Counted from the first letter of the stretch, positions 1-53,389 are shown. The stretch: DNA of 53,389 nucleotides from Candidatus Eiseniibacteriota bacterium (GCA_043809585.1 JBDROZ010000050.1:1-53389); one strand, 5' to 3'. Translations and numbers: made by a program. Notes: generated by a model not told the origin, from the letters alone.

Positions 1-151
1 GATCTCGGATCGCCGCCTGCGAAGCCTCCTTTCCGTCGCCGCCTCCTCGACGTAGTGCATGACTACGCCTCCGGTGGCGGCTCGTCCAAGTCAGCTTCTC
101 GTCCGGCGATCCGAGCCCTCGTGACGGAGATTCATGCATGATCCAGGCTAG
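1..151 (-). repeat. Structured hairpin repeat, family A (MITE-like), truncated by the window edge
   Basis: Minus strand begins CTAGCCTGGATC (CTAG at 148-151). Nested stems ctcggatcgccg/cggcgatccgag, gccgcc/ggcggc and cgtagt/actacg. The core CCTCG.CGTAG-loop-CTACGCCTCCGG recurs at 49302-49330. Confidence 0.75.
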
Positions 152-158
152 CCTCCCC

Positions 159-2522
159 TTGTCCCGTCCCGGCGCGAGGAAATCGTTCCTCGTCGGAGGG
201 ATGATCCTCGCGACGCTCGCTCTCTGGGAGGGGGGGCTCCATGTCTTCCCCCCGCCCGACCCCTACGTCCGCCGGCCGCCGGGGGTCCAGGTGTTCGAGA
301 AGGAGGGGGAGCCTCTCCGCGCCTACCTCAGCCCGGACGAGAAGTGGCGGCTCCGGGCGCCCCTCGGGAAGATCAGCCCCCGGCTCGTGGAGGCGGTGCT
401 CCTGCACGAAGACCGCCGCTTCCGTCTCCACCCGGGCGTCGATCCGGCCGCGGTCCTTCGCGCGGCGGCGCTGAACGCACGGCGCGGCGGGATCGTCAAC
501 GGCGCCTCGACACTTTCCATGCAGCTCGCCCGGCTCGTCGAGCCCGGCCGCCGTTCCTTTCGATACAAACTGTTTCAGGCCTTCCGGGCCCTTCAATACG
601 AATCCCGCTACGGCAAGGACGAGATCTTGGAGATGTATCTCTTTCTCGCGCCGTACGGAGGAAACATCGAGGGGGCGGCCGCGGCGTCGTGGTCTTACTT
701 CGGCAAGGGGCCGGCGGAGCTCTCGACCGCGGAAGCATGTCTTCTCGCCGTGATTCCCGAGTCGCCGGCGGCGCGAAATCCCGTCCTCCGGCCCGAAGCG
801 GCCCGGGCCGCACGGGACCGTCTCATCGATCGCATGGAAGAGAGAGGGTTACTCTCCGCCGGGGAGGCTTCGGAGGCGAGGGGGGCGCCGCTCCCCGCAA
901 GGGTCCGACCGATGCCTTTCCGGGCCCCTCATTTCGCCGACTGGGCCGTCCGCCGGTCCGGGGCGGAGAAGGAGATCCGGAGCACCATCGACCCCGTGAT
1001 CCAAGATCGGGCGGATCGGCTCACCGCCTCCTGGGTCTCCTCTCTCCGGCCGTCCGGCATCGGCCAGGGAGCGGTCGTGATCGTCGACTACGAGCGGGAC
1101 GAGCTGGTCGCCCTCGTCGGGTCCGCCTCGTTTCACGATTCCCTCCGGTCGGGCGAGGTCAACGGGGCGACGGCGCCGCGCTCTCCCGGATCGACGCTGA
1201 AGCCTTTCGTGTACGCCCTCGCCTTCGACCGTGGGTCGGCGACGCCGAGCGGCCTCGTCGAAGACGTGCCGGTCCACTACGGATCGTACAGCCCGCAGAA
1301 CTACGACGGTTCCTTCTACGGCGCCCTTTCGGCGGAAGAGGCGCTCCGCACATCGCGAAACGTCCCGGCCGTGGCGCTGGCGGCGGAGCTCGAGCGGACG
1401 CCCGGCCCCGGACTCTACGACTGCCTCCGCAGCGCCGGAGTCCGGTCGATCGATCGGCCGCGGGAGCATTACGGCCTTAGTCTCGTTCTCGGCGGCGGGG
1501 ACGTGACGCTCCTCGAACTCGCCGATCTGTACGCCGTGCTCGCGCGGCAGGGGGTCCGGCGGCCGACGCGTTGGCGGGTGGAGGAGGGCGGCGAGAAGGA
1601 AGCGCGCCGTTCGGAGCCGGACGAAATCCGGCTCTTCTCCCGGGAGGCCGCCTGGCTCACGCTTTCGATCCTGGTCGACGTGACGCGGCCCGACCTCGAC
1701 GCGGTCTGGCGCTCGGGGAGGGAGGAGGTGCCGATTCCGTGGAAGACCGGAACTTCCTACGGCCACCGGGACGCGTGGGCGGTGGGGATCGCGGGCAACT
1801 ACGTGATCGCCGTCTGGCTCGGGAACTTCGACGGATCCGGGACGCCCCTTCTCGTCGGGAGGGAAGTCGCGGGACCTCTTCTCTTCGCTCTCGCCGACGT
1901 TCTTCCCCACGACCGGCCGGGGGAGTGGCGTCACCCTCCGCCCAAGCTTCGCCACCGGGAGGTGTGCGCCGTGAGCGGCGCCCCCGCGGGACCGCACTGC
2001 GGCGAGACGGGGCTCGCGCCCTTCATCCCCGGAGTCTCGCCGGAGATATCGTGCCGACTCCACCGGGTCATCGAACTCGACGGGACCCGGGGCTTCACCG
2101 TCTGCTCCCGATGCCGGGAGGGCCGGCCGGCCGACCCGCGCGTGGTGGAGTGGTGGCCGCCGGGTGTCGCGGAACATCTTCGCCGGCGGGGCCTCTCCGC
2201 GGAGGCGATCCTTCCCCACGATCCGGAGTGCCCTGCATTCGGGGAAGAGGGCCCTCCGGAGATCATCAGCCCTCGAGGGGGCATGGAGTACTGTCTGCGG
2301 CCCGGAGTCCCCGACGAGGATCAGCGGATCGCCTTCGCCGCCGGGGCCGTCGCCGGAAGCCACCGCATCTACTGGTTCCTCGACGGGGCGCTCGTCTGGA
2401 GCGGGTCGCCGGGGCGCACCTTCTTCTTTTCCCCGGGGCCGGGGGCGCACACGGCGACGGTCAAGGACGAAAGGGGACGGGCTTCGTCCGTTCGATTCCA
2501 AGTGACCGACCCCGGAAGCTGA
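159..2522 (+). CDS. pbpC: Penicillin-binding protein 1C
   Basis: Transglycosylase motifs EDRRF..HPGVD, GASTLSMQLAR, KDEILEMY; transpeptidase motifs STLK, SRN, KTG; C-terminal BiPBP-like domain. The ORF ATG at 138 lies inside the repeat, so TTG 159 is used; the start is uncertain. Confidence 0.93.
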   Translation: MSRPGARKSFLVGGMILATLALWEGGLHVFPPPDPYVRRPPGVQVFEKEGEPLRAYLSPDEKWRLRAPLGKISPRLVEAVLLHEDRRFRLHPGVDPAAVLRAAALNARRGGIVNGASTLSMQLARLVEPGRRSFRYKLFQAFRALQYESRYGKDEILEMYLFLAPYGGNIEGAAAASWSYFGKGPAELSTAEACLLAVIPESPAARNPVLRPEAARAARDRLIDRMEERGLLSAGEASEARGAPLPARVRPMPFRAPHFADWAVRRSGAEKEIRSTIDPVIQDRADRLTASWVSSLRPSGIGQGAVVIVDYERDELVALVGSASFHDSLRSGEVNGATAPRSPGSTLKPFVYALAFDRGSATPSGLVEDVPVHYGSYSPQNYDGSFYGALSAEEALRTSRNVPAVALAAELERTPGPGLYDCLRSAGVRSIDRPREHYGLSLVLGGGDVTLLELADLYAVLARQGVRRPTRWRVEEGGEKEARRSEPDEIRLFSREAAWLTLSILVDVTRPDLDAVWRSGREEVPIPWKTGTSYGHRDAWAVGIAGNYVIAVWLGNFDGSGTPLLVGREVAGPLLFALADVLPHDRPGEWRHPPPKLRHREVCAVSGAPAGPHCGETGLAPFIPGVSPEISCRLHRVIELDGTRGFTVCSRCREGRPADPRVVEWWPPGVAEHLRRRGLSAEAILPHDPECPAFGEEGPPEIISPRGGMEYCLRPGVPDEDQRIAFAAGAVAGSHRIYWFLDGALVWSGSPGRTFFFSPGPGAHTATVKDERGRASSVRFQVTDPGS

Positions 2523-2572
2523 CCACGGCGTCTTCCTGCCGGATGCACTGAGAACTTTGAAGACAGGGACGG

Positions 2573-3490
2573 TTACCCCGGGGTCCCCTCTTTTCGGGCC
2601 CAGAGCATGTAATGGTAGTTGTGGTACCGGCGAACGAAGGCGCTCCCTGCGAAGAGCCGGTAGAAGCGGTAGCGAAGAGGACCGATCGCCGGATAGGCGT
2701 CGTTCTCACGGACGTGGATCTCGGAGAAGCCGAGCCCGCCGAGAATCTTCTTGGTCTTCCCGACGCTCGTGGGGAACTCGTAGTCCGCCGGACGGTGGGA
2801 CGATCCCTTGAACCGGTGATAGGCGGAGCGGAGGAAGCGATAGAACGGCTTGGGGAGGAGGAGGGACTTGGGCAGCTGGTAGAAGCCCCACGCGTTGGGA
2901 TCGGCGAGGACGAGCGTCCCCCCTGGCTTCAAGAGGTCCGCGAAGGACCGCAGCAGGTCCGGGACGGCCCGGTACTCGTGGTGGATCACGTCGAGAGAGA
3001 GGACCCCGTCGAACGAGCCCTTCCGGAAGGGAAGACGCATCATGTCCCCCGCCACATACGTCTCGGCGCCCGTCATCCCGCGCACGGGGTTCAGCCAGCC
3101 GACGACCAGGTCGAAGTTCACGACCCGGTAACCCGCCTCCTCGAGCTCCCGAAAGTGCGTGTCGCTGCCGCACCCGACGTTGACGACCATTCCCGGCGGC
3201 GGCTTCAGAACCGACCGGACCAGGTGCCAGAACTCTTCCCGCGACCGGTGCCACTGGCCTTGGCTGAACGGATTCTCGCCCGAGTCGGCCCACGTCCGCA
3301 TCGTTTCCGCCAGGTGCTCTTCCTCCCGGAGATGGGATCGGTCCATGGTTCGCGGATAGAGGAGCGGTACGGAATCGCGGACTTCGAACCGGCTCTCGCA
3401 GGAGGAGCAACTGAGGCCGCCCGCTTTCTCGGCGAGGTCCGCGCCGCAGTCCGGGCAACAGAGGATCGGAAGGATTTCGTCGATCGCCAT
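2573..3490 (-). CDS. Class I SAM-dependent methyltransferase with N-terminal Trm112-like zinc ribbon
   Basis: LCCPDC...CSSC...RDSVPLL N-terminus; VVNVGCG motif I; GDMMRLPF..GSFD; LLKPGG. Start taken at MAIDEIL. Confidence 0.85.
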   Translation of the reverse strand: MAIDEILPILCCPDCGADLAEKAGGLSCSSCESRFEVRDSVPLLYPRTMDRSHLREEEHLAETMRTWADSGENPFSQGQWHRSREEFWHLVRSVLKPPPGMVVNVGCGSDTHFRELEEAGYRVVNFDLVVGWLNPVRGMTGAETYVAGDMMRLPFRKGSFDGVLSLDVIHHEYRAVPDLLRSFADLLKPGGTLVLADPNAWGFYQLPKSLLLPKPFYRFLRSAYHRFKGSSHRPADYEFPTSVGKTKKILGGLGFSEIHVRENDAYPAIGPLRYRFYRLFAGSAFVRRYHNYHYMLWARKEGTPG

Positions 3491-3692
3491 GGGCCGTCTC
3501 GACCTTGATCTTTCATGAGACCTCGAGATCCAACGCGTGAGAGCGCGCCCACCGGGGCCGGGCGCCTCACAGATGATTCTATCCCACTCCCCCACCCCTG
3601 TCCATCCGGACGGAGGTGGGCGGCGTCCCCGGCCGAGGGGGAAGGAAGTGGTTGAAGTAGTACCGCCTGGTTCAGAGGCTTGTGATCCGTGA

Positions 3693-5492
3693 CTACCCGC
3701 CGAGCAATCCGCCCTTCTTGTAGATCGCCATCTGGACGCCGGAGAAGGTCCCTTCGATCGTCTCGCCGGAGGGGAGGGTGACCCTGCCCGTCTCGAGGTC
3801 GACTTCGATGGTCTCGCCGGTCCGAAGGCCGTGATCGATGAGCTTGGCGGTCACGATCGGGAAGCCCTTGTTGATGGCGTTCCGTTCGTAGATGGCGCCG
3901 AAGGATTCGCCGACGATGCAGGAGACGCCGAGGCTCTCGAAGCAGTCGACCGCCTGCTGCCGGGAGGAACCGGCGCCGAAGTTCTTGGGCACGACGACGA
4001 TGTCCCCCGGCTTCACCTTCTTCGCGAAGTCCTCGTACCCCTCGAGGTTGTCGAAGGTGTACCGCCCCATCTCGGCGATGTCGGTGATGGCGAGATAGCG
4101 GTTGTGGTAGATCATGTCCGTGTCGATGTTGTCCCGGTCGATCACCCATGCCCGCCCCTGGAAACGGGTCGGCCGGCCCATGGTCGGCGCGGCGCTCTTC
4201 CCGGCGGCCGGGGAAGGGGCCCCTCCTATGGCAAAGAGAACGGGCTTCTCCGGGATCCCGCGGGGCGTCGCGATGACGCCCGCCACGGCGCTCGCGGCCA
4301 CCACCTCCGGCGAAGCGAGATACACTTCCCCTTTCCCCTGCTTCCCCGCGAAGTTCCGGTTCCCCGTGCTGATCGTCACCTCGCCGGGGCCGTTCTGTCC
4401 GATCTGCCCCGCCGCGCACCCGGCGCACCCCGCGTTCCCCACGAGGGCGCCCGCCTTCTTGAACGTCTCGATGATCCCCTCGCGGAGACACCGGTTCCAG
4501 ACGGCGTCCGTGGCGGGGACGATCTTGAGCACCACGCCGGGCGCCACCCGCCGCCCCTCCAGGATCGAGGCGGCCGCCGCGAGGTCTTCGTACCGGCCGT
4601 TCGTGCACGATCCGATGAAGGCGGATCCGATCTTCGTCCCCGCCACGGCCTCCACCGGGGCCACGTCCTCCGGATGCCCCGGCCGGGCGATCTGGGGAGC
4701 GAGACCATCCACGTCGATCTCCATGGTCCGCTCGTAGAGGGCGTCCTCGTCGGCGAACACCGGTGCGACCCGCCTTCCCGCCGCCTCGGAGCAGAAGTCG
4801 AGGACGTTCCGGTTCGGGGGGAAGAGGGCGATGATGCCCGCCATCTCGGTCGCCATGGAGGCGACGGTCACCCGCCCCGCGAGGTCGAGCCGGTCGACCG
4901 CATCGCCGTAGAACTCGGCGGCGTATCCGAGCAGGGTGTTGGCGCCGAGCTTCCCGAGCATCGCGAGCACGAGATCTTTCGGCGTCGCACCCGGTCCGGG
5001 CGTTCCGGTGATCACGATCTTGATGGTGGGCGGCACCTTGAACCAGACCCGGCCGAAGGCCCACGCGTGGGCGATGTCCACGTCCCCCATCCCCTGGCCG
5101 AAGGCGCCGACGGCGCCGAGAATGTTCGCGTGGGAGTCGGTGGAGACCAGGGTCGACCCGGGAACGGCAAGTCCCTCGTCGATGGCGATGTGGGTTCCGA
5201 TCCCCGCGTCGATGTCGTACACCCGGATCCCGTGCTCCCGCGCGAAGACCCGGCAGATCTGCTGGTTCGTCGCGTATTTCTGATCCGACCCGCCCGGATT
5301 GCAGTCGAAGGTGAAAAACGTCTTCGACGGATCGTCGACGCCGAGTCCGTTCTCGCGGATGTTCTTCACCACGTTCGCCCCGCCGAAATCGCGCGCGACC
5401 CGGACGTCGATCGCGATGTCCACGATCTCGCCGGGCGAGACTTCCTTCCCCGCATGGGCGCCGAGGATCTTCTCGATGATGGTCTTCCCCAT
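3693..5492 (-). CDS. Aconitase-family dehydratase; fused large and small subunits of the 3-isopropylmalate dehydratase/homoaconitase type
   Basis: MGKTIIEKIL start; DSH, IGSCTNG, CAGC, STGNRNF.G, YLASP in the large part; after a linker, DNIDTD, NFGAGSSRQ and ESFGAIYERNAIN.G of the LeuD swivel domain. Confidence 0.92.
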   Translation of the reverse strand: MGKTIIEKILGAHAGKEVSPGEIVDIAIDVRVARDFGGANVVKNIRENGLGVDDPSKTFFTFDCNPGGSDQKYATNQQICRVFAREHGIRVYDIDAGIGTHIAIDEGLAVPGSTLVSTDSHANILGAVGAFGQGMGDVDIAHAWAFGRVWFKVPPTIKIVITGTPGPGATPKDLVLAMLGKLGANTLLGYAAEFYGDAVDRLDLAGRVTVASMATEMAGIIALFPPNRNVLDFCSEAAGRRVAPVFADEDALYERTMEIDVDGLAPQIARPGHPEDVAPVEAVAGTKIGSAFIGSCTNGRYEDLAAAASILEGRRVAPGVVLKIVPATDAVWNRCLREGIIETFKKAGALVGNAGCAGCAAGQIGQNGPGEVTISTGNRNFAGKQGKGEVYLASPEVVAASAVAGVIATPRGIPEKPVLFAIGGAPSPAAGKSAAPTMGRPTRFQGRAWVIDRDNIDTDMIYHNRYLAITDIAEMGRYTFDNLEGYEDFAKKVKPGDIVVVPKNFGAGSSRQQAVDCFESLGVSCIVGESFGAIYERNAINKGFPIVTAKLIDHGLRTGETIEVDLETGRVTLPSGETIEGTFSGVQMAIYKKGGLLGG

Positions 5493-5573
5493 GACGTTCT
5501 CCTGCTTCCTGGGCCCGGCGGGCCGGATGCCTCGAAACCGCTGCAAATCGGGATGATGCCGGGGTACGGGAGA

Positions 5574-5602
5574 ATTGTATTCGCGGCCCCCGTTGAAGTC
5601 CA
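5574..5602 (-). promoter_or_regulatory. Sigma70-type promoter for the LeuCD-like gene
   Basis: TGGACT-17 nt-TACAAT on the minus strand, about 80 nt upstream of the start codon. Confidence 0.55.
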
Positions 5603-5666
5603 CGGCGATCGGGCCAGGGCGGGCCTTCCGGCTGATCCCCGCCTGCGGAGGACGGTTCTCCGGCGG

Positions 5667-5695
5667 TTCATTCCCCTCTCGGTTCGTGATAGAAT
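5667..5695 (+). promoter_or_regulatory. Sigma70-type promoter for the beta-helix gene
   Basis: TTCATT-17 nt-TAGAAT with extended -10 TG (TGATAGAAT). Confidence 0.55.
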
Positions 5696-5747
5696 GAAAA
5701 AGTCTTCCCCCCACCGGTTTCCGGAGGACCCTCACGAAAGGCGCGCC

Positions 5748-7250
5748 GTGAACCTCGTGCAGACCGTGATTCTCCTGTCGCTCGCTTCGCTCTTCTTCGC
5801 CGCCGGGGCCGCCGCCGGCGTCATCCGGGTTCCGGACGACCAGCCGACCATCGCGGCGGGCCTCGCCGCCGCCGGAGCGGGGGACACGGTGCTCGTCGCC
5901 CCCGGAGTCTACCAAGAGAATCTCCTCTGGCCCTCCACCGGGGGGATCCGGCTGATCGGGGAAGGGGGTCCGGCGGAGACGATCGTCGACGGACGAGGTC
6001 TCGGGTCGGTCATCGAAATCGCGGGCGGCGCCGACTCGACCACCCTGATCAAGGGTCTCACCCTCCAGAACGGTCGCGCCTACGGGGGGTGACCCCGCTG
6101 TGACGGCGGCGGGGTCCGCTGCCTCGAATCATCGCCGGTCTTCGAAGAGACCTTCTTCCTCGACAACGAAGCGGAGATCCTGGGGGGCGGGTTCTACGGC
6201 CGCTCCTCCTCGGCGATTCTCCGGCGTTGCGAATTCCGGCGGAACGAAGCGGGGTCCGGGGGCGGGGTCTACTTCACCGGGCTCTCCTCGCCCGTCATTC
6301 AGTCGTGCGTCGTCGACTCGAACACCGTCGCCGGATGGGGGGGAGGGATCACCCTCGAGGTCGAGGCGGCGGCCCTGGTCGAGAGCTGCACGGTTCGATG
6401 GAACGAGGCGAACGAGGGGGGCGGGATCTTCATCGCCACCGCGGAGCCCGTGATCCGGGAGACCCGTTTCGCGGGGAACCGGGCGGAGAGTGGGGGCGGG
6501 GCGAGGATCCTGGTCGTCGAAGGACCGAGCTTCGTGGGCTGCGCCTTCGCCGGGAACGAAGCGACCACCTACGGGGGAGGGCTGAAGGTCGACTTCTCGA
6601 CCCTCTTCTTCGAGGATTGCCGGATCGATTCGAACTCCGCTTCTTCCGGCGGCGGCGCGCTCTGGATGCAGGAGTCGGACGCCGACCTCGAGCGGTGTCT
6701 CGTCCGGAAAAACTCCTCCGCGAACGGGGCGGGTGGGGTCCGCGTCTCCTCTTCTACGCTGCTCATCCGGGACGGCGAGATCGCGGGGAACGGACGGGGC
6801 CTGGTCGTCGGCTCTCCGGGCCCCGTGGACGCGGACGCCCGCGGGAACTGGTGGGGTCACCCGAGCGGGCCGTACCACCCGGCGCTGAATCCCGGGGGTC
6901 TCGGCGACGAGGTGAGCGATCACGTCCTGTTCGACCCGTGGGAGACGCCCACGGCGGTCGGCGCGGGCGAGGGTCTCTTCGCCCCCGGCCTCGTTGCGGG
7001 CAGCCCCGTCCGTTCGGGATCGGCGATCGCCTTCTCTCTCGGGGGGAGGAGGGCCGTCGCGCTCCGGGTCTATGACGTCGCCGGCCGGCTCGTCAGGACC
7101 CTCCTCGACGGGGAGGCCGGCCCGGGCGTGACCCGTCTCCTCTGGGACGGACGGGATGACCGGGGATCGTCCGTCGGAAGCGGCGTCTATCTCGTGCGCC
7201 TCGCGACGCCCGATGGGGCGGTCACGAAGCGGGTCGTGGTGGTCCGTTGA
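5748..7250 (+). CDS. Secreted right-handed beta-helix protein with C-terminal FlgD-Ig/T9SS-like domain; in-frame TGA at 6090-6092 (candidate selenocysteine, UxxC)
   Basis: GTG start after GAAAGG; signal peptide; IRVPDDQPTI...GDTVLVAPGVY beta-helix cap. Reading through TGA gives PRCDGGGVRC...NEA..GGG repeats in frame with ORF 6450-7250. C-terminus VYDVAGRLVR...WDGRD...SGVYLVRL. Confidence 0.85.
6105..6123 (+). promoter_or_regulatory. Candidate bacterial SECIS hairpin
   Basis: GGCGGCGG-GGT-CCGCTGCC: 8-bp stem starting 12 nt after the TGA, with a G-first GGU loop 20 nt downstream of the TGA. Confidence 0.6.
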
Positions 7251-7272
7251 CGGGGGATCCGCGCCTCATCCG

Positions 7273-7302
7273 TTGACGCTCCCCCCCTCCGGGGCCTACC
7301 TT
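7273..7302 (+). promoter_or_regulatory. Sigma70-type promoter for rnr (probably leaderless)
   Basis: TTGACG-18 nt-TACCTT; the ATG begins 7 nt after the -10 box and there is no Shine-Dalgarno. Confidence 0.45.
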
Positions 7303-7308
7303 CTTCTC

Positions 7309-9519
7309 ATGACACCAGACAAGAAACGCATTCTCGATTTCGTCCGGCGGGAGTCGGACCATCCCATGAAGCCGAAAGAGATCGCCCTCGCCCTCGGGAT
7401 CCGGTCGTCCGGTTACGCCCGCTTCCGGCGGGCCCTCGAGGAGCTGATCGCGGAGGGCGGGCTCGTCCGGTTGAAACGGGGGGGCATCGGACCCGCGGAG
7501 CAGCTCGGCCTTCTCGTCGGCAAGGTCTCCGTCAATCGTCTTGGGACCGGATTCCTCGAGCGGGAGGGGGAGGAGGACCTCCGCATCCCCGCCCACGATC
7601 TCGGCACCGCCCTCGACGGCGACCAGGTGCTGGCCCGCCGAACCGGACACCGGGGGGGACGGGAGGAGGGGGCGGTCGTCCGGGTCCGGGAGAGGGCGCC
7701 GCGGAACATCGTCGGCGTCGTCTCCCGGGAGGGGGGCATCACCCACGTCCGGCCCGACAATCCGCGCATCCACCGGGACCTCTTCATTCCCGAGAATGAA
7801 AGGGGGGACGCCGAGGAGGGCCAGAAGGTGGTGGCGGCCCTCGTCCGCTGGGACGATCCCCACCGCAATCCGGAAGGGAAGATCACCGAAGTCCTCGGCG
7901 ACGTGGGCGAGCCGGGGGTCGACATGCGGGCGATCCTGAAGGAGCACGGGCTCCCCGAGGTGTTTCCGGGCGATGTCCTCTCGGAGGCGGAGCGGGCGGC
8001 GGCGGTCGACACGTCGGAGCAGCAGGCCCGCCGCCTCGACCTGACGGGAGAGTGCGTCTACACGATCGACCCCGCCGACGCGAAGGACCACGACGACGCG
8101 ATCTCCATCGAGCGGATCGAGGGGGGCTACCGTCTCGGCGTCCACATCGCCGACGTCTCCCATTACGTCGCTCCGGGAACCGCTCTCGATCGGGAGGCCT
8201 TCCACCGGGGGAACTCGGTCTACCTTCCGGGCATGGTGGTTCCCATGATCCCCGAGTCCCTCTCGAACGATGTCTGTTCGCTCCGCCCGAACCGGCGGCG
8301 CCTCGCCCACTCGGTCTTCATCGACTACGACCGGACGGGCAAGGCTCTGAAGTGGCGCTTCGAGGACACGGTGATCCGCTCGAAGGCGAAGCTCGCCTAC
8401 GAGGAAGTGCAGGAGTATTTCGACTCGGGCGTCCCGAAGGGGGGAATCGAGCGGGTCGCGGAGAGCCTCGACCTCGCCCGGGAACTCGCCCGGCTCCTCG
8501 CCCGGCGGCGCGCCGAGCAGGGCTCCCTCGACTTCGACCTCCCCGAGGCGAAGGTGATCCTGAACAAGAAGGGGGAGGTGATCGAACTCGGCCATCGGGT
8601 CCGGCTCGAGGCGCACCGCCTCATCGAGGAGTTCATGCTCGCCGCGAACCGGGCGGTCGCCTACGAGGTCGCCCGGAAAGGCCAGCCCTTCCTCTACCGG
8701 GTCCACGACAAGCCGGACATGGAGAGCATCGAGGCCTTCTCCCACATGATGCACCTCCTCGGTTATCCCTTCCCGGTGTCGAAGAACATGAAGCCCGCCC
8801 ACTTCTCCCGCTTCCTCGAGAGGATCAAGAACGCGCCCGAGTCGGACTTCATCCACGAGCTGATGCTCCGGACCATGCAGAAGGCGGTCTACCAGCGGGA
8901 GAACATCGGCCACTTCGGCCTCGCCTTCCGGCACTACACTCATTTCACGTCGCCGATCCGCCGCTACCCCGATCTCCTCGTCCACCGGCTCCTCCGGGAG
9001 CTGCGGGGCCGCGCCTCCTTCTCCCCCTCCTTCGCCCAGCGGATCACCCGGACCATCGACGCCGTGGGGACCCACTGCAGCGCCACGGAGCGGGCCGCCG
9101 AGGCGGCGGAGCGGCAGGCGGTGAAGGTGAAGCAGGTCCAGTACATGGCGAAGCACGTGGGGGAGGAGTTCGACGGGGTCATCTCGGGGACCACGCCCCA
9201 CGGTTTTTTCGTCCGTCTCGCGGGGCTCGGAGTGGACGGCATGGTCCGGCTCTCGTCGATCGATGACGACTACTACCGGTATGACGAGGACCGGAAGAAG
9301 CTCGTCGGCCGGCACGGCGGCCGTGCCTTCCGCATGGGCGACCCGATCCGGGTCGGCGTGGCCCGGGCGGACACCCTTCGAGGAGAGATCGATCTCTATC
9401 TTCCGGAGGAGGAGTCGAAAGTGGGGAAGGGCCGGAAGGGGAAGTCAAAGGCGAGGGCGAAGGTAAGGGATATCACCCCTCCGAAGAACATCGGCCGGGG
9501 CCGGAGAAGGAGGTCGTGA
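7309..9519 (+). CDS. rnr: Ribonuclease R
   Basis: TIDP.DAKD.DDA catalytic motif, GVHIADVS, EEFMLAAN, YTHFTSPIRRYPDL, S1 domain and basic C-terminal tail. Confidence 0.97.
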   Translation: MTPDKKRILDFVRRESDHPMKPKEIALALGIRSSGYARFRRALEELIAEGGLVRLKRGGIGPAEQLGLLVGKVSVNRLGTGFLEREGEEDLRIPAHDLGTALDGDQVLARRTGHRGGREEGAVVRVRERAPRNIVGVVSREGGITHVRPDNPRIHRDLFIPENERGDAEEGQKVVAALVRWDDPHRNPEGKITEVLGDVGEPGVDMRAILKEHGLPEVFPGDVLSEAERAAAVDTSEQQARRLDLTGECVYTIDPADAKDHDDAISIERIEGGYRLGVHIADVSHYVAPGTALDREAFHRGNSVYLPGMVVPMIPESLSNDVCSLRPNRRRLAHSVFIDYDRTGKALKWRFEDTVIRSKAKLAYEEVQEYFDSGVPKGGIERVAESLDLARELARLLARRRAEQGSLDFDLPEAKVILNKKGEVIELGHRVRLEAHRLIEEFMLAANRAVAYEVARKGQPFLYRVHDKPDMESIEAFSHMMHLLGYPFPVSKNMKPAHFSRFLERIKNAPESDFIHELMLRTMQKAVYQRENIGHFGLAFRHYTHFTSPIRRYPDLLVHRLLRELRGRASFSPSFAQRITRTIDAVGTHCSATERAAEAAERQAVKVKQVQYMAKHVGEEFDGVISGTTPHGFFVRLAGLGVDGMVRLSSIDDDYYRYDEDRKKLVGRHGGRAFRMGDPIRVGVARADTLRGEIDLYLPEEESKVGKGRKGKSKARAKVRDITPPKNIGRGRRRRS

Positions 9520-9615
9520 AGGGTAGACTTGTGATAAGACATCTCTTGTGTTGATCTAGATTATCTATTTCTGTCGAATCCCGCTCGTAACCCCTCCCAT
9601 CGCACACGATTCCTG

Positions 9616-9645
9616 TTGATTATCGCTGAACGCTTGTGGTATGAT
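9616..9645 (+). promoter_or_regulatory. Sigma70-type promoter
   Basis: TTGATT-18 nt-TATGAT with extended -10 TG, in an AT-rich intergenic patch. Confidence 0.6.
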
Positions 9646-9876
9646 GCTTCCAAGTTCCACCAGGCCGGTGGGAGGAGCACGCATCGTAGCTTCCTCGACC
9701 TCTGCGGATCGCGGGTCCCCCCGCCGCTCTGTTCGGAACGGTTCCGCGTGAACGTGCGGTCTCTCTCTTCGAAAGGAGAGACCTCGGGTAGTTCCGACTC
9801 CCTGTCGGCCCATGCCGAGGGGGACGCCCGGCTGTCTCGATCCCGCCCTCCAGGCATGGAGGGGAAGGAGGAAAGA

Positions 9877-10992
9877 ATGCGTTTTGCGACCAGTCTCCTG
9901 ATTCTGACGATCCTGCTCACGGCGGGGTTCGCCCAGGCGGATGACAAGGACAAACTCTGGGAGCCGCCCCTCGCGGGAGGGGTCCGGGCTCTCGACTGTT
10001 CCGCGGCGATTCCCATCGCCTGCGGTCAGGTCGTCACCGGCAATAACACCGGGATGCCGAACAACGTCTCCGCCTACTCCTGCGTCGGTTGGACCGAGGG
10101 GGGTGGCGAGGTGGTCTACGAGTTCGTCGTGGACGCGGTTTGCTACTCGGTATCCGCCACCCTTTCCGGCATGTCGGTGGACCTCGACGTGTTCGTGCTG
10201 AACGGCTGCGACGAGACCCAGTGCATCGCCTACGGGAACACGATTGCGACCACGGCCTGCCTGGAGCCGGGAACCTACTACATCGTTGTCGACGGGTACG
10301 GCACGGCCCAGGGCGCCTTCACTCTGACCGTCAGCTGCACCGAGTGCGAGTGCCCGGTTCCGCCGTGCGGTCCCAGCCCATTCGTTTGCGACGTGTTCGA
10401 CTTCAACGATTCCGACAACGGCGTGATCACCGCCCCGTGCGGCGGCGCCTCCGTCTGGCAGTGGGGCGCCCTGTCGAACCCGGACGTTCCGAGCGTCGCC
10501 TGCAACGACGTGACCGTGACGAACGTGCTCGGCACCGTCGTGAACGGGGATTACGGGAACTTGGCCGGCGAGACCGCCGTACTCGGCCCGTACTCTCTCG
10601 GCGAGAACTGCTTCTGCCTCGAGCTCTGCCATTACTACGACACGGAAAACCGCTATGACGGCGGCAACTTGAAGATCTCCACCGACGGAGGCATGACCTG
10701 GACGCTTCTCGTCCCGTCCCGCCTGTACGACGCGGTCGGGTACACCTACCAGCCCTGCGTCCCGGGCGAGGCTGTCTTCACGGGCCACCAGTTCGCCACG
10801 ACGTGGCTCACGGACTACTTTGACGTGAGCAACTACGTCGGCCAGGACGTCTGGCTCGGGTTCCACTTCGGCTCGGATAGCTCGGTCGGGAGCTACGCCG
10901 GCTGGTACATCAAGTGGGTGAAGTTCGGAGGCGACGGGCCGACTTCGACCCAGGACAAGAGCTGGGGCGGGGTGAAGTCCCTGTTCCGGTAG
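9877..10992 (+). CDS. Secreted Cys-rich protein (PPC-like domain plus jelly-roll domain) with a C-terminal SWGGVKSLFR tail
   Basis: RBS AAGGAGG; signal peptide ending AQA; LEPGTYYIVVDGY (PPC-like); YDGGNLKISTDGG..W and FGSDSSV...GWYI (jelly-roll type seen in immune-inhibitor-A/MAM-like domains). Confidence 0.8.
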   Translation: MRFATSLLILTILLTAGFAQADDKDKLWEPPLAGGVRALDCSAAIPIACGQVVTGNNTGMPNNVSAYSCVGWTEGGGEVVYEFVVDAVCYSVSATLSGMSVDLDVFVLNGCDETQCIAYGNTIATTACLEPGTYYIVVDGYGTAQGAFTLTVSCTECECPVPPCGPSPFVCDVFDFNDSDNGVITAPCGGASVWQWGALSNPDVPSVACNDVTVTNVLGTVVNGDYGNLAGETAVLGPYSLGENCFCLELCHYYDTENRYDGGNLKISTDGGMTWTLLVPSRLYDAVGYTYQPCVPGEAVFTGHQFATTWLTDYFDVSNYVGQDVWLGFHFGSDSSVGSYAGWYIKWVKFGGDGPTSTQDKSWGGVKSLFR

Positions 10993-11015
10993 GCTTCGGT
11001 TCGATTCGTGAACCC

Positions 11016-11050
11016 AAGGGGGGCGCTCTTCGGAGCGCCCTCCTTCTTTG
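11016..11050 (+). terminator. Intrinsic terminator
   Basis: 13-bp stem aaggggggcgctc/gagcgccctcctt with a UUCG loop and a pyrimidine/T-rich tail, just after the stop codon. Confidence 0.7.
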
Positions 11051-11126
11051 TATGGGCGCCCCGGCCCGGCGCGGAGGCGGAGGCCGGCGTCAATTCTGCA
11101 GAAACTGCGGCCCTGAATTCGCTGGG

Positions 11127-11261
11127 CGGGAGCCAGGGGGGCAGGGCTGGCTTGCTCAAACAGTCCTCGCGCGCCGGCCCAGGCGTCCGGGCATCCCGGC
11201 ACACAGGGTGAGGCCGGCGCGCTGCGGAACTCGCCGCTCAGCCCCGCCCCCCCGTCTCCCG
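11127..11261 (-). repeat. Structured hairpin repeat, family B, copy 1
   Basis: GCTCAAACAGTCCTCGCGC...GCGCGCTGCGGAACTCGCCG flanked by inverted arms; the same motifs occur at 31238-31367. Confidence 0.8.
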
Positions 11262-11293
11262 ATTCGGCCCGAGACGTGCGGCTCCATCAGGAA

Positions 11294-12685
11294 TCAGAGC
11301 CGGCTCCTTGGCTCCTCCACCCGGCCGAGCCACTTCCGCGCGGCGACGAGGCCGATCGGAGTCGCGAGGGCGGTGAGGCCGTAGATCAGCCAGAGCGTGC
11401 CCGGGTCCTGGGGACCCGAGACCGGCACGTACTTCTCGAGCATGCTCCCCGCATAGAATCCCGTCACCGTCTTCGCGAGGAACCAGGGGATCCCGGCGAT
11501 CCCCATGTAGATGCCGACCCGGTGGGCGGGGGCGAGGTTCGCCACGTACTCGAGGAACCGGGAGGACCAGATCGCCTCGCCGAGGCTCCAGATCACCATG
11601 TAGGCGACGAGGAGCGTCACGCTCGTCTCGGGCACGAGGATGAACGAAGCGAGGGCGCTCACCGTGGTCCCCGCGATCATCATGTTCAGCACCTTCCGCC
11701 GCTGGGTGAACGCGGCGATGAGGGGGACGCCGATGACGATCACCGCCGGGTTGATCGCGTACACCCATTCCCAGTAGCGCCCGACCTCGGGGGGGAAGGC
11801 GCGGGTCACGTAGTCGGGCATGGTCAGGAACTGGTGGGCGAAAAGGGTCCGCACCGGAAGCAGGATAAAGATGAAAAAAAGGAACCGGGCGTCCATGATC
11901 GGGAGGGACCGGAGCTTCCGCCAGAACGAGAGATGGGCGTCCTCCTCCGGCTTCTCGACGACCGACCGGTCCCGCTCCTCCACCTTCTTCGTGAAGGCGA
12001 AGAGGTTCACGAGGAGCACGATCGCCGTGATGCCGATGAAGAACCAATAAGATCCGCTGATCCCCGCCGTGGGGACCTCGTTCACGTCGACCCCTTCGAT
12101 CCAGGCGGCCCACTTCTCCCGCACGAAGGGGGAGAGGAGCTCGCCCACCACGATCCCGAGGTTCATGATCGAGTAAAGGAAGGCGTAGCCGAGGGTCGCC
12201 GCCCGCGAGTCCGTGTACTCTTTGACGCCCGAGTAGAGGGCCGGCTGGACGATGCCCTCCCCCGCGGCCATCACCACGAGGCTCGCCCACGCCACCGCCT
12301 GGACCAGAAACTCGGCGCCGAGTCCGGGGCTCCCCACGAGAAGGACCCGGCCGACGAGGATGATGAACATGGAGAGGCTGAGCGCGCGGCGGACGCCGAG
12401 ACGGTCCGAGATCCAGCCGCCGCCGAGGGCCATGGTGAGCGTCACGAGCCCGGAGAAGAGCGACACGCCCATCGTCGCGCCGCCGGTGGTGAAGCCCGCA
12501 TTCTTCTGGAGGAAGAGTGTCAGGAGCCCGAGGAAACCGAAGTAGGCGATGCCGTCGCCGAAGTTGACCGAGTTGACGAGCCAGAACCCCCGGGAGGCGC
12601 GGCCGAAGGTCCTGAGGTTGTCCATGAGGCCGGGTGCTCCTCCCTGCCCGGCTCCGCTCTCGAGCGACTTCGTCTCTTCGGGCAT
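11294..12685 (-). CDS. MFS transporter, POT/peptide-transporter-like
   Basis: About 12 hydrophobic segments; GGWISDRLGVRR motif A; FLYSIMNLG resembles the PTR2 motif. Alternative start at 12694. Confidence 0.88.
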   Translation of the reverse strand: MPEETKSLESGAGQGGAPGLMDNLRTFGRASRGFWLVNSVNFGDGIAYFGFLGLLTLFLQKNAGFTTGGATMGVSLFSGLVTLTMALGGGWISDRLGVRRALSLSMFIILVGRVLLVGSPGLGAEFLVQAVAWASLVVMAAGEGIVQPALYSGVKEYTDSRAATLGYAFLYSIMNLGIVVGELLSPFVREKWAAWIEGVDVNEVPTAGISGSYWFFIGITAIVLLVNLFAFTKKVEERDRSVVEKPEEDAHLSFWRKLRSLPIMDARFLFFIFILLPVRTLFAHQFLTMPDYVTRAFPPEVGRYWEWVYAINPAVIVIGVPLIAAFTQRRKVLNMMIAGTTVSALASFILVPETSVTLLVAYMVIWSLGEAIWSSRFLEYVANLAPAHRVGIYMGIAGIPWFLAKTVTGFYAGSMLEKYVPVSGPQDPGTLWLIYGLTALATPIGLVAARKWLGRVEEPRSRL

Positions 12686-12896
12686 GGGCGGCATCCCCCC
12701 TTTCCGGAAACGGGATCAAACGGCGCGATTTTCCGGCGATTGTGCCTCTCCCCGCGGTTCCCGTCCAGCGCCGAACTCAGGCCCGGGCGGCCCGTCCCCG
12801 TCATGCCGGGAAACCGGCCGGCAAAGGGGTACCACGAAGGGGGCGGGTCAGGCAGCATCTTCCGGGCGTCGATAGATTCTCTTTCGGGATGGACTC

Positions 12897-13040
12897 ATGA
12901 AACGAAACCGCGCGGTCGACCGGCTCGCCGCTCTGGCGGCGCTGATCCTCGCCGCCGCCAGCGTGGGGATCGGCGACGCGGACAAAGCCCCCCTCCACCT
13001 GCTCCTCGCCCGCGCTCTCCGACGGATCGCGGAGCGCTGA
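12897..13040 (+). CDS. Possible 47-aa small protein with a signal-peptide-like N-terminus
   Basis: MKRNRAVDRLAALAALILAAASVGIGDADKAPLHLLLARALRRIAER*, preceded by GGATGGA; lies in an intergenic gap. Confidence 0.35.
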   Translation: MKRNRAVDRLAALAALILAAASVGIGDADKAPLHLLLARALRRIAER

Positions 13041-13149
13041 TCCGGACCCCACCCGGCGGCCCGGACGGGCAGTCCCGTCACCACGGGAAACGGCCGCCCT
13101 CGCCGGTTCGAAGGCGGCCGCCCCGTCGTCCGGGTTCCGCTCGGCGGGT

Positions 13150-15639
13150 CTAACGGATGAGGATCATCTTCTTCGTGTGCGTCTCCCCGCCGGCGGTCAG
13201 CCTATAGAAATAGACGCCCGAGGCGCCGGGGTCGCCGGTCGAAGACCGTCCGTCCCAGAGGACGTCGTGTTCGCCCGCGTCGAGCATCCCCCGCTGGAGT
13301 GTGCGGACCAGGCGCCCCGAGATGTCGTAGACCGAGAGATCGACCTCCTGCCTCTCGGGGAGGGCGAAGGAGATCGACGTCGTCGGGTTGAAGGGATTCG
13401 GCCGGTTGTTCCGGAGGACCAGCCGGGGGGGGGCGTCTCCGCCGTCGGAGCCGGACCCCCCGCCACCCTCGACGCCCGTATACACCGAGGCGTACCAGAT
13501 CGTGAGGAACGGGCGCCGCGCCGCCTCGTACCACTCCTTGCTGTAGTACTCGGCGACGCAATTCGTCCCCTCGGGGGGAGAGCCGCTTCGAAGCACGAGC
13601 GTGACGTTCCCGTCCACCGTCCCCCGGACGTCGCCGGTCACGTCCCAGGTGTACGGCCCGGGCGAGGTCATCCGCTGGCGATCCGACGCGTACGGCTTGA
13701 ACATGGTCGGGGCGTTGTTCCACGTGATCGTGTTCTCGTCCCAGACGTCCACTCCTTCCTCGTAGACGTCGATGTAGTAGGACGACCCGCAGCTGACGCT
13801 CATCAGCTCCACGGTCAGGCCGGCCGCGACAACGTCGGTTCCCGGAGGCGTTTCCGGTCCGATGTAGAACTTCAGGTAGCTCCGGGCGATCGAACCCGGG
13901 CCCGAGTAGCCCCCCACGACGAGCCAGTTCGGGTTGGCGGCGCCGAAGGGCGTGTTGGGATTGAAGGACTCGACGAAGGCGTCGTCCGCCGGATCGATGG
14001 TGACGCGCGTGAGTTCCCTGGGAATGCAGATCTGCTCGGGCGCCCAGCCCGACTCCATGAATCCGGCGTCGATCGCCTTCACGCTCCAGTAATAGGTCTG
14101 CACCGGAAGCCCGGAGAGCGTGACCTCCTTCGACTGGCCCGCGTTTCCCATGAGGGGCGTCGAGTAGGTGCCGGAGACGACATCGTCCGCGCCCGGGGAA
14201 GTGCCGACCCGGAGTAGGTAGTAGAGGCCGGCGGATTGGGTCTCCGCGTCGGAGGCGCCGTCCCATGAGAAGACGACATCGTCGGGCCAGCCGAACGGGG
14301 AGACATACTGATGGGACTCGAATGTCGTCGGCGCCGTGGGCGCCGTATTGGCCGCGCCGCCCGTCTTCTCGTAGAGCCTCGCGTATTTCGGCGTCCAATT
14401 CGCGCCGGTGACGAAGAAATCCAGATCGCCGTCCCGATCGGCGTCGGCGAAGCTGACGGAACCTTCTCTCACTCCCGGGAAACCGAAGCCGCACGGAGCG
14501 AAACCACCGTTGTCGTTCTCGAGGACGTCCGTCATGAGCGATCCGCCGTCGTACCCGCAGAACGCGACGTCGAGGTCGCCGTCGTTGTCGTAGTCCCCCC
14601 AGGCGCAGGAGCTCCGGTAGATCTGCCACGGCTCGGCGATAGAATCGAGCACGCCGCCTCCGTCATTGGCGTAGATCAACGCGTGCATCGGACCGCCGAC
14701 GCCGGACTCGCCGGTGACCACCAGGTCGAGGTCGCCGTCGTTGTCGCAGTCCCCCCAGGCGGCGTCGGAGAAGACGAAACCGGGGAGGCCGTGGCTCCCG
14801 TCGTTCGTCAGGCCGAGAAGCGGGTCGTTCTCGTAGAAGATGGTGGTCCGGGTCGATCCGTTCGCGCCGGTCACGAGCAGGTCGAGATAACCATCCCCGT
14901 TCCAGTCGGCCCAGTCCGCCGACCCGCTGTGGAGCCCGCCGAACGCCGTGTGGAAGACGAGAGTGCCGGGCGGGTCGTTTTCGTAGAGAACCGCCGTTGC
15001 GGCCGTTCCGTCATGGCCCTGGAGGTAGAGATCGAGATCGCCGTCCCGGTCGAAGTCGCCCCACGCGAGTGAGGCATTGGCGACCCGAGCCAGGACCTGG
15101 GTCCCGTCGTGCGACAGGTTTCCGGAACCGTCATTCTCGAAGACCATCGCGACACGGCCCGTGTCGGCCGTTCCCGCCATGGCGAGGTCGAGATCTCCGT
15201 CGAGGTCGTAATCGCCCCAGGAGACGCAACCGCTTCCCGCACCGTCGATCCCGACGAGCTCCTGCCGGAGGAGGAGGGAGTCGATCCGGTTCTCGTAGGT
15301 GCGGGTCACTCTCCCCGTGTCCGTTTCGCCGGAGACGATCAGGTCGAGATCCCCGTCGCCGTCGAAATCCCCCCAGGCCGCGTCGCTGTCGATGACGCCG
15401 GTCAGGCTCTGCCGCGCCTCGTAGGCGTCCGGCAACCGGGTCGCGTCCCGCGCGCCCCGCACCTCCATGATCTCGGCCCGGTCGGCCGCTCCGGGGACCG
15501 GGGTCAGGCCGAGAGCGAGGAGGAGCGAAGGGACCACCCCGAAGATCCGGTGCATCCGGGAATGGATCCCGTGACCGCGGGGAAGGCTCCGGTTCACGGT
15601 CGAAGGAGCGCTGGGTCCGGCGAGTTTCTTTCGGTCCAT
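13150..15639 (-). CDS. Secreted FG-GAP/VCBS repeat protein with FN3-like, DNRLRE-like and FlgD-Ig/T9SS-like domains
   Basis: About 7 WGD.D.DGDLDL repeats; YYWSVKAID; DDAFV...RSYLKF...W.E.TITWNNAP; NRPNPFNPTT...SGVYFYRL. RBS AAAGGAGG. Confidence 0.88.
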   Translation of the reverse strand: MDRKKLAGPSAPSTVNRSLPRGHGIHSRMHRIFGVVPSLLLALGLTPVPGAADRAEIMEVRGARDATRLPDAYEARQSLTGVIDSDAAWGDFDGDGDLDLIVSGETDTGRVTRTYENRIDSLLLRQELVGIDGAGSGCVSWGDYDLDGDLDLAMAGTADTGRVAMVFENDGSGNLSHDGTQVLARVANASLAWGDFDRDGDLDLYLQGHDGTAATAVLYENDPPGTLVFHTAFGGLHSGSADWADWNGDGYLDLLVTGANGSTRTTIFYENDPLLGLTNDGSHGLPGFVFSDAAWGDCDNDGDLDLVVTGESGVGGPMHALIYANDGGGVLDSIAEPWQIYRSSCAWGDYDNDGDLDVAFCGYDGGSLMTDVLENDNGGFAPCGFGFPGVREGSVSFADADRDGDLDFFVTGANWTPKYARLYEKTGGAANTAPTAPTTFESHQYVSPFGWPDDVVFSWDGASDAETQSAGLYYLLRVGTSPGADDVVSGTYSTPLMGNAGQSKEVTLSGLPVQTYYWSVKAIDAGFMESGWAPEQICIPRELTRVTIDPADDAFVESFNPNTPFGAANPNWLVVGGYSGPGSIARSYLKFYIGPETPPGTDVVAAGLTVELMSVSCGSSYYIDVYEEGVDVWDENTITWNNAPTMFKPYASDRQRMTSPGPYTWDVTGDVRGTVDGNVTLVLRSGSPPEGTNCVAEYYSKEWYEAARRPFLTIWYASVYTGVEGGGGSGSDGGDAPPRLVLRNNRPNPFNPTTSISFALPERQEVDLSVYDISGRLVRTLQRGMLDAGEHDVLWDGRSSTGDPGASGVYFYRLTAGGETHTKKMILIR

Positions 15640-15877
15640 GATCTTCCCTCCTTTGGACTCGGGAGTTCCCGGCTCGGGACGGTGCGACATCTTTCGGCCC
15701 GTTCGCATTCCGCGGTCCCCCGAGAAGCCCCGCCCCCGGACGGGGTCCCGTCCGGGAGGTTCTACCCGGTCATTCCCGGAGGAGCCGCGGATCTAACAGG
15801 TTTCTCGATGGTCCCCGGTCGCGGTGGTTTCGCCGGGGAGGGGCGGGAGGGAAGGGAGGCCGACGGGAGGGGACCGG

Positions 15878-18800
15878 CTACAGGGGATCCCCGATCAGCA
15901 CGAATCCCGACCAGTAGGCGGGATGCCGGAAGGGTCGCCGCCCCTCGTCGTCCGTGAGATTGCGGAGCCACTGTTTCGCTTCCCGGAGCGCCTCCGCCTT
16001 CGGCACGGGGGCTCCCCGCCACTGCGAGCGATCGCCCTCGTAAGATCCCGTCAGGTTCTCGTAGAAGCGCTTCATGAGCAGGCAGGTCGCCCGGTCCTCC
16101 GCCCTCCAGAGGCTGACCAGGAGGCTCCTCGCCCCCGCCTGAAGGAACGCGTAGGAGAGCCCGATGTATCCTTCTCCGGGGGCTTCCCTCCCGAGCGCCG
16201 TGTGGCAGCCGCTCAGGGTGACGAGGTCCGCGTCCAGTTTCCATTCGCGCACGATCTCCTGAGCCGTCAGGAGGCCGTCGATGATCCTCTTGCCCGACAT
16301 CACCGATTCGAGAGGGTCGGGCAGGTTCGATCGGGAGAGAACGAGGGCCGAGCGCTCCGGCAGGTCGTCGTCCACGAATGCATGGGTCGCGAGATGAATC
16401 AGATCGAAGCCCTCGAGGGCGCCCTCTCCGGCGAGCCTCACCAGCTCCTGCTCCGTCGCGTCGGGACCGAGGAGGGTGGTCGCCTGCGGAAGGACGCCGG
16501 CGATCCCCTCCACCTCCTCCCTCGTCCAGGGGAGACGGGGCAGACCGGCCAGCGCCTCCGGGCTCCCGGCAAGGGCGCTCCGGAGCACGACCCCCTCGGG
16601 GAGCAAACCGCCCCGGTCGAACCTCATCCCGTGCCGCAGGGCGGCGATCGTTTCCTCCCGCTCCATCGCGGCCAACTGATCGGCATGGAAGGGGGGGTCT
16701 CCGACGAGCAGGGCCCTCCTCGCGGCGGGCGGCTCCCGCCGGCCGGCCTGCTGTTCTTGGATCCAGGCGTGGATCGTCGCGGAGGGGGCGTAGGAGACCG
16801 CGTAGAGCTCGCCCAGGAACGCGCCGGTCGAATCGGCGAGCGCTTCCAGCGGGAGCCCGAGCATCGGGCCGGAAGGAAGGACGATCAGTTTCCCGACCCC
16901 GTCCAGATGGGGGGTCAGCGGACCGACCCAGTCGTTCCAGAGCTTACGGGCGTCCGATTCGACCCGCTCCACCGACCCGACCCGAACCGGCCAGGAGGCT
17001 GCCATCTGGAGGGCTTCCCTGTACGCCTTCGCTCTCTCCATCGGCTTCGGCTCGTTCTTGTGCGTCTTCGGGAAATCGAGGCGGACCCAGCGCACCGGCC
17101 CCGTGTCACGGATGATGTAGCCCCAGCAGGCGTGCCGGTCCCGGGGAAGCGCCGTGTGGAGCCAGCCCATGAACGCCGTTACGGGATCGAGAGAGGCCTG
17201 GACCCTCTCCAACGGATAAACCTGTCCCTCGGCCACGGGATACTTCGAGGCGATCGCCCTCTGGAAGGCCGACCACTCCGCTTCGGCGTCGAAGAGCTGC
17301 GTCCGTGTTTCCACGAGGTCGGAGGACATGTCCGCGGCGGCGCCGTCGACGGACGCCTTTCGAAGGGCGACCATTCGATCTTCGATTCGGCGCAGGGCCC
17401 TCTTCAACGAGTCTTCCCGCTCCTTCTCCGCGCGGTCGAGCGAGCGCTTCTCCGAGGCGATGAGAAGATCGGCGAGGGCGCGGCCGAGGGACGCTTCCGC
17501 CGCGGGCCAGGCCTCCCCGTCGTCACCCATCACGAGTCTCGTCGCCGCGAGGAGAGAGTAGGGAGAAAGCTCGAAGGTGGATTCCGCGCCGGCCCTGAGG
17601 CGGGCCGTCTCGAAGATCCCGGCCGCCTCGGTCAGAAGGGCCTCCGCCCGGGGATAGTCCTCCAGACCGAGCCGGCACCAGCCGAGGGTGGCGATGGCGT
17701 CGGCGACATCCGGATGCTGACGGCCGAGATCCTCCTCGTAGATGGTCCGGGCCCTCTTCAGGATCTCCTCCGATTCCGCGAAGCGGGCCTGCCTCGCCCG
17801 GAGCTTCGAGAAGCCGGTGATGCACTGGGCCAGCTCGAGGCTGGCCGGGCCGACGGCCTTCTCGAGAATCGCCATCGACCTCAGGAAATAGGACTCCCCC
17901 TCGTCGTACCTGCCCCCGGCGGAAAGGAGGCTCGCCAGGTTGTTCAGCGTGATTCCGACGTAAAGATGCTCCGGTCCCAGCACCTTTTCGCGGATCCGGA
18001 GGGCCTGCTCGTAGTACCGCTCGGCGTCGCCGATCCTCCCCTGGGCGCCGCAGATCAGGGCGAGATTGTGAAGGCTCCTCGCCACTTCGGGATGTTCCGG
18101 CCCGAAGGCTTCTTCACGGATCGCCAGCGCGCGCCTCGAGAGCGATTCCGCCTCGCCGTACCGGGACTGCAGAACGTACACGTTCGCGAGGTTGTCCACG
18201 CCGGTCGCGATATCCGGGTGGTCGAAGCCGAGGATCGCCTCCGCGATGCCCAGCGACCTCTTGTAAAGCTCCACGGCCTCGGCGTACCTGCCGTGCTTCT
18301 TGAAGAGGATCGCCAGGTTGTTCATGCTCGCCGCGGTCTTGACGTGCTCGGGACCGTACACGCCTTCGCGTATCCTGAACGCCTCCCAATGAAGGGATTC
18401 GGCTTCGGCGATTCGATCCTGCAGATCGAAGAGTACACCGAGGTTGTTCAGGGTCGACGCCACGGACGGGTCTTCCCGACCGAGGGTCTCGATTCTCACG
18501 CCGAGGGCCCTCTGATAGAGAGACTCCGCCTCGGCGTACCTTCCCATGAACTCGAGGATCACGGCGCAGTTGTTCATCGTCGACGCGGTCGACGGGTGCA
18601 CCTCGCCGTACGCCTCCGTCTTGATGTCCAGGGCGCGCCGGTAAAGCGGTTCCGCCTCCGCGTAGCGCCCCAATTGCCTGTAGAAATTGCCGAGGTTGTT
18701 CAGGCCCGACGCCACCTCGGGATGACTCCCGCCGAGGATCCGCTCGCGAATCTCCAGAAGCCTCTCCACCTCGGCGGCCCCGGCCTCGAAATCCCCGTTC

Positions 18801-19150
18801 CGGTAACGCTGATTCCCGCTCTCCTTCAGCCGGTCCGATTCGGCTACCTCCTCGCGCTCCTCCTCGGGAAGTCGGAGAAACGTCTCGAGCGTCCGGATCA
18901 GCACCTCCGCGTCCACGCTTCTCCACGGCTTCGTCTCCGGATCGTCACGGTACATCTCTCGCAGGGTGTGCGCGTCCCGGAGGGCGTCGTCGTACCGCCC
19001 CAGGATCCGCAATTCGTCGATCCGCTCGGAGAGAGAGTCCGGGGTGGGGAGGTCATCGGCCGTCGCCGCCGCCCGGCCCGGCGAGAGGGTGCCCGCGACG
19101 ACGGTGAGGACCGTCGCGAGGCGCCTCGAGAAGGACCGTCTCGATCTCAT
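15878..19150 (-). CDS. TPR-repeat plus CHAT (caspase-like) protease
   Basis: About nine 42-aa repeats (G..HP.VA..LNNL...Y...GRY.EAE.LY.RAL.I.E); CHAT His motif HLATHA and Cys motif LSGCHT; HPAYWSGF C-terminus; hydrophobic N-terminus. Confidence 0.92.
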   Translation of the reverse strand: MRSRRSFSRRLATVLTVVAGTLSPGRAAATADDLPTPDSLSERIDELRILGRYDDALRDAHTLREMYRDDPETKPWRSVDAEVLIRTLETFLRLPEEEREEVAESDRLKESGNQRYRNGDFEAGAAEVERLLEIRERILGGSHPEVASGLNNLGNFYRQLGRYAEAEPLYRRALDIKTEAYGEVHPSTASTMNNCAVILEFMGRYAEAESLYQRALGVRIETLGREDPSVASTLNNLGVLFDLQDRIAEAESLHWEAFRIREGVYGPEHVKTAASMNNLAILFKKHGRYAEAVELYKRSLGIAEAILGFDHPDIATGVDNLANVYVLQSRYGEAESLSRRALAIREEAFGPEHPEVARSLHNLALICGAQGRIGDAERYYEQALRIREKVLGPEHLYVGITLNNLASLLSAGGRYDEGESYFLRSMAILEKAVGPASLELAQCITGFSKLRARQARFAESEEILKRARTIYEEDLGRQHPDVADAIATLGWCRLGLEDYPRAEALLTEAAGIFETARLRAGAESTFELSPYSLLAATRLVMGDDGEAWPAAEASLGRALADLLIASEKRSLDRAEKEREDSLKRALRRIEDRMVALRKASVDGAAADMSSDLVETRTQLFDAEAEWSAFQRAIASKYPVAEGQVYPLERVQASLDPVTAFMGWLHTALPRDRHACWGYIIRDTGPVRWVRLDFPKTHKNEPKPMERAKAYREALQMAASWPVRVGSVERVESDARKLWNDWVGPLTPHLDGVGKLIVLPSGPMLGLPLEALADSTGAFLGELYAVSYAPSATIHAWIQEQQAGRREPPAARRALLVGDPPFHADQLAAMEREETIAALRHGMRFDRGGLLPEGVVLRSALAGSPEALAGLPRLPWTREEVEGIAGVLPQATTLLGPDATEQELVRLAGEGALEGFDLIHLATHAFVDDDLPERSALVLSRSNLPDPLESVMSGKRIIDGLLTAQEIVREWKLDADLVTLSGCHTALGREAPGEGYIGLSYAFLQAGARSLLVSLWRAEDRATCLLMKRFYENLTGSYEGDRSQWRGAPVPKAEALREAKQWLRNLTDDEGRRPFRHPAYWSGFVLIGDPL

Positions 19151-19229
19151 GATGGAGTGCTCCCTCTCGTCTCTCCGGGGGCCGGGACCGCACGGACGAT
19201 TCCGGCTTCCCTGAAGTCCCGCCCGGCTC

Positions 19230-20063
19230 TCAAGGACGGGAGCCGGCGACGCTCCGGACCCCGCGGGCGCGGTCGCCCACTTCTCCCCCTTCCTCCGCCA
19301 GGAGATGGAGGAGGGAATCCGCCGCGGTTTCGGCGCCCGACCTTCCATAAGCCAGGTACAGCGTCCACCGGGCTTCGCTCCCCCACGGATCGGGGAGGAT
19401 CTCGGCCGGGACCTTCGATAGAATCTCGATCGCCCGGTCATTCTCTCCCCGCCACGCCCGGGCGCTTCCGAGATAGACATCGCGGATCATTCCGAGGGTC
19501 CCCGAAACTTCCGCCCGTTCAAGCAAATCCACGGCCCGCGAGAGGTCCCGGTCCTCGTAGGCCGCCAGACCGTCGTCGAGGTCGGCGTCGTCGGCCCCAT
19601 CCCCGGGCGCCCGGAAATCGAGTTCGCCCGAGAGGGGCGGGAGCCACCGGAGATCGCCCCGGTCGGGGGGGGCTTCGCGGAAGGGAGAGAGAATCAGGAA
19701 CAGGATCATGGCCGCCGCCGCGGCGCCGCCGGCCAGATAGTAGCGGGGCCGGCGGTTCCTTCCGGCGGGCGGGAGCGGAGCGGGCTCGGTTCTCTCCGCC
19801 TCCTCCTCCGGGAGGGGAACGCCCCGGCCGAGCTTCTCGACGCTGATCTCCCCGCCGTCGCGGGACCGCAGCCTTCTCGTGGCCCGCAGCCGTTCCCGCT
19901 CGGCGGCCATCGCGCGGAATCGGTTCTCGCAATCCGCGCATCCGCCCATGTGGGAAATCGCCGTTTCCGCATCGCTCCCCGTGAGAAGCCCGTGGATCAG
20001 GTCGAGGCATGCGTCTTCATCGAGATGAAGAGAGCCGCCGGAAAAGAAGGTGTTGGGGCTCAT
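19230..20063 (-). CDS. Zinc-finger (zf-HC2) transmembrane anti-sigma factor
   Basis: HMGGCADC (HxxxCxxC); a single TM segment YYLAGGAAAAAMILFLIL; helical C-terminal domain; start overlaps the sigma stop (ATGA). Confidence 0.82.
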   Translation of the reverse strand: MSPNTFFSGGSLHLDEDACLDLIHGLLTGSDAETAISHMGGCADCENRFRAMAAERERLRATRRLRSRDGGEISVEKLGRGVPLPEEEAERTEPAPLPPAGRNRRPRYYLAGGAAAAAMILFLILSPFREAPPDRGDLRWLPPLSGELDFRAPGDGADDADLDDGLAAYEDRDLSRAVDLLERAEVSGTLGMIRDVYLGSARAWRGENDRAIEILSKVPAEILPDPWGSEARWTLYLAYGRSGAETAADSLLHLLAEEGGEVGDRARGVRSVAGSRP

Positions 20064-20869
20064 GGTTCCTTCACCTCTCCTGCGAATCCCGGACCCCGGA
20101 AGGTGGCCCACAGTTCGGCGAAGACGCCGGTCGGCATGTCGAGCGGACGAAACCCCCGGCGGTCCATGCACTGCCGGATCGCCTCCCGGCTCCGCTGCAG
20201 GAGCACATCCACGTGACCGGCCTTGAGACGGATTTCGGGATGGTCGGCGATCTCCTTCGTGGACATTTCGTAGAACACGCGGAAGAACCAGACCAGGCGC
20301 GACCGCGGCTCCAGCTTCCCCGCGCACCCTCGAAGCGCCCTCGCGAACTCCCTCCGCTCCACGAGGACTTCCGGTGAGCCCGTTCCCATCTCGCCGCTCC
20401 TCCGGTCGAAGCGGTCCGGAGCGTCGTCGGTCTGGTCGGCCGGCTCGATCCTCCGCCGATCCAGGTTCAACGCGTCCAGGAGACCGTTTCTCGCGACCTT
20501 GGAAATGAACGCCGCGATTTCCGATTCGAGGCGGCCGTCCATCCTCCACTTTCCATGTTCGGCTCGACGGAGCAGATCTAACGATTTTTCCGAGGCGATG
20601 TCTTCGATGTCTTCTTGGGAGAGCCGTCCCAGCCGAACGGAGTGGTAACGTAGATAGCGGGTCAGCGCCGAGTTCAGGAGCAGCCAGGCCTCGCCCAGAA
20701 GGGCGTCGCGGGACGGGCCATCTCGGCCCGGCTGCAGCATCCGGCACAACTCCCGGATGCGCCGGGGCCAGTGGGGACCGCCCGGTCGGGGCGCAGGTCC
20801 GTTCGAGGCAGCACCGTTCGGATCACCGGTGCCCGGGGGGGACTCGGATTCCTGCATCTCTCTTTCCAT
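20060..20869 (-). CDS. ECF-family RNA polymerase sigma factor
   Basis: Region 2-like EDIEDIA...AFISKVARN.LLD; region 4-like L..C..KLEPRSR.V......EMSTKEIA...V..LLQRSR. Alternative start at 20857. Confidence 0.85.
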   Translation of the reverse strand: MEREMQESESPPGTGDPNGAASNGPAPRPGGPHWPRRIRELCRMLQPGRDGPSRDALLGEAWLLLNSALTRYLRYHSVRLGRLSQEDIEDIASEKSLDLLRRAEHGKWRMDGRLESEIAAFISKVARNGLLDALNLDRRRIEPADQTDDAPDRFDRRSGEMGTGSPEVLVERREFARALRGCAGKLEPRSRLVWFFRVFYEMSTKEIADHPEIRLKAGHVDVLLQRSREAIRQCMDRRGFRPLDMPTGVFAELWATFRGPGFAGEVKEP

Positions 20870-21109
20870 GTCGATCGGCCGGCGGAATCGTCGGCCCCGC
20901 TCGGGGCCGCTCACGACGATGACGCCGAAATCATAGCAGATTCGGGGAGATCGAACCAGGGCACCAGGGACCAGGCGGGATCCTCGGGGCCGCCGTCCTC
21001 GACGAGTGCATCCACTCCGGTTCCGAGGGCCCCGAAATCCTCGATGGAGGCGGCTCCGCGCCTCCTCGTCGGTCGCGCGAATCACCCCGGGCAGCGGCGG
21101 ACATCGCGG

Positions 21110-21146
21110 AAGGGGAAAGGCCCGCCGGGTTCCCCCCGCCGGGCCT
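21110..21146 (-). terminator. Possible intrinsic terminator after the beta-propeller gene
   Basis: AGGCCCG...CGGGCCT stem followed by TTCCCCTT on the minus strand. Confidence 0.45.
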
Positions 21147-21170
21147 CTCGCCGGGGATCGTCGTTCGAGG

Positions 21171-23411
21171 CTACCGGAGCCGGATCGTCTTGATCGTCGA
21201 CTCCCTCCCGTCTTCGACGAGGCGGATGAAGTAGACGCCCGCCGCGGCCGGCGCGCCCTCTTTGTTCGTGCCGTCCCACGATCTTTCGTGGAAGCCGGCC
21301 GGGAGCTTCCCGGAGACGATGGAGCGGACCATCCGCCCGGAGGCGTCGAACACCTCGAGGCGGACCTCCTTCGACCGGTCGAGGCCGAACGCGATCCGGC
21401 TGTCCCGGACGAACGGGTTGGGCGCGGCGCGAAACCCTCGCGTTGACGAGGCCGGCGTCGATTCGGCGGCGGGAGGGACGGCGATGGTCCCCCTCGGGGC
21501 GCGCCAGACGCCGCCCCCCGCGAGCCCGGCGAAGAAGTTCTCGTCATCCGATTCCAGGGCGTAGACGGCGAGGAACTCCCTCAGGCCGCCGCTCTCGTTC
21601 ACCCATGTGGATCCGGTGTCGGTCGAGGCGTACAGGGCGCCCCAACTGCCCGCGAGAATCCGGTCGCCCGCGTCGCAGAGAGAGAAGACGGCGGGACCGT
21701 CGAGCCCCGAAGAGTCCCACTCGGCGTTCGCCTCGTTCCAGCGGCGGACCCCTTTCGACTCGAGGCCGAGGAAGAGCGTGCCGCTCCCGGCGACGAAGCA
21801 CCGCATGTTGAACTCGGGCAGGCCCGTGTTCATGGGGGCCCACTCGCTCTCTCCGTCCGGGAGGACGTACACACCTTCGCCCCAGAGGGCGGCGTAGAGG
21901 GATGTGCCCAGGCGCTCGACGCCCATCACGTTCGCGGGCGGCAGGCCGCTCCCGACCGGGTTCCAGTTCTCGCCGCCGTCGCCGGAGACCTGCACGCCGT
22001 TGCCATAGGTGCCGGCGTAGAGGACCGGGGGGGAGGGGGCGAGGGCGAACACGCCGTTTCCCTGGAGCCCGGCCGACTCCCATGAGGCCCCCTGGTCCGT
22101 CGTCTTCCAAACACCGTTCCACGTCCCCGCGTAGACCGTGCTCCCGCCGCCGGCCATGCGGTGGACGAAGACCTCGCCGAGCCCCTCGACCGAGAGGGTC
22201 CACGTCTCCCCCTGATCGGATGAGACCCACACGCCGCCGCCGTACATTCCGGCGTAGAGGTTCCCCCCGTCCGAGACGATGGACGTGACCACCGGGGCCG
22301 TCATTCCCCCGGAGGCTCGGGACCAGGTGTCCGACAGCGGATCGAAGGCGAAGACGCCCCCGCCGAAGGTCCCGGCGTAGGGGGAGAGCCCCCGGCTCGT
22401 CATGGAGCGGATGTCCCAGTTCCAGAGCCCGTCGTTCACCATGTTCCAGTAGGCCGCCGAGGGATCCCACCGGTAGGCGCCGCCTCCCATGAGCCCCGCA
22501 TAGAGCGTCTGGTCCACTTCGACCACCACGTCCACGTTGTCGTCGTAGAGGCCGTCGTTCAGGGGGACCCACGCGCTGTCCGCGCAGTCGAGGCGGAACA
22601 CACCCCCTTCGTGGGTCGCCAGAAAGAAGGCGCCGTCCGTGGCCGAGAAGGACTGCTGGCCGAAGTCCTGGTAGAGCCCCTGGTTCCAGAGGCTCCAGGC
22701 GAGGTCGTTCGGGTCGAGCCGGTAGATCCCCGCGTCGAGCCGCGCGTAGAGAACGGTCCCGCGGAGCCCGAGAGCGAGGACCCAGGCGGAGGGGAGCCCG
22801 TCGTTCACGAGGGTCCAGGAGGCGCCGCCGTCGTCGGTACGGGCCACCCCGAAGTTACCCCCGGCGTAGACCCGATCGCCGAACCGGCAGGCGGCGAGCG
22901 CCATGATGATCGGGTACCCTTCGTCCGGAATCGTCCCCGTGGTGTACCAGGTCACGGCGTCGTCGTCGGAGCGGAAGACGCCGCCCCCCCAGGTGCCGGC
23001 GTAGACCGCGCCCGGCCCGGCGGCGAGGCTCTGGACCGTGAAGTTGCAGCAGGGCCAGGTCAGCCCGTCGTCCGTCGTCTCCCACGAGGCGCCGCCGTCG
23101 GCGGAGCGCCAGAGCCCGCCGTTCTCCGTGCCGGCGAGGAGGGTTCCCGATGGGGTCGCGACGAGGCAGAAGATGGCGGCCCCCTCGGGGCCTCCGGTCC
23201 ACTCCCAATCAATGGAGCGCCCGGTCTTCGGCGCCCCTGCCGGGGTGATCCGGTTCGGAGCATCGAGGGCAGTGAACGGCGGTGCCGCCGTGAAGGAAAC
23301 GGGCGGGGCGTCCGGAGGGGAGCCCGGCGGGAACAGGCCGGCGGGGGAAGGCGCAGGGAAGGGGAAGAGGAACAGAAGGAGCGCGGAGAAGACGGGGGTC
23401 CAGGAGCGCAT
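21171..23411 (-). CDS. Secreted BNR/Asp-box beta-propeller protein with C-terminal FlgD-Ig/T9SS-like domain
   Basis: RBS GAGGAGG; signal peptide; many YAGT.GGGV..S.D.G.SW...GL repeats; APNPF...WDGT...AGVYFIRL. Confidence 0.88.
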   Translation of the reverse strand: MRSWTPVFSALLLFLFPFPAPSPAGLFPPGSPPDAPPVSFTAAPPFTALDAPNRITPAGAPKTGRSIDWEWTGGPEGAAIFCLVATPSGTLLAGTENGGLWRSADGGASWETTDDGLTWPCCNFTVQSLAAGPGAVYAGTWGGGVFRSDDDAVTWYTTGTIPDEGYPIIMALAACRFGDRVYAGGNFGVARTDDGGASWTLVNDGLPSAWVLALGLRGTVLYARLDAGIYRLDPNDLAWSLWNQGLYQDFGQQSFSATDGAFFLATHEGGVFRLDCADSAWVPLNDGLYDDNVDVVVEVDQTLYAGLMGGGAYRWDPSAAYWNMVNDGLWNWDIRSMTSRGLSPYAGTFGGGVFAFDPLSDTWSRASGGMTAPVVTSIVSDGGNLYAGMYGGGVWVSSDQGETWTLSVEGLGEVFVHRMAGGGSTVYAGTWNGVWKTTDQGASWESAGLQGNGVFALAPSPPVLYAGTYGNGVQVSGDGGENWNPVGSGLPPANVMGVERLGTSLYAALWGEGVYVLPDGESEWAPMNTGLPEFNMRCFVAGSGTLFLGLESKGVRRWNEANAEWDSSGLDGPAVFSLCDAGDRILAGSWGALYASTDTGSTWVNESGGLREFLAVYALESDDENFFAGLAGGGVWRAPRGTIAVPPAAESTPASSTRGFRAAPNPFVRDSRIAFGLDRSKEVRLEVFDASGRMVRSIVSGKLPAGFHERSWDGTNKEGAPAAAGVYFIRLVEDGRESTIKTIRLR

Positions 23412-23547
23412 GGCGGCAACCTCCTCGGGAATCGAAGGATCTCCTCGGAACCTGCCGGGGTGTGATGCGGCGTTTCTTTTTTGTCCGGGATGGGGCGCGA
23501 GGCCGCCGGGCAGGATCGGGCGGCCTCGAGAGACGATTTCAATCCAA

Positions 23548-23556
23548 ATTATAGCA
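23548..23556 (-). promoter_or_regulatory. Extended -10 promoter element
   Basis: TGCTATAAT on the minus strand, about 135 nt upstream of the beta-propeller start. Confidence 0.55.
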
Positions 23557-23764
23557 CCACCCGGGGAATCCTCATAGAAGCGGATTCTTTGCGGAGGCGG
23601 GTCGCCGGAAGGGATGGATCTTCCGCCGCCGCCGGTCTCCGCGCACCGGTGGGAGGTCGTTCGTCCCGCCGGGATCCCGGGCCGGGGAGGCCCGAGCCTG
23701 CCTTCGGGGAACCGCCGGGAGGCGGGGGTCCCGTCCGCCCCGGGAGGTCGAAAACCGGGGTCGA

Positions 23765-23794
23765 TTGACAACCGAGCGAGGGGCGTGTCACCCT
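23765..23794 (+). promoter_or_regulatory. Probable promoter of the GH144-ABC operon
   Basis: TTGACA-18 nt-CACCCT with TG extension; same layout as the lacI promoter. Confidence 0.45.
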
Positions 23795-23820
23795 GACGGT
23801 CAGTGGAGGGAGAACAGCCG

Positions 23821-25266
23821 ATGCATGAGAGGACCCGTTCCCCGGCGCTGCTCGCCATCCCGGCGCTCTTTCTCACCCTCCTCGCCTGCGGGGGGACCCC
23901 CGATTCAACTCCCGCCGGAGCGCCGGAAGACGCCCGGGCCGAGGCCTTTCTCGATACCCTCCAGGAGCGGACCTTCCGGTTCTTCTGGGAACTGTCCGAT
24001 CCCGAGACCGGCCTCACGCCGGACCGGGCCCCTTCCGAGTCGTTCGCGAGCACCGCCGCCGTCGGTTTCGCCCTCACCTCCTATCCGATCGGTGCGGAGC
24101 GGGGATTCGTGACGCGGGCCGAAGCGGCGGAGCGGGTTCTCCGAACCCTCCGCTTCTTCCGGGACGCCCCCCGGGACTCGGCCGTTACGGGGAGCACGGG
24201 ATACCGGGGCCTCTACTATCACTTCCTCGACCGGAAGAGCGGCCACCGCTTCGAGAAGGTCGAGCTCTCCACGGTCGACACGGCGCTCCTCCTCGCGGGG
24301 GCCCTCTTCTGCCAATCGTACTTCGACGGGGAAGGGGGCGGCGAGGCGGAGATCCGGGAGATCGCCGACACCCTCTACGCCCGCGCCGACTGGGACTGGG
24401 CGCGGCCCCGGCCGCCGACGATCGTCCTCGGGTGGACGCCGGAGGAGGGCTTTCTCCCGTACGACTGGCGGGGCTACAACGAGGCGATGATCCTCTACAT
24501 CCTCGCCCTCGGGTCGCCGACCCACCCCGTCGGATCCGAGGCGTGGGAGGCGTGGACGTCGAACTACCGCTGGGGCGACTGCTACGGCCAGGAGCATGTC
24601 GGATTCCCGCCCCTCTTCGGCCACCAGTACACCCACGTCTGGATCGACTTCCGGGGGATCCGGGATCTCTATATGAAGGAGAAAGGAATCGACTACTTCG
24701 AGAACTCCCGGCGGGCCGCCCTCGCCCAGCGGGCGTACGCCGCCCTGAACCCGAACGGATGGAAGGCCTACGGGCCTCTCGCCTGGGGGCTGACCGCCTG
24801 CGACGGCCCGGTGCACGCCGCCCTCGAGTTCGGCGGCGGGACGAGGCAGTTCCACACCTACTGGGCTCGGGGCGCTTCGTTCACGGAGGTCAGGGACGAC
24901 GGCACGATCTGCCCCTCGGGGGCGGCCGCGTCGCTCCCCTTCGCGCCGGAGATCGTGATCCCTACGCTCCTCTCGATGCGGGAAACGTACGGAGAACATC
25001 TGTTCGGCGAGTACGGCTTCCTCGACGCTTTCAATCCTTCCTTCACCTTCGACGTGCAGGTCCAGCACGGCCGGGTCGTGCAGGACGTCGGCTGGTTCGA
25101 CACGGACTACCTCGGCATCGACCAGGGACCGATCGTGGCGATGATCGAGAACTACCGGACCGGACTCGTCTGGGAGACCATGAGACGGAACCCCCACGTC
25201 GTCCGGGGGCTCCGGGCCGCCGGGTTCACCGGCGGGTGGCTCGATTCGTCGCGGGTCGAGCCATGA
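23821..25266 (+). CDS. GH144-family (glucoamylase-like) putative endo-beta-1,2-glucanase, lipoprotein
   Basis: Lipobox LLAC; GLYYHFLD, ELSTVDTALL, YNEAMILY, PLFGHQY.H, WGLTACDGP, YGFLDAFN, GIDQGP..MIENYR. Confidence 0.85.
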   Translation: MHERTRSPALLAIPALFLTLLACGGTPDSTPAGAPEDARAEAFLDTLQERTFRFFWELSDPETGLTPDRAPSESFASTAAVGFALTSYPIGAERGFVTRAEAAERVLRTLRFFRDAPRDSAVTGSTGYRGLYYHFLDRKSGHRFEKVELSTVDTALLLAGALFCQSYFDGEGGGEAEIREIADTLYARADWDWARPRPPTIVLGWTPEEGFLPYDWRGYNEAMILYILALGSPTHPVGSEAWEAWTSNYRWGDCYGQEHVGFPPLFGHQYTHVWIDFRGIRDLYMKEKGIDYFENSRRAALAQRAYAALNPNGWKAYGPLAWGLTACDGPVHAALEFGGGTRQFHTYWARGASFTEVRDDGTICPSGAAASLPFAPEIVIPTLLSMRETYGEHLFGEYGFLDAFNPSFTFDVQVQHGRVVQDVGWFDTDYLGIDQGPIVAMIENYRTGLVWETMRRNPHVVRGLRAAGFTGGWLDSSRVEP

Positions 25267-26556
25267 GACCCCTTTTTCTCCCGATTCTCCTTCTCACCGT
25301 TCCTCTGGCGATCGCCTGCGGAGGATCGGAGGGGGGGCCTGAGCGGATCCGCTTCTGGGCGATGGGGCGGGAGGGAGAGGTGGTGCAGGAGCTGGTCCGC
25401 GACTTCGAAAGGGAGAACCCGGACGTCCGGGTCGAGGTGCAGCAGATCCCCTGGTCCGCGGCGCACGAGAAGCTCCTCACCGCCCACGTCGGGGATTCGA
25501 CGCCGGACGTGGCCCAGCTCGGCAACACCTGGGTCGGCGAGTTCGTCGCCCTCCGCGCCCTGGAGCCGCTCGGCAATTGGATCGACCGGTCCGAGGGGAT
25601 CGAGGAGTCCATTTTCTTCGACGGGATCTGGGACACCAACGTTCTGGACGGGGAGCCGTATGGAATCCCCTGGTACGTGGACACCCGGGTCCTCTTCTAT
25701 AGGAAGGACATTCTCGCCGAGGCGGGATACGACGAAGTGCCGGGATCGTGGAGCGGGTGGAGGCGGGCGATGGAAGCGGTGAAAGGGCTCGGCGGCGAAG
25801 ACCGGTACGCCCTCTTCCTCCCGACGAACGAGTTCACCCAGCCGATCCTCTTCGGTCTTCAGGCCGGATCGACGCTGCTCGCCGAGAACGACACGCGGGG
25901 CGACTTCACGGGCCCCGCCTTCCGGGAGGCCTTCCACTTCCTGATCGATCTCTACCGGGACGGCCTCGCGCCCCCCGTGGGGAACACGGAGATCTCGAAC
26001 CTCTACGAGGAGTTCGCGAAGGGCTACTTCGCCATGTACATCACCGGGCCGTGGAATCTCGGCGAGTTCGAGCGGCGGCTCCCGGCGGACCTCCAGGACG
26101 ATTGGGCGACGGCCCCGCTGCCCGGTCCGGAGGGGATCGGGTCGGCCGTCTCCCTCGCGGGGGGGGGCGAGCCTCGTCCTCTTCCGGAACTCGGAACGGA
26201 AGGACGCCGCGTGGCGGCTCGTGGAATACCTCTCGGCGCCGGAGCGGCAGGTCCGCTTCTACGAACTCACCGGCGACCTCCCGGCGAGGCGGGAGGCATG
26301 GGACGATCCGGCCCTCGCCGGGAACGAGAGGATCCGCGCCTTCCGGGAGCAGCTGAAGCGGGTGGTGGCGACGCCGAAGATCCCCGAGTGGGAGCAGATC
26401 GCCACGCGGGTGATGATCCGCGCCGAAGAGGCGATCCGGGGGGCGACACCACCGGACTCCGCCCTCGCCGCCCTCGACAGGGACGCGGACCGGATTCTGG
26501 AAAAGCGCCGGTGGATGATCGAGAGAAAACGTGAAGGGGAGGGAGGAGCGTCGTGA
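25263..26556 (+). pseudogene. Sugar ABC transporter substrate-binding lipoprotein, +1 frameshift in a G9 run (26159-26167)
   Basis: Lipobox AIAC; typical solute-binding protein sequence up to SLAGG. With G8 the frame continues ASLVLFRNSERKDAAWRLVEYLS into ORF 26221-26556. Could be a sequencing error. Confidence 0.85.
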
Positions 26557-27443
26557 TCGGCGTGCTCGAACGGCGGCAGCGGAAGGCGGCGTGGATCTTC
26601 CTCGCCCCCGCCCTCGCCCTCATCCTCGTCTTCTTCTTCCTGCCGATCCTAGGCGGCTTCCTCCTCAGCCTCACGGACTTCGACATTTACTCGATCGGCG
26701 CCTTCGAGAACGCGCGGTTCGTCGGGCTCCGGAATTACGCCGAGGCGCTCCGGAGCGGCGAGTTCTGGAACGCCCTCCGGAACACGGCCTACTTCGTCCT
26801 CGTCGGCGGGCCCCTTTCGGTGCTCGCCTCCCTCGGGGCGGCGCTCCTCGTGAATGCCCGGATCGTGAAGTTCAAGGGGCTCTTCCGCACGATCTACTTC
26901 GTGCCGGTCGTGACGACCCTGGTCGCCGTCGCGATCGTCTGGCGCTACCTCTACCACCCTCGCTACGGCCTCCTGAATTACATGCTCGGATGGTTCGGTC
27001 TCGGGCCGGTCGATTGGCTCGGCGACCCCCACTTTGCGATGCCCGCCATCATCCTCATGGCGGTCTGGAAGAACTTCGGCTACAACATGCTGATCTTCAT
27101 CGCGGGCCTGCAGAGCATTCCCGAAGAGATGTACGAGGCGGCCACCGTCGACGGCGCCGGTTTCTGGAAGAGCTTCCGCCACATCACCCTTCCCGGCCTC
27201 GCGCCGACGATGCTCTTCGTCGGCATCATGACCATGATCGGCTACTTCCAGCTCTTCGCCGAACCGTACATCATGACCCAGGGCGGACCGCTCCGCTCGA
27301 CGACCAGCGTGATCCTCCTGGTGTACGAAGAGGGATTCCGCTGGTGGCGTCTCGGAAAGGCATCGGCCCTCGCCTTCCTCCTCTTCGTCATCGTGCTCGT
27401 GGGGACCCTCGTCCAGGTCCGCCTCCGGAAGGAGCCGCGATGA
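26553..27443 (+). CDS. Carbohydrate ABC transporter permease
   Basis: FVGLRNY; EAA loop YEAATVDGA; six TM segments. Confidence 0.95.
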   Translation: MIGVLERRQRKAAWIFLAPALALILVFFFLPILGGFLLSLTDFDIYSIGAFENARFVGLRNYAEALRSGEFWNALRNTAYFVLVGGPLSVLASLGAALLVNARIVKFKGLFRTIYFVPVVTTLVAVAIVWRYLYHPRYGLLNYMLGWFGLGPVDWLGDPHFAMPAIILMAVWKNFGYNMLIFIAGLQSIPEEMYEAATVDGAGFWKSFRHITLPGLAPTMLFVGIMTMIGYFQLFAEPYIMTQGGPLRSTTSVILLVYEEGFRWWRLGKASALAFLLFVIVLVGTLVQVRLRKEPR

Positions 27444-28264
27444 GGAAGCGCTGGATGACCGCCGCCTTCGCCTACGCCGCCCTCATCGCCGGCGCCGTGG
27501 TGACGTTGACGCCCATCCTCTGGATGGTGAGCGCCTCCTTCATGCCGGCGGGCGAGGCGAACACCTACCCGCCCCGGTTCCTCCCGGGAACGGTGACCTT
27601 CGAGCACTATTCTTCGCTCTTCACCCGTCTGGACCTGGCACGCTCCTTCTCCAACAGCGCCTTCGTGACGATCACGGTGACGCTTCTCTCGCTCCTCATC
27701 AACTCGATGGCGGGATACGCCTTCGGGAAGCTCCGCTTCCACGGCCGTGACCGGGTCTTCCAGGTGCTCCTCACGGGGCTCATGATCCCCGCCCAGGTGG
27801 GCATGCTTCCGCTCTTCCTCCTGCTCAAACAGATGGGCTTCGTGAACACCTACGTGGGGGTCATGATCCCGGGCCTCGCCAACATCTTCGGGATCTTCCT
27901 GATCCGGCAGTACGTGCAGGGGGTGCCCGACGACCTTCTCGACGCGGCCCGCATCGACGGGGCGGGGGAATTCCGCATTTTTCGGGTGATCGTGCTCCCG
28001 CTGATCCGGCCGATCCTGGTCACCCTCGCGGCGTTCACCTTCATCTCGATCTGGAACGACTTCATGTGGCCCCTCATCGTTCTCTCCGACGACGGGAAGT
28101 ACACCCTGCCCGTGGCCCTCGCGAGCCTCGTCGGCGAGCACGTGCAGGACACGGAACTGATGATGGCGGGCTCCGTGGTGACCACGCTTCCGGTTCTGGC
28201 GGTCTTCCTCTTCTTCCAGAGGATCTACGTGCGGGGGATCATGGCCGGGTCGGTGAAGGGATAG
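27440..28264 (+). CDS. Carbohydrate ABC transporter permease
   Basis: LLDAARIDGA EAA loop; WNDFMWPL; GSVKG end; ATGA overlap with the upstream permease. Confidence 0.95.
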   Translation: MRKRWMTAAFAYAALIAGAVVTLTPILWMVSASFMPAGEANTYPPRFLPGTVTFEHYSSLFTRLDLARSFSNSAFVTITVTLLSLLINSMAGYAFGKLRFHGRDRVFQVLLTGLMIPAQVGMLPLFLLLKQMGFVNTYVGVMIPGLANIFGIFLIRQYVQGVPDDLLDAARIDGAGEFRIFRVIVLPLIRPILVTLAAFTFISIWNDFMWPLIVLSDDGKYTLPVALASLVGEHVQDTELMMAGSVVTTLPVLAVFLFFQRIYVRGIMAGSVKG

Positions 28265-28268
28265 GGGC

Positions 28269-31193
28269 ATGAAGGCGAACGCGGCGGTTTTTCTTCTCTT
28301 GCTGTGCATTGCCCCGGCGTTCCCATACGACTCGATCGTCCTCGACAACTTCGAGGATCTCTCGGTCTGGTCCGCCCACCCCGCGGACGGGGTGGAGGCG
28401 AGGGTATCCTCGGATGACGGCGAGACGGGAAAAGCCCTCCGTGTCGACTTCGACTTCCTCTCCGGCGGCGGATACGCCGTGATCCGGAGGGAGATCGCCA
28501 TCGATCTCCCCGAGAACTACGCGATCACCTTTCGGATCCGTGCGGAGGCGCCGGAGAACCACCTCGAGTTCAAGCTGATCGACAAGAGCGGTGAGAATGT
28601 CTGGTGGTCGGTGAAGCGGGACTTCGACTTTCCCGTGGAATGGCAAACGGTCCGCATCAAGAAGCGGCAGGTCACCTTCGCCTGGGGACCCCTCGGCGGG
28701 GGGGAATTGACCAGAGCGGAGGCGATCGAGTTCGCCGTCACCGCGGGGAGCGGAGGATCGGGGAGGGTGTGGATCGACGATCTGGAGATCATGCCCCTCC
28801 CGCCGCCGAACCCGAATCCGCCCGCGCCGGTCGCTTCTGCCTCGGCCGAGGCGCCCGGCCACGGCGCGGCCCTCGCCCTCGACGGCGACCCGGCGACGTT
28901 CTGGGAGAGTGGGCCGGATGATGTCGCTCCCTGGATCGTCCTCGACCTCGGCGGCGCCCGCGAGTTCGGCGGGCTCGTCATCGACTGGGAGCCAGACCGT
29001 CACGCGCCCGACTACGACGTGGAGGTCTCCGACGACGGCGTCGAGTGGCGCGCCGTCCGCGAGGTGCGCCGGTCGAACGGCGGGCGGGACTACATCTATG
29101 CCCCCGAGACCGAGTCGTCATGGATCCGGATCCGGTCGCTCCAGAAGGAATCCGCCGTAGGGATTCGCGAAATCGCCATCCAACCTCTCGAGTGGTCGGC
29201 GACGCGCAACGCCTTCTTCGAGGCGATCGCCAAGGACGCCCCGCGAGGGACCTACCCGAGGGGCATGTCGGGCGAGGCGGTCTACTGGACCGTCGTCGGC
29301 GCGCCGGGCGATCCGATCAACGCCCTCTTCTCCGAGGACGGCGCGATCGAGCCGTGGCCGGGGGAGTTTTCCATCGAGCCGTTCTTGTACGTGGATGGGG
29401 AGCTTTTGACTTGGAACGATCTATACTTGGGGCAGTCGTTGGAGCTCGTCAAGTATGCCGGTACTTCCGGGAGATTCAAGTATGCCCTCCTTCCCATCCA
29501 TTCCGTAGTGTCCCTTCCCCACATCACACCCAAGATCGCCGTGACGGCGTTCCCGATCGGAGATCCGGGTTCCTCGTCGCTCGTGATTCGGTATCGGTGG
29601 GAGAACAGCAGTCCGCGAAGGGTGACGGGAACCTTGCTTCTTGCCGTTCGACCCTTTCAGGTGAATCCTCCCTACCAGTTCCTGAACGTCCGGGGAGGTA
29701 CGGCGCCGGTCCGTTCGATCGAAATCACAGGGTCTTTGACGACTGTGAACGGGAACCGTCGAATCTACGCCTCTCCCTCCCCGGAGTCCTTCGGAGTCGC
29801 TCCTTTCGAGGGGGGGGAGGCCGTCGAGGGGTTTCTTCGCTCGGGCCGGGTACCGGAAGCTACGTCGGTCGACGATCCTTTCGAAGCGGCCTTCGGGGTC
29901 TTGGCGTTTCCCTTCGATCTCGAGAAGTGGGATGACCGAGGGGGATTGGAAGAAGAAGAAGTGGTTCTCGTCATTCCCCTCCATGAGAGTTCTTCCGTTC
30001 CCGAATCGATGAGTCTGGAGGAGTGCCGGGCGTGGGCGGAATCGAAGCTCGAGGAGACACGAGCCTTCTGGGAGAAGACCCTCACTCGGAGGGAGATCCC
30101 CGTCCCCGAATGGCTCCAGGACGAGGTCCATGCCCAGCTCTCCTACATTCTCGTCAACCGCTCGGGCCCGGCGATCCGCCCCGGAACTCGCGCCTATGCC
30201 CGCTCCTGGATCCGGGACGGGGCGCTCACCTGCACGGCCCTCCTTCGCCTCGGTCATCCGGAGCCGGTGAAGGAGTTCATCGAGTGGTTCGCCGGCTACC
30301 AGTACGAGAACGGCAAGATCCCCTGCTGCGTCGACGACCGGGGAGCGGATCCCGTTCCGGAACACGACAGCTCGGGGGAGTTCATCTATCTCGTCGCCGA
30401 GTACGTCCGCTACACGAAGGATCTCGATCTCGCCCGCGCCATGTGGCCCCGTGTCGACGCCGCGGCCGAGTATCTCGACCGTCTTCGACAGGAGAGAAGG
30501 ACAGACGAGTACCGGACGCCGGAGGAGGAGCGCTTCTTCGGCCTTCTCCCCCCGTCGATCAGCCACGAGGGGTACTCCGCCAAGCCGATGCACTCTTACT
30601 GGGACGACTTCTTCGCCCTCCGGGGATTCAAGGATGCGGTCTACCTCGCCGAGGTTCTCGGATTGGAATCAGAGAAGGCCCACTGGACGGCGGTGCGGGA
30701 CGAGTTCGCGGACGAACTCCGGATCTCCATCGTGAAAACGATGGAGTTCCACGGCATCGATTACGTTCCCGGATGCGCCGACCTCGGCGACTTCGACCCG
30801 ACGTCCACCACCATTGCCCTCGATCCGGTGCAGGCCGGCGACGTGGTGCCCCGCGAAGCCCTCGAGAGGACTTTCGAGAAGTACTGGGAATTTTTCGTGG
30901 AACGCCGGGAGACCGGGGAGTGGGAGGCGTTCACGCCGTACGAAATGCGGAACATCGGCGCCTTCGCCCGTCTCGGCTGGCGGGATCGGGCGGAGGAGCT
31001 TCTCGCCTGGTTCCTCGAGTACCGGCGGCCGAAGGGGTGGAATCAGTGGGCCGAGGTGGTCTGGAAAGACGAGAGGGCGCCGAAGTTCATCGGCGACATG
31101 CCCCACACATGGGTCGGTTCCGATTTCATCCGTTCCGTGCTCGACCTGTATCCCGAGTTGCTTCAGCCGGCGGATTCGACGACCGCGCGATGA
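28269..31193 (+). CDS. Secreted discoidin (F5/8 type C) domain protein with C-terminal (alpha/alpha)6 glycoside-hydrolase-like domain
   Basis: Signal peptide; N-terminal CBM-like domain (VWIDDL); ALDGDPATFW...WIVLDLG discoidin motif; YARSWIRDG, PEHDS.GE, ISHEGY, DMPHTW in the helical domain. Confidence 0.78.
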   Translation: MKANAAVFLLLLCIAPAFPYDSIVLDNFEDLSVWSAHPADGVEARVSSDDGETGKALRVDFDFLSGGGYAVIRREIAIDLPENYAITFRIRAEAPENHLEFKLIDKSGENVWWSVKRDFDFPVEWQTVRIKKRQVTFAWGPLGGGELTRAEAIEFAVTAGSGGSGRVWIDDLEIMPLPPPNPNPPAPVASASAEAPGHGAALALDGDPATFWESGPDDVAPWIVLDLGGAREFGGLVIDWEPDRHAPDYDVEVSDDGVEWRAVREVRRSNGGRDYIYAPETESSWIRIRSLQKESAVGIREIAIQPLEWSATRNAFFEAIAKDAPRGTYPRGMSGEAVYWTVVGAPGDPINALFSEDGAIEPWPGEFSIEPFLYVDGELLTWNDLYLGQSLELVKYAGTSGRFKYALLPIHSVVSLPHITPKIAVTAFPIGDPGSSSLVIRYRWENSSPRRVTGTLLLAVRPFQVNPPYQFLNVRGGTAPVRSIEITGSLTTVNGNRRIYASPSPESFGVAPFEGGEAVEGFLRSGRVPEATSVDDPFEAAFGVLAFPFDLEKWDDRGGLEEEEVVLVIPLHESSSVPESMSLEECRAWAESKLEETRAFWEKTLTRREIPVPEWLQDEVHAQLSYILVNRSGPAIRPGTRAYARSWIRDGALTCTALLRLGHPEPVKEFIEWFAGYQYENGKIPCCVDDRGADPVPEHDSSGEFIYLVAEYVRYTKDLDLARAMWPRVDAAAEYLDRLRQERRTDEYRTPEEERFFGLLPPSISHEGYSAKPMHSYWDDFFALRGFKDAVYLAEVLGLESEKAHWTAVRDEFADELRISIVKTMEFHGIDYVPGCADLGDFDPTSTTIALDPVQAGDVVPREALERTFEKYWEFFVERRETGEWEAFTPYEMRNIGAFARLGWRDRAEELLAWFLEYRRPKGWNQWAEVVWKDERAPKFIGDMPHTWVGSDFIRSVLDLYPELLQPADSTTAR

Positions 31194-31237
31194 CCGTCCG
31201 TATCCCCCCTTCTTTTCGGGATGATTCGATCGGGGTG

Positions 31238-31367
31238 GTTCGGGACCGGGGGTGGGGGACTCCGGCTCAGACAGTCCTCGCGCACCGGGGCCAAGAGATA
31301 CGATCCACGGGCAGGCCCCGGCGCGCTGCGGAACTCGCCGGTCAGCCCCCCACCCCCGTCCCCGAAC
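31238..31367 (-). repeat. Structured hairpin repeat, family B, copy 2
   Basis: GCTCAGACAGTCCTCGCGC...GCGCGCTGCGGAACTCGCCG within long inverted arms; lies between convergent genes. Confidence 0.8.
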
Positions 31368-31403
31368 TCGGTGTGCGGCGCGAGTTGATATTAGGAGGGA
31401 AAT

Positions 31404-32741
31404 CTACCCGAGCGCTTCGCCGTTCGTCTTGATCACCTCTTGATAGAAGCGGGCGCTCTCTTTCATCGTCCGCTTCCCCGTCTCGAAGTCGACGTGGACG
31501 AGGCCGAACCGCTTGGAGAATCCCTGACTCCATTCGAGGTTGTCCATGAGGGACCAGGCGAAATAGCCCCGGACATCGACGCCTGCATCGATCGCCTCGT
31601 GGACCGCGCGAAGATGTGCCCGGAAGTAGTCGACCCGGAGCGGGTCGCTCAGAGTGTCGCCCCGTACACTTGCGGGGTCGGGGAACGCGGCGCCGTTCTC
31701 CGTTATGTAGAGGGGGATCTCGCCGCACTGCTCCTTGATCCGGAGGAGCGTTCTCGTCAGTCCCTCGGGGAAGACCTCCCATCCGGTTTCGGTGTATTCC
31801 GCACCTTCCTGTCTCACCGGCTTCGCCCGGTCGGGGAGGACGCGCTCGTCGTGCCGCACCACCGCCCGCGTGTAGTAGTTGATCCCGAGGAAGTCGACCG
31901 GCTCGGCGATCAGGGCGAGATCGTCGTCCGTGAATCCCGGCCATCGGTCGCCGTAGATCCCCGCGAGCCCCTTCGGCGGGCCCTCCCGGTAGAGGGGCGC
32001 GAGGTATTGGCGGTTCATGTAGATGTCGGCTCGCTCTCTCGCCGCGATGTCCTCGCGGTCGTCCGACGCCGCGTCCTTCGGTTCGATGTTGACGACGAGG
32101 CCGATGGGGGACCGCCCCCCCGCGCGCCCGGCCCGCACGGCGAGGCTGTGGGCGAGGAGCATGTGCCGGGAGGCTACGGCCGTTTCCGCCGCGCTCCTGT
32201 GTCCCGGCGGATGGACCCCCCCCATGAAGCCGGCGTGGGCGACGACCCACGGTTCGTTCAACGTCATCCACATCGCGGCCCGGTCACCGAGGGCGTCGTA
32301 GACGATCGACGCGTAGTCGGCGAACCGGCGGGGCATGTCGGGGGAGAGCCATCCCCCTCTCTCGTCCAGCGCCGCCGGATGATCCCAATGATACAACGTG
32401 ACGCACGGCCGGATGCCGCTCTCGAGGAGGGCGTCGACGAGGCGGGAGTAGAAGTCGATCCCCCTCCGGTTCGGCCGCCCTCTTCCGTCCGGTTGGATCC
32501 GGGACCAGGCGATGCTGAACCGGTAGGCGGCGAGGCCGATCTCATTCATGATCGCCACGTCTTCCTCGAAGCGCCGGTAATGGTCGCAGGCGACATCCCC
32601 CGTATCGCCTCTCTGCTCATGAGTGAACCGGTGCCAGTTGCTCTCTCCCGCGCCGTCCGCGAGGGGGGAGCCTTCGATCTGGTAGGCCGATGTCGCGGCG
32701 CCCCAGAGAAACCGATCGGGGAATCGGATCGATGCGCTCAT
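31404..32741 (-). CDS. GH1 beta-glucosidase
   Basis: FLWGAATSAYQIEG, TLNEP (acid/base), YITENG (nucleophile), WSLMDNLEW; no signal peptide. Confidence 0.96.
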   Translation of the reverse strand: MSASIRFPDRFLWGAATSAYQIEGSPLADGAGESNWHRFTHEQRGDTGDVACDHYRRFEEDVAIMNEIGLAAYRFSIAWSRIQPDGRGRPNRRGIDFYSRLVDALLESGIRPCVTLYHWDHPAALDERGGWLSPDMPRRFADYASIVYDALGDRAAMWMTLNEPWVVAHAGFMGGVHPPGHRSAAETAVASRHMLLAHSLAVRAGRAGGRSPIGLVVNIEPKDAASDDREDIAARERADIYMNRQYLAPLYREGPPKGLAGIYGDRWPGFTDDDLALIAEPVDFLGINYYTRAVVRHDERVLPDRAKPVRQEGAEYTETGWEVFPEGLTRTLLRIKEQCGEIPLYITENGAAFPDPASVRGDTLSDPLRVDYFRAHLRAVHEAIDAGVDVRGYFAWSLMDNLEWSQGFSKRFGLVHVDFETGKRTMKESARFYQEVIKTNGEALG

Positions 32742-32754
32742 CGCGATGCTCTCC

Positions 32755-35700
32755 CTATCCGAGGGTGACGAGGACCCGGTGGGTCCGGCCGTCCCGGATG
32801 ATCGGCACCGGGGCGGCGCCGTCCTGAATCAAAAGAGGCGCGCCGTCCAGGGTCGCTTCGATCACCGAGCGGGCCCGGCGTCTCGGATTCTCGACGGCGA
32901 TCTCGTAGATCGTCTCCTCGCCCGGAACGCGCCACGTGACGTCGTAGCGAGGCCACTGGTCCGGGATGCACGGGCGGATTCGAATGAGGTTCCCGTCTTC
33001 CATCCGGATGCCGAGAATCGACTCGACGGCGACCCGGAACATCCACGCCGACGACCCGGTATACCAGGTCCAGCCCCCGCGGCCGATGTGGGGGGGCTCG
33101 CCGTAGACATCGGCGGCGACCACGTACGGCTCGACCTTGTACGTCTCGATCCCTTCCGCCGTGCCGCCGTGGGCGACGGGGGTCAGCATCTCGAGAAGTC
33201 GCGCCGCCTTTTCGTTCCGGCCGAGTTCGGCGAGGGCCCGCACCACCCAGAGGGCGGCGTGAGTGTACTGCCCCCCGTTCTCACGGACGCCCGGTACGTA
33301 CCCCTTGATGTAGCCCGGGTCGCGGGGCGTCTTGTCGAAGGCCGGCGTGAGGAGGCGGATGATCCCGTCCTCTTCACTGACGAGCTCCCGGACCGCCCCG
33401 TCCATGGCCCGCTCGGCCCGTTCCCGGGGCGCCCCGCCGGAGATGACCGACCACGCCTGGACGAGGGCGTCGATCTTGCACTCGTCGCTCTCCTTCGAGC
33501 CAAGGGGGGCGCCGTCGTCGTAGTAGCCCCGCCGGTACCACCCGCCGTCCCAACCCCCGTCGTTCACCGATTTCCGGAGATTCTTCGCCGCCCCCTCGTA
33601 CCGCTCCATCCGTTCCCGGTCTCCCCGCTCCCGGACGATGGGGAGGAAGCCGTCGATCAAGTGAATCAGGAAGAACGCCATCCAGACGCTCTCCCCTCTT
33701 CCCTCCCGGCCGACCCGGTTCATCCCGTCGTTCCAATCGCCCGTTCCGAAGAGGGGGAGCCCGTGGGCGCCCGTCCCGAGGGAACGGTCGAGGGCGCGGC
33801 AGCAGTGCTCGTAGAGATCGGCCTCCTCCCCGGAATCGGCGGGTTCCAGAAACGCCTCGTCTTCGCCCGGCGCCAAGGCCCGGGCGGTCAGGAAGCGGAC
33901 CTCCTCATTCATGATCGACCGGTCCCCCGTGCACCGCACGTAGAAGGCGGTCACGTAGGGGAGCCAGAGAAGATCGTCGGCGAATCGAGTGCGGATGCCC
34001 CGGCTCCTCGGCGGGTGCCACCAGTGAAGGACATCCCCCTCCACGAACTGATGGGCGGCGTGGAGGAGGATCTGGGCCCTCGTCATTTCCGGCGCCTGAT
34101 AGACGAGGGAGGCGGCGTCCTGGAGCTGGTCGCGAAAACCGAAGGCCCCCCCCGACTGATAGAAGGCCGTGCGGCCCCGCATCCGGCAGGCGAGGGTCTG
34201 GTACGGGAGCCACCCGTTCACCATGATGTCGAGGGCGGGGCGGGGGGTCGCGATCCGAAGACCGGAGCGAAGCCGTTTCCACTCCGCAGTCACTCCGGCC
34301 AGCGCCTCCTCCACCGCGCCCCGCCGCCGGTAACGAGCGACCAGGGTCCGGGCCTCTTCGTCGTCCTTCCCTTCGCCGAAGAGGAAGGAGCATTCGGCGC
34401 ATTCTCCCGGCGCGATGTCGATAACCGCCCGCTCGACGAAGGCGGGATCGAGGCGGGCGCCGACGGGACCCTCGATCGGTCCGGACCGGGTGAGCGCCTC
34501 GGGCCGGGCGGCGTTGCCGCGGGGGCCGAGGAACGCCCGGCGGTCGCCGGAGAGATGGAGGGCGTCTTCCTTGCCGGGAAGAACGGCCGCCCCGAAGGTC
34601 ACCGACTTCGCGAAGTCCCGGCTCCGGGGATTGCGGGCGAAGAGGGCCCCCGTCTCCGGATCGATCTCCGTGACGACGGACCGGCCGCTCGTCTCGGGAG
34701 AGACACCGAGCACCAGACGGCGGTAGGAGACGATCGAGAGCCGCCTCGTCCGGTCGCTCCGGTTCGTGACGCGGAGGCGGGTGATCTTGACGGGATCGGA
34801 GAGGGGGGCGAAGAGGCAGGTGGCCTCTTCGAGGCCGCCCGACTCGTGACGGAAGAGGCTGTAGCCGAAGCCGTGCCGCGCCTCGTAGCCCGCCTTCGCC
34901 GGCGACGGGCCGGGGAGGGGGGACCAGAAAGCGCCGGTCTCCTCGTCCCGAATGTAAATCGCTTCGTCGTGAGGGTCCCGCACCGGATCGTTCGACCAAG
35001 GGCTCAGCCGGTGCTCCCGGCTGTTCCCGCCCCACGTGCATCCGGCGCCGGTCTCGCTCACGAGGAAACCCAGACGGTCGTTGGCGACGACGTTCACCCA
35101 GGGGAGAGGGGGGAGCCGGAGGCCCCGCCCCGGCTCGTGACGGAGCCGGATGACGTACTCGTTTCCCTCGTCGTTGAAGCCGCCGTATCCGTTGTCGAAG
35201 CGGAGCGGTCTCTCTTCTCTTCGAGGGGTCGCCTCATCCCCCGTCGCCGGACCGATGACTTCCGGCGTTCCGGCCGGCGCGGACTCGAAAGACGTCTCCT
35301 CCACCGCCTCCGGTCCTCTCACCTCCGCCGACTCGAGGGCCCGCTTCGTGGCGCTCTCCGAAGACCAGCGGGCAGAGGCGGCGATCGCCTCCTCCCGGGA
35401 GGGGGCCGCGCCGAGGATCGCGACGAAGCGGACTTCCTCTTCCGGCGCGAGAGTGAAGATCCTCCGGAGGGCGACGACCGGATCGAGGACGGCGCCCACC
35501 GTGCCGGAGAGGGGGGATCCGTCGCTGAGGGCCGCGGGTGCGGCGGGAGTTCCGCCCCGGCCGAGGAAGCGGAGGCGGTCCGTCTCCCACTGGAGATCTC
35601 CCTCGCCTCGAAGAGCGTGAAAGAGCCAGGGGCGGTTCTCGTCCTTCGCCCGGGGGCGCCGGTTCGCGAGGAGGGTCTGCCGCCCGGGATCGAATCCGGT

Positions 35701-36207
35701 CTCGACGAACAGTTTCGAGAAGGCGGGGTGGGCGGCGTCCGACTCCCGGGGGGCGATCACCACTTCAGCGTAGGTGGTGAGATCGAGAGAGCGGGGCCGG
35801 TCCGTCGGGTTCTGAATCGTGACGAGGCGAATCTCCACGGTATCTTCCGGAGGAACGGCGATCTCCACGCGGGAACGGAGGCCGTCCTCCATTCGTTCGA
35901 AGAGAACCAGGCCCGGTTTCCGGGAAGCCCGGCAGAGTTCCGGCGCCCCAGGCAGAGGACTCGCACCGATCGAATGGAACTTCCCCGTCTCCCGGTCCCG
36001 GACGTAAAAGAAGAGCCCGAAGGAGCGATCGATCGGATCGTCGCTCCCCCGGGTCAGGTCGATCCCGTCCGACACGGATCGGCCCGCCCCCGAGCCGTCG
36101 ATTTCGACCCGGTAGCGCCCGTTCGAGAGAACGATCCCGGGGGGGGCGGCCCCGGCGGGGAAGGGGGAATCGACAGGAGTCGGGGTCCCTCGATCGTCAT
36201 CCTTCAT
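32755..36207 (-). CDS. GH94 glycosyl phosphorylase (NdvB/Cgs C-terminal-like; probable 1,2-beta-oligoglucan phosphorylase)
   Basis: Two beta-sandwich repeats; YQSGGAFGFRDQLQD, GDWNDGMN, GVRENGGQYTHAA, YKVEPY, GRGGWTWYTGS. Confidence 0.9.
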   Translation of the reverse strand: MKDDDRGTPTPVDSPFPAGAAPPGIVLSNGRYRVEIDGSGAGRSVSDGIDLTRGSDDPIDRSFGLFFYVRDRETGKFHSIGASPLPGAPELCRASRKPGLVLFERMEDGLRSRVEIAVPPEDTVEIRLVTIQNPTDRPRSLDLTTYAEVVIAPRESDAAHPAFSKLFVETGFDPGRQTLLANRRPRAKDENRPWLFHALRGEGDLQWETDRLRFLGRGGTPAAPAALSDGSPLSGTVGAVLDPVVALRRIFTLAPEEEVRFVAILGAAPSREEAIAASARWSSESATKRALESAEVRGPEAVEETSFESAPAGTPEVIGPATGDEATPRREERPLRFDNGYGGFNDEGNEYVIRLRHEPGRGLRLPPLPWVNVVANDRLGFLVSETGAGCTWGGNSREHRLSPWSNDPVRDPHDEAIYIRDEETGAFWSPLPGPSPAKAGYEARHGFGYSLFRHESGGLEEATCLFAPLSDPVKITRLRVTNRSDRTRRLSIVSYRRLVLGVSPETSGRSVVTEIDPETGALFARNPRSRDFAKSVTFGAAVLPGKEDALHLSGDRRAFLGPRGNAARPEALTRSGPIEGPVGARLDPAFVERAVIDIAPGECAECSFLFGEGKDDEEARTLVARYRRRGAVEEALAGVTAEWKRLRSGLRIATPRPALDIMVNGWLPYQTLACRMRGRTAFYQSGGAFGFRDQLQDAASLVYQAPEMTRAQILLHAAHQFVEGDVLHWWHPPRSRGIRTRFADDLLWLPYVTAFYVRCTGDRSIMNEEVRFLTARALAPGEDEAFLEPADSGEEADLYEHCCRALDRSLGTGAHGLPLFGTGDWNDGMNRVGREGRGESVWMAFFLIHLIDGFLPIVRERGDRERMERYEGAAKNLRKSVNDGGWDGGWYRRGYYDDGAPLGSKESDECKIDALVQAWSVISGGAPRERAERAMDGAVRELVSEEDGIIRLLTPAFDKTPRDPGYIKGYVPGVRENGGQYTHAALWVVRALAELGRNEKAARLLEMLTPVAHGGTAEGIETYKVEPYVVAADVYGEPPHIGRGGWTWYTGSSAWMFRVAVESILGIRMEDGNLIRIRPCIPDQWPRYDVTWRVPGEETIYEIAVENPRRRARSVIEATLDGAPLLIQDGAAPVPIIRDGRTHRVLVTLG

Positions 36208-36306
36208 CGAAGGCTAATCTCCATATTTTACAATAGATTGCCACGTAACTCCGTTCCCATCCCCGAATGGCGTCGCATGGGAATCGCGCAGGACGCATTT
36301 CAAATC

Positions 36307-36336
36307 TTGACAATATAGTGCCAGATGTGGCATCAT
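36307..36336 (+). promoter_or_regulatory. Sigma70 promoter of the lacI-TBDR operon
   Basis: TTGACA-18 nt-CATCAT with TG extension, in an AT-rich divergent intergenic region. Confidence 0.6.
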
Positions 36337-36338
36337 TT

Positions 36339-36352
36339 TGTAAACGTTTACA
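36339..36352. promoter_or_regulatory. LacI-family operator
   Basis: Perfect 14-bp palindrome TGTAAACGTTTACA with central CG, over the predicted start site and upstream of a LacI gene. Confidence 0.85.
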
Positions 36353-36445
36353 TCCGGCCGGGAGGCTTGTTTCCTTACCCCCGGACCCTCCTCAAGGCGC
36401 GGATTGAGTGGGCGACCCCACTCTGCCACCCCCGGGAGGTTCCCT

Positions 36446-37465
36446 TTGGCGACCATCAAAGACGTGGCCCGCGAAGCGGGCGTCTCGACCGCCACCGTCT
36501 CGAGGGTCTACAACGGCAGCCATCTCGTCAGCGCGGACACCACGCGCCGCGTTCTCGAAGTCGCCGCCCGGATGGACTACTGGCCGAACGGCGCCGCCCG
36601 CTCCCTCAGCACCCGCAGCACCCGCGCCATCGGCGTTCTCCTTCCCGACCTGCACGGCGAGTTCTTCTCCGAGACCATCCGCGGCATCGATCACGCCGCG
36701 CGGGAGGAATCGTATCAGATCCTGCTGTCGAGCTCCCATGCCGATGCGGGCCAGCTGATCTCGGCGGCCCGCGCCCTCCGGGGGCGAATCGACGGGCTCA
36801 TCGCCATGGCGCCGGACAAGGGGTCGGCCCAGGCGATGGAGGATTTCGCCAAGCATTTCCCCGTGGTCTTGTTGAACCCCGGCCTGCCGGTGAACAGCTG
36901 CGGCTCCATCTCCGTCGCGAACGGGGAGGGGGCGTATGCCATGGTGAGCCATCTGATCCGCGTGGGACACCGGCGCATCGCCATGTTGATGGGACCGGCG
37001 GGGAACGCGGACGCCGAAGAGCGGCTCGGGGGGTACCGCAAGGCCCTCGCCGACGGGGGGGGCGAGATCACTCCCTCTCTGGAGATCGCCGGCGACTTCA
37101 GCCAGCTTTCCGGCTACGAGAGCGCCCGTGAAATCCTCCGCCGGGAGCCGCGCCCGACGGCGGTCTTCGCGGCCAACGATTACATGGCGATCGGACTCAT
37201 CAGCGCCCTCCTCGAGCATGGGGTGCGGGTGCCCCGGGACATGGCGGTGACCGGGTTCGACGATATCGAGCTCGCCCGCTATCTCAGCCCGCCGCTCACG
37301 ACGGTCCGTGTAGACGCCTACGGCCTCGGGGAGCGGGCGGTGATCCAGTGGCTCGAAGCGGTGCGTGCCAACGGCGAGGGCCGTCCGAAACAGGAAGTGT
37401 TGCTGACCACGCTCGTCGTGCGCGGTTCTTGCGGGGCCGCGGGCAGGCGGAAGTCCGGCGATTGA
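36446..37465 (+). CDS. LacI-family transcriptional regulator
   Basis: TTG start after GGGAGG; ATIKDVAREAGVSTATVSRV helix-turn-helix; AVFAANDYMA.G; GFDD; PPLTTV. Confidence 0.96.
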   Translation: MATIKDVAREAGVSTATVSRVYNGSHLVSADTTRRVLEVAARMDYWPNGAARSLSTRSTRAIGVLLPDLHGEFFSETIRGIDHAAREESYQILLSSSHADAGQLISAARALRGRIDGLIAMAPDKGSAQAMEDFAKHFPVVLLNPGLPVNSCGSISVANGEGAYAMVSHLIRVGHRRIAMLMGPAGNADAEERLGGYRKALADGGGEITPSLEIAGDFSQLSGYESAREILRREPRPTAVFAANDYMAIGLISALLEHGVRVPRDMAVTGFDDIELARYLSPPLTTVRVDAYGLGERAVIQWLEAVRANGEGRPKQEVLLTTLVVRGSCGAAGRRKSGD

Positions 37466-37636
37466 GCACGGAAGAGGATCCCGGCGCCGGCCCCTGCGGT
37501 GGTGGGGAGAAACGAACGGAAGAGCGGTCGCGGCGCCCGGCAGGGGGGCGGCCCCTTCCCGAGAGACAGGAGATGAAGGCGAAAGGCGGCGACGCCGGCG
37601 GAGCGACGCCCTCTTCCGCCCTAAGGAGGATTGGAT

Positions 37637-39532
37637 ATGAAACGAGTTCTCACGGCGGCGCTCCTCTTCGGCGCCCTTCTCGCCCTCGCGATCCCCGCCT
37701 TCGGGCAGGCACCGCGGGAAGACGTCATCTGGGCGCGCTCGACCGAGGGGGTGCCGGTCACCCTCGACGGCGCTTTGAACGAACCGGCGTGGGCGGTCGC
37801 CGAGTCGATCCAAATCAACTGGGGAGAAAGCTCGGGAATTCCGGGGAGCGGCTGGAAGCTCGAGCTCGGCCGCCTGCCGAAAGACAAGACCCGGGCGACC
37901 TTGAAGTTCCTGGTCGTGAACAACCAACTCTTCATGGCCGCCGTCGTGCCCGACAGTTCCATCGGCGGCGGACCCGACTTCAACCGGTTCGACGGCTTCC
38001 TCATGTGCATGAAGGACCACGGTCTTCCGGGCTTCCCGAAGCCGCCGGCCGAGTACCTCTATTCTTGGTGGTACCCCGAGTGCCCCGACTCGATGGCGCC
38101 CGGCAAGGAGCCCGGCTTCATCGGCAGCTGGGGGGTTTTCCCCCCCTGCGGCACACGGGATTCGACAGACATCGCCAACTGGGACGCGGCGATCGTCGTG
38201 CAAGGCCTCACCAACAGCGACGCGGTCATCGACGCGGGCTACACGGTGGAGATGAAGTTCGACCTGACCGCCATGGGATACGACGTGACGGCGCAGGAAG
38301 GCGACGTGGTGGAGTGGAACATCTCCATTTACGACGCCGATTGGTTCTGGCCGATCAACGCGCTCAAGGTGACGGGCAACCGGACCTGGTGGCAGGGCCC
38401 CTGGGGGAACGCGGCGATCTACAACGAGGTCCGCATCCATGCCCGGCCGGACGTGACGATCTCTTCCGGGCCGGTTCCGGACATCCTTCCGGAGCTGTAC
38501 ATCCCGAACGGCGTCGCCTACACGCCTCCCGTCATCGACGGGGTGCTCGACGAGGACGTCTGGGCGGACATTCCCTCCTTCGACATCCGGTGGGACGATG
38601 ACTCGCTCCGCATGACCTACCCGGCCGTCGGCCCGTACCGGGCGGGCCAGTTTCAAGCGACGGTGAACGGGGGCACGGCGGAAGTCACCGACCCTTCGGA
38701 CGCGTCGGTCCGTATCTTTCACTCGGGAGACACGCTCTACTTCGGGTTCGACGTCAGGGACAAAGTCGTCCAGTACCATGCGGACTTCAACCGGTGGGAC
38801 GGCTTCCTGATCGGCTTCGACGACCGGGGCGTGATCGGTCCCGACTCGAACTTCGTGAGCCGCCGGCTCTCCTTCCAGGTCGGCTCGGGCGGAACCGTCC
38901 TGGCCGCCGATTACCTTCCGTTCCTGATGGACTCGCTGAGCGGCGCCCGGCTCGGGCTCGCCCTTAAGGGGGGAACGACGGTCGACACCCTCGGCCTCCA
39001 GGCGGACTCGGGCTACACGGCGGAGCTCGCCATCGACCTGACCAAACTGGGGTACCCGACGGGGCTCGGGGACCGGGCGGTCTTCTTCGGGATCAACCTC
39101 CTCGACGGCGACTCGTTCACACCGTCGTCGGATAGCTACGGCATCCGGACCTGGTGGTACCGGGAGTACGACGGCACCTGCTGTCCCGTGTGGGGCTACC
39201 TCGACCCGGCGGTCTGGTACGTCGACGTGGCGGGACCGATCAGCCCGTCGCTACCGAGGTTGGTCCAGAACTACCCGAACCCCTTCAAGGGGACGACGAC
39301 GCTCCGGTACATGCTCCCCGTGGAGAGCGAGGTGACCCTCGAGGTCTTCGACGCCCGGGGCCGGCTCGTGGACCGGAAGAACCTCGGCACCCAGGGGGCG
39401 GGGATGCGTTACCTCGACTACCCGGGAACGGGGAAGAACACGGGCGTGTACTTCTACCGCCTGCACGTGAAGAACCCGGCGACCGGCGACGTGGGCCGGA
39501 CGCTCACCGGAAAGATGACTCTCGTTCGTTAG
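37637..39532 (+). CDS. Secreted protein with tandem CBM9/DOMON-like domains and a FlgD-Ig/T9SS-like C-terminal domain
   Basis: RBS AAGGAGG; signal peptide; two units beginning LDGALNEPAW and IDGVLDEDVW and containing GYTVEM and GYTAEL; QNYPNPF...TGVYFYRL. Confidence 0.75.
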   Translation: MKRVLTAALLFGALLALAIPAFGQAPREDVIWARSTEGVPVTLDGALNEPAWAVAESIQINWGESSGIPGSGWKLELGRLPKDKTRATLKFLVVNNQLFMAAVVPDSSIGGGPDFNRFDGFLMCMKDHGLPGFPKPPAEYLYSWWYPECPDSMAPGKEPGFIGSWGVFPPCGTRDSTDIANWDAAIVVQGLTNSDAVIDAGYTVEMKFDLTAMGYDVTAQEGDVVEWNISIYDADWFWPINALKVTGNRTWWQGPWGNAAIYNEVRIHARPDVTISSGPVPDILPELYIPNGVAYTPPVIDGVLDEDVWADIPSFDIRWDDDSLRMTYPAVGPYRAGQFQATVNGGTAEVTDPSDASVRIFHSGDTLYFGFDVRDKVVQYHADFNRWDGFLIGFDDRGVIGPDSNFVSRRLSFQVGSGGTVLAADYLPFLMDSLSGARLGLALKGGTTVDTLGLQADSGYTAELAIDLTKLGYPTGLGDRAVFFGINLLDGDSFTPSSDSYGIRTWWYREYDGTCCPVWGYLDPAVWYVDVAGPISPSLPRLVQNYPNPFKGTTTLRYMLPVESEVTLEVFDARGRLVDRKNLGTQGAGMRYLDYPGTGKNTGVYFYRLHVKNPATGDVGRTLTGKMTLVR

Positions 39533-39552
39533 CGGCTTGGAAACGGCCGGGC

Positions 39553-39579
39553 GGGGAGGGATCCGCGGGATCCCTCCCC
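39553..39579 (+). other. Strong intergenic hairpin without U-tract
   Basis: ggggagggatcc-gcg-ggatccctcccc, a perfect 12-bp stem between the CBM9-like gene and the TonB receptor gene. Confidence 0.6.
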
Positions 39580-39617
39580 CGCACCGGGAACGGGGGCCGG
39601 GAAAGCCCCGGAGAACG

Positions 39618-42296
39618 ATGGGGAGAGTCAGGATCGACGGCAAAGAAGGGGGGAGGACCCGGGCGGCCCGTGCCGTCCTTTCGGCGTTTCTGGTCTTCGG
39701 GTTCGCCGGCGGGGCGAAGGCCGGAACGACGGGGAAGCTGACGGGCTTCGTCGTGGACTTTCGGGAGCGGCCTATTCCCTCCGCGACGGTTTCGGTCCTC
39801 GGCACGTCCCTCTGGGCTCTCACCGACGGCGCGGGCCGGTACAACATCCTCGGCGTCGCTCCGGGGAAGTGGCGGGTCGAGGCGACCAGGAGCGGCTTTC
39901 AGACGATGATCGTGAGCGAGGTCCTGGTCTCCTCGGACCAATCGACGTGGATCGATTTCGAATTGCCCTCGCCCGAGGACGTGATGAAGCCGGTGGAGAT
40001 CGTCGCCGAGCGTCCGGTGGTCGATGTGAGGCTCTCGAGCTCCCACGCGATCCTGACGAGCGAGGAGATCGACCGACTGCCGGTGGAGCAACTGGACGAC
40101 GTGGTCAATCTCCAGGCGGGCGTCGTGGACGGTCACTTCCGGGGCGGCCGGAGCGGCGAGGTGCAGTGGCAGGTGGACGGGGTGAGCGTGAACAACGCGT
40201 ACGACAACAAGTCGACCCTCCGGATCGACCGTTCCCTCCTCGAGGAGGTGCAGATCATCAGCGGCACCTTCGATGTCGAGTACGGGCAGGCGATGAGCGG
40301 CGTGGTGAACGCGGTCCTGAAATCGGGCACCCGGGAGTTCCGTTGGGAGGGAGAGGCGTACACGGGCGGCTATCTCTTCCGAGAGGGGGAGGGGAAGCGC
40401 CTCACGAGCGACGACTTCCGCCCCGCGGCGGTGGAGAACTACCGGCTCACCCTTTCGGGACCCACGGGCCTCCCGAAGACGGTCTACCTCCTGAACGGCC
40501 GGCGCAACCTCTCGGATAACTTCGTCACCGCCCGGAGGGTCTTCCTCCCCACGGACTTCAACTCACCGGACAGCCTGATCTACCGGCCCACGGGGGACAG
40601 CGCCGAGGTCTCCCTCGGATACGCGAACACCTGGTCGGGGGCGCTCAAGATCACCAACTCCTCCTTGGCGACGCTGAAGCTGAACTACCAGGCCGTGGGG
40701 AACGAGATCGAGGAGATCCCCGCCGACTACGCGTGGCGGTACAACCCGGTGGGGCGCTCGACCCGGAAGACCACGTCGATCTCCCACGGGTTCGACCTGA
40801 CCCACACCCTCGGGACGACGACTCTTTACAATCTCAGTCTCCGGCAGAACTACTTCGACTACCGGGACTACGTGTTCGAGGACCCGGACGACCCGGGCTA
40901 CGACGCGTCAGGCCCCCCCGAGACCGACGCGAACTACGAGGAGGGGGCCTACATCGAAGGGGTGAGCCTCGACCGGTTCAAGCAGAAGACCAACGCCTAT
41001 CTCTTCAAGGGAAGCGTGCAGAGCCAGGTCAGGTCGGACCACCTCGTGAAGCTGGGGGGCGAGATCCAGGTCGCCAACCTCGAGTTCGGGACGCCGACCC
41101 ACGTGGTCAGCACCATCGACACGATCACGGGCGACGCGGTCCTCTACCGGTACGAGAACGATCCCCCCGACTACCCCGGGGTTCAGGAGTACGACCCCGT
41201 CATCGGCGCGGCCTACCTCCAGGACCAGATCGAGTGGAACGACCTGACCCTCCGGGCCGGCCTCCGGGTCGACTACTTCGATGCCCGGTCGACGCTCCCG
41301 AGCGACCTCCAGAACCCCGCGAACGTGATCGAGGGCGCCCCGGAGTCGGTCCCCGTGGGGACGAGCGTCAAGGTGGACGCGGCCCCCCGGCTCGGGGTGG
41401 TGATGTCGGTCACCGACAGGGCGGCGGTTCACTTCTCCTACGGCCACTTCTACCAGTACCCGCCCCTCGGCGACATCTTCCGGGACGCCGACTATTCGGC
41501 CCTCGCGAACCTCGCGGCGGGGGGGATCGACTACGGCGTGCGCGGCAATCCCGACATCAAGGCGGAGCGGACGGTGCAGTACGAATTCGGGTACAAGCAG
41601 GCGCTCACGGACGACATCGGGATGGACATCAGCCTCTTCTACAAGGACATCCGGGACCTCCTCGGCGTCGAGTTCATCCAGACCTACAACGTCGCGGAAT
41701 ACGCCCGTCTCGCGAACGTCGACTACGGGAGCGTCGTCGGGTTCACGCTCGCCGTCGACCGCCGGCGGGTCGGCCTCTGGGACGCGGCGATCGATTACAC
41801 GTGGCAGCTCGCCCGGGGGAACTCGAGCGATCCGAGGGAGACGGCCACGCGCGCCGAGGCGGGCGAGGACCCGCGGCCGCGGCAGGTGCCGCTCGACTGG
41901 GACCAGCGCCACACCCTCAACCTGACCGTCGGCCTCTCGAAGCCGGAGGACTTCTCGGTGAGCGCCGTCCTCCGGGCGGTCAGCGGCCAGCCGTACACGC
42001 CCCAGCGCGAGTCGTTCCAGTTCTCGTTCGGTCTCGAGGACAATTCGGGGAACAAGCCCTCCACGTTCCTCGTGGACCTCCGCGCGGACAAGAGCGTCGG
42101 CGGGCTCGGCGTGAACGCGAGTCTCTTCGCGCGGGTCTTCAACCTCTTCGACGAGCGGTTCTTCAACGGTTTCGTCTTCCCCACCACCGGGAGCCCCTAC
42201 TACTCGCGGACTCCGGTGACCGTGGAGGATCCGCTCCGGTACTACCCGCCGAGGCGGGTCGAACTCGGGATCAGCCTGGGAACGTTCGGAGGATAG
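39618..42296 (+). CDS. TonB-dependent receptor with N-terminal carboxypeptidase-regulatory-like domain
   Basis: TTGKLTG.V...TD..GRY.I; plug motifs HFRGGRSGEV...VDG and SGTFDVEYG.AMSGVVN; barrel motifs GNPDIKAERT.QYE.G and PRRVELG. Start uncertain. Confidence 0.92.
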   Translation: MGRVRIDGKEGGRTRAARAVLSAFLVFGFAGGAKAGTTGKLTGFVVDFRERPIPSATVSVLGTSLWALTDGAGRYNILGVAPGKWRVEATRSGFQTMIVSEVLVSSDQSTWIDFELPSPEDVMKPVEIVAERPVVDVRLSSSHAILTSEEIDRLPVEQLDDVVNLQAGVVDGHFRGGRSGEVQWQVDGVSVNNAYDNKSTLRIDRSLLEEVQIISGTFDVEYGQAMSGVVNAVLKSGTREFRWEGEAYTGGYLFREGEGKRLTSDDFRPAAVENYRLTLSGPTGLPKTVYLLNGRRNLSDNFVTARRVFLPTDFNSPDSLIYRPTGDSAEVSLGYANTWSGALKITNSSLATLKLNYQAVGNEIEEIPADYAWRYNPVGRSTRKTTSISHGFDLTHTLGTTTLYNLSLRQNYFDYRDYVFEDPDDPGYDASGPPETDANYEEGAYIEGVSLDRFKQKTNAYLFKGSVQSQVRSDHLVKLGGEIQVANLEFGTPTHVVSTIDTITGDAVLYRYENDPPDYPGVQEYDPVIGAAYLQDQIEWNDLTLRAGLRVDYFDARSTLPSDLQNPANVIEGAPESVPVGTSVKVDAAPRLGVVMSVTDRAAVHFSYGHFYQYPPLGDIFRDADYSALANLAAGGIDYGVRGNPDIKAERTVQYEFGYKQALTDDIGMDISLFYKDIRDLLGVEFIQTYNVAEYARLANVDYGSVVGFTLAVDRRRVGLWDAAIDYTWQLARGNSSDPRETATRAEAGEDPRPRQVPLDWDQRHTLNLTVGLSKPEDFSVSAVLRAVSGQPYTPQRESFQFSFGLEDNSGNKPSTFLVDLRADKSVGGLGVNASLFARVFNLFDERFFNGFVFPTTGSPYYSRTPVTVEDPLRYYPPRRVELGISLGTFGG

Positions 42297-42302
42297 GGCG
42301 GC

Positions 42303-45300
42303 ATGAACCGGAGACGACATCGCGCGGGAGAGGGAGGGCGGAGCCGGAAACCGGCCTTCGGGCGATGGACGACCCTCTTCCTGGTCCTCGTGCTCCCCTT
42401 CGTTTCCGCCCGGGCCCTGGGCCTGGAGCCCGTGATCCCGCCGGAAGAGAGGGGGCGGATCGACGCCGAGCGCTCGGGGACCCACGACGCGGCGAACATC
42501 CGCACGCTCTTCTTCAATTTCGGAATGGTCGGCGACTATCCCTCGGACCCGCAGAACGTGGACCTCTCGGTCTTCCACTCCGCCGAGGTGCCGAAGGGGA
42601 GCGGGATGAACTACGGCGACGGCATCACGCCCTTCGTTCTCGCCAAGGTGCCCCTCGCCGGCGGGCTCGATGCGTACATCATGGAGACCGGTTTCCGGGA
42701 ACGACAGGCGATCAGCCCGTACTACAACCGGGTGATGCGTTTCGAGCCCCGGCCCGGGTACTTCCAGCCCGACCCCACCCTGAACCCGGCCCGCTCGCCC
42801 GCCCTCAGCACCGACCCTCGGACGTGGCCGACCCGGTGGCCCGACCGGCTAAGCGATCCCGACGACCCCGGTTGGGAGGGGGACTGGAACGGCTACTTCG
42901 GCAAGCGGGCGGCCGCGGACCAGGAGAGCTACACGGTGATGGACGACCAGTTCTACGACGCGTGGGACTTCGACCCCGACAGCCGGGACTCGACGCGACG
43001 GGGGCTCGGGCTCCGCATCGAGGTCCGCGGGTTCCAGTGGTCGAACCCTCAGGCGAGCAACGTGATCTTCTGGCACTACGACATCACGAACGAGGGGACG
43101 ACCGACTACGACGACAACATTATCTTCGGCCTCTACATGGACTCGGGCGTGGGCGGGTCCGAACTCTCGTGCGACGGGATCTACGAGTCCGACGACGACA
43201 ACGCGTACTTCGACAAGTCGTCGGGCCTGAACCTCGTCTACACGTGGGACAAGTACGGCCACGGCGTCGATCTCTCGGGCAAGTGCGGCAAGACGGGGTA
43301 CCTCGGTTACGCCTATCTCGAGACGCCGGGCAACCCCTTCGACGCCGTGGACAACGACGACGACGGGATTCAGGACGAGCTCCGGGACGGCGGCCCCGGG
43401 GAGAGGATCGAGGGGCAGGACAACATCCGGGTGCGGGCGTCCCTCTCCTACGACCTGGCCAAGTTCGAAGAGGCGTACGGGGCCCTCGAGGAGCGGCCCG
43501 CCTTCAAGAGCGGTGTCTGGTGGACCGGCGACGAGGACATGGACTGGGACTTCGAACTCCACGACGTGGGGACCGACGGACTCCCCGAGACGAGGGACAC
43601 GGGGGAGAGGGACGGAATGCCGACGAGCGGCGAGCCGTACTTCGACGAGACGGACCTGAACGAATCGGACATGATCGGCCTCACGGGCTTCAAGATGAAC
43701 CGGATCCGCGCGGGCCAGGGGAACTCGAGCCCCGAGGTGGACGGCATCCTCTTCTTCATGAACGACGCCCAGTGGCCGAAGCGCCTCTACGAGCAGTTCA
43801 CGAACCCGAGAGAGCCGGACCGCTTCGACCCGGCCCTCGCCTCGAATTACAACATCGGCTTCCTCTTCGCGTCCGGGCCCTTCATCCTGAAGGCGGGGCA
43901 GAGCGAGCGGTTCAGCCTCGCCCTCGGCTACGGGGCGAACCTGACCGAGCTTCGGGAGACGGTGAAGACGGTGCAGCAGATTTACGACGCGAACTACCAG
44001 TTCGCCGTGCCGCCCCCCCTTCCGACCGCCACCGCCGAGACCGGCGACGGTTACGTGCTCCTTTCGTGGGACGACGTGGCGGAGCGGGGATTCGATCCGG
44101 TGACGTACACGAACGATTTCGAAGGGTACCGGATCTACCGCGCCACGGACCCCGAGTTCCGGGACCCCCGGGTGATCACCACCGGCACAGGCACCGGACC
44201 GATCGGGAACGGGAAGCCGGTCGCCCAGTTCGACCTCGCGGACGGCATCGAGGGGTTCTCGGAACAGACCGTCGAGGGGGTGGCGTACTGGCTCGGCACG
44301 GAGACCGGCATCGCCCACGCCTGGGTCGACACGGACGTGAAGAACGGGCAGCTCTACTACTACGCCGTCTGCGCCTACGACTACGGGTCCGACTCGCTCG
44401 GCTTCTACCCCTCCGAGAACGCCATCACCGTCTCCCGCACCCCCCGGGGGGGGACCATCCTGCCCCAGAACGCGGTGGCCGTGCGGGCGGAGCCGAAGGT
44501 GACCGGGTTCGTCCGGGCCGAAGCGGGCGACGTCGCCCACGTGGCGGGGCGGGGGACGGGAGAAGCGGATGTGGTCGTCGTGAACTCGAATCTGGTTCCC
44601 GACGGGCACACCTTCGGCATCCACTTCACGACCCCCTCGGCCGATTCGCTCCGGGCCGCCGCGTACCTCCTGATCGACGAGACCACGGGAGACACGATCT
44701 TCACCCGGGGGACCGACCTTGCCGGGGAGGGACGGGGCCCGGTGGGGCGGGGGCTCCTGCCCGTGATCTTCACACCCGACTCGATCACGTTCGACTCCTC
44801 CGCCACCGGGTTCGCGGAGGGGAGCCCCACGAACGCCCGGGTCGTCGTTTCCTACCTGGGCGTCCTTCCGATGAACCAGGTCCGGCCCGGCTTTCCCGAC
44901 GACGTCACCGTCACCTTCTACGACGACGTCGTGAACACGTCGATCGAGATCTTCCCCATTCCGGCGAATCCGGCGAAGTTCCGGGCCGTCGCCCACGGCG
45001 TCGCCGGCGACATGGACCTGCCGTTCCGCTTCCGGGACCTCGACGGCGACGGGACCCTGAGCGGCAAGAGGGAGTACATCGACCTGGTGACCTACTCGAA
45101 CGATGCCCCCGGCGTGCCGAAAGTGACGTGGCGGCTCCAACTCGACCAGGAGGCCCCGTACGAGGGGGACTCGCTGTGGGCTCCGGCCGGGGGGGACGTG
45201 TTCGAAATCGGTCTCGTGCTGCCCTTCGGCGAGGACGACGTCCTCTCCTTCACGGCCGCGGGCCAGCGTATCGACGGGGAGGAGGAGAAGAAGGAGGAGT

Positions 45301-45608
45301 GGAAGCCGTACGTGGTGCCGAACCCGTACGTCGCGGCCGCCGAGTTCGAGCCGGAGCGATTCGCGACGTCGGGGCGGGGCGACCGCCGGATGGAGTTCCG
45401 GGGCCTCCCCCGGGGGGCGACGGTCCGGATCTACACGATCCTCGGAGAGCTGGTGCGGGAGCTCCGGCACGACGGGTCGAACGACGGGTACGTGGCCTGG
45501 GACCTCAGGACGAAGGACAACCTGGACGTGGCGCCCGGCCTTTACATCTATCACGTGGACGCCGGCGAACTGGGCGAAAAGACAGGCAAGTTCGCGATCA
45601 TCAAGTGA
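42303..45608 (+). CDS. Large secreted acidic protein with FN3-like domain and a variant T9SS-like C-terminal domain
   Basis: Hydrophobic N-terminus; DNDDDG and DLDGDG Ca-binding-like motifs; LSWD...FEGYRIYR...YYYAV.AYD (FN3-like); VVPNPY...VRIYT..GELV...WDLRT....APGLYIYHV...GKFAIIK. Confidence 0.8.
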   Translation: MNRRRHRAGEGGRSRKPAFGRWTTLFLVLVLPFVSARALGLEPVIPPEERGRIDAERSGTHDAANIRTLFFNFGMVGDYPSDPQNVDLSVFHSAEVPKGSGMNYGDGITPFVLAKVPLAGGLDAYIMETGFRERQAISPYYNRVMRFEPRPGYFQPDPTLNPARSPALSTDPRTWPTRWPDRLSDPDDPGWEGDWNGYFGKRAAADQESYTVMDDQFYDAWDFDPDSRDSTRRGLGLRIEVRGFQWSNPQASNVIFWHYDITNEGTTDYDDNIIFGLYMDSGVGGSELSCDGIYESDDDNAYFDKSSGLNLVYTWDKYGHGVDLSGKCGKTGYLGYAYLETPGNPFDAVDNDDDGIQDELRDGGPGERIEGQDNIRVRASLSYDLAKFEEAYGALEERPAFKSGVWWTGDEDMDWDFELHDVGTDGLPETRDTGERDGMPTSGEPYFDETDLNESDMIGLTGFKMNRIRAGQGNSSPEVDGILFFMNDAQWPKRLYEQFTNPREPDRFDPALASNYNIGFLFASGPFILKAGQSERFSLALGYGANLTELRETVKTVQQIYDANYQFAVPPPLPTATAETGDGYVLLSWDDVAERGFDPVTYTNDFEGYRIYRATDPEFRDPRVITTGTGTGPIGNGKPVAQFDLADGIEGFSEQTVEGVAYWLGTETGIAHAWVDTDVKNGQLYYYAVCAYDYGSDSLGFYPSENAITVSRTPRGGTILPQNAVAVRAEPKVTGFVRAEAGDVAHVAGRGTGEADVVVVNSNLVPDGHTFGIHFTTPSADSLRAAAYLLIDETTGDTIFTRGTDLAGEGRGPVGRGLLPVIFTPDSITFDSSATGFAEGSPTNARVVVSYLGVLPMNQVRPGFPDDVTVTFYDDVVNTSIEIFPIPANPAKFRAVAHGVAGDMDLPFRFRDLDGDGTLSGKREYIDLVTYSNDAPGVPKVTWRLQLDQEAPYEGDSLWAPAGGDVFEIGLVLPFGEDDVLSFTAAGQRIDGEEEKKEEWKPYVVPNPYVAAAEFEPERFATSGRGDRRMEFRGLPRGATVRIYTILGELVRELRHDGSNDGYVAWDLRTKDNLDVAPGLYIYHVDAGELGEKTGKFAIIK

Positions 45609-45622
45609 ACGAGAGGTGCGCG

Positions 45623-46633
45623 ATGAGAGCGCTCGCGCTCGCCCTGGCGATCATCATCGTTTCGGTCCCCGCTCCGGCCCTCGGCCAGAGCAAGACGGGG
45701 ACCACGATCGGGCAGTTCCTGCTCATCGAGCCGGGAGCGCGGATCGCCGCCATGGGGAACGCGGGGGCGGCCGTCGCCGAGGGGATCCAGTCGGTCTACT
45801 ACAACCCCGCCGCCCTCGGCCTCCTCGACCGATGGGAACTGCAGTTCACCCACAGCGAGTGGCTCGCCGGCATCGACTACGACTATGCGGCCCTCGCCGT
45901 GCCGGTGACGGGACTCGGGACGTTCTTCGGGAGCGTGACCTCCCTGAACTCGGGGGAGATCGATGTCCGCACCGTGGACCAGCCCCTCGGGACGGGCGAA
46001 CGGTACGACGTGGGGAACCTCGCCCTCGGCGTCGGGTACGGGCGGAGGATCACGGACCGCTTCTCGGCGGGGGTCCGGGTCAACTACATCGAGGAGAGGA
46101 TCTGGCACAGCACGTTGAACACGTGGACCGTCGACGTGGGTACGTTTTACAGGATCTCCGAATCGGGGCTCGGGATCGGTTCGAGCCTCTCGAACTACGG
46201 CACCCGGGCGGGGTACGGCGGGCGGGACCTTCGGATCCAGTACGACGGCGATCCGAATATCTACGGAGACAACAGCTCCCTCCCGGCGGAGCAGTTCACG
46301 GACCAGTTTCCCGTGCCCTTGCTCTTCCGGGTCGGCCTCTCCTATCCGCGCCGGACCGGGGGGGACGGGCGGCTCCTCCTCGTGGTGGACGCGTTCCACC
46401 CGAACGACAACACGGAGTACGTGGGGGCCGGCGCCGAGTGGGAGTGGAAGGAGACCGTGGCCCTCCGTTCCGGGTATCAGGATCTCTTCAAGGAGGATTC
46501 CGAGGTGGGGTTGACGCTCGGCCTCGGCGTGCGGGGTGTCATCGACGAATATCACTTCTGTTTCGATTACGGATGGGCCGACTACGGCCGGCTTCTTGAC
46601 ACGCACCGGGTGACTTTCGGTATGGCGTTCTAG
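45623..46633 (+). CDS. PorV/PorQ-family outer-membrane beta-barrel
   Basis: FLLIEPGARIAAMGNA...YYNPAAL N-terminal signature; alternating beta-strands; THRVTFGMAF with terminal Phe. Confidence 0.85.
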   Translation: MRALALALAIIIVSVPAPALGQSKTGTTIGQFLLIEPGARIAAMGNAGAAVAEGIQSVYYNPAALGLLDRWELQFTHSEWLAGIDYDYAALAVPVTGLGTFFGSVTSLNSGEIDVRTVDQPLGTGERYDVGNLALGVGYGRRITDRFSAGVRVNYIEERIWHSTLNTWTVDVGTFYRISESGLGIGSSLSNYGTRAGYGGRDLRIQYDGDPNIYGDNSSLPAEQFTDQFPVPLLFRVGLSYPRRTGGDGRLLLVVDAFHPNDNTEYVGAGAEWEWKETVALRSGYQDLFKEDSEVGLTLGLGVRGVIDEYHFCFDYGWADYGRLLDTHRVTFGMAF

Positions 46634-46671
46634 GGCGCCGGCGAGGGAAAGGCCGGGAAGGGAAAAGGACC

Positions 46672-48255
46672 ATGGGGCGAAAGAAGTGGATCATCGGAGC
46701 GGTCTTCCTCCTGACGGCGACCGCGGCGGAGGCCCAGATCACGGAGGAGGCCCTTCTCGACTCCCTCCAGCGGACGGCCTTCGACTTCTTCTGGAACGAG
46801 GCGAACCCCGCGACCGGACTCATCCGGGACCGGAGCGCGGACTGGGCCCCGAGCAGCATCGCCTCCACGGGTTTCGGCCTGACGGCGATCTGCATCGGCA
46901 GCGACCACGGATGGATCACGAGGGAAGAGGGGAGGGAGCGGATCCTGGCGACGCTTCAGACTCTCTGGAACACGCCCCAGGGAACCGCGACGAGCGGCGT
47001 GTGCGGCTACCGGGGGCTCTACTACCACTTCCTCGACATGAACACGGCGACCCGGGCGTGGAGTTCGGAGCTCTCCACCATCGACACGGCCCTCCTCTTC
47101 GCGGGAATCCTGGACGCGAAGCAATACTTCAGCGGCGTCGATTCCCTCGATACCCAGGTGCGGGCCCTGGCGGATTCGATCACGAGCCGGGCGGAGTGGG
47201 ACTACATGTACCTCGGCTGGGGCATCAAGATGGGCTGGACACCGGAAAACGGGTTCAGCGGTTTCGGGGACTGGATCGGCTACAACGAGGCGATGATCAT
47301 GTACATCATCGCCCTCGGATCGCCGACGCACCCGGTGCCGGGGAGCACGTGGAGCGCCTGGACGAGCGGGTACGACTGGCAGACCTGGTACGGATACACG
47401 TACGTGAACTTCCCGCCTCTTTTCGGGCATCAATACTCGCACTGCTGGATCGACTTCCGGAACATCCAGGACACGTACATGCTGATCCAGGGGCTCGACT
47501 ACTTCGAGAACTCCCGGCGGGCGACCCTCGCCCAGAGGGAGTACTGCATCGCGAATCCGGGGGGCTTCATCAGCTACGGGCCGAACTCGTGGGGGATCAC
47601 CGCCGGGGACGGGCCTTTCGGGTACGCCGCCCGGGGCGCCCCCCCCGCCCAGAACGACGACGGGACGGTCACGCCCACCGCCGCCGCGGCCTCCATCGTC
47701 TTCGCGCCGGAAGTCGTGGTCCCCACCCTCCAGTACTGGTACGACAACTTCAAATCCGAGCTCTGGATGGAGTACGGGTTCCGGGACGGCTTCAACCTCG
47801 ACTACGCCTGGTGGGGACCCGACGTGATCGGCATCGACCAGGGCCCTATCATCCTCATGATCGAGAACTATCTGAACGAATCGGTGTGGAACCGGTTCAT
47901 GGAGAACCCGGACATCCAGGCGGGCCTGGACGCCGCGGGCTTCGCCCCTTCCTTCGTTGCCGTCGGGGAGGCGGACGTCAGCGGGGATCCGGGCGCCCGG
48001 GGCCTCCTCTCGAACGGGCCGAATCCCTTCCGGGAGAGCACCACCATCCGGTTCCGGCTGGCCGAGGGGGGGCCCGTGAGCCTCTCGGTCTACAACGTGG
48101 CGGGCCGGGAGGTGGCCCGTCTCCTTGACGGCCCCCTTCCGGCGGGGGTCCACGAGGCGGACTTCTCGGGAGAGGATCTTCCGAGCGGCGTGTACTACTA
48201 CCGGCTCCGCGCCGGCGCGGAGACGGAGACCAAGAGGTGTGTGCTTCTGAGATAA
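46672..48255 (+). CDS. GH144-family putative beta-1,2-glucanase with FlgD-Ig/T9SS-like C-terminal domain
   Basis: Same motif set as the 23821 paralogue (ELSTIDTALL, YNEAMIMY, PLFGHQYSH, GIDQGP); NGPNPF...SGVYYYRL. Confidence 0.85.
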   Translation: MGRKKWIIGAVFLLTATAAEAQITEEALLDSLQRTAFDFFWNEANPATGLIRDRSADWAPSSIASTGFGLTAICIGSDHGWITREEGRERILATLQTLWNTPQGTATSGVCGYRGLYYHFLDMNTATRAWSSELSTIDTALLFAGILDAKQYFSGVDSLDTQVRALADSITSRAEWDYMYLGWGIKMGWTPENGFSGFGDWIGYNEAMIMYIIALGSPTHPVPGSTWSAWTSGYDWQTWYGYTYVNFPPLFGHQYSHCWIDFRNIQDTYMLIQGLDYFENSRRATLAQREYCIANPGGFISYGPNSWGITAGDGPFGYAARGAPPAQNDDGTVTPTAAAASIVFAPEVVVPTLQYWYDNFKSELWMEYGFRDGFNLDYAWWGPDVIGIDQGPIILMIENYLNESVWNRFMENPDIQAGLDAAGFAPSFVAVGEADVSGDPGARGLLSNGPNPFRESTTIRFRLAEGGPVSLSVYNVAGREVARLLDGPLPAGVHEADFSGEDLPSGVYYYRLRAGAETETKRCVLLR

Positions 48256-48380
48256 GGGAACTGCAGGACGAAACGAAAACCGATCACCAACCATCCCGAG
48301 CGGGCTCCGAGGAGGTGAGCGCGGCCCGCCGGCGGAAATCGAAAACCGATGAATCTCGACTACGAGAGGAGTAACAAGCA

Positions 48381-49169
48381 ATGAAACGGAATGGCTACGG
48401 TATCCTGGCGGTCCTCGCGATCGTCGCGGTGACGACCACCGCGGCGTTCGCCACGCCGGCGGTGAACAGCGCGGTCTTCAACCTCCGCGTCTGGAACGAC
48501 TGCTTCACGTCGACGCTGACGACGAACAACAACTACCCGGCCGAGATCTGGATCGACGACGACGGTGACTGCACCAGCGGCTGGGCCAACCTCCACAACT
48601 GGCACTTCTCCGAGGACGGCGTAACGGACGCGAAGTTCATGAACGGCGACTCCTTCCGGTTCTCCGCGACGCTGACGATCACCGGCACGGGCAACGCGGA
48701 AGCGGGCCTCCAGCTTTCGCCCTGGTGGTCGACGGACGTGGACGGCAGGCTGAACGTCCGTTCGACCGACGGCGAGATCGCCTGCTTCGGCGGCCGCCTC
48801 CCGTTCTATTCGTTCACCGTGAACCACGGGCTCTCCTACGTGAAGGGCGACCCGATCTGGCTCGAGATCGTCTACGAGGCCAACAGCAACACGATGGCCG
48901 ACCCGGCGACGATCACGTACAACGTCGAGTACCCGATCGGCACTCCGTACTCGAGCGGCCCTCTTCCCTTCGACGAGGGGAATCCGAACGAGCCTTACGG
49001 CACGTGGGGCTGCCTCGATGACGCCGAGGCGGGCGGTCACGCGCAGATGTTCCTCGGCGACACCTCGCTTCAGGTGCGCGCCACGTGGGACGGCATCTCC
49101 TTCGAGGACCTGACGCCCACCTCGACCGAGAGCAACTCGTGGGGCGGTGTGAAGACCCTCTTCCGGTAA
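48381..49169 (+). CDS. Secreted protein of unknown function with a C-terminal SWGGVKTLFR tail
   Basis: RBS GAGGAG; signal peptide ending AFA; beta-rich acidic domain; strong coding codon bias. Confidence 0.82.
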   Translation: MKRNGYGILAVLAIVAVTTTAAFATPAVNSAVFNLRVWNDCFTSTLTTNNNYPAEIWIDDDGDCTSGWANLHNWHFSEDGVTDAKFMNGDSFRFSATLTITGTGNAEAGLQLSPWWSTDVDGRLNVRSTDGEIACFGGRLPFYSFTVNHGLSYVKGDPIWLEIVYEANSNTMADPATITYNVEYPIGTPYSSGPLPFDEGNPNEPYGTWGCLDDAEAGGHAQMFLGDTSLQVRATWDGISFEDLTPTSTESNSWGGVKTLFR

Positions 49170-49191
49170 GCAGGGGTTTCTTCGAGATCGC

Positions 49192-49227
49192 GGGCCGTCT
49201 CCGGGAAACCGGGGGCGGCCCTTTTTT
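49192..49227 (+). terminator. Intrinsic terminator ending the lacI-TBDR operon
   Basis: 13-bp stem with GAAA loop followed by T6. Confidence 0.85.
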
Positions 49228-49406
49228 GCGCTCGATTCGGGAGCCCGTTCTGCTGCGGACCCGTAATGCGGGCTGCGGTCTCGCTCTTCCTTCGGGGCCT
49301 TCCTCGCCGTAGCTCTGGCTACGCCTCCGGGAGGCCCCTTGTCCAGAGCGTACCTCGCCACCCATTCCGGATCCTCGCGACGAACGGGTTCCCGAACCGA
49401 GCGCAA
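49226..49406 (-). repeat. Structured hairpin repeat, family A, internal copy
   Basis: About 180-nt imperfect palindrome (25-bp outer arms); core CCTCGCCGTAGC-TCTG-GCTACGCCTCCGG matches the element at 1-151. Confidence 0.78.
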
Positions 49407-49482
49407 GCCGGCAACCCTCCCTCCTTCAGTCCTGAGTGAGCCCGGGGGGAATCAGGGCTCAGGGGATCGCGGCGCCGGTGAC

Positions 49483-51162
49483 TCAGGACTCCCCGATCCC
49501 AGGGACGAGGCGCCGCTTCCCTTCGTCGTAGAACCACGGCTTCCGGCCGGGGAAGTGTTCCTCCACGAAGCGCCGGTCCTGTTCCGCCCCATGATCGTAC
49601 ACGAAGATGCGGGGGGCCTTCGATAGGTCGGGCTCGTTGTCGATCAGGTCGAGATCGGGATTGTGGCGAGGGCCGTAGCGGATGAAGACGATCGAGCCCT
49701 CGGGAACGGTACGCTCGATCCGAGCGCGGAAGCGCCCGAGTTCGGAGGCTTTGAGCGACCGGAAGGCGATCTGGGAGGAGAGACGGTCCGCGGCGGGGAC
49801 GAGGGCGACGAGCACGAGGAGCACGGCGGCCAGGGCCGGACCGCGCCCCCCCCGGACGAGGACCCGGGCGCCGAGAAGGGGGAGGAAGAGGAGGGCCGGC
49901 GTCACCTCGTGGTAGTAGCGCACCCAGGTCGACCAGTAGAAGAAGTACCCGGCGTTCCAGAGGACGATCGCGGCCGCGGCGAAAAGGGCCGCCCGCCGAT
50001 AAGCGCTCCCCCCCCGGGCGAACAAGCCGGGGAGGAGAACGAGCAGGGCGACCGGCATCGCCTCCAGGATCGTCGCGGGGAGGCGGAATCGGAAGAGAAC
50101 CTCCGCCGCGAACCGGGGAGTGTATTTTTCGTAGTTCGGCCGGAAGACCCGGTCGATCCACATCCGTTTACCGGGCCCCACCTCCCGGTGCGCGATCGGG
50201 CCCTTTGCGAACCCGAGGGTGTCTTCGGGGTGGGTCCTCTCCGAGTAGAGGGACCAGGGGGCCGTGAGCGCCGACCCCGTGATCCCCCGGTTGTAGGCGA
50301 CCCCCGCGCCCCCCATGAGGAGTAGGGGAAGGAGAAAGATCGCGAGCGGCCGGGGTCGGAGAAGGCGCCGCGCGCCGCTCCCTCCGGAGAGGGCGAGGAG
50401 GAGGAGGAGCGCGCCGAGGAGGGCGCCGTTGAAGGGGCGGATCAGCAGGGCGTATCCGAGCGAAGCTCCGGTGAGGAACAAGGGGAGAAGGCGCGCCTCC
50501 CGGGCCCCGCGCCGGAAGAGGCAGAGAGTTCCGAGGGCGGCGAGGAGAAAGGTGTTCTGGGAGAGATAAGTGGTCGCCGTCTGGATCTCGGCCGGGGAGA
50601 GCCCGAAGAAGAGGACGAGGGCGAGGGCGCCGGGCGCGCCGAGGCAGGGCCTCGCGAGATGGCCGAGGAGAACAAGGGAGACCCCCACCGAGAGCAGCAC
50701 CACGAGCCAGGGCGCTCCGAGGAGGACGCCCGCCGCGAGAACCAGCGCGTGGCCCGGCGGGTACTTCGACGCGTAGACAGGCTCGGTGAGAATGTGAAAG
50801 GCGTCGAAGAACTCCGGCGCCGGGGGAGGAGGGTAAGAGATCCGTCCGGCCGCGAATGTCTCGGCCTGGAAGAGGTAGGCGAACTCGTCGTGCACCACCG
50901 GCTGGAATCCGAAGGCCCGGGCGCCCCAGAGCCAGCCGTAGAAGAGGACGATCCCGAGCGTCACGAGGGGGAGTATATAGGAGAAGGTCTGATTGAGAAG
51001 ACGCCCCGCCCGTTCCAGGAAGGCCTCTCTCCCGCGGGGGAGGGGGATGAAGCCGAGCAGAGAGACCGATAAGAGAAGGATCGGGAGAAGGAACGGGCTC
51101 CCGTGGAGGAGGGAAAAAGCCAGGGTAACAAGAGCGCCGAGGGGGAGGAGGAGACGATTCAA
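49483..51162 (-). CDS. Multi-pass membrane glycosyltransferase, GT-C (ArnT/PMT-like)
   Basis: HDEFAY motif after an early TM segment; SKYPPG; IRP; RYY; many TM helices; TTG start. Confidence 0.72.
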   Translation of the reverse strand: MNRLLLPLGALVTLAFSLLHGSPFLLPILLLSVSLLGFIPLPRGREAFLERAGRLLNQTFSYILPLVTLGIVLFYGWLWGARAFGFQPVVHDEFAYLFQAETFAAGRISYPPPPAPEFFDAFHILTEPVYASKYPPGHALVLAAGVLLGAPWLVVLLSVGVSLVLLGHLARPCLGAPGALALVLFFGLSPAEIQTATTYLSQNTFLLAALGTLCLFRRGAREARLLPLFLTGASLGYALLIRPFNGALLGALLLLLALSGGSGARRLLRPRPLAIFLLPLLLMGGAGVAYNRGITGSALTAPWSLYSERTHPEDTLGFAKGPIAHREVGPGKRMWIDRVFRPNYEKYTPRFAAEVLFRFRLPATILEAMPVALLVLLPGLFARGGSAYRRAALFAAAAIVLWNAGYFFYWSTWVRYYHEVTPALLFLPLLGARVLVRGGRGPALAAVLLVLVALVPAADRLSSQIAFRSLKASELGRFRARIERTVPEGSIVFIRYGPRHNPDLDLIDNEPDLSKAPRIFVYDHGAEQDRRFVEEHFPGRKPWFYDEGKRRLVPGIGES

Positions 51163-51247
51163 TGGATTCCGTCCTTTGCGTGAACCAAAATACTATCAAT
51201 CGATTATGCTGATCGTCTCTGGTAGATTCTCGCAATCGGGGGTGGCT

Positions 51248-51649
51248 TCATCCTTGGCAGAGTTCGATGAGAATCCCCCCCGTTCCCTTCGGGTGGACGA
51301 AGGCGATCTTCTTCCCTTCCGCCCCGATCCGGGGCTTTTCGTCGATGAGGGGAATGCCCGCCGCGGCGAGCTCCTCGAGGGTCGCCTCGAGGTCGTCCAC
51401 GGCGAGGGCGATGTGATGGATGCCGTTCCCCTTCCGGGACAGGTAGCGGTCCACGGGGCCGTCCCTCCCGAGTCCCTGGAGAAACTCGAGGGAACTCTCG
51501 CCCGCCCGGTGGGAGGTGGTCTTCACCCCCTGGTCCGCCACGATTTCCACGCGGGGTTCGACGCCGGGGAAGAGCACCCGAAGGAGCGGCACGATCGGGC
51601 CGAGGTCCTCGGTGGCGATACCGACGTGATCGATGCGCAGCACGCCCAT
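51248..51649 (-). CDS. mce: Methylmalonyl-CoA epimerase
   Basis: IDHVGIA, QGV, GIHHIALAVDD, PRIGAEG..IAFVHPK.TGGILIELC; RBS GGAGG. Confidence 0.93.
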   Translation of the reverse strand: MGVLRIDHVGIATEDLGPIVPLLRVLFPGVEPRVEIVADQGVKTTSHRAGESSLEFLQGLGRDGPVDRYLSRKGNGIHHIALAVDDLEATLEELAAAGIPLIDEKPRIGAEGKKIAFVHPKGTGGILIELCQG

Positions 51650-51682
51650 GACCGACTCCTCCTCCCATGGGACCTGCCGCCG

Positions 51683-51691
51683 ATTGTAGCA
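51683..51691 (-). promoter_or_regulatory. Extended -10 element for mce
   Basis: TGCTACAAT on the minus strand, about 33 nt upstream of the ATG. Confidence 0.5.
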
Positions 51692-51739
51692 CAGGGGAGG
51701 GCATCGGCCCGGAGAGAACCGGAGGAGAGATCGCCGGGA

Positions 51740-51768
51740 TTGGATCGGGACACGCGCCCGTCTATACT
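51740..51768 (+). promoter_or_regulatory. Sigma70-type promoter for the sulfatase-like gene
   Basis: TTGGAT-17 nt-TATACT. Confidence 0.55.
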
Positions 51769-51796
51769 GAACGGACTCGAACCTCGGGAGGTGTCC

Positions 51797-53188
51797 ATGG
51801 TCCGCCACGCGTTCCTTTCCTTCGCCTGCACCGCCCTCGTCCTTCTCGCGGGCTGCGGCGGGGACGGACCGGACCCGCGGCCGAACGTTCTCCTCGTCCT
51901 GATCGACTCGCTCCGGGAAGACCATCTCGGGTTCGCCGGGTACGGGCGGAACACGTCGCCCGTGCTCGACCGTCTCGCCGGCGAGGGGATCGTCTTCGAG
52001 AGGACCTACGCGCCCTCCTCCTGGACCAAGCCGTCCGTCGCCACCCTCCTGACCGGCCTCTATCCGGAGAGCCACGGCGTTCTCCGCGAAATCGGACCGG
52101 GAGCGGTGCTCGCCGGAGATCTCGTCACGGTGGCCGAAGCGCTCCGCGGGGCGGGGTACGCTACCTACGGCTTCGTCGCGAATCCCCTCGTCAACCCCGA
52201 GTTCGGTTTCGACCAGGGCTTCGACGAGTTCCGCGTGTTCGACGGATGGATCGACCAGTCGTCCGGGCCCCTGACGGACGAGGTGAAGGGATGGACCGCC
52301 CGGGCGGAGAAGGGGCGTCCCTTCTTCACCTTTGTCCACTACCTCGATCCGCACGGCGCCTACCAGCCTCCGATCAACTACGAAGAGTTCTTCCGGGGCA
52401 TTCCCTTTCCGGAGAAGCGCGCCGTGCTCGGCGGCCTCGAAATGGTCCTCTCCGGCGAACCGCGCCGCGAGACCGGCGAACGACCGGTCCCCCTCCCGGT
52501 GCCGGTTCCCCTTTCGGAATCGGACCGGGACTTCCTGGTCGCCCTGTACGATTCGGAGATCCGGTTTCTGGACGGAAAGATCGGCGAGCTTCTCGAAACC
52601 ATGGAGCGCCGGGGGCTCCTCGAGAACACCCTCGTGATTGTGACGGCCGATCACGGTGAGGAGTTTCTCGACCACGGCCTTCTCCGCCACGGATTCCAAC
52701 TCTACGAGGAGACGGTCCGGATCCCTCTGGTGATCGGGGGGCCCGGGCTGCCGGGGGAGTTCCGGGGAGCGCGACGCGGGGAAGGGGCGGGACTCGTCGA
52801 CGTCGCGCCGACGATCCTCGCCGCGTGCGGTCTCGGGGCGCCGCCGGGGGGGGGGCGGAATCTCCTCCGCGCCCCGGAGGAGGGGGAGCGCCTCCTCGCC
52901 GGATCGACCTTCTACCGGGGATTGGAGAGGCGGTACGCCGCGCAGGGGGATCGGAAACTCATCCTCGACGACGCCCGGGGAACGGCGGAACTGTACGACC
53001 TCGCGGCCGATCCCGGCGAGGGGCGAAACCACGCGGGAGAGGACGAGGCTTCGACGGCGGCCCTCGAGCGGGCCCTCGAGGCGCACCTTCGCGACCTGCC
53101 CGCGCCCCCCCCGGCGGAAGCGACGACGGGCCGGGTGACCGACGATCTCCGCCGGAAGATGCGCGCCTTGGGATACGTCGTGGATTGA
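51797..53188 (+). CDS. Sulfatase-like hydrolase/transferase lipoprotein
   Basis: Lipobox LAGC; PNVLLVLIDSLR.D, WTKPSVATLLTG, HYLDPH..Y, YD.EI...D, TADHGEEF; RALGY C-terminus. Confidence 0.9.
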   Translation: MVRHAFLSFACTALVLLAGCGGDGPDPRPNVLLVLIDSLREDHLGFAGYGRNTSPVLDRLAGEGIVFERTYAPSSWTKPSVATLLTGLYPESHGVLREIGPGAVLAGDLVTVAEALRGAGYATYGFVANPLVNPEFGFDQGFDEFRVFDGWIDQSSGPLTDEVKGWTARAEKGRPFFTFVHYLDPHGAYQPPINYEEFFRGIPFPEKRAVLGGLEMVLSGEPRRETGERPVPLPVPVPLSESDRDFLVALYDSEIRFLDGKIGELLETMERRGLLENTLVIVTADHGEEFLDHGLLRHGFQLYEETVRIPLVIGGPGLPGEFRGARRGEGAGLVDVAPTILAACGLGAPPGGGRNLLRAPEEGERLLAGSTFYRGLERRYAAQGDRKLILDDARGTAELYDLAADPGEGRNHAGEDEASTAALERALEAHLRDLPAPPPAEATTGRVTDDLRRKMRALGYVVD

Positions 53189-53209
53189 CGGGCGGGTGAG
53201 GGGGCTCGG

Positions 53210-53389
53210 CTAGCCTTGATCCGGCAAAGAATCGCGAGTGAAAACGCGCGAGAGTGCGTCAGATGCTGCAGCGCGGAGCATTCACCAAGCGGAGCATATC
53301 CAACGATATGTGAGCATTGGTGAATGCGAGCACTGCGGCAGATGGCGTGCTATCGCGCGAGCGTCAGCGATTTGCACCGGGATTTTTTG
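53210..53389 (+). mobile_element. MITE-like long hairpin element related to family A, truncated by the window edge
   Basis: Begins CTAGCCTTGATC; nested stems catatc/gatatg, gcattcaccaa/ttggtgaatgc, cgcgcga/tcgcgcg; caaagaatc pairs with the terminal gattttttg; lower GC than the flanks. Confidence 0.65.

Follow-up and report, generated by a model that had tools for sequence, protein, structure and literature searches.

According to our analysis, the stretch of DNA considered here (the window, 53,389 nucleotides of Candidatus Eiseniibacteriota bacterium, GCA_043809585.1 JBDROZ010000050.1:1-53389, with a G+C content of 67%) almost certainly carries, at 5694..7250 on the plus strand, a genuine selenoprotein gene, which is split in the current annotation and would be the founder of a small family. 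Its in-frame UGA at 6090-6092 is very probably decoded as selenocysteine (Sec, U133) by the standard route, that is by SelB at a SECIS element. An earlier reading of the sequence alone had proposed insertion of Sec into an exported pectin-lyase-like fold, and this interpretation is supported by conservation of the TGA, of a Cys at position +3 and of a downstream hairpin, together with the Sec machinery found in the genome.

The gene comprises 518 codons and a TGA stop at 7248-7250, and TGA 6090-6092 is the sole interruption of a single reading frame that extends from 5694 or 5748 to 7250. This triplet is codon 133 counted from ATG 5694 and codon 115 counted from GTG 5748, the ATG lying 18 codons 5' of the GTG in the same frame. 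We consider ATG 5694 the likely start, with GTG 5748 as the alternative, because the orthologue from a related genome, G008, conserves several residues encoded 5' of the GTG (F9, D12-P13-H14-E15, R17-A18); GTG is the gene-caller start for the N-terminal fragment, the database entry P0188, which begins at 5748. The sequence-only reading had joined two ORF pieces into one frame broken only by TGA 6090-6092, and translation confirmed both this and the peptide it had foreseen. The two pieces called with table 11, the first ending at 6092 and the second starting at 6450, share the frame, and read-through gives ...LTLQNGRAYGG-U-P-R-C-DGGGVRCLESSP..., with the residues NGRAYGG-U-P-R-C-DGGGVRC around the site. 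The next in-frame start after the TGA is at 6450, 120 codons on, with none in between, and therefore the two database fragments cannot be separate genes. The triplet is also TGA in a second assembly of reads, a Logan contig of DNA run X1 (243 nt, depth 2.7) that spans 6018-6260 with 0 differences, this run being possibly the sample from which the window was assembled. Three DNA runs of one study each contain only parts of the stretch, and no RNA sequencing run containing it was found among the runs listed.

In all 15 independent orthologues the aligned codon is an in-frame TGA, and Cys follows at +3. These sequences come from MAGs of Eisenbacteria, Fermentibacteria and Krumholzibacteriota and from metagenome contigs; the hosts include, from members found by a pattern scan, Eisenbacteria (3), Fermentibacteria, Krumholzibacteriota, Effluviviaceae MAGs and unclassified bacteria. 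Pairwise protein identity within the family is 32-72% (median 43%), and the similarity extends at the amino-acid level along the whole length, on both sides of the TGA. The 3' end is complete in 13 copies, and in 12 of these an open frame of 308-412 codons follows the TGA; two further copies run off their locus, and the copy in G008 has 45 codons after the TGA.

These orthologues were gathered from several sources. Among 41 related genomes that were searched, four matches contain stops, and only the one in G008 (G008:C46, from the same taxonomic family and another genus) has TGA at the aligned codon, where it reads ...NGFAEGG-U-P-W-C-SGAG. It is the only close orthologue in nine genomes of the order (E = 8e-32 versus 7e-24 for the best paralogue); a large internal deletion has left it without the 3' half of the hairpin and without the whole helix body, and this copy is probably decayed or misassembled. 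The other three matches (G031:C24, G005:C44, G011:C27) were set aside, their TGA or TAG codons lying elsewhere and being unrelated to the site. A scan of metagenomes with N-terminal peptide patterns that excluded the site returned 80 loci, of which the best three (L078, L076 and L077; E = 1e-54 to 3e-43) read ...EG[TQ]-U-P-W-C-SG[GA]GVRCL, while in the other 77 this place is taken by unrelated residues or by a gap. One and the same protein is encoded by L076 and L077; it shares 43% identity with the window's protein over 483 residues (residues 41-518 of the latter) and has its own C-terminal sorting domain.

A DNA pattern, TGN CCN YGN TGY NNN GGN GSN GGN GTN CGN TGY, was then applied to one genome per GTDB species, its first codon TGN being left free so that Sec, Cys or Trp were allowed. 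Of 26 matches, 11 belong to the family by their context, ...TTTVIRGFTIRNGHAEGx-U-PWCSGGGVRCLxSSP..., and every one of these has TGA; the remaining 15 are out-of-frame matches in G+C-rich DNA, whose first codon is TGA in 6, TGT in 3, TGC in 1 and TGG in 5. It should be taken into account that 11 of the 15 family members were obtained with this motif-requiring pattern, by which orthologues lacking the motif would be missed. Protein databases contain only split fragments of the family (P0188, P0066, P0048). A profile search over 1.84 billion representatives gave, among the best 150 matches, mostly giant multi-repeat proteins and, from the family, only C-terminal fragments of L076 and of the window's protein, and a word-based search with the 132-residue N-terminal fragment recovered nothing beyond the fragment of the window's gene itself and one short protein unrelated to it.

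A hairpin lies exactly where the sequence-only reading had placed it, 12 nt past the UGA. At the DNA level it is GGCGGCGG/GGT/CCGCTGCC at 6105-6123, and in the RNA it would form a SECIS-type element with an 8-bp stem, GGCGGCGG/CCGCUGCC, and GGU as its apical loop. This loop, which opens with a G, starts 20 nt 3' of the UGA, a distance that falls within the 16-37 nt range quoted for bacterial SECIS elements in a review (PMC10778597). The single-sequence fold of 6085-6150 gives z = -1.72, with 7 of 200 shuffles equally stable; on the window sequence by itself the hairpin is not beyond chance, and its significance comes only from the comparison of orthologues. In that comparison the RNAalifold consensus of 14 sequences is exactly the hairpin 6105-6123, with 8 pairs, 6 of them kept in 14/14 sequences and 2 in 13/14. 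The covariation term (0.14 kcal/mol) offers no supporting covariation and no pair has compensatory changes, because the hairpin is invariant.

This invariance extends to positions that the protein leaves free. Among conserved columns with at least 3-fold degeneracy in the 14 sequences, a single codon is used at 4 of 5 inside the hairpin and at 0 of 55 elsewhere in the gene (Fisher exact test, p = 1.0e-5); the fifth of the hairpin columns (codons +5 to +10) has one codon in 13/14, and the most uniform of the 55 outside columns has one codon at 79%. The codons GGC GGC GGG GUC CGC UGC are identical in 13 of the 14 sequences, and across the same sequences the codons for Pro, Ser and Leu that flank these six differ freely. 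Synonymous sites would be expected to be scrambled at the pairwise identities of this family, and the frozen third positions are not an artefact of the search, since the pattern had N at third positions. Gly columns elsewhere in the family genes use 2-4 codons and those of the hairpin only one, which counters the null explanation set by the sequence-only reading, namely that the hairpin is a by-product of Gly-rich codons. To judge from these synonymous sites, the hairpin is under selection at the RNA level. Another hairpin, which includes the GA of the UGA and has its loop 9-10 nt after it, was RNAalifold's choice with three sequences, where it had one compensatory pair; it was rejected, as 14 sequences give the hairpin 6105-6123 instead, its pairs involve third positions that vary freely, and the distance of its loop from the UGA is below the range quoted in the same review (PMC10778597). 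An Rfam scan of 5600-7400 returned only two chance-level matches (E 1.4 and 2.1).

The presence of Sec machinery, which the sequence-only reading had left for a genome search, was borne out in full. The window's genome, 97.5% complete, has selA (445 bits), selB (359 bits against a cut-off of 242), a tRNA-Sec with anticodon TCA, and a selD that itself contains one in-frame TGA, at the canonical position ...AAAG-U-AAKHS..., with a long hairpin after it. Across the family, selA was found in all 13 host genomes tested and in 2 of 14 control genomes. The genome G008 has selD with its TGA, and selB was not found in this assembly, which is 82% complete. TGA serves as the terminator in 8 of the 13 family genes with a complete 3' end, the window's gene included, and therefore the code is not reassigned.

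Several other explanations of the UGA were weighed against decoding by SelB. It is unlikely, in our estimate, that the codon is read without SelB, either by a near-cognate tRNA (Trp, Cys or Arg) at a leaky UGA-C or as a regulatory stop, the hairpin in this case slowing the ribosome or having another role in the RNA. UGA followed by C is a weak stop context, and the base after the UGA is C in 15/15 copies; Trp-Pro stands at the same loop position in some paralogues (P0014, P0017, L050), and Cys-form orthologues were found neither in the 11 family matches of the TGN pattern nor, as full-length proteins, among the closest full-length sequences searched. Such read-through would, however, leave aside a hairpin that has both the position and the form of a bacterial SECIS and is frozen at synonymous sites, as well as the invariant Cys at +3, which gives the U-x-x-C spacing typical of Sec sites, and the occurrence of selA in every host genome tested. 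If Trp were the intended residue, TGG is only one step away, yet it is found at the site in none of the 15 orthologues.

Very improbable, in turn, is a pseudogene created by nonsense mutation with the hairpin as a side effect of glycine codons. It would agree with the modest z of the single-sequence fold, with the variability of the loop in paralogues and with the large internal deletion in the G008 copy; it is opposed by the same TGA in 15 independent sequences, which at identities of 32-72% are not copies of one contaminant, by frames that stay intact for 308-412 codons downstream with the post-TGA domains conserved, by the one-codon Gly columns of the hairpin, and by the conservation of the block around the TGA, which is higher than anywhere else in the protein. 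We give an equally small chance to a sequencing or assembly error, or to a code in which every TGA is read as an amino acid (code 4 or 25). The Logan contig over the site is indeed of low depth (2.7) and may derive from the same sample as the window, but assemblies of many projects unrelated to one another have TGA at the site; as to reassignment, TGA is the terminator of the window's gene and, among the 12 other members that are complete at the 3' end, of 7, and selD has TGA only at its canonical Sec position.

The protein has the architecture that was proposed for it from the sequence, a beta-helix followed by a C-terminal sorting domain, with Pfam and NCBIfam scores above the cut-offs: Beta_helix PF13229 at 67.2 bits (cut-off 25.9), FlgD_ig PF13860 at 30.3 bits (cut-off 27) and, marginally, the T9SS Por_Secre_tail TIGR04183 at 24.8 bits (cut-off 23, residues 445-516); the Chlam_PMP repeat (PF02415) scores 33.9 bits. 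Residues 1-42 (5694..5819) probably form a Sec-pathway signal peptide, as read from an n-region RR and a hydrophobic LVQTVILLSLASLFFAAGAAA, and a helix at 13-32 appears in the structure model at low pLDDT. The right-handed parallel beta-helix with Asn and Cys ladders occupies 5820..6818, as shown by PF13229, AlphaFold2 and Foldseek, and is followed at 6828..6941 by a conserved helix-end block, DADARxNWWGxxSGPYHPxxNPxGxGDEVxDxVxFxPW, present in the members reaching this region except L158 and L177. The FlgD-Ig-like or T9SS type A sorting domain, assigned by TIGR04183 and PF13860, lies at 7026..7241, and the genome has two PorU-type sortase genes (551 and 520 bits, cut-off 420).

In the AlphaFold2 model (mean pLDDT 83.6, pTM 0.73) the first beta-strand begins at residue 43, a regular beta-helix of three-strand coils continues to about residue 375, most of its 10-residue blocks having mean pLDDT above 90, and a C-terminal beta-sandwich domain follows. 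The U-P-R-C motif (6090..6101) is located in a loop that precedes the first GGG turn and is flanked by strands 123-125 and 141-144; pLDDT falls to 72 in the block 131-140, and residues 134-136 make a helical turn. Foldseek gave 68 PDB matches at E <= 0.001, those listed being mostly beta-helices of polysaccharide lyases, epimerases and tailspikes; the best TM-score among them, normalised by target length, is 0.54, for the AlgE4 A-module, and the tail matches the PorU C-terminal domain 6za2. A test for NosD was negative (TIGR04247, 24.9 bits versus 300; PF05048, 20 bits versus 23.6), only the general cap and helix being shared with it. No thioredoxin-like domain was found around the U-x-x-C motif in Pfam or NCBIfam at E <= 0.1.

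In an alignment of 14 members conservation is highest in the block G-x-U-P-W-C-S-G-G-G-V-R-C-L-x-S-S-P, with invariant columns at G131, U133, P134, C136, G138, G140, V141, R142, C143 and L144. The motif is U-P-W-C in 13 of the 14, the window's protein being the odd one with U-P-R-C-D. What varies among the members is the C-terminal module, which can be a FlgD-Ig tail, a short tail of the form W-x-x-I-K-x-x-Y-R or a different domain of some 150 residues; the constant part of the family is therefore the helix with the Sec loop. No neighbour gene is conserved across 10 loci; an LPG_synthase_TM gene occurs near the family gene in three of them (L174, L176, L178).

Within the window's genome the protein has 164 matches, mostly through the shared C-terminal domain, and none of the paralogues has a stop at the site. 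In distant paralogues the loop is variable there (W, H, S, L or a gap), and Cys-Pro appears at the aligned site only in the distant paralogues P0023 and P0028, of about 40% identity. L029, of the Sec-free homologues the closest, reads H-P-D-H-H there. The sequence-only reading had named homologues with Trp, Arg or Gly at this position and no conserved hairpin as a sign of simple nonsense mutation; this holds for the distant paralogues only, and the orthologous group, with its TGA and hairpin, does not follow it.

From the information discussed above, we propose that the hairpin 12 nt 3' of the UGA would recruit SelB with Sec-tRNA(Sec), which would outcompete release factor 2. The product of 518 residues, with its signal peptide, beta-helix and T9SS-type sorting domain, would be directed outside the cytoplasm, most likely to the cell surface, and the U-P-x-C loop would protrude from it ahead of the helix's first GGG turn. 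Under selenium shortage, translation would presumably stop at codon 133 and leave a 132-residue fragment without the sorting domain. The loop most likely cycles between selenol/thiol and selenenyl-sulfide or binds a soft metal. Our first guess is a selenenyl-sulfide couple on an exported scaffold, given that U-x-x-C with Pro after the first chalcogen is similar to the redox sites of DsbA and glutaredoxin, which are C-P-x-C; our second is a metal site, suggested by the H-P-D-H-H of L029. We infer insertion, export and loop chemistry alike from these features. We may even suggest, as a tentative idea that we think has clearly less than an even chance, that this is a Sec-only, extracellular, T9SS-sorted beta-helix family confined to Eisenbacteria, Fermentibacteria, Krumholzibacteriota and their kin, in which Sec would serve extracellularly, within a U-P-W-C loop on a scaffold other than thioredoxin, to catalyse redox reactions at the surface or to capture soft metals or chalcogens, with the supply of full-length protein dependent on selenium. 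If true, it would provide a new structural and cellular context for the biological use of selenium.

The bacterial selenoproteins known so far are mostly redox enzymes of the cytoplasm or periplasm, many of them of thioredoxin-like fold, and most accepted selenoprotein families have Cys homologues. The family described here appears unusual in placing Sec in a loop of a secreted, surface-sorted beta-helix and in having no Cys twin that we could find, the recoding route itself being standard. It has been invisible in the annotation of several candidate phyla because gene callers split its genes. The SECIS would be among the most strictly conserved short RNA elements that can be expected in a coding region, and with its 19 nt it offers a compact element for study, from organisms without cultured members; the family itself would be a concrete target for asking why selenium is spent on an extracellular protein.

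The sequence-only reading did not recognise a described selenoprotein class, and in the collections searched we likewise met none. Pfam and NCBIfam have no model for the family; the NCBIfam model NF045500, 'Omp28-related selenoprotein', whose fold differs from the beta-helix family, gave no match to the protein at E <= 0.1, and the literature search returned no paper in which selenoproteins are connected to beta-helix proteins, to T9SS proteins or to the host phyla. By a term search, the main text of BSepDB does not mention helix, pectin, T9SS, NosD, secretion or the outer membrane, although its supplement may list the family, and a 2022 review, searched likewise, does not mention secreted, extracellular or signal-peptide selenoproteins. 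The family is absent from the nine new families of deep-Sep (PMC12013277), whose supplementary tables may list more. Table 3 of that work includes an exported selenoprotein candidate, a TonB-dependent receptor, which is similar in placing Sec outside the cytoplasm of an anaerobic or uncultured bacterium and different in fold (PMC12013277). Cys homologues are reported there for all nine families (PMC12013277), whereas none was found for the orthologous group here.

The nearest relatives by fold are the secreted beta-helix or PMP-repeat proteins with FlgD-Ig or T9SS C-terminal domains (PF13229, PF02415, PF13860, TIGR04183), which have dozens of paralogues in the genome. They share with the family the N-terminal cap VPxDxxTIxxAxxxAxxGDTxLVAPGxY, the GGG/N ladders and the sorting domain, but have a gap or unrelated residues in place of U-P-x-C, and both the TGA and the hairpin are missing from all of them.

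By its recoding signal the gene resembles SelB/SECIS genes, of which fdhF of E. coli is the prototype: both have an in-frame UGA and a stem-loop just 3' of it inside the ORF, with G first in the loop, and the window's genome likewise has selA, selB, selC and selD. The protein and its fold are unrelated to formate dehydrogenase, and the SECIS of fdhF has a bulged U and a GU loop, while the hairpin of this family has a short stem of 8 bp without any bulged base and a loop of 3 nt. In the selD of the window's genome the hairpin looks different again: its stem is longer, and its loop, CAG, comes about 30 nt past the UGA. By its motif the family can be compared with the thioredoxin-fold selenoproteins, which have U-x-x-C or C-x-x-U, and with DsbA and glutaredoxin, whose active sites are C-P-x-C. 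The two-residue spacing, the Pro after the first chalcogen and, in the model, the short helical turn at the motif are alike; here, unlike in those proteins, the motif stands in a loop of a beta-helix, with no thioredoxin-like domain detected, which sets the family apart from those families, and the loop may nevertheless work alike.

Members of the selenoprotein family, the orthologues of the beta-helix gene in which an in-frame TGA is very probably read as selenocysteine, do not share one and the same ending, and the alignment (L161, L169, L173 and L178 against L158 and L177) separates three distinct C-terminal modules. Some members carry a FlgD-Ig tail, in some a short conserved tail, W-x-x-I-K-x-x-Y-R, stands directly behind the helix, and the proteins of L158 and L177 close with an unrelated domain of about 150 residues whose last residues are ...LPP. 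In the whole of G000, the genome that contains the window, 164 matches to the window selenoprotein were found, the majority of them to the C-terminal FlgD-Ig / T9SS-like domain, including two in other window genes (13153-13398 and 21207-21425, both on the minus strand). Such a number of matches, together with two genes for PorU-type sortases, suggests that the sorted secretome of G000 is very large.

The orthologue in G008, a genome of the same taxonomic family and another genus, lies on the minus strand at G008:C46:13815-14216 and retains the signal peptide and cap as well as the TGA with P-W-C, after which the sequence passes, still in frame, to the final 37 residues of the sorting domain, giving 180 residues in total; the body of the helix is gone, as is the hairpin's 3' half. 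Either this copy has decayed or the assembly is at fault here; G008 is a MAG of 82% completeness and 6% contamination. Two further genes of G000 carry in-frame stops. The one at G000:C71:10723-10983, which shares the C-terminal domain of the selenoprotein gene and has one TGA within the match, may encode another selenoprotein that has stayed hidden, or else be a broken gene, and a beta-helix paralogue with one TAG (G000:C65:1080-2018) is probably broken, or represents two adjacent genes.

In the closest full-length homologue without selenocysteine (L029, on G004:C17), H-P-D-H-H aligns with the U-P-x-C-x of the family (residues 129-140 of the window protein), a hint that, across the wider family, the loop at this position may serve to bind a ligand.

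At 3 of the 10 loci examined (L174:2179-3381, L176:5385-6389 and L178:515-1642) the selenoprotein gene has close to it a gene for a protein with the lysylphosphatidylglycerol synthase TM domain (PF03706); since L174 and L176 could be closely related, these cases are perhaps not three independent ones. In the window itself, judging translations by eye, the upstream ORF (3693-5500, minus strand) looks like a fused aconitase-family dehydratase of LeuC/LeuD type, and the downstream one (7310-9519, plus strand) like an RNase R-like exoribonuclease.

Selenophosphate synthetase SelD is a selenoprotein too, in G000 (G000:C19:30755-31678) and G008 (G008:C277:452-1375) alike, with the TGA within G-U-x-x-K. 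In the selD gene of G000 the hairpin, about 30 nt 3' of the UGA, is long and its loop is CAG, and in this the gene differs from the beta-helix gene, whose hairpin is compact and bears a GGU loop.
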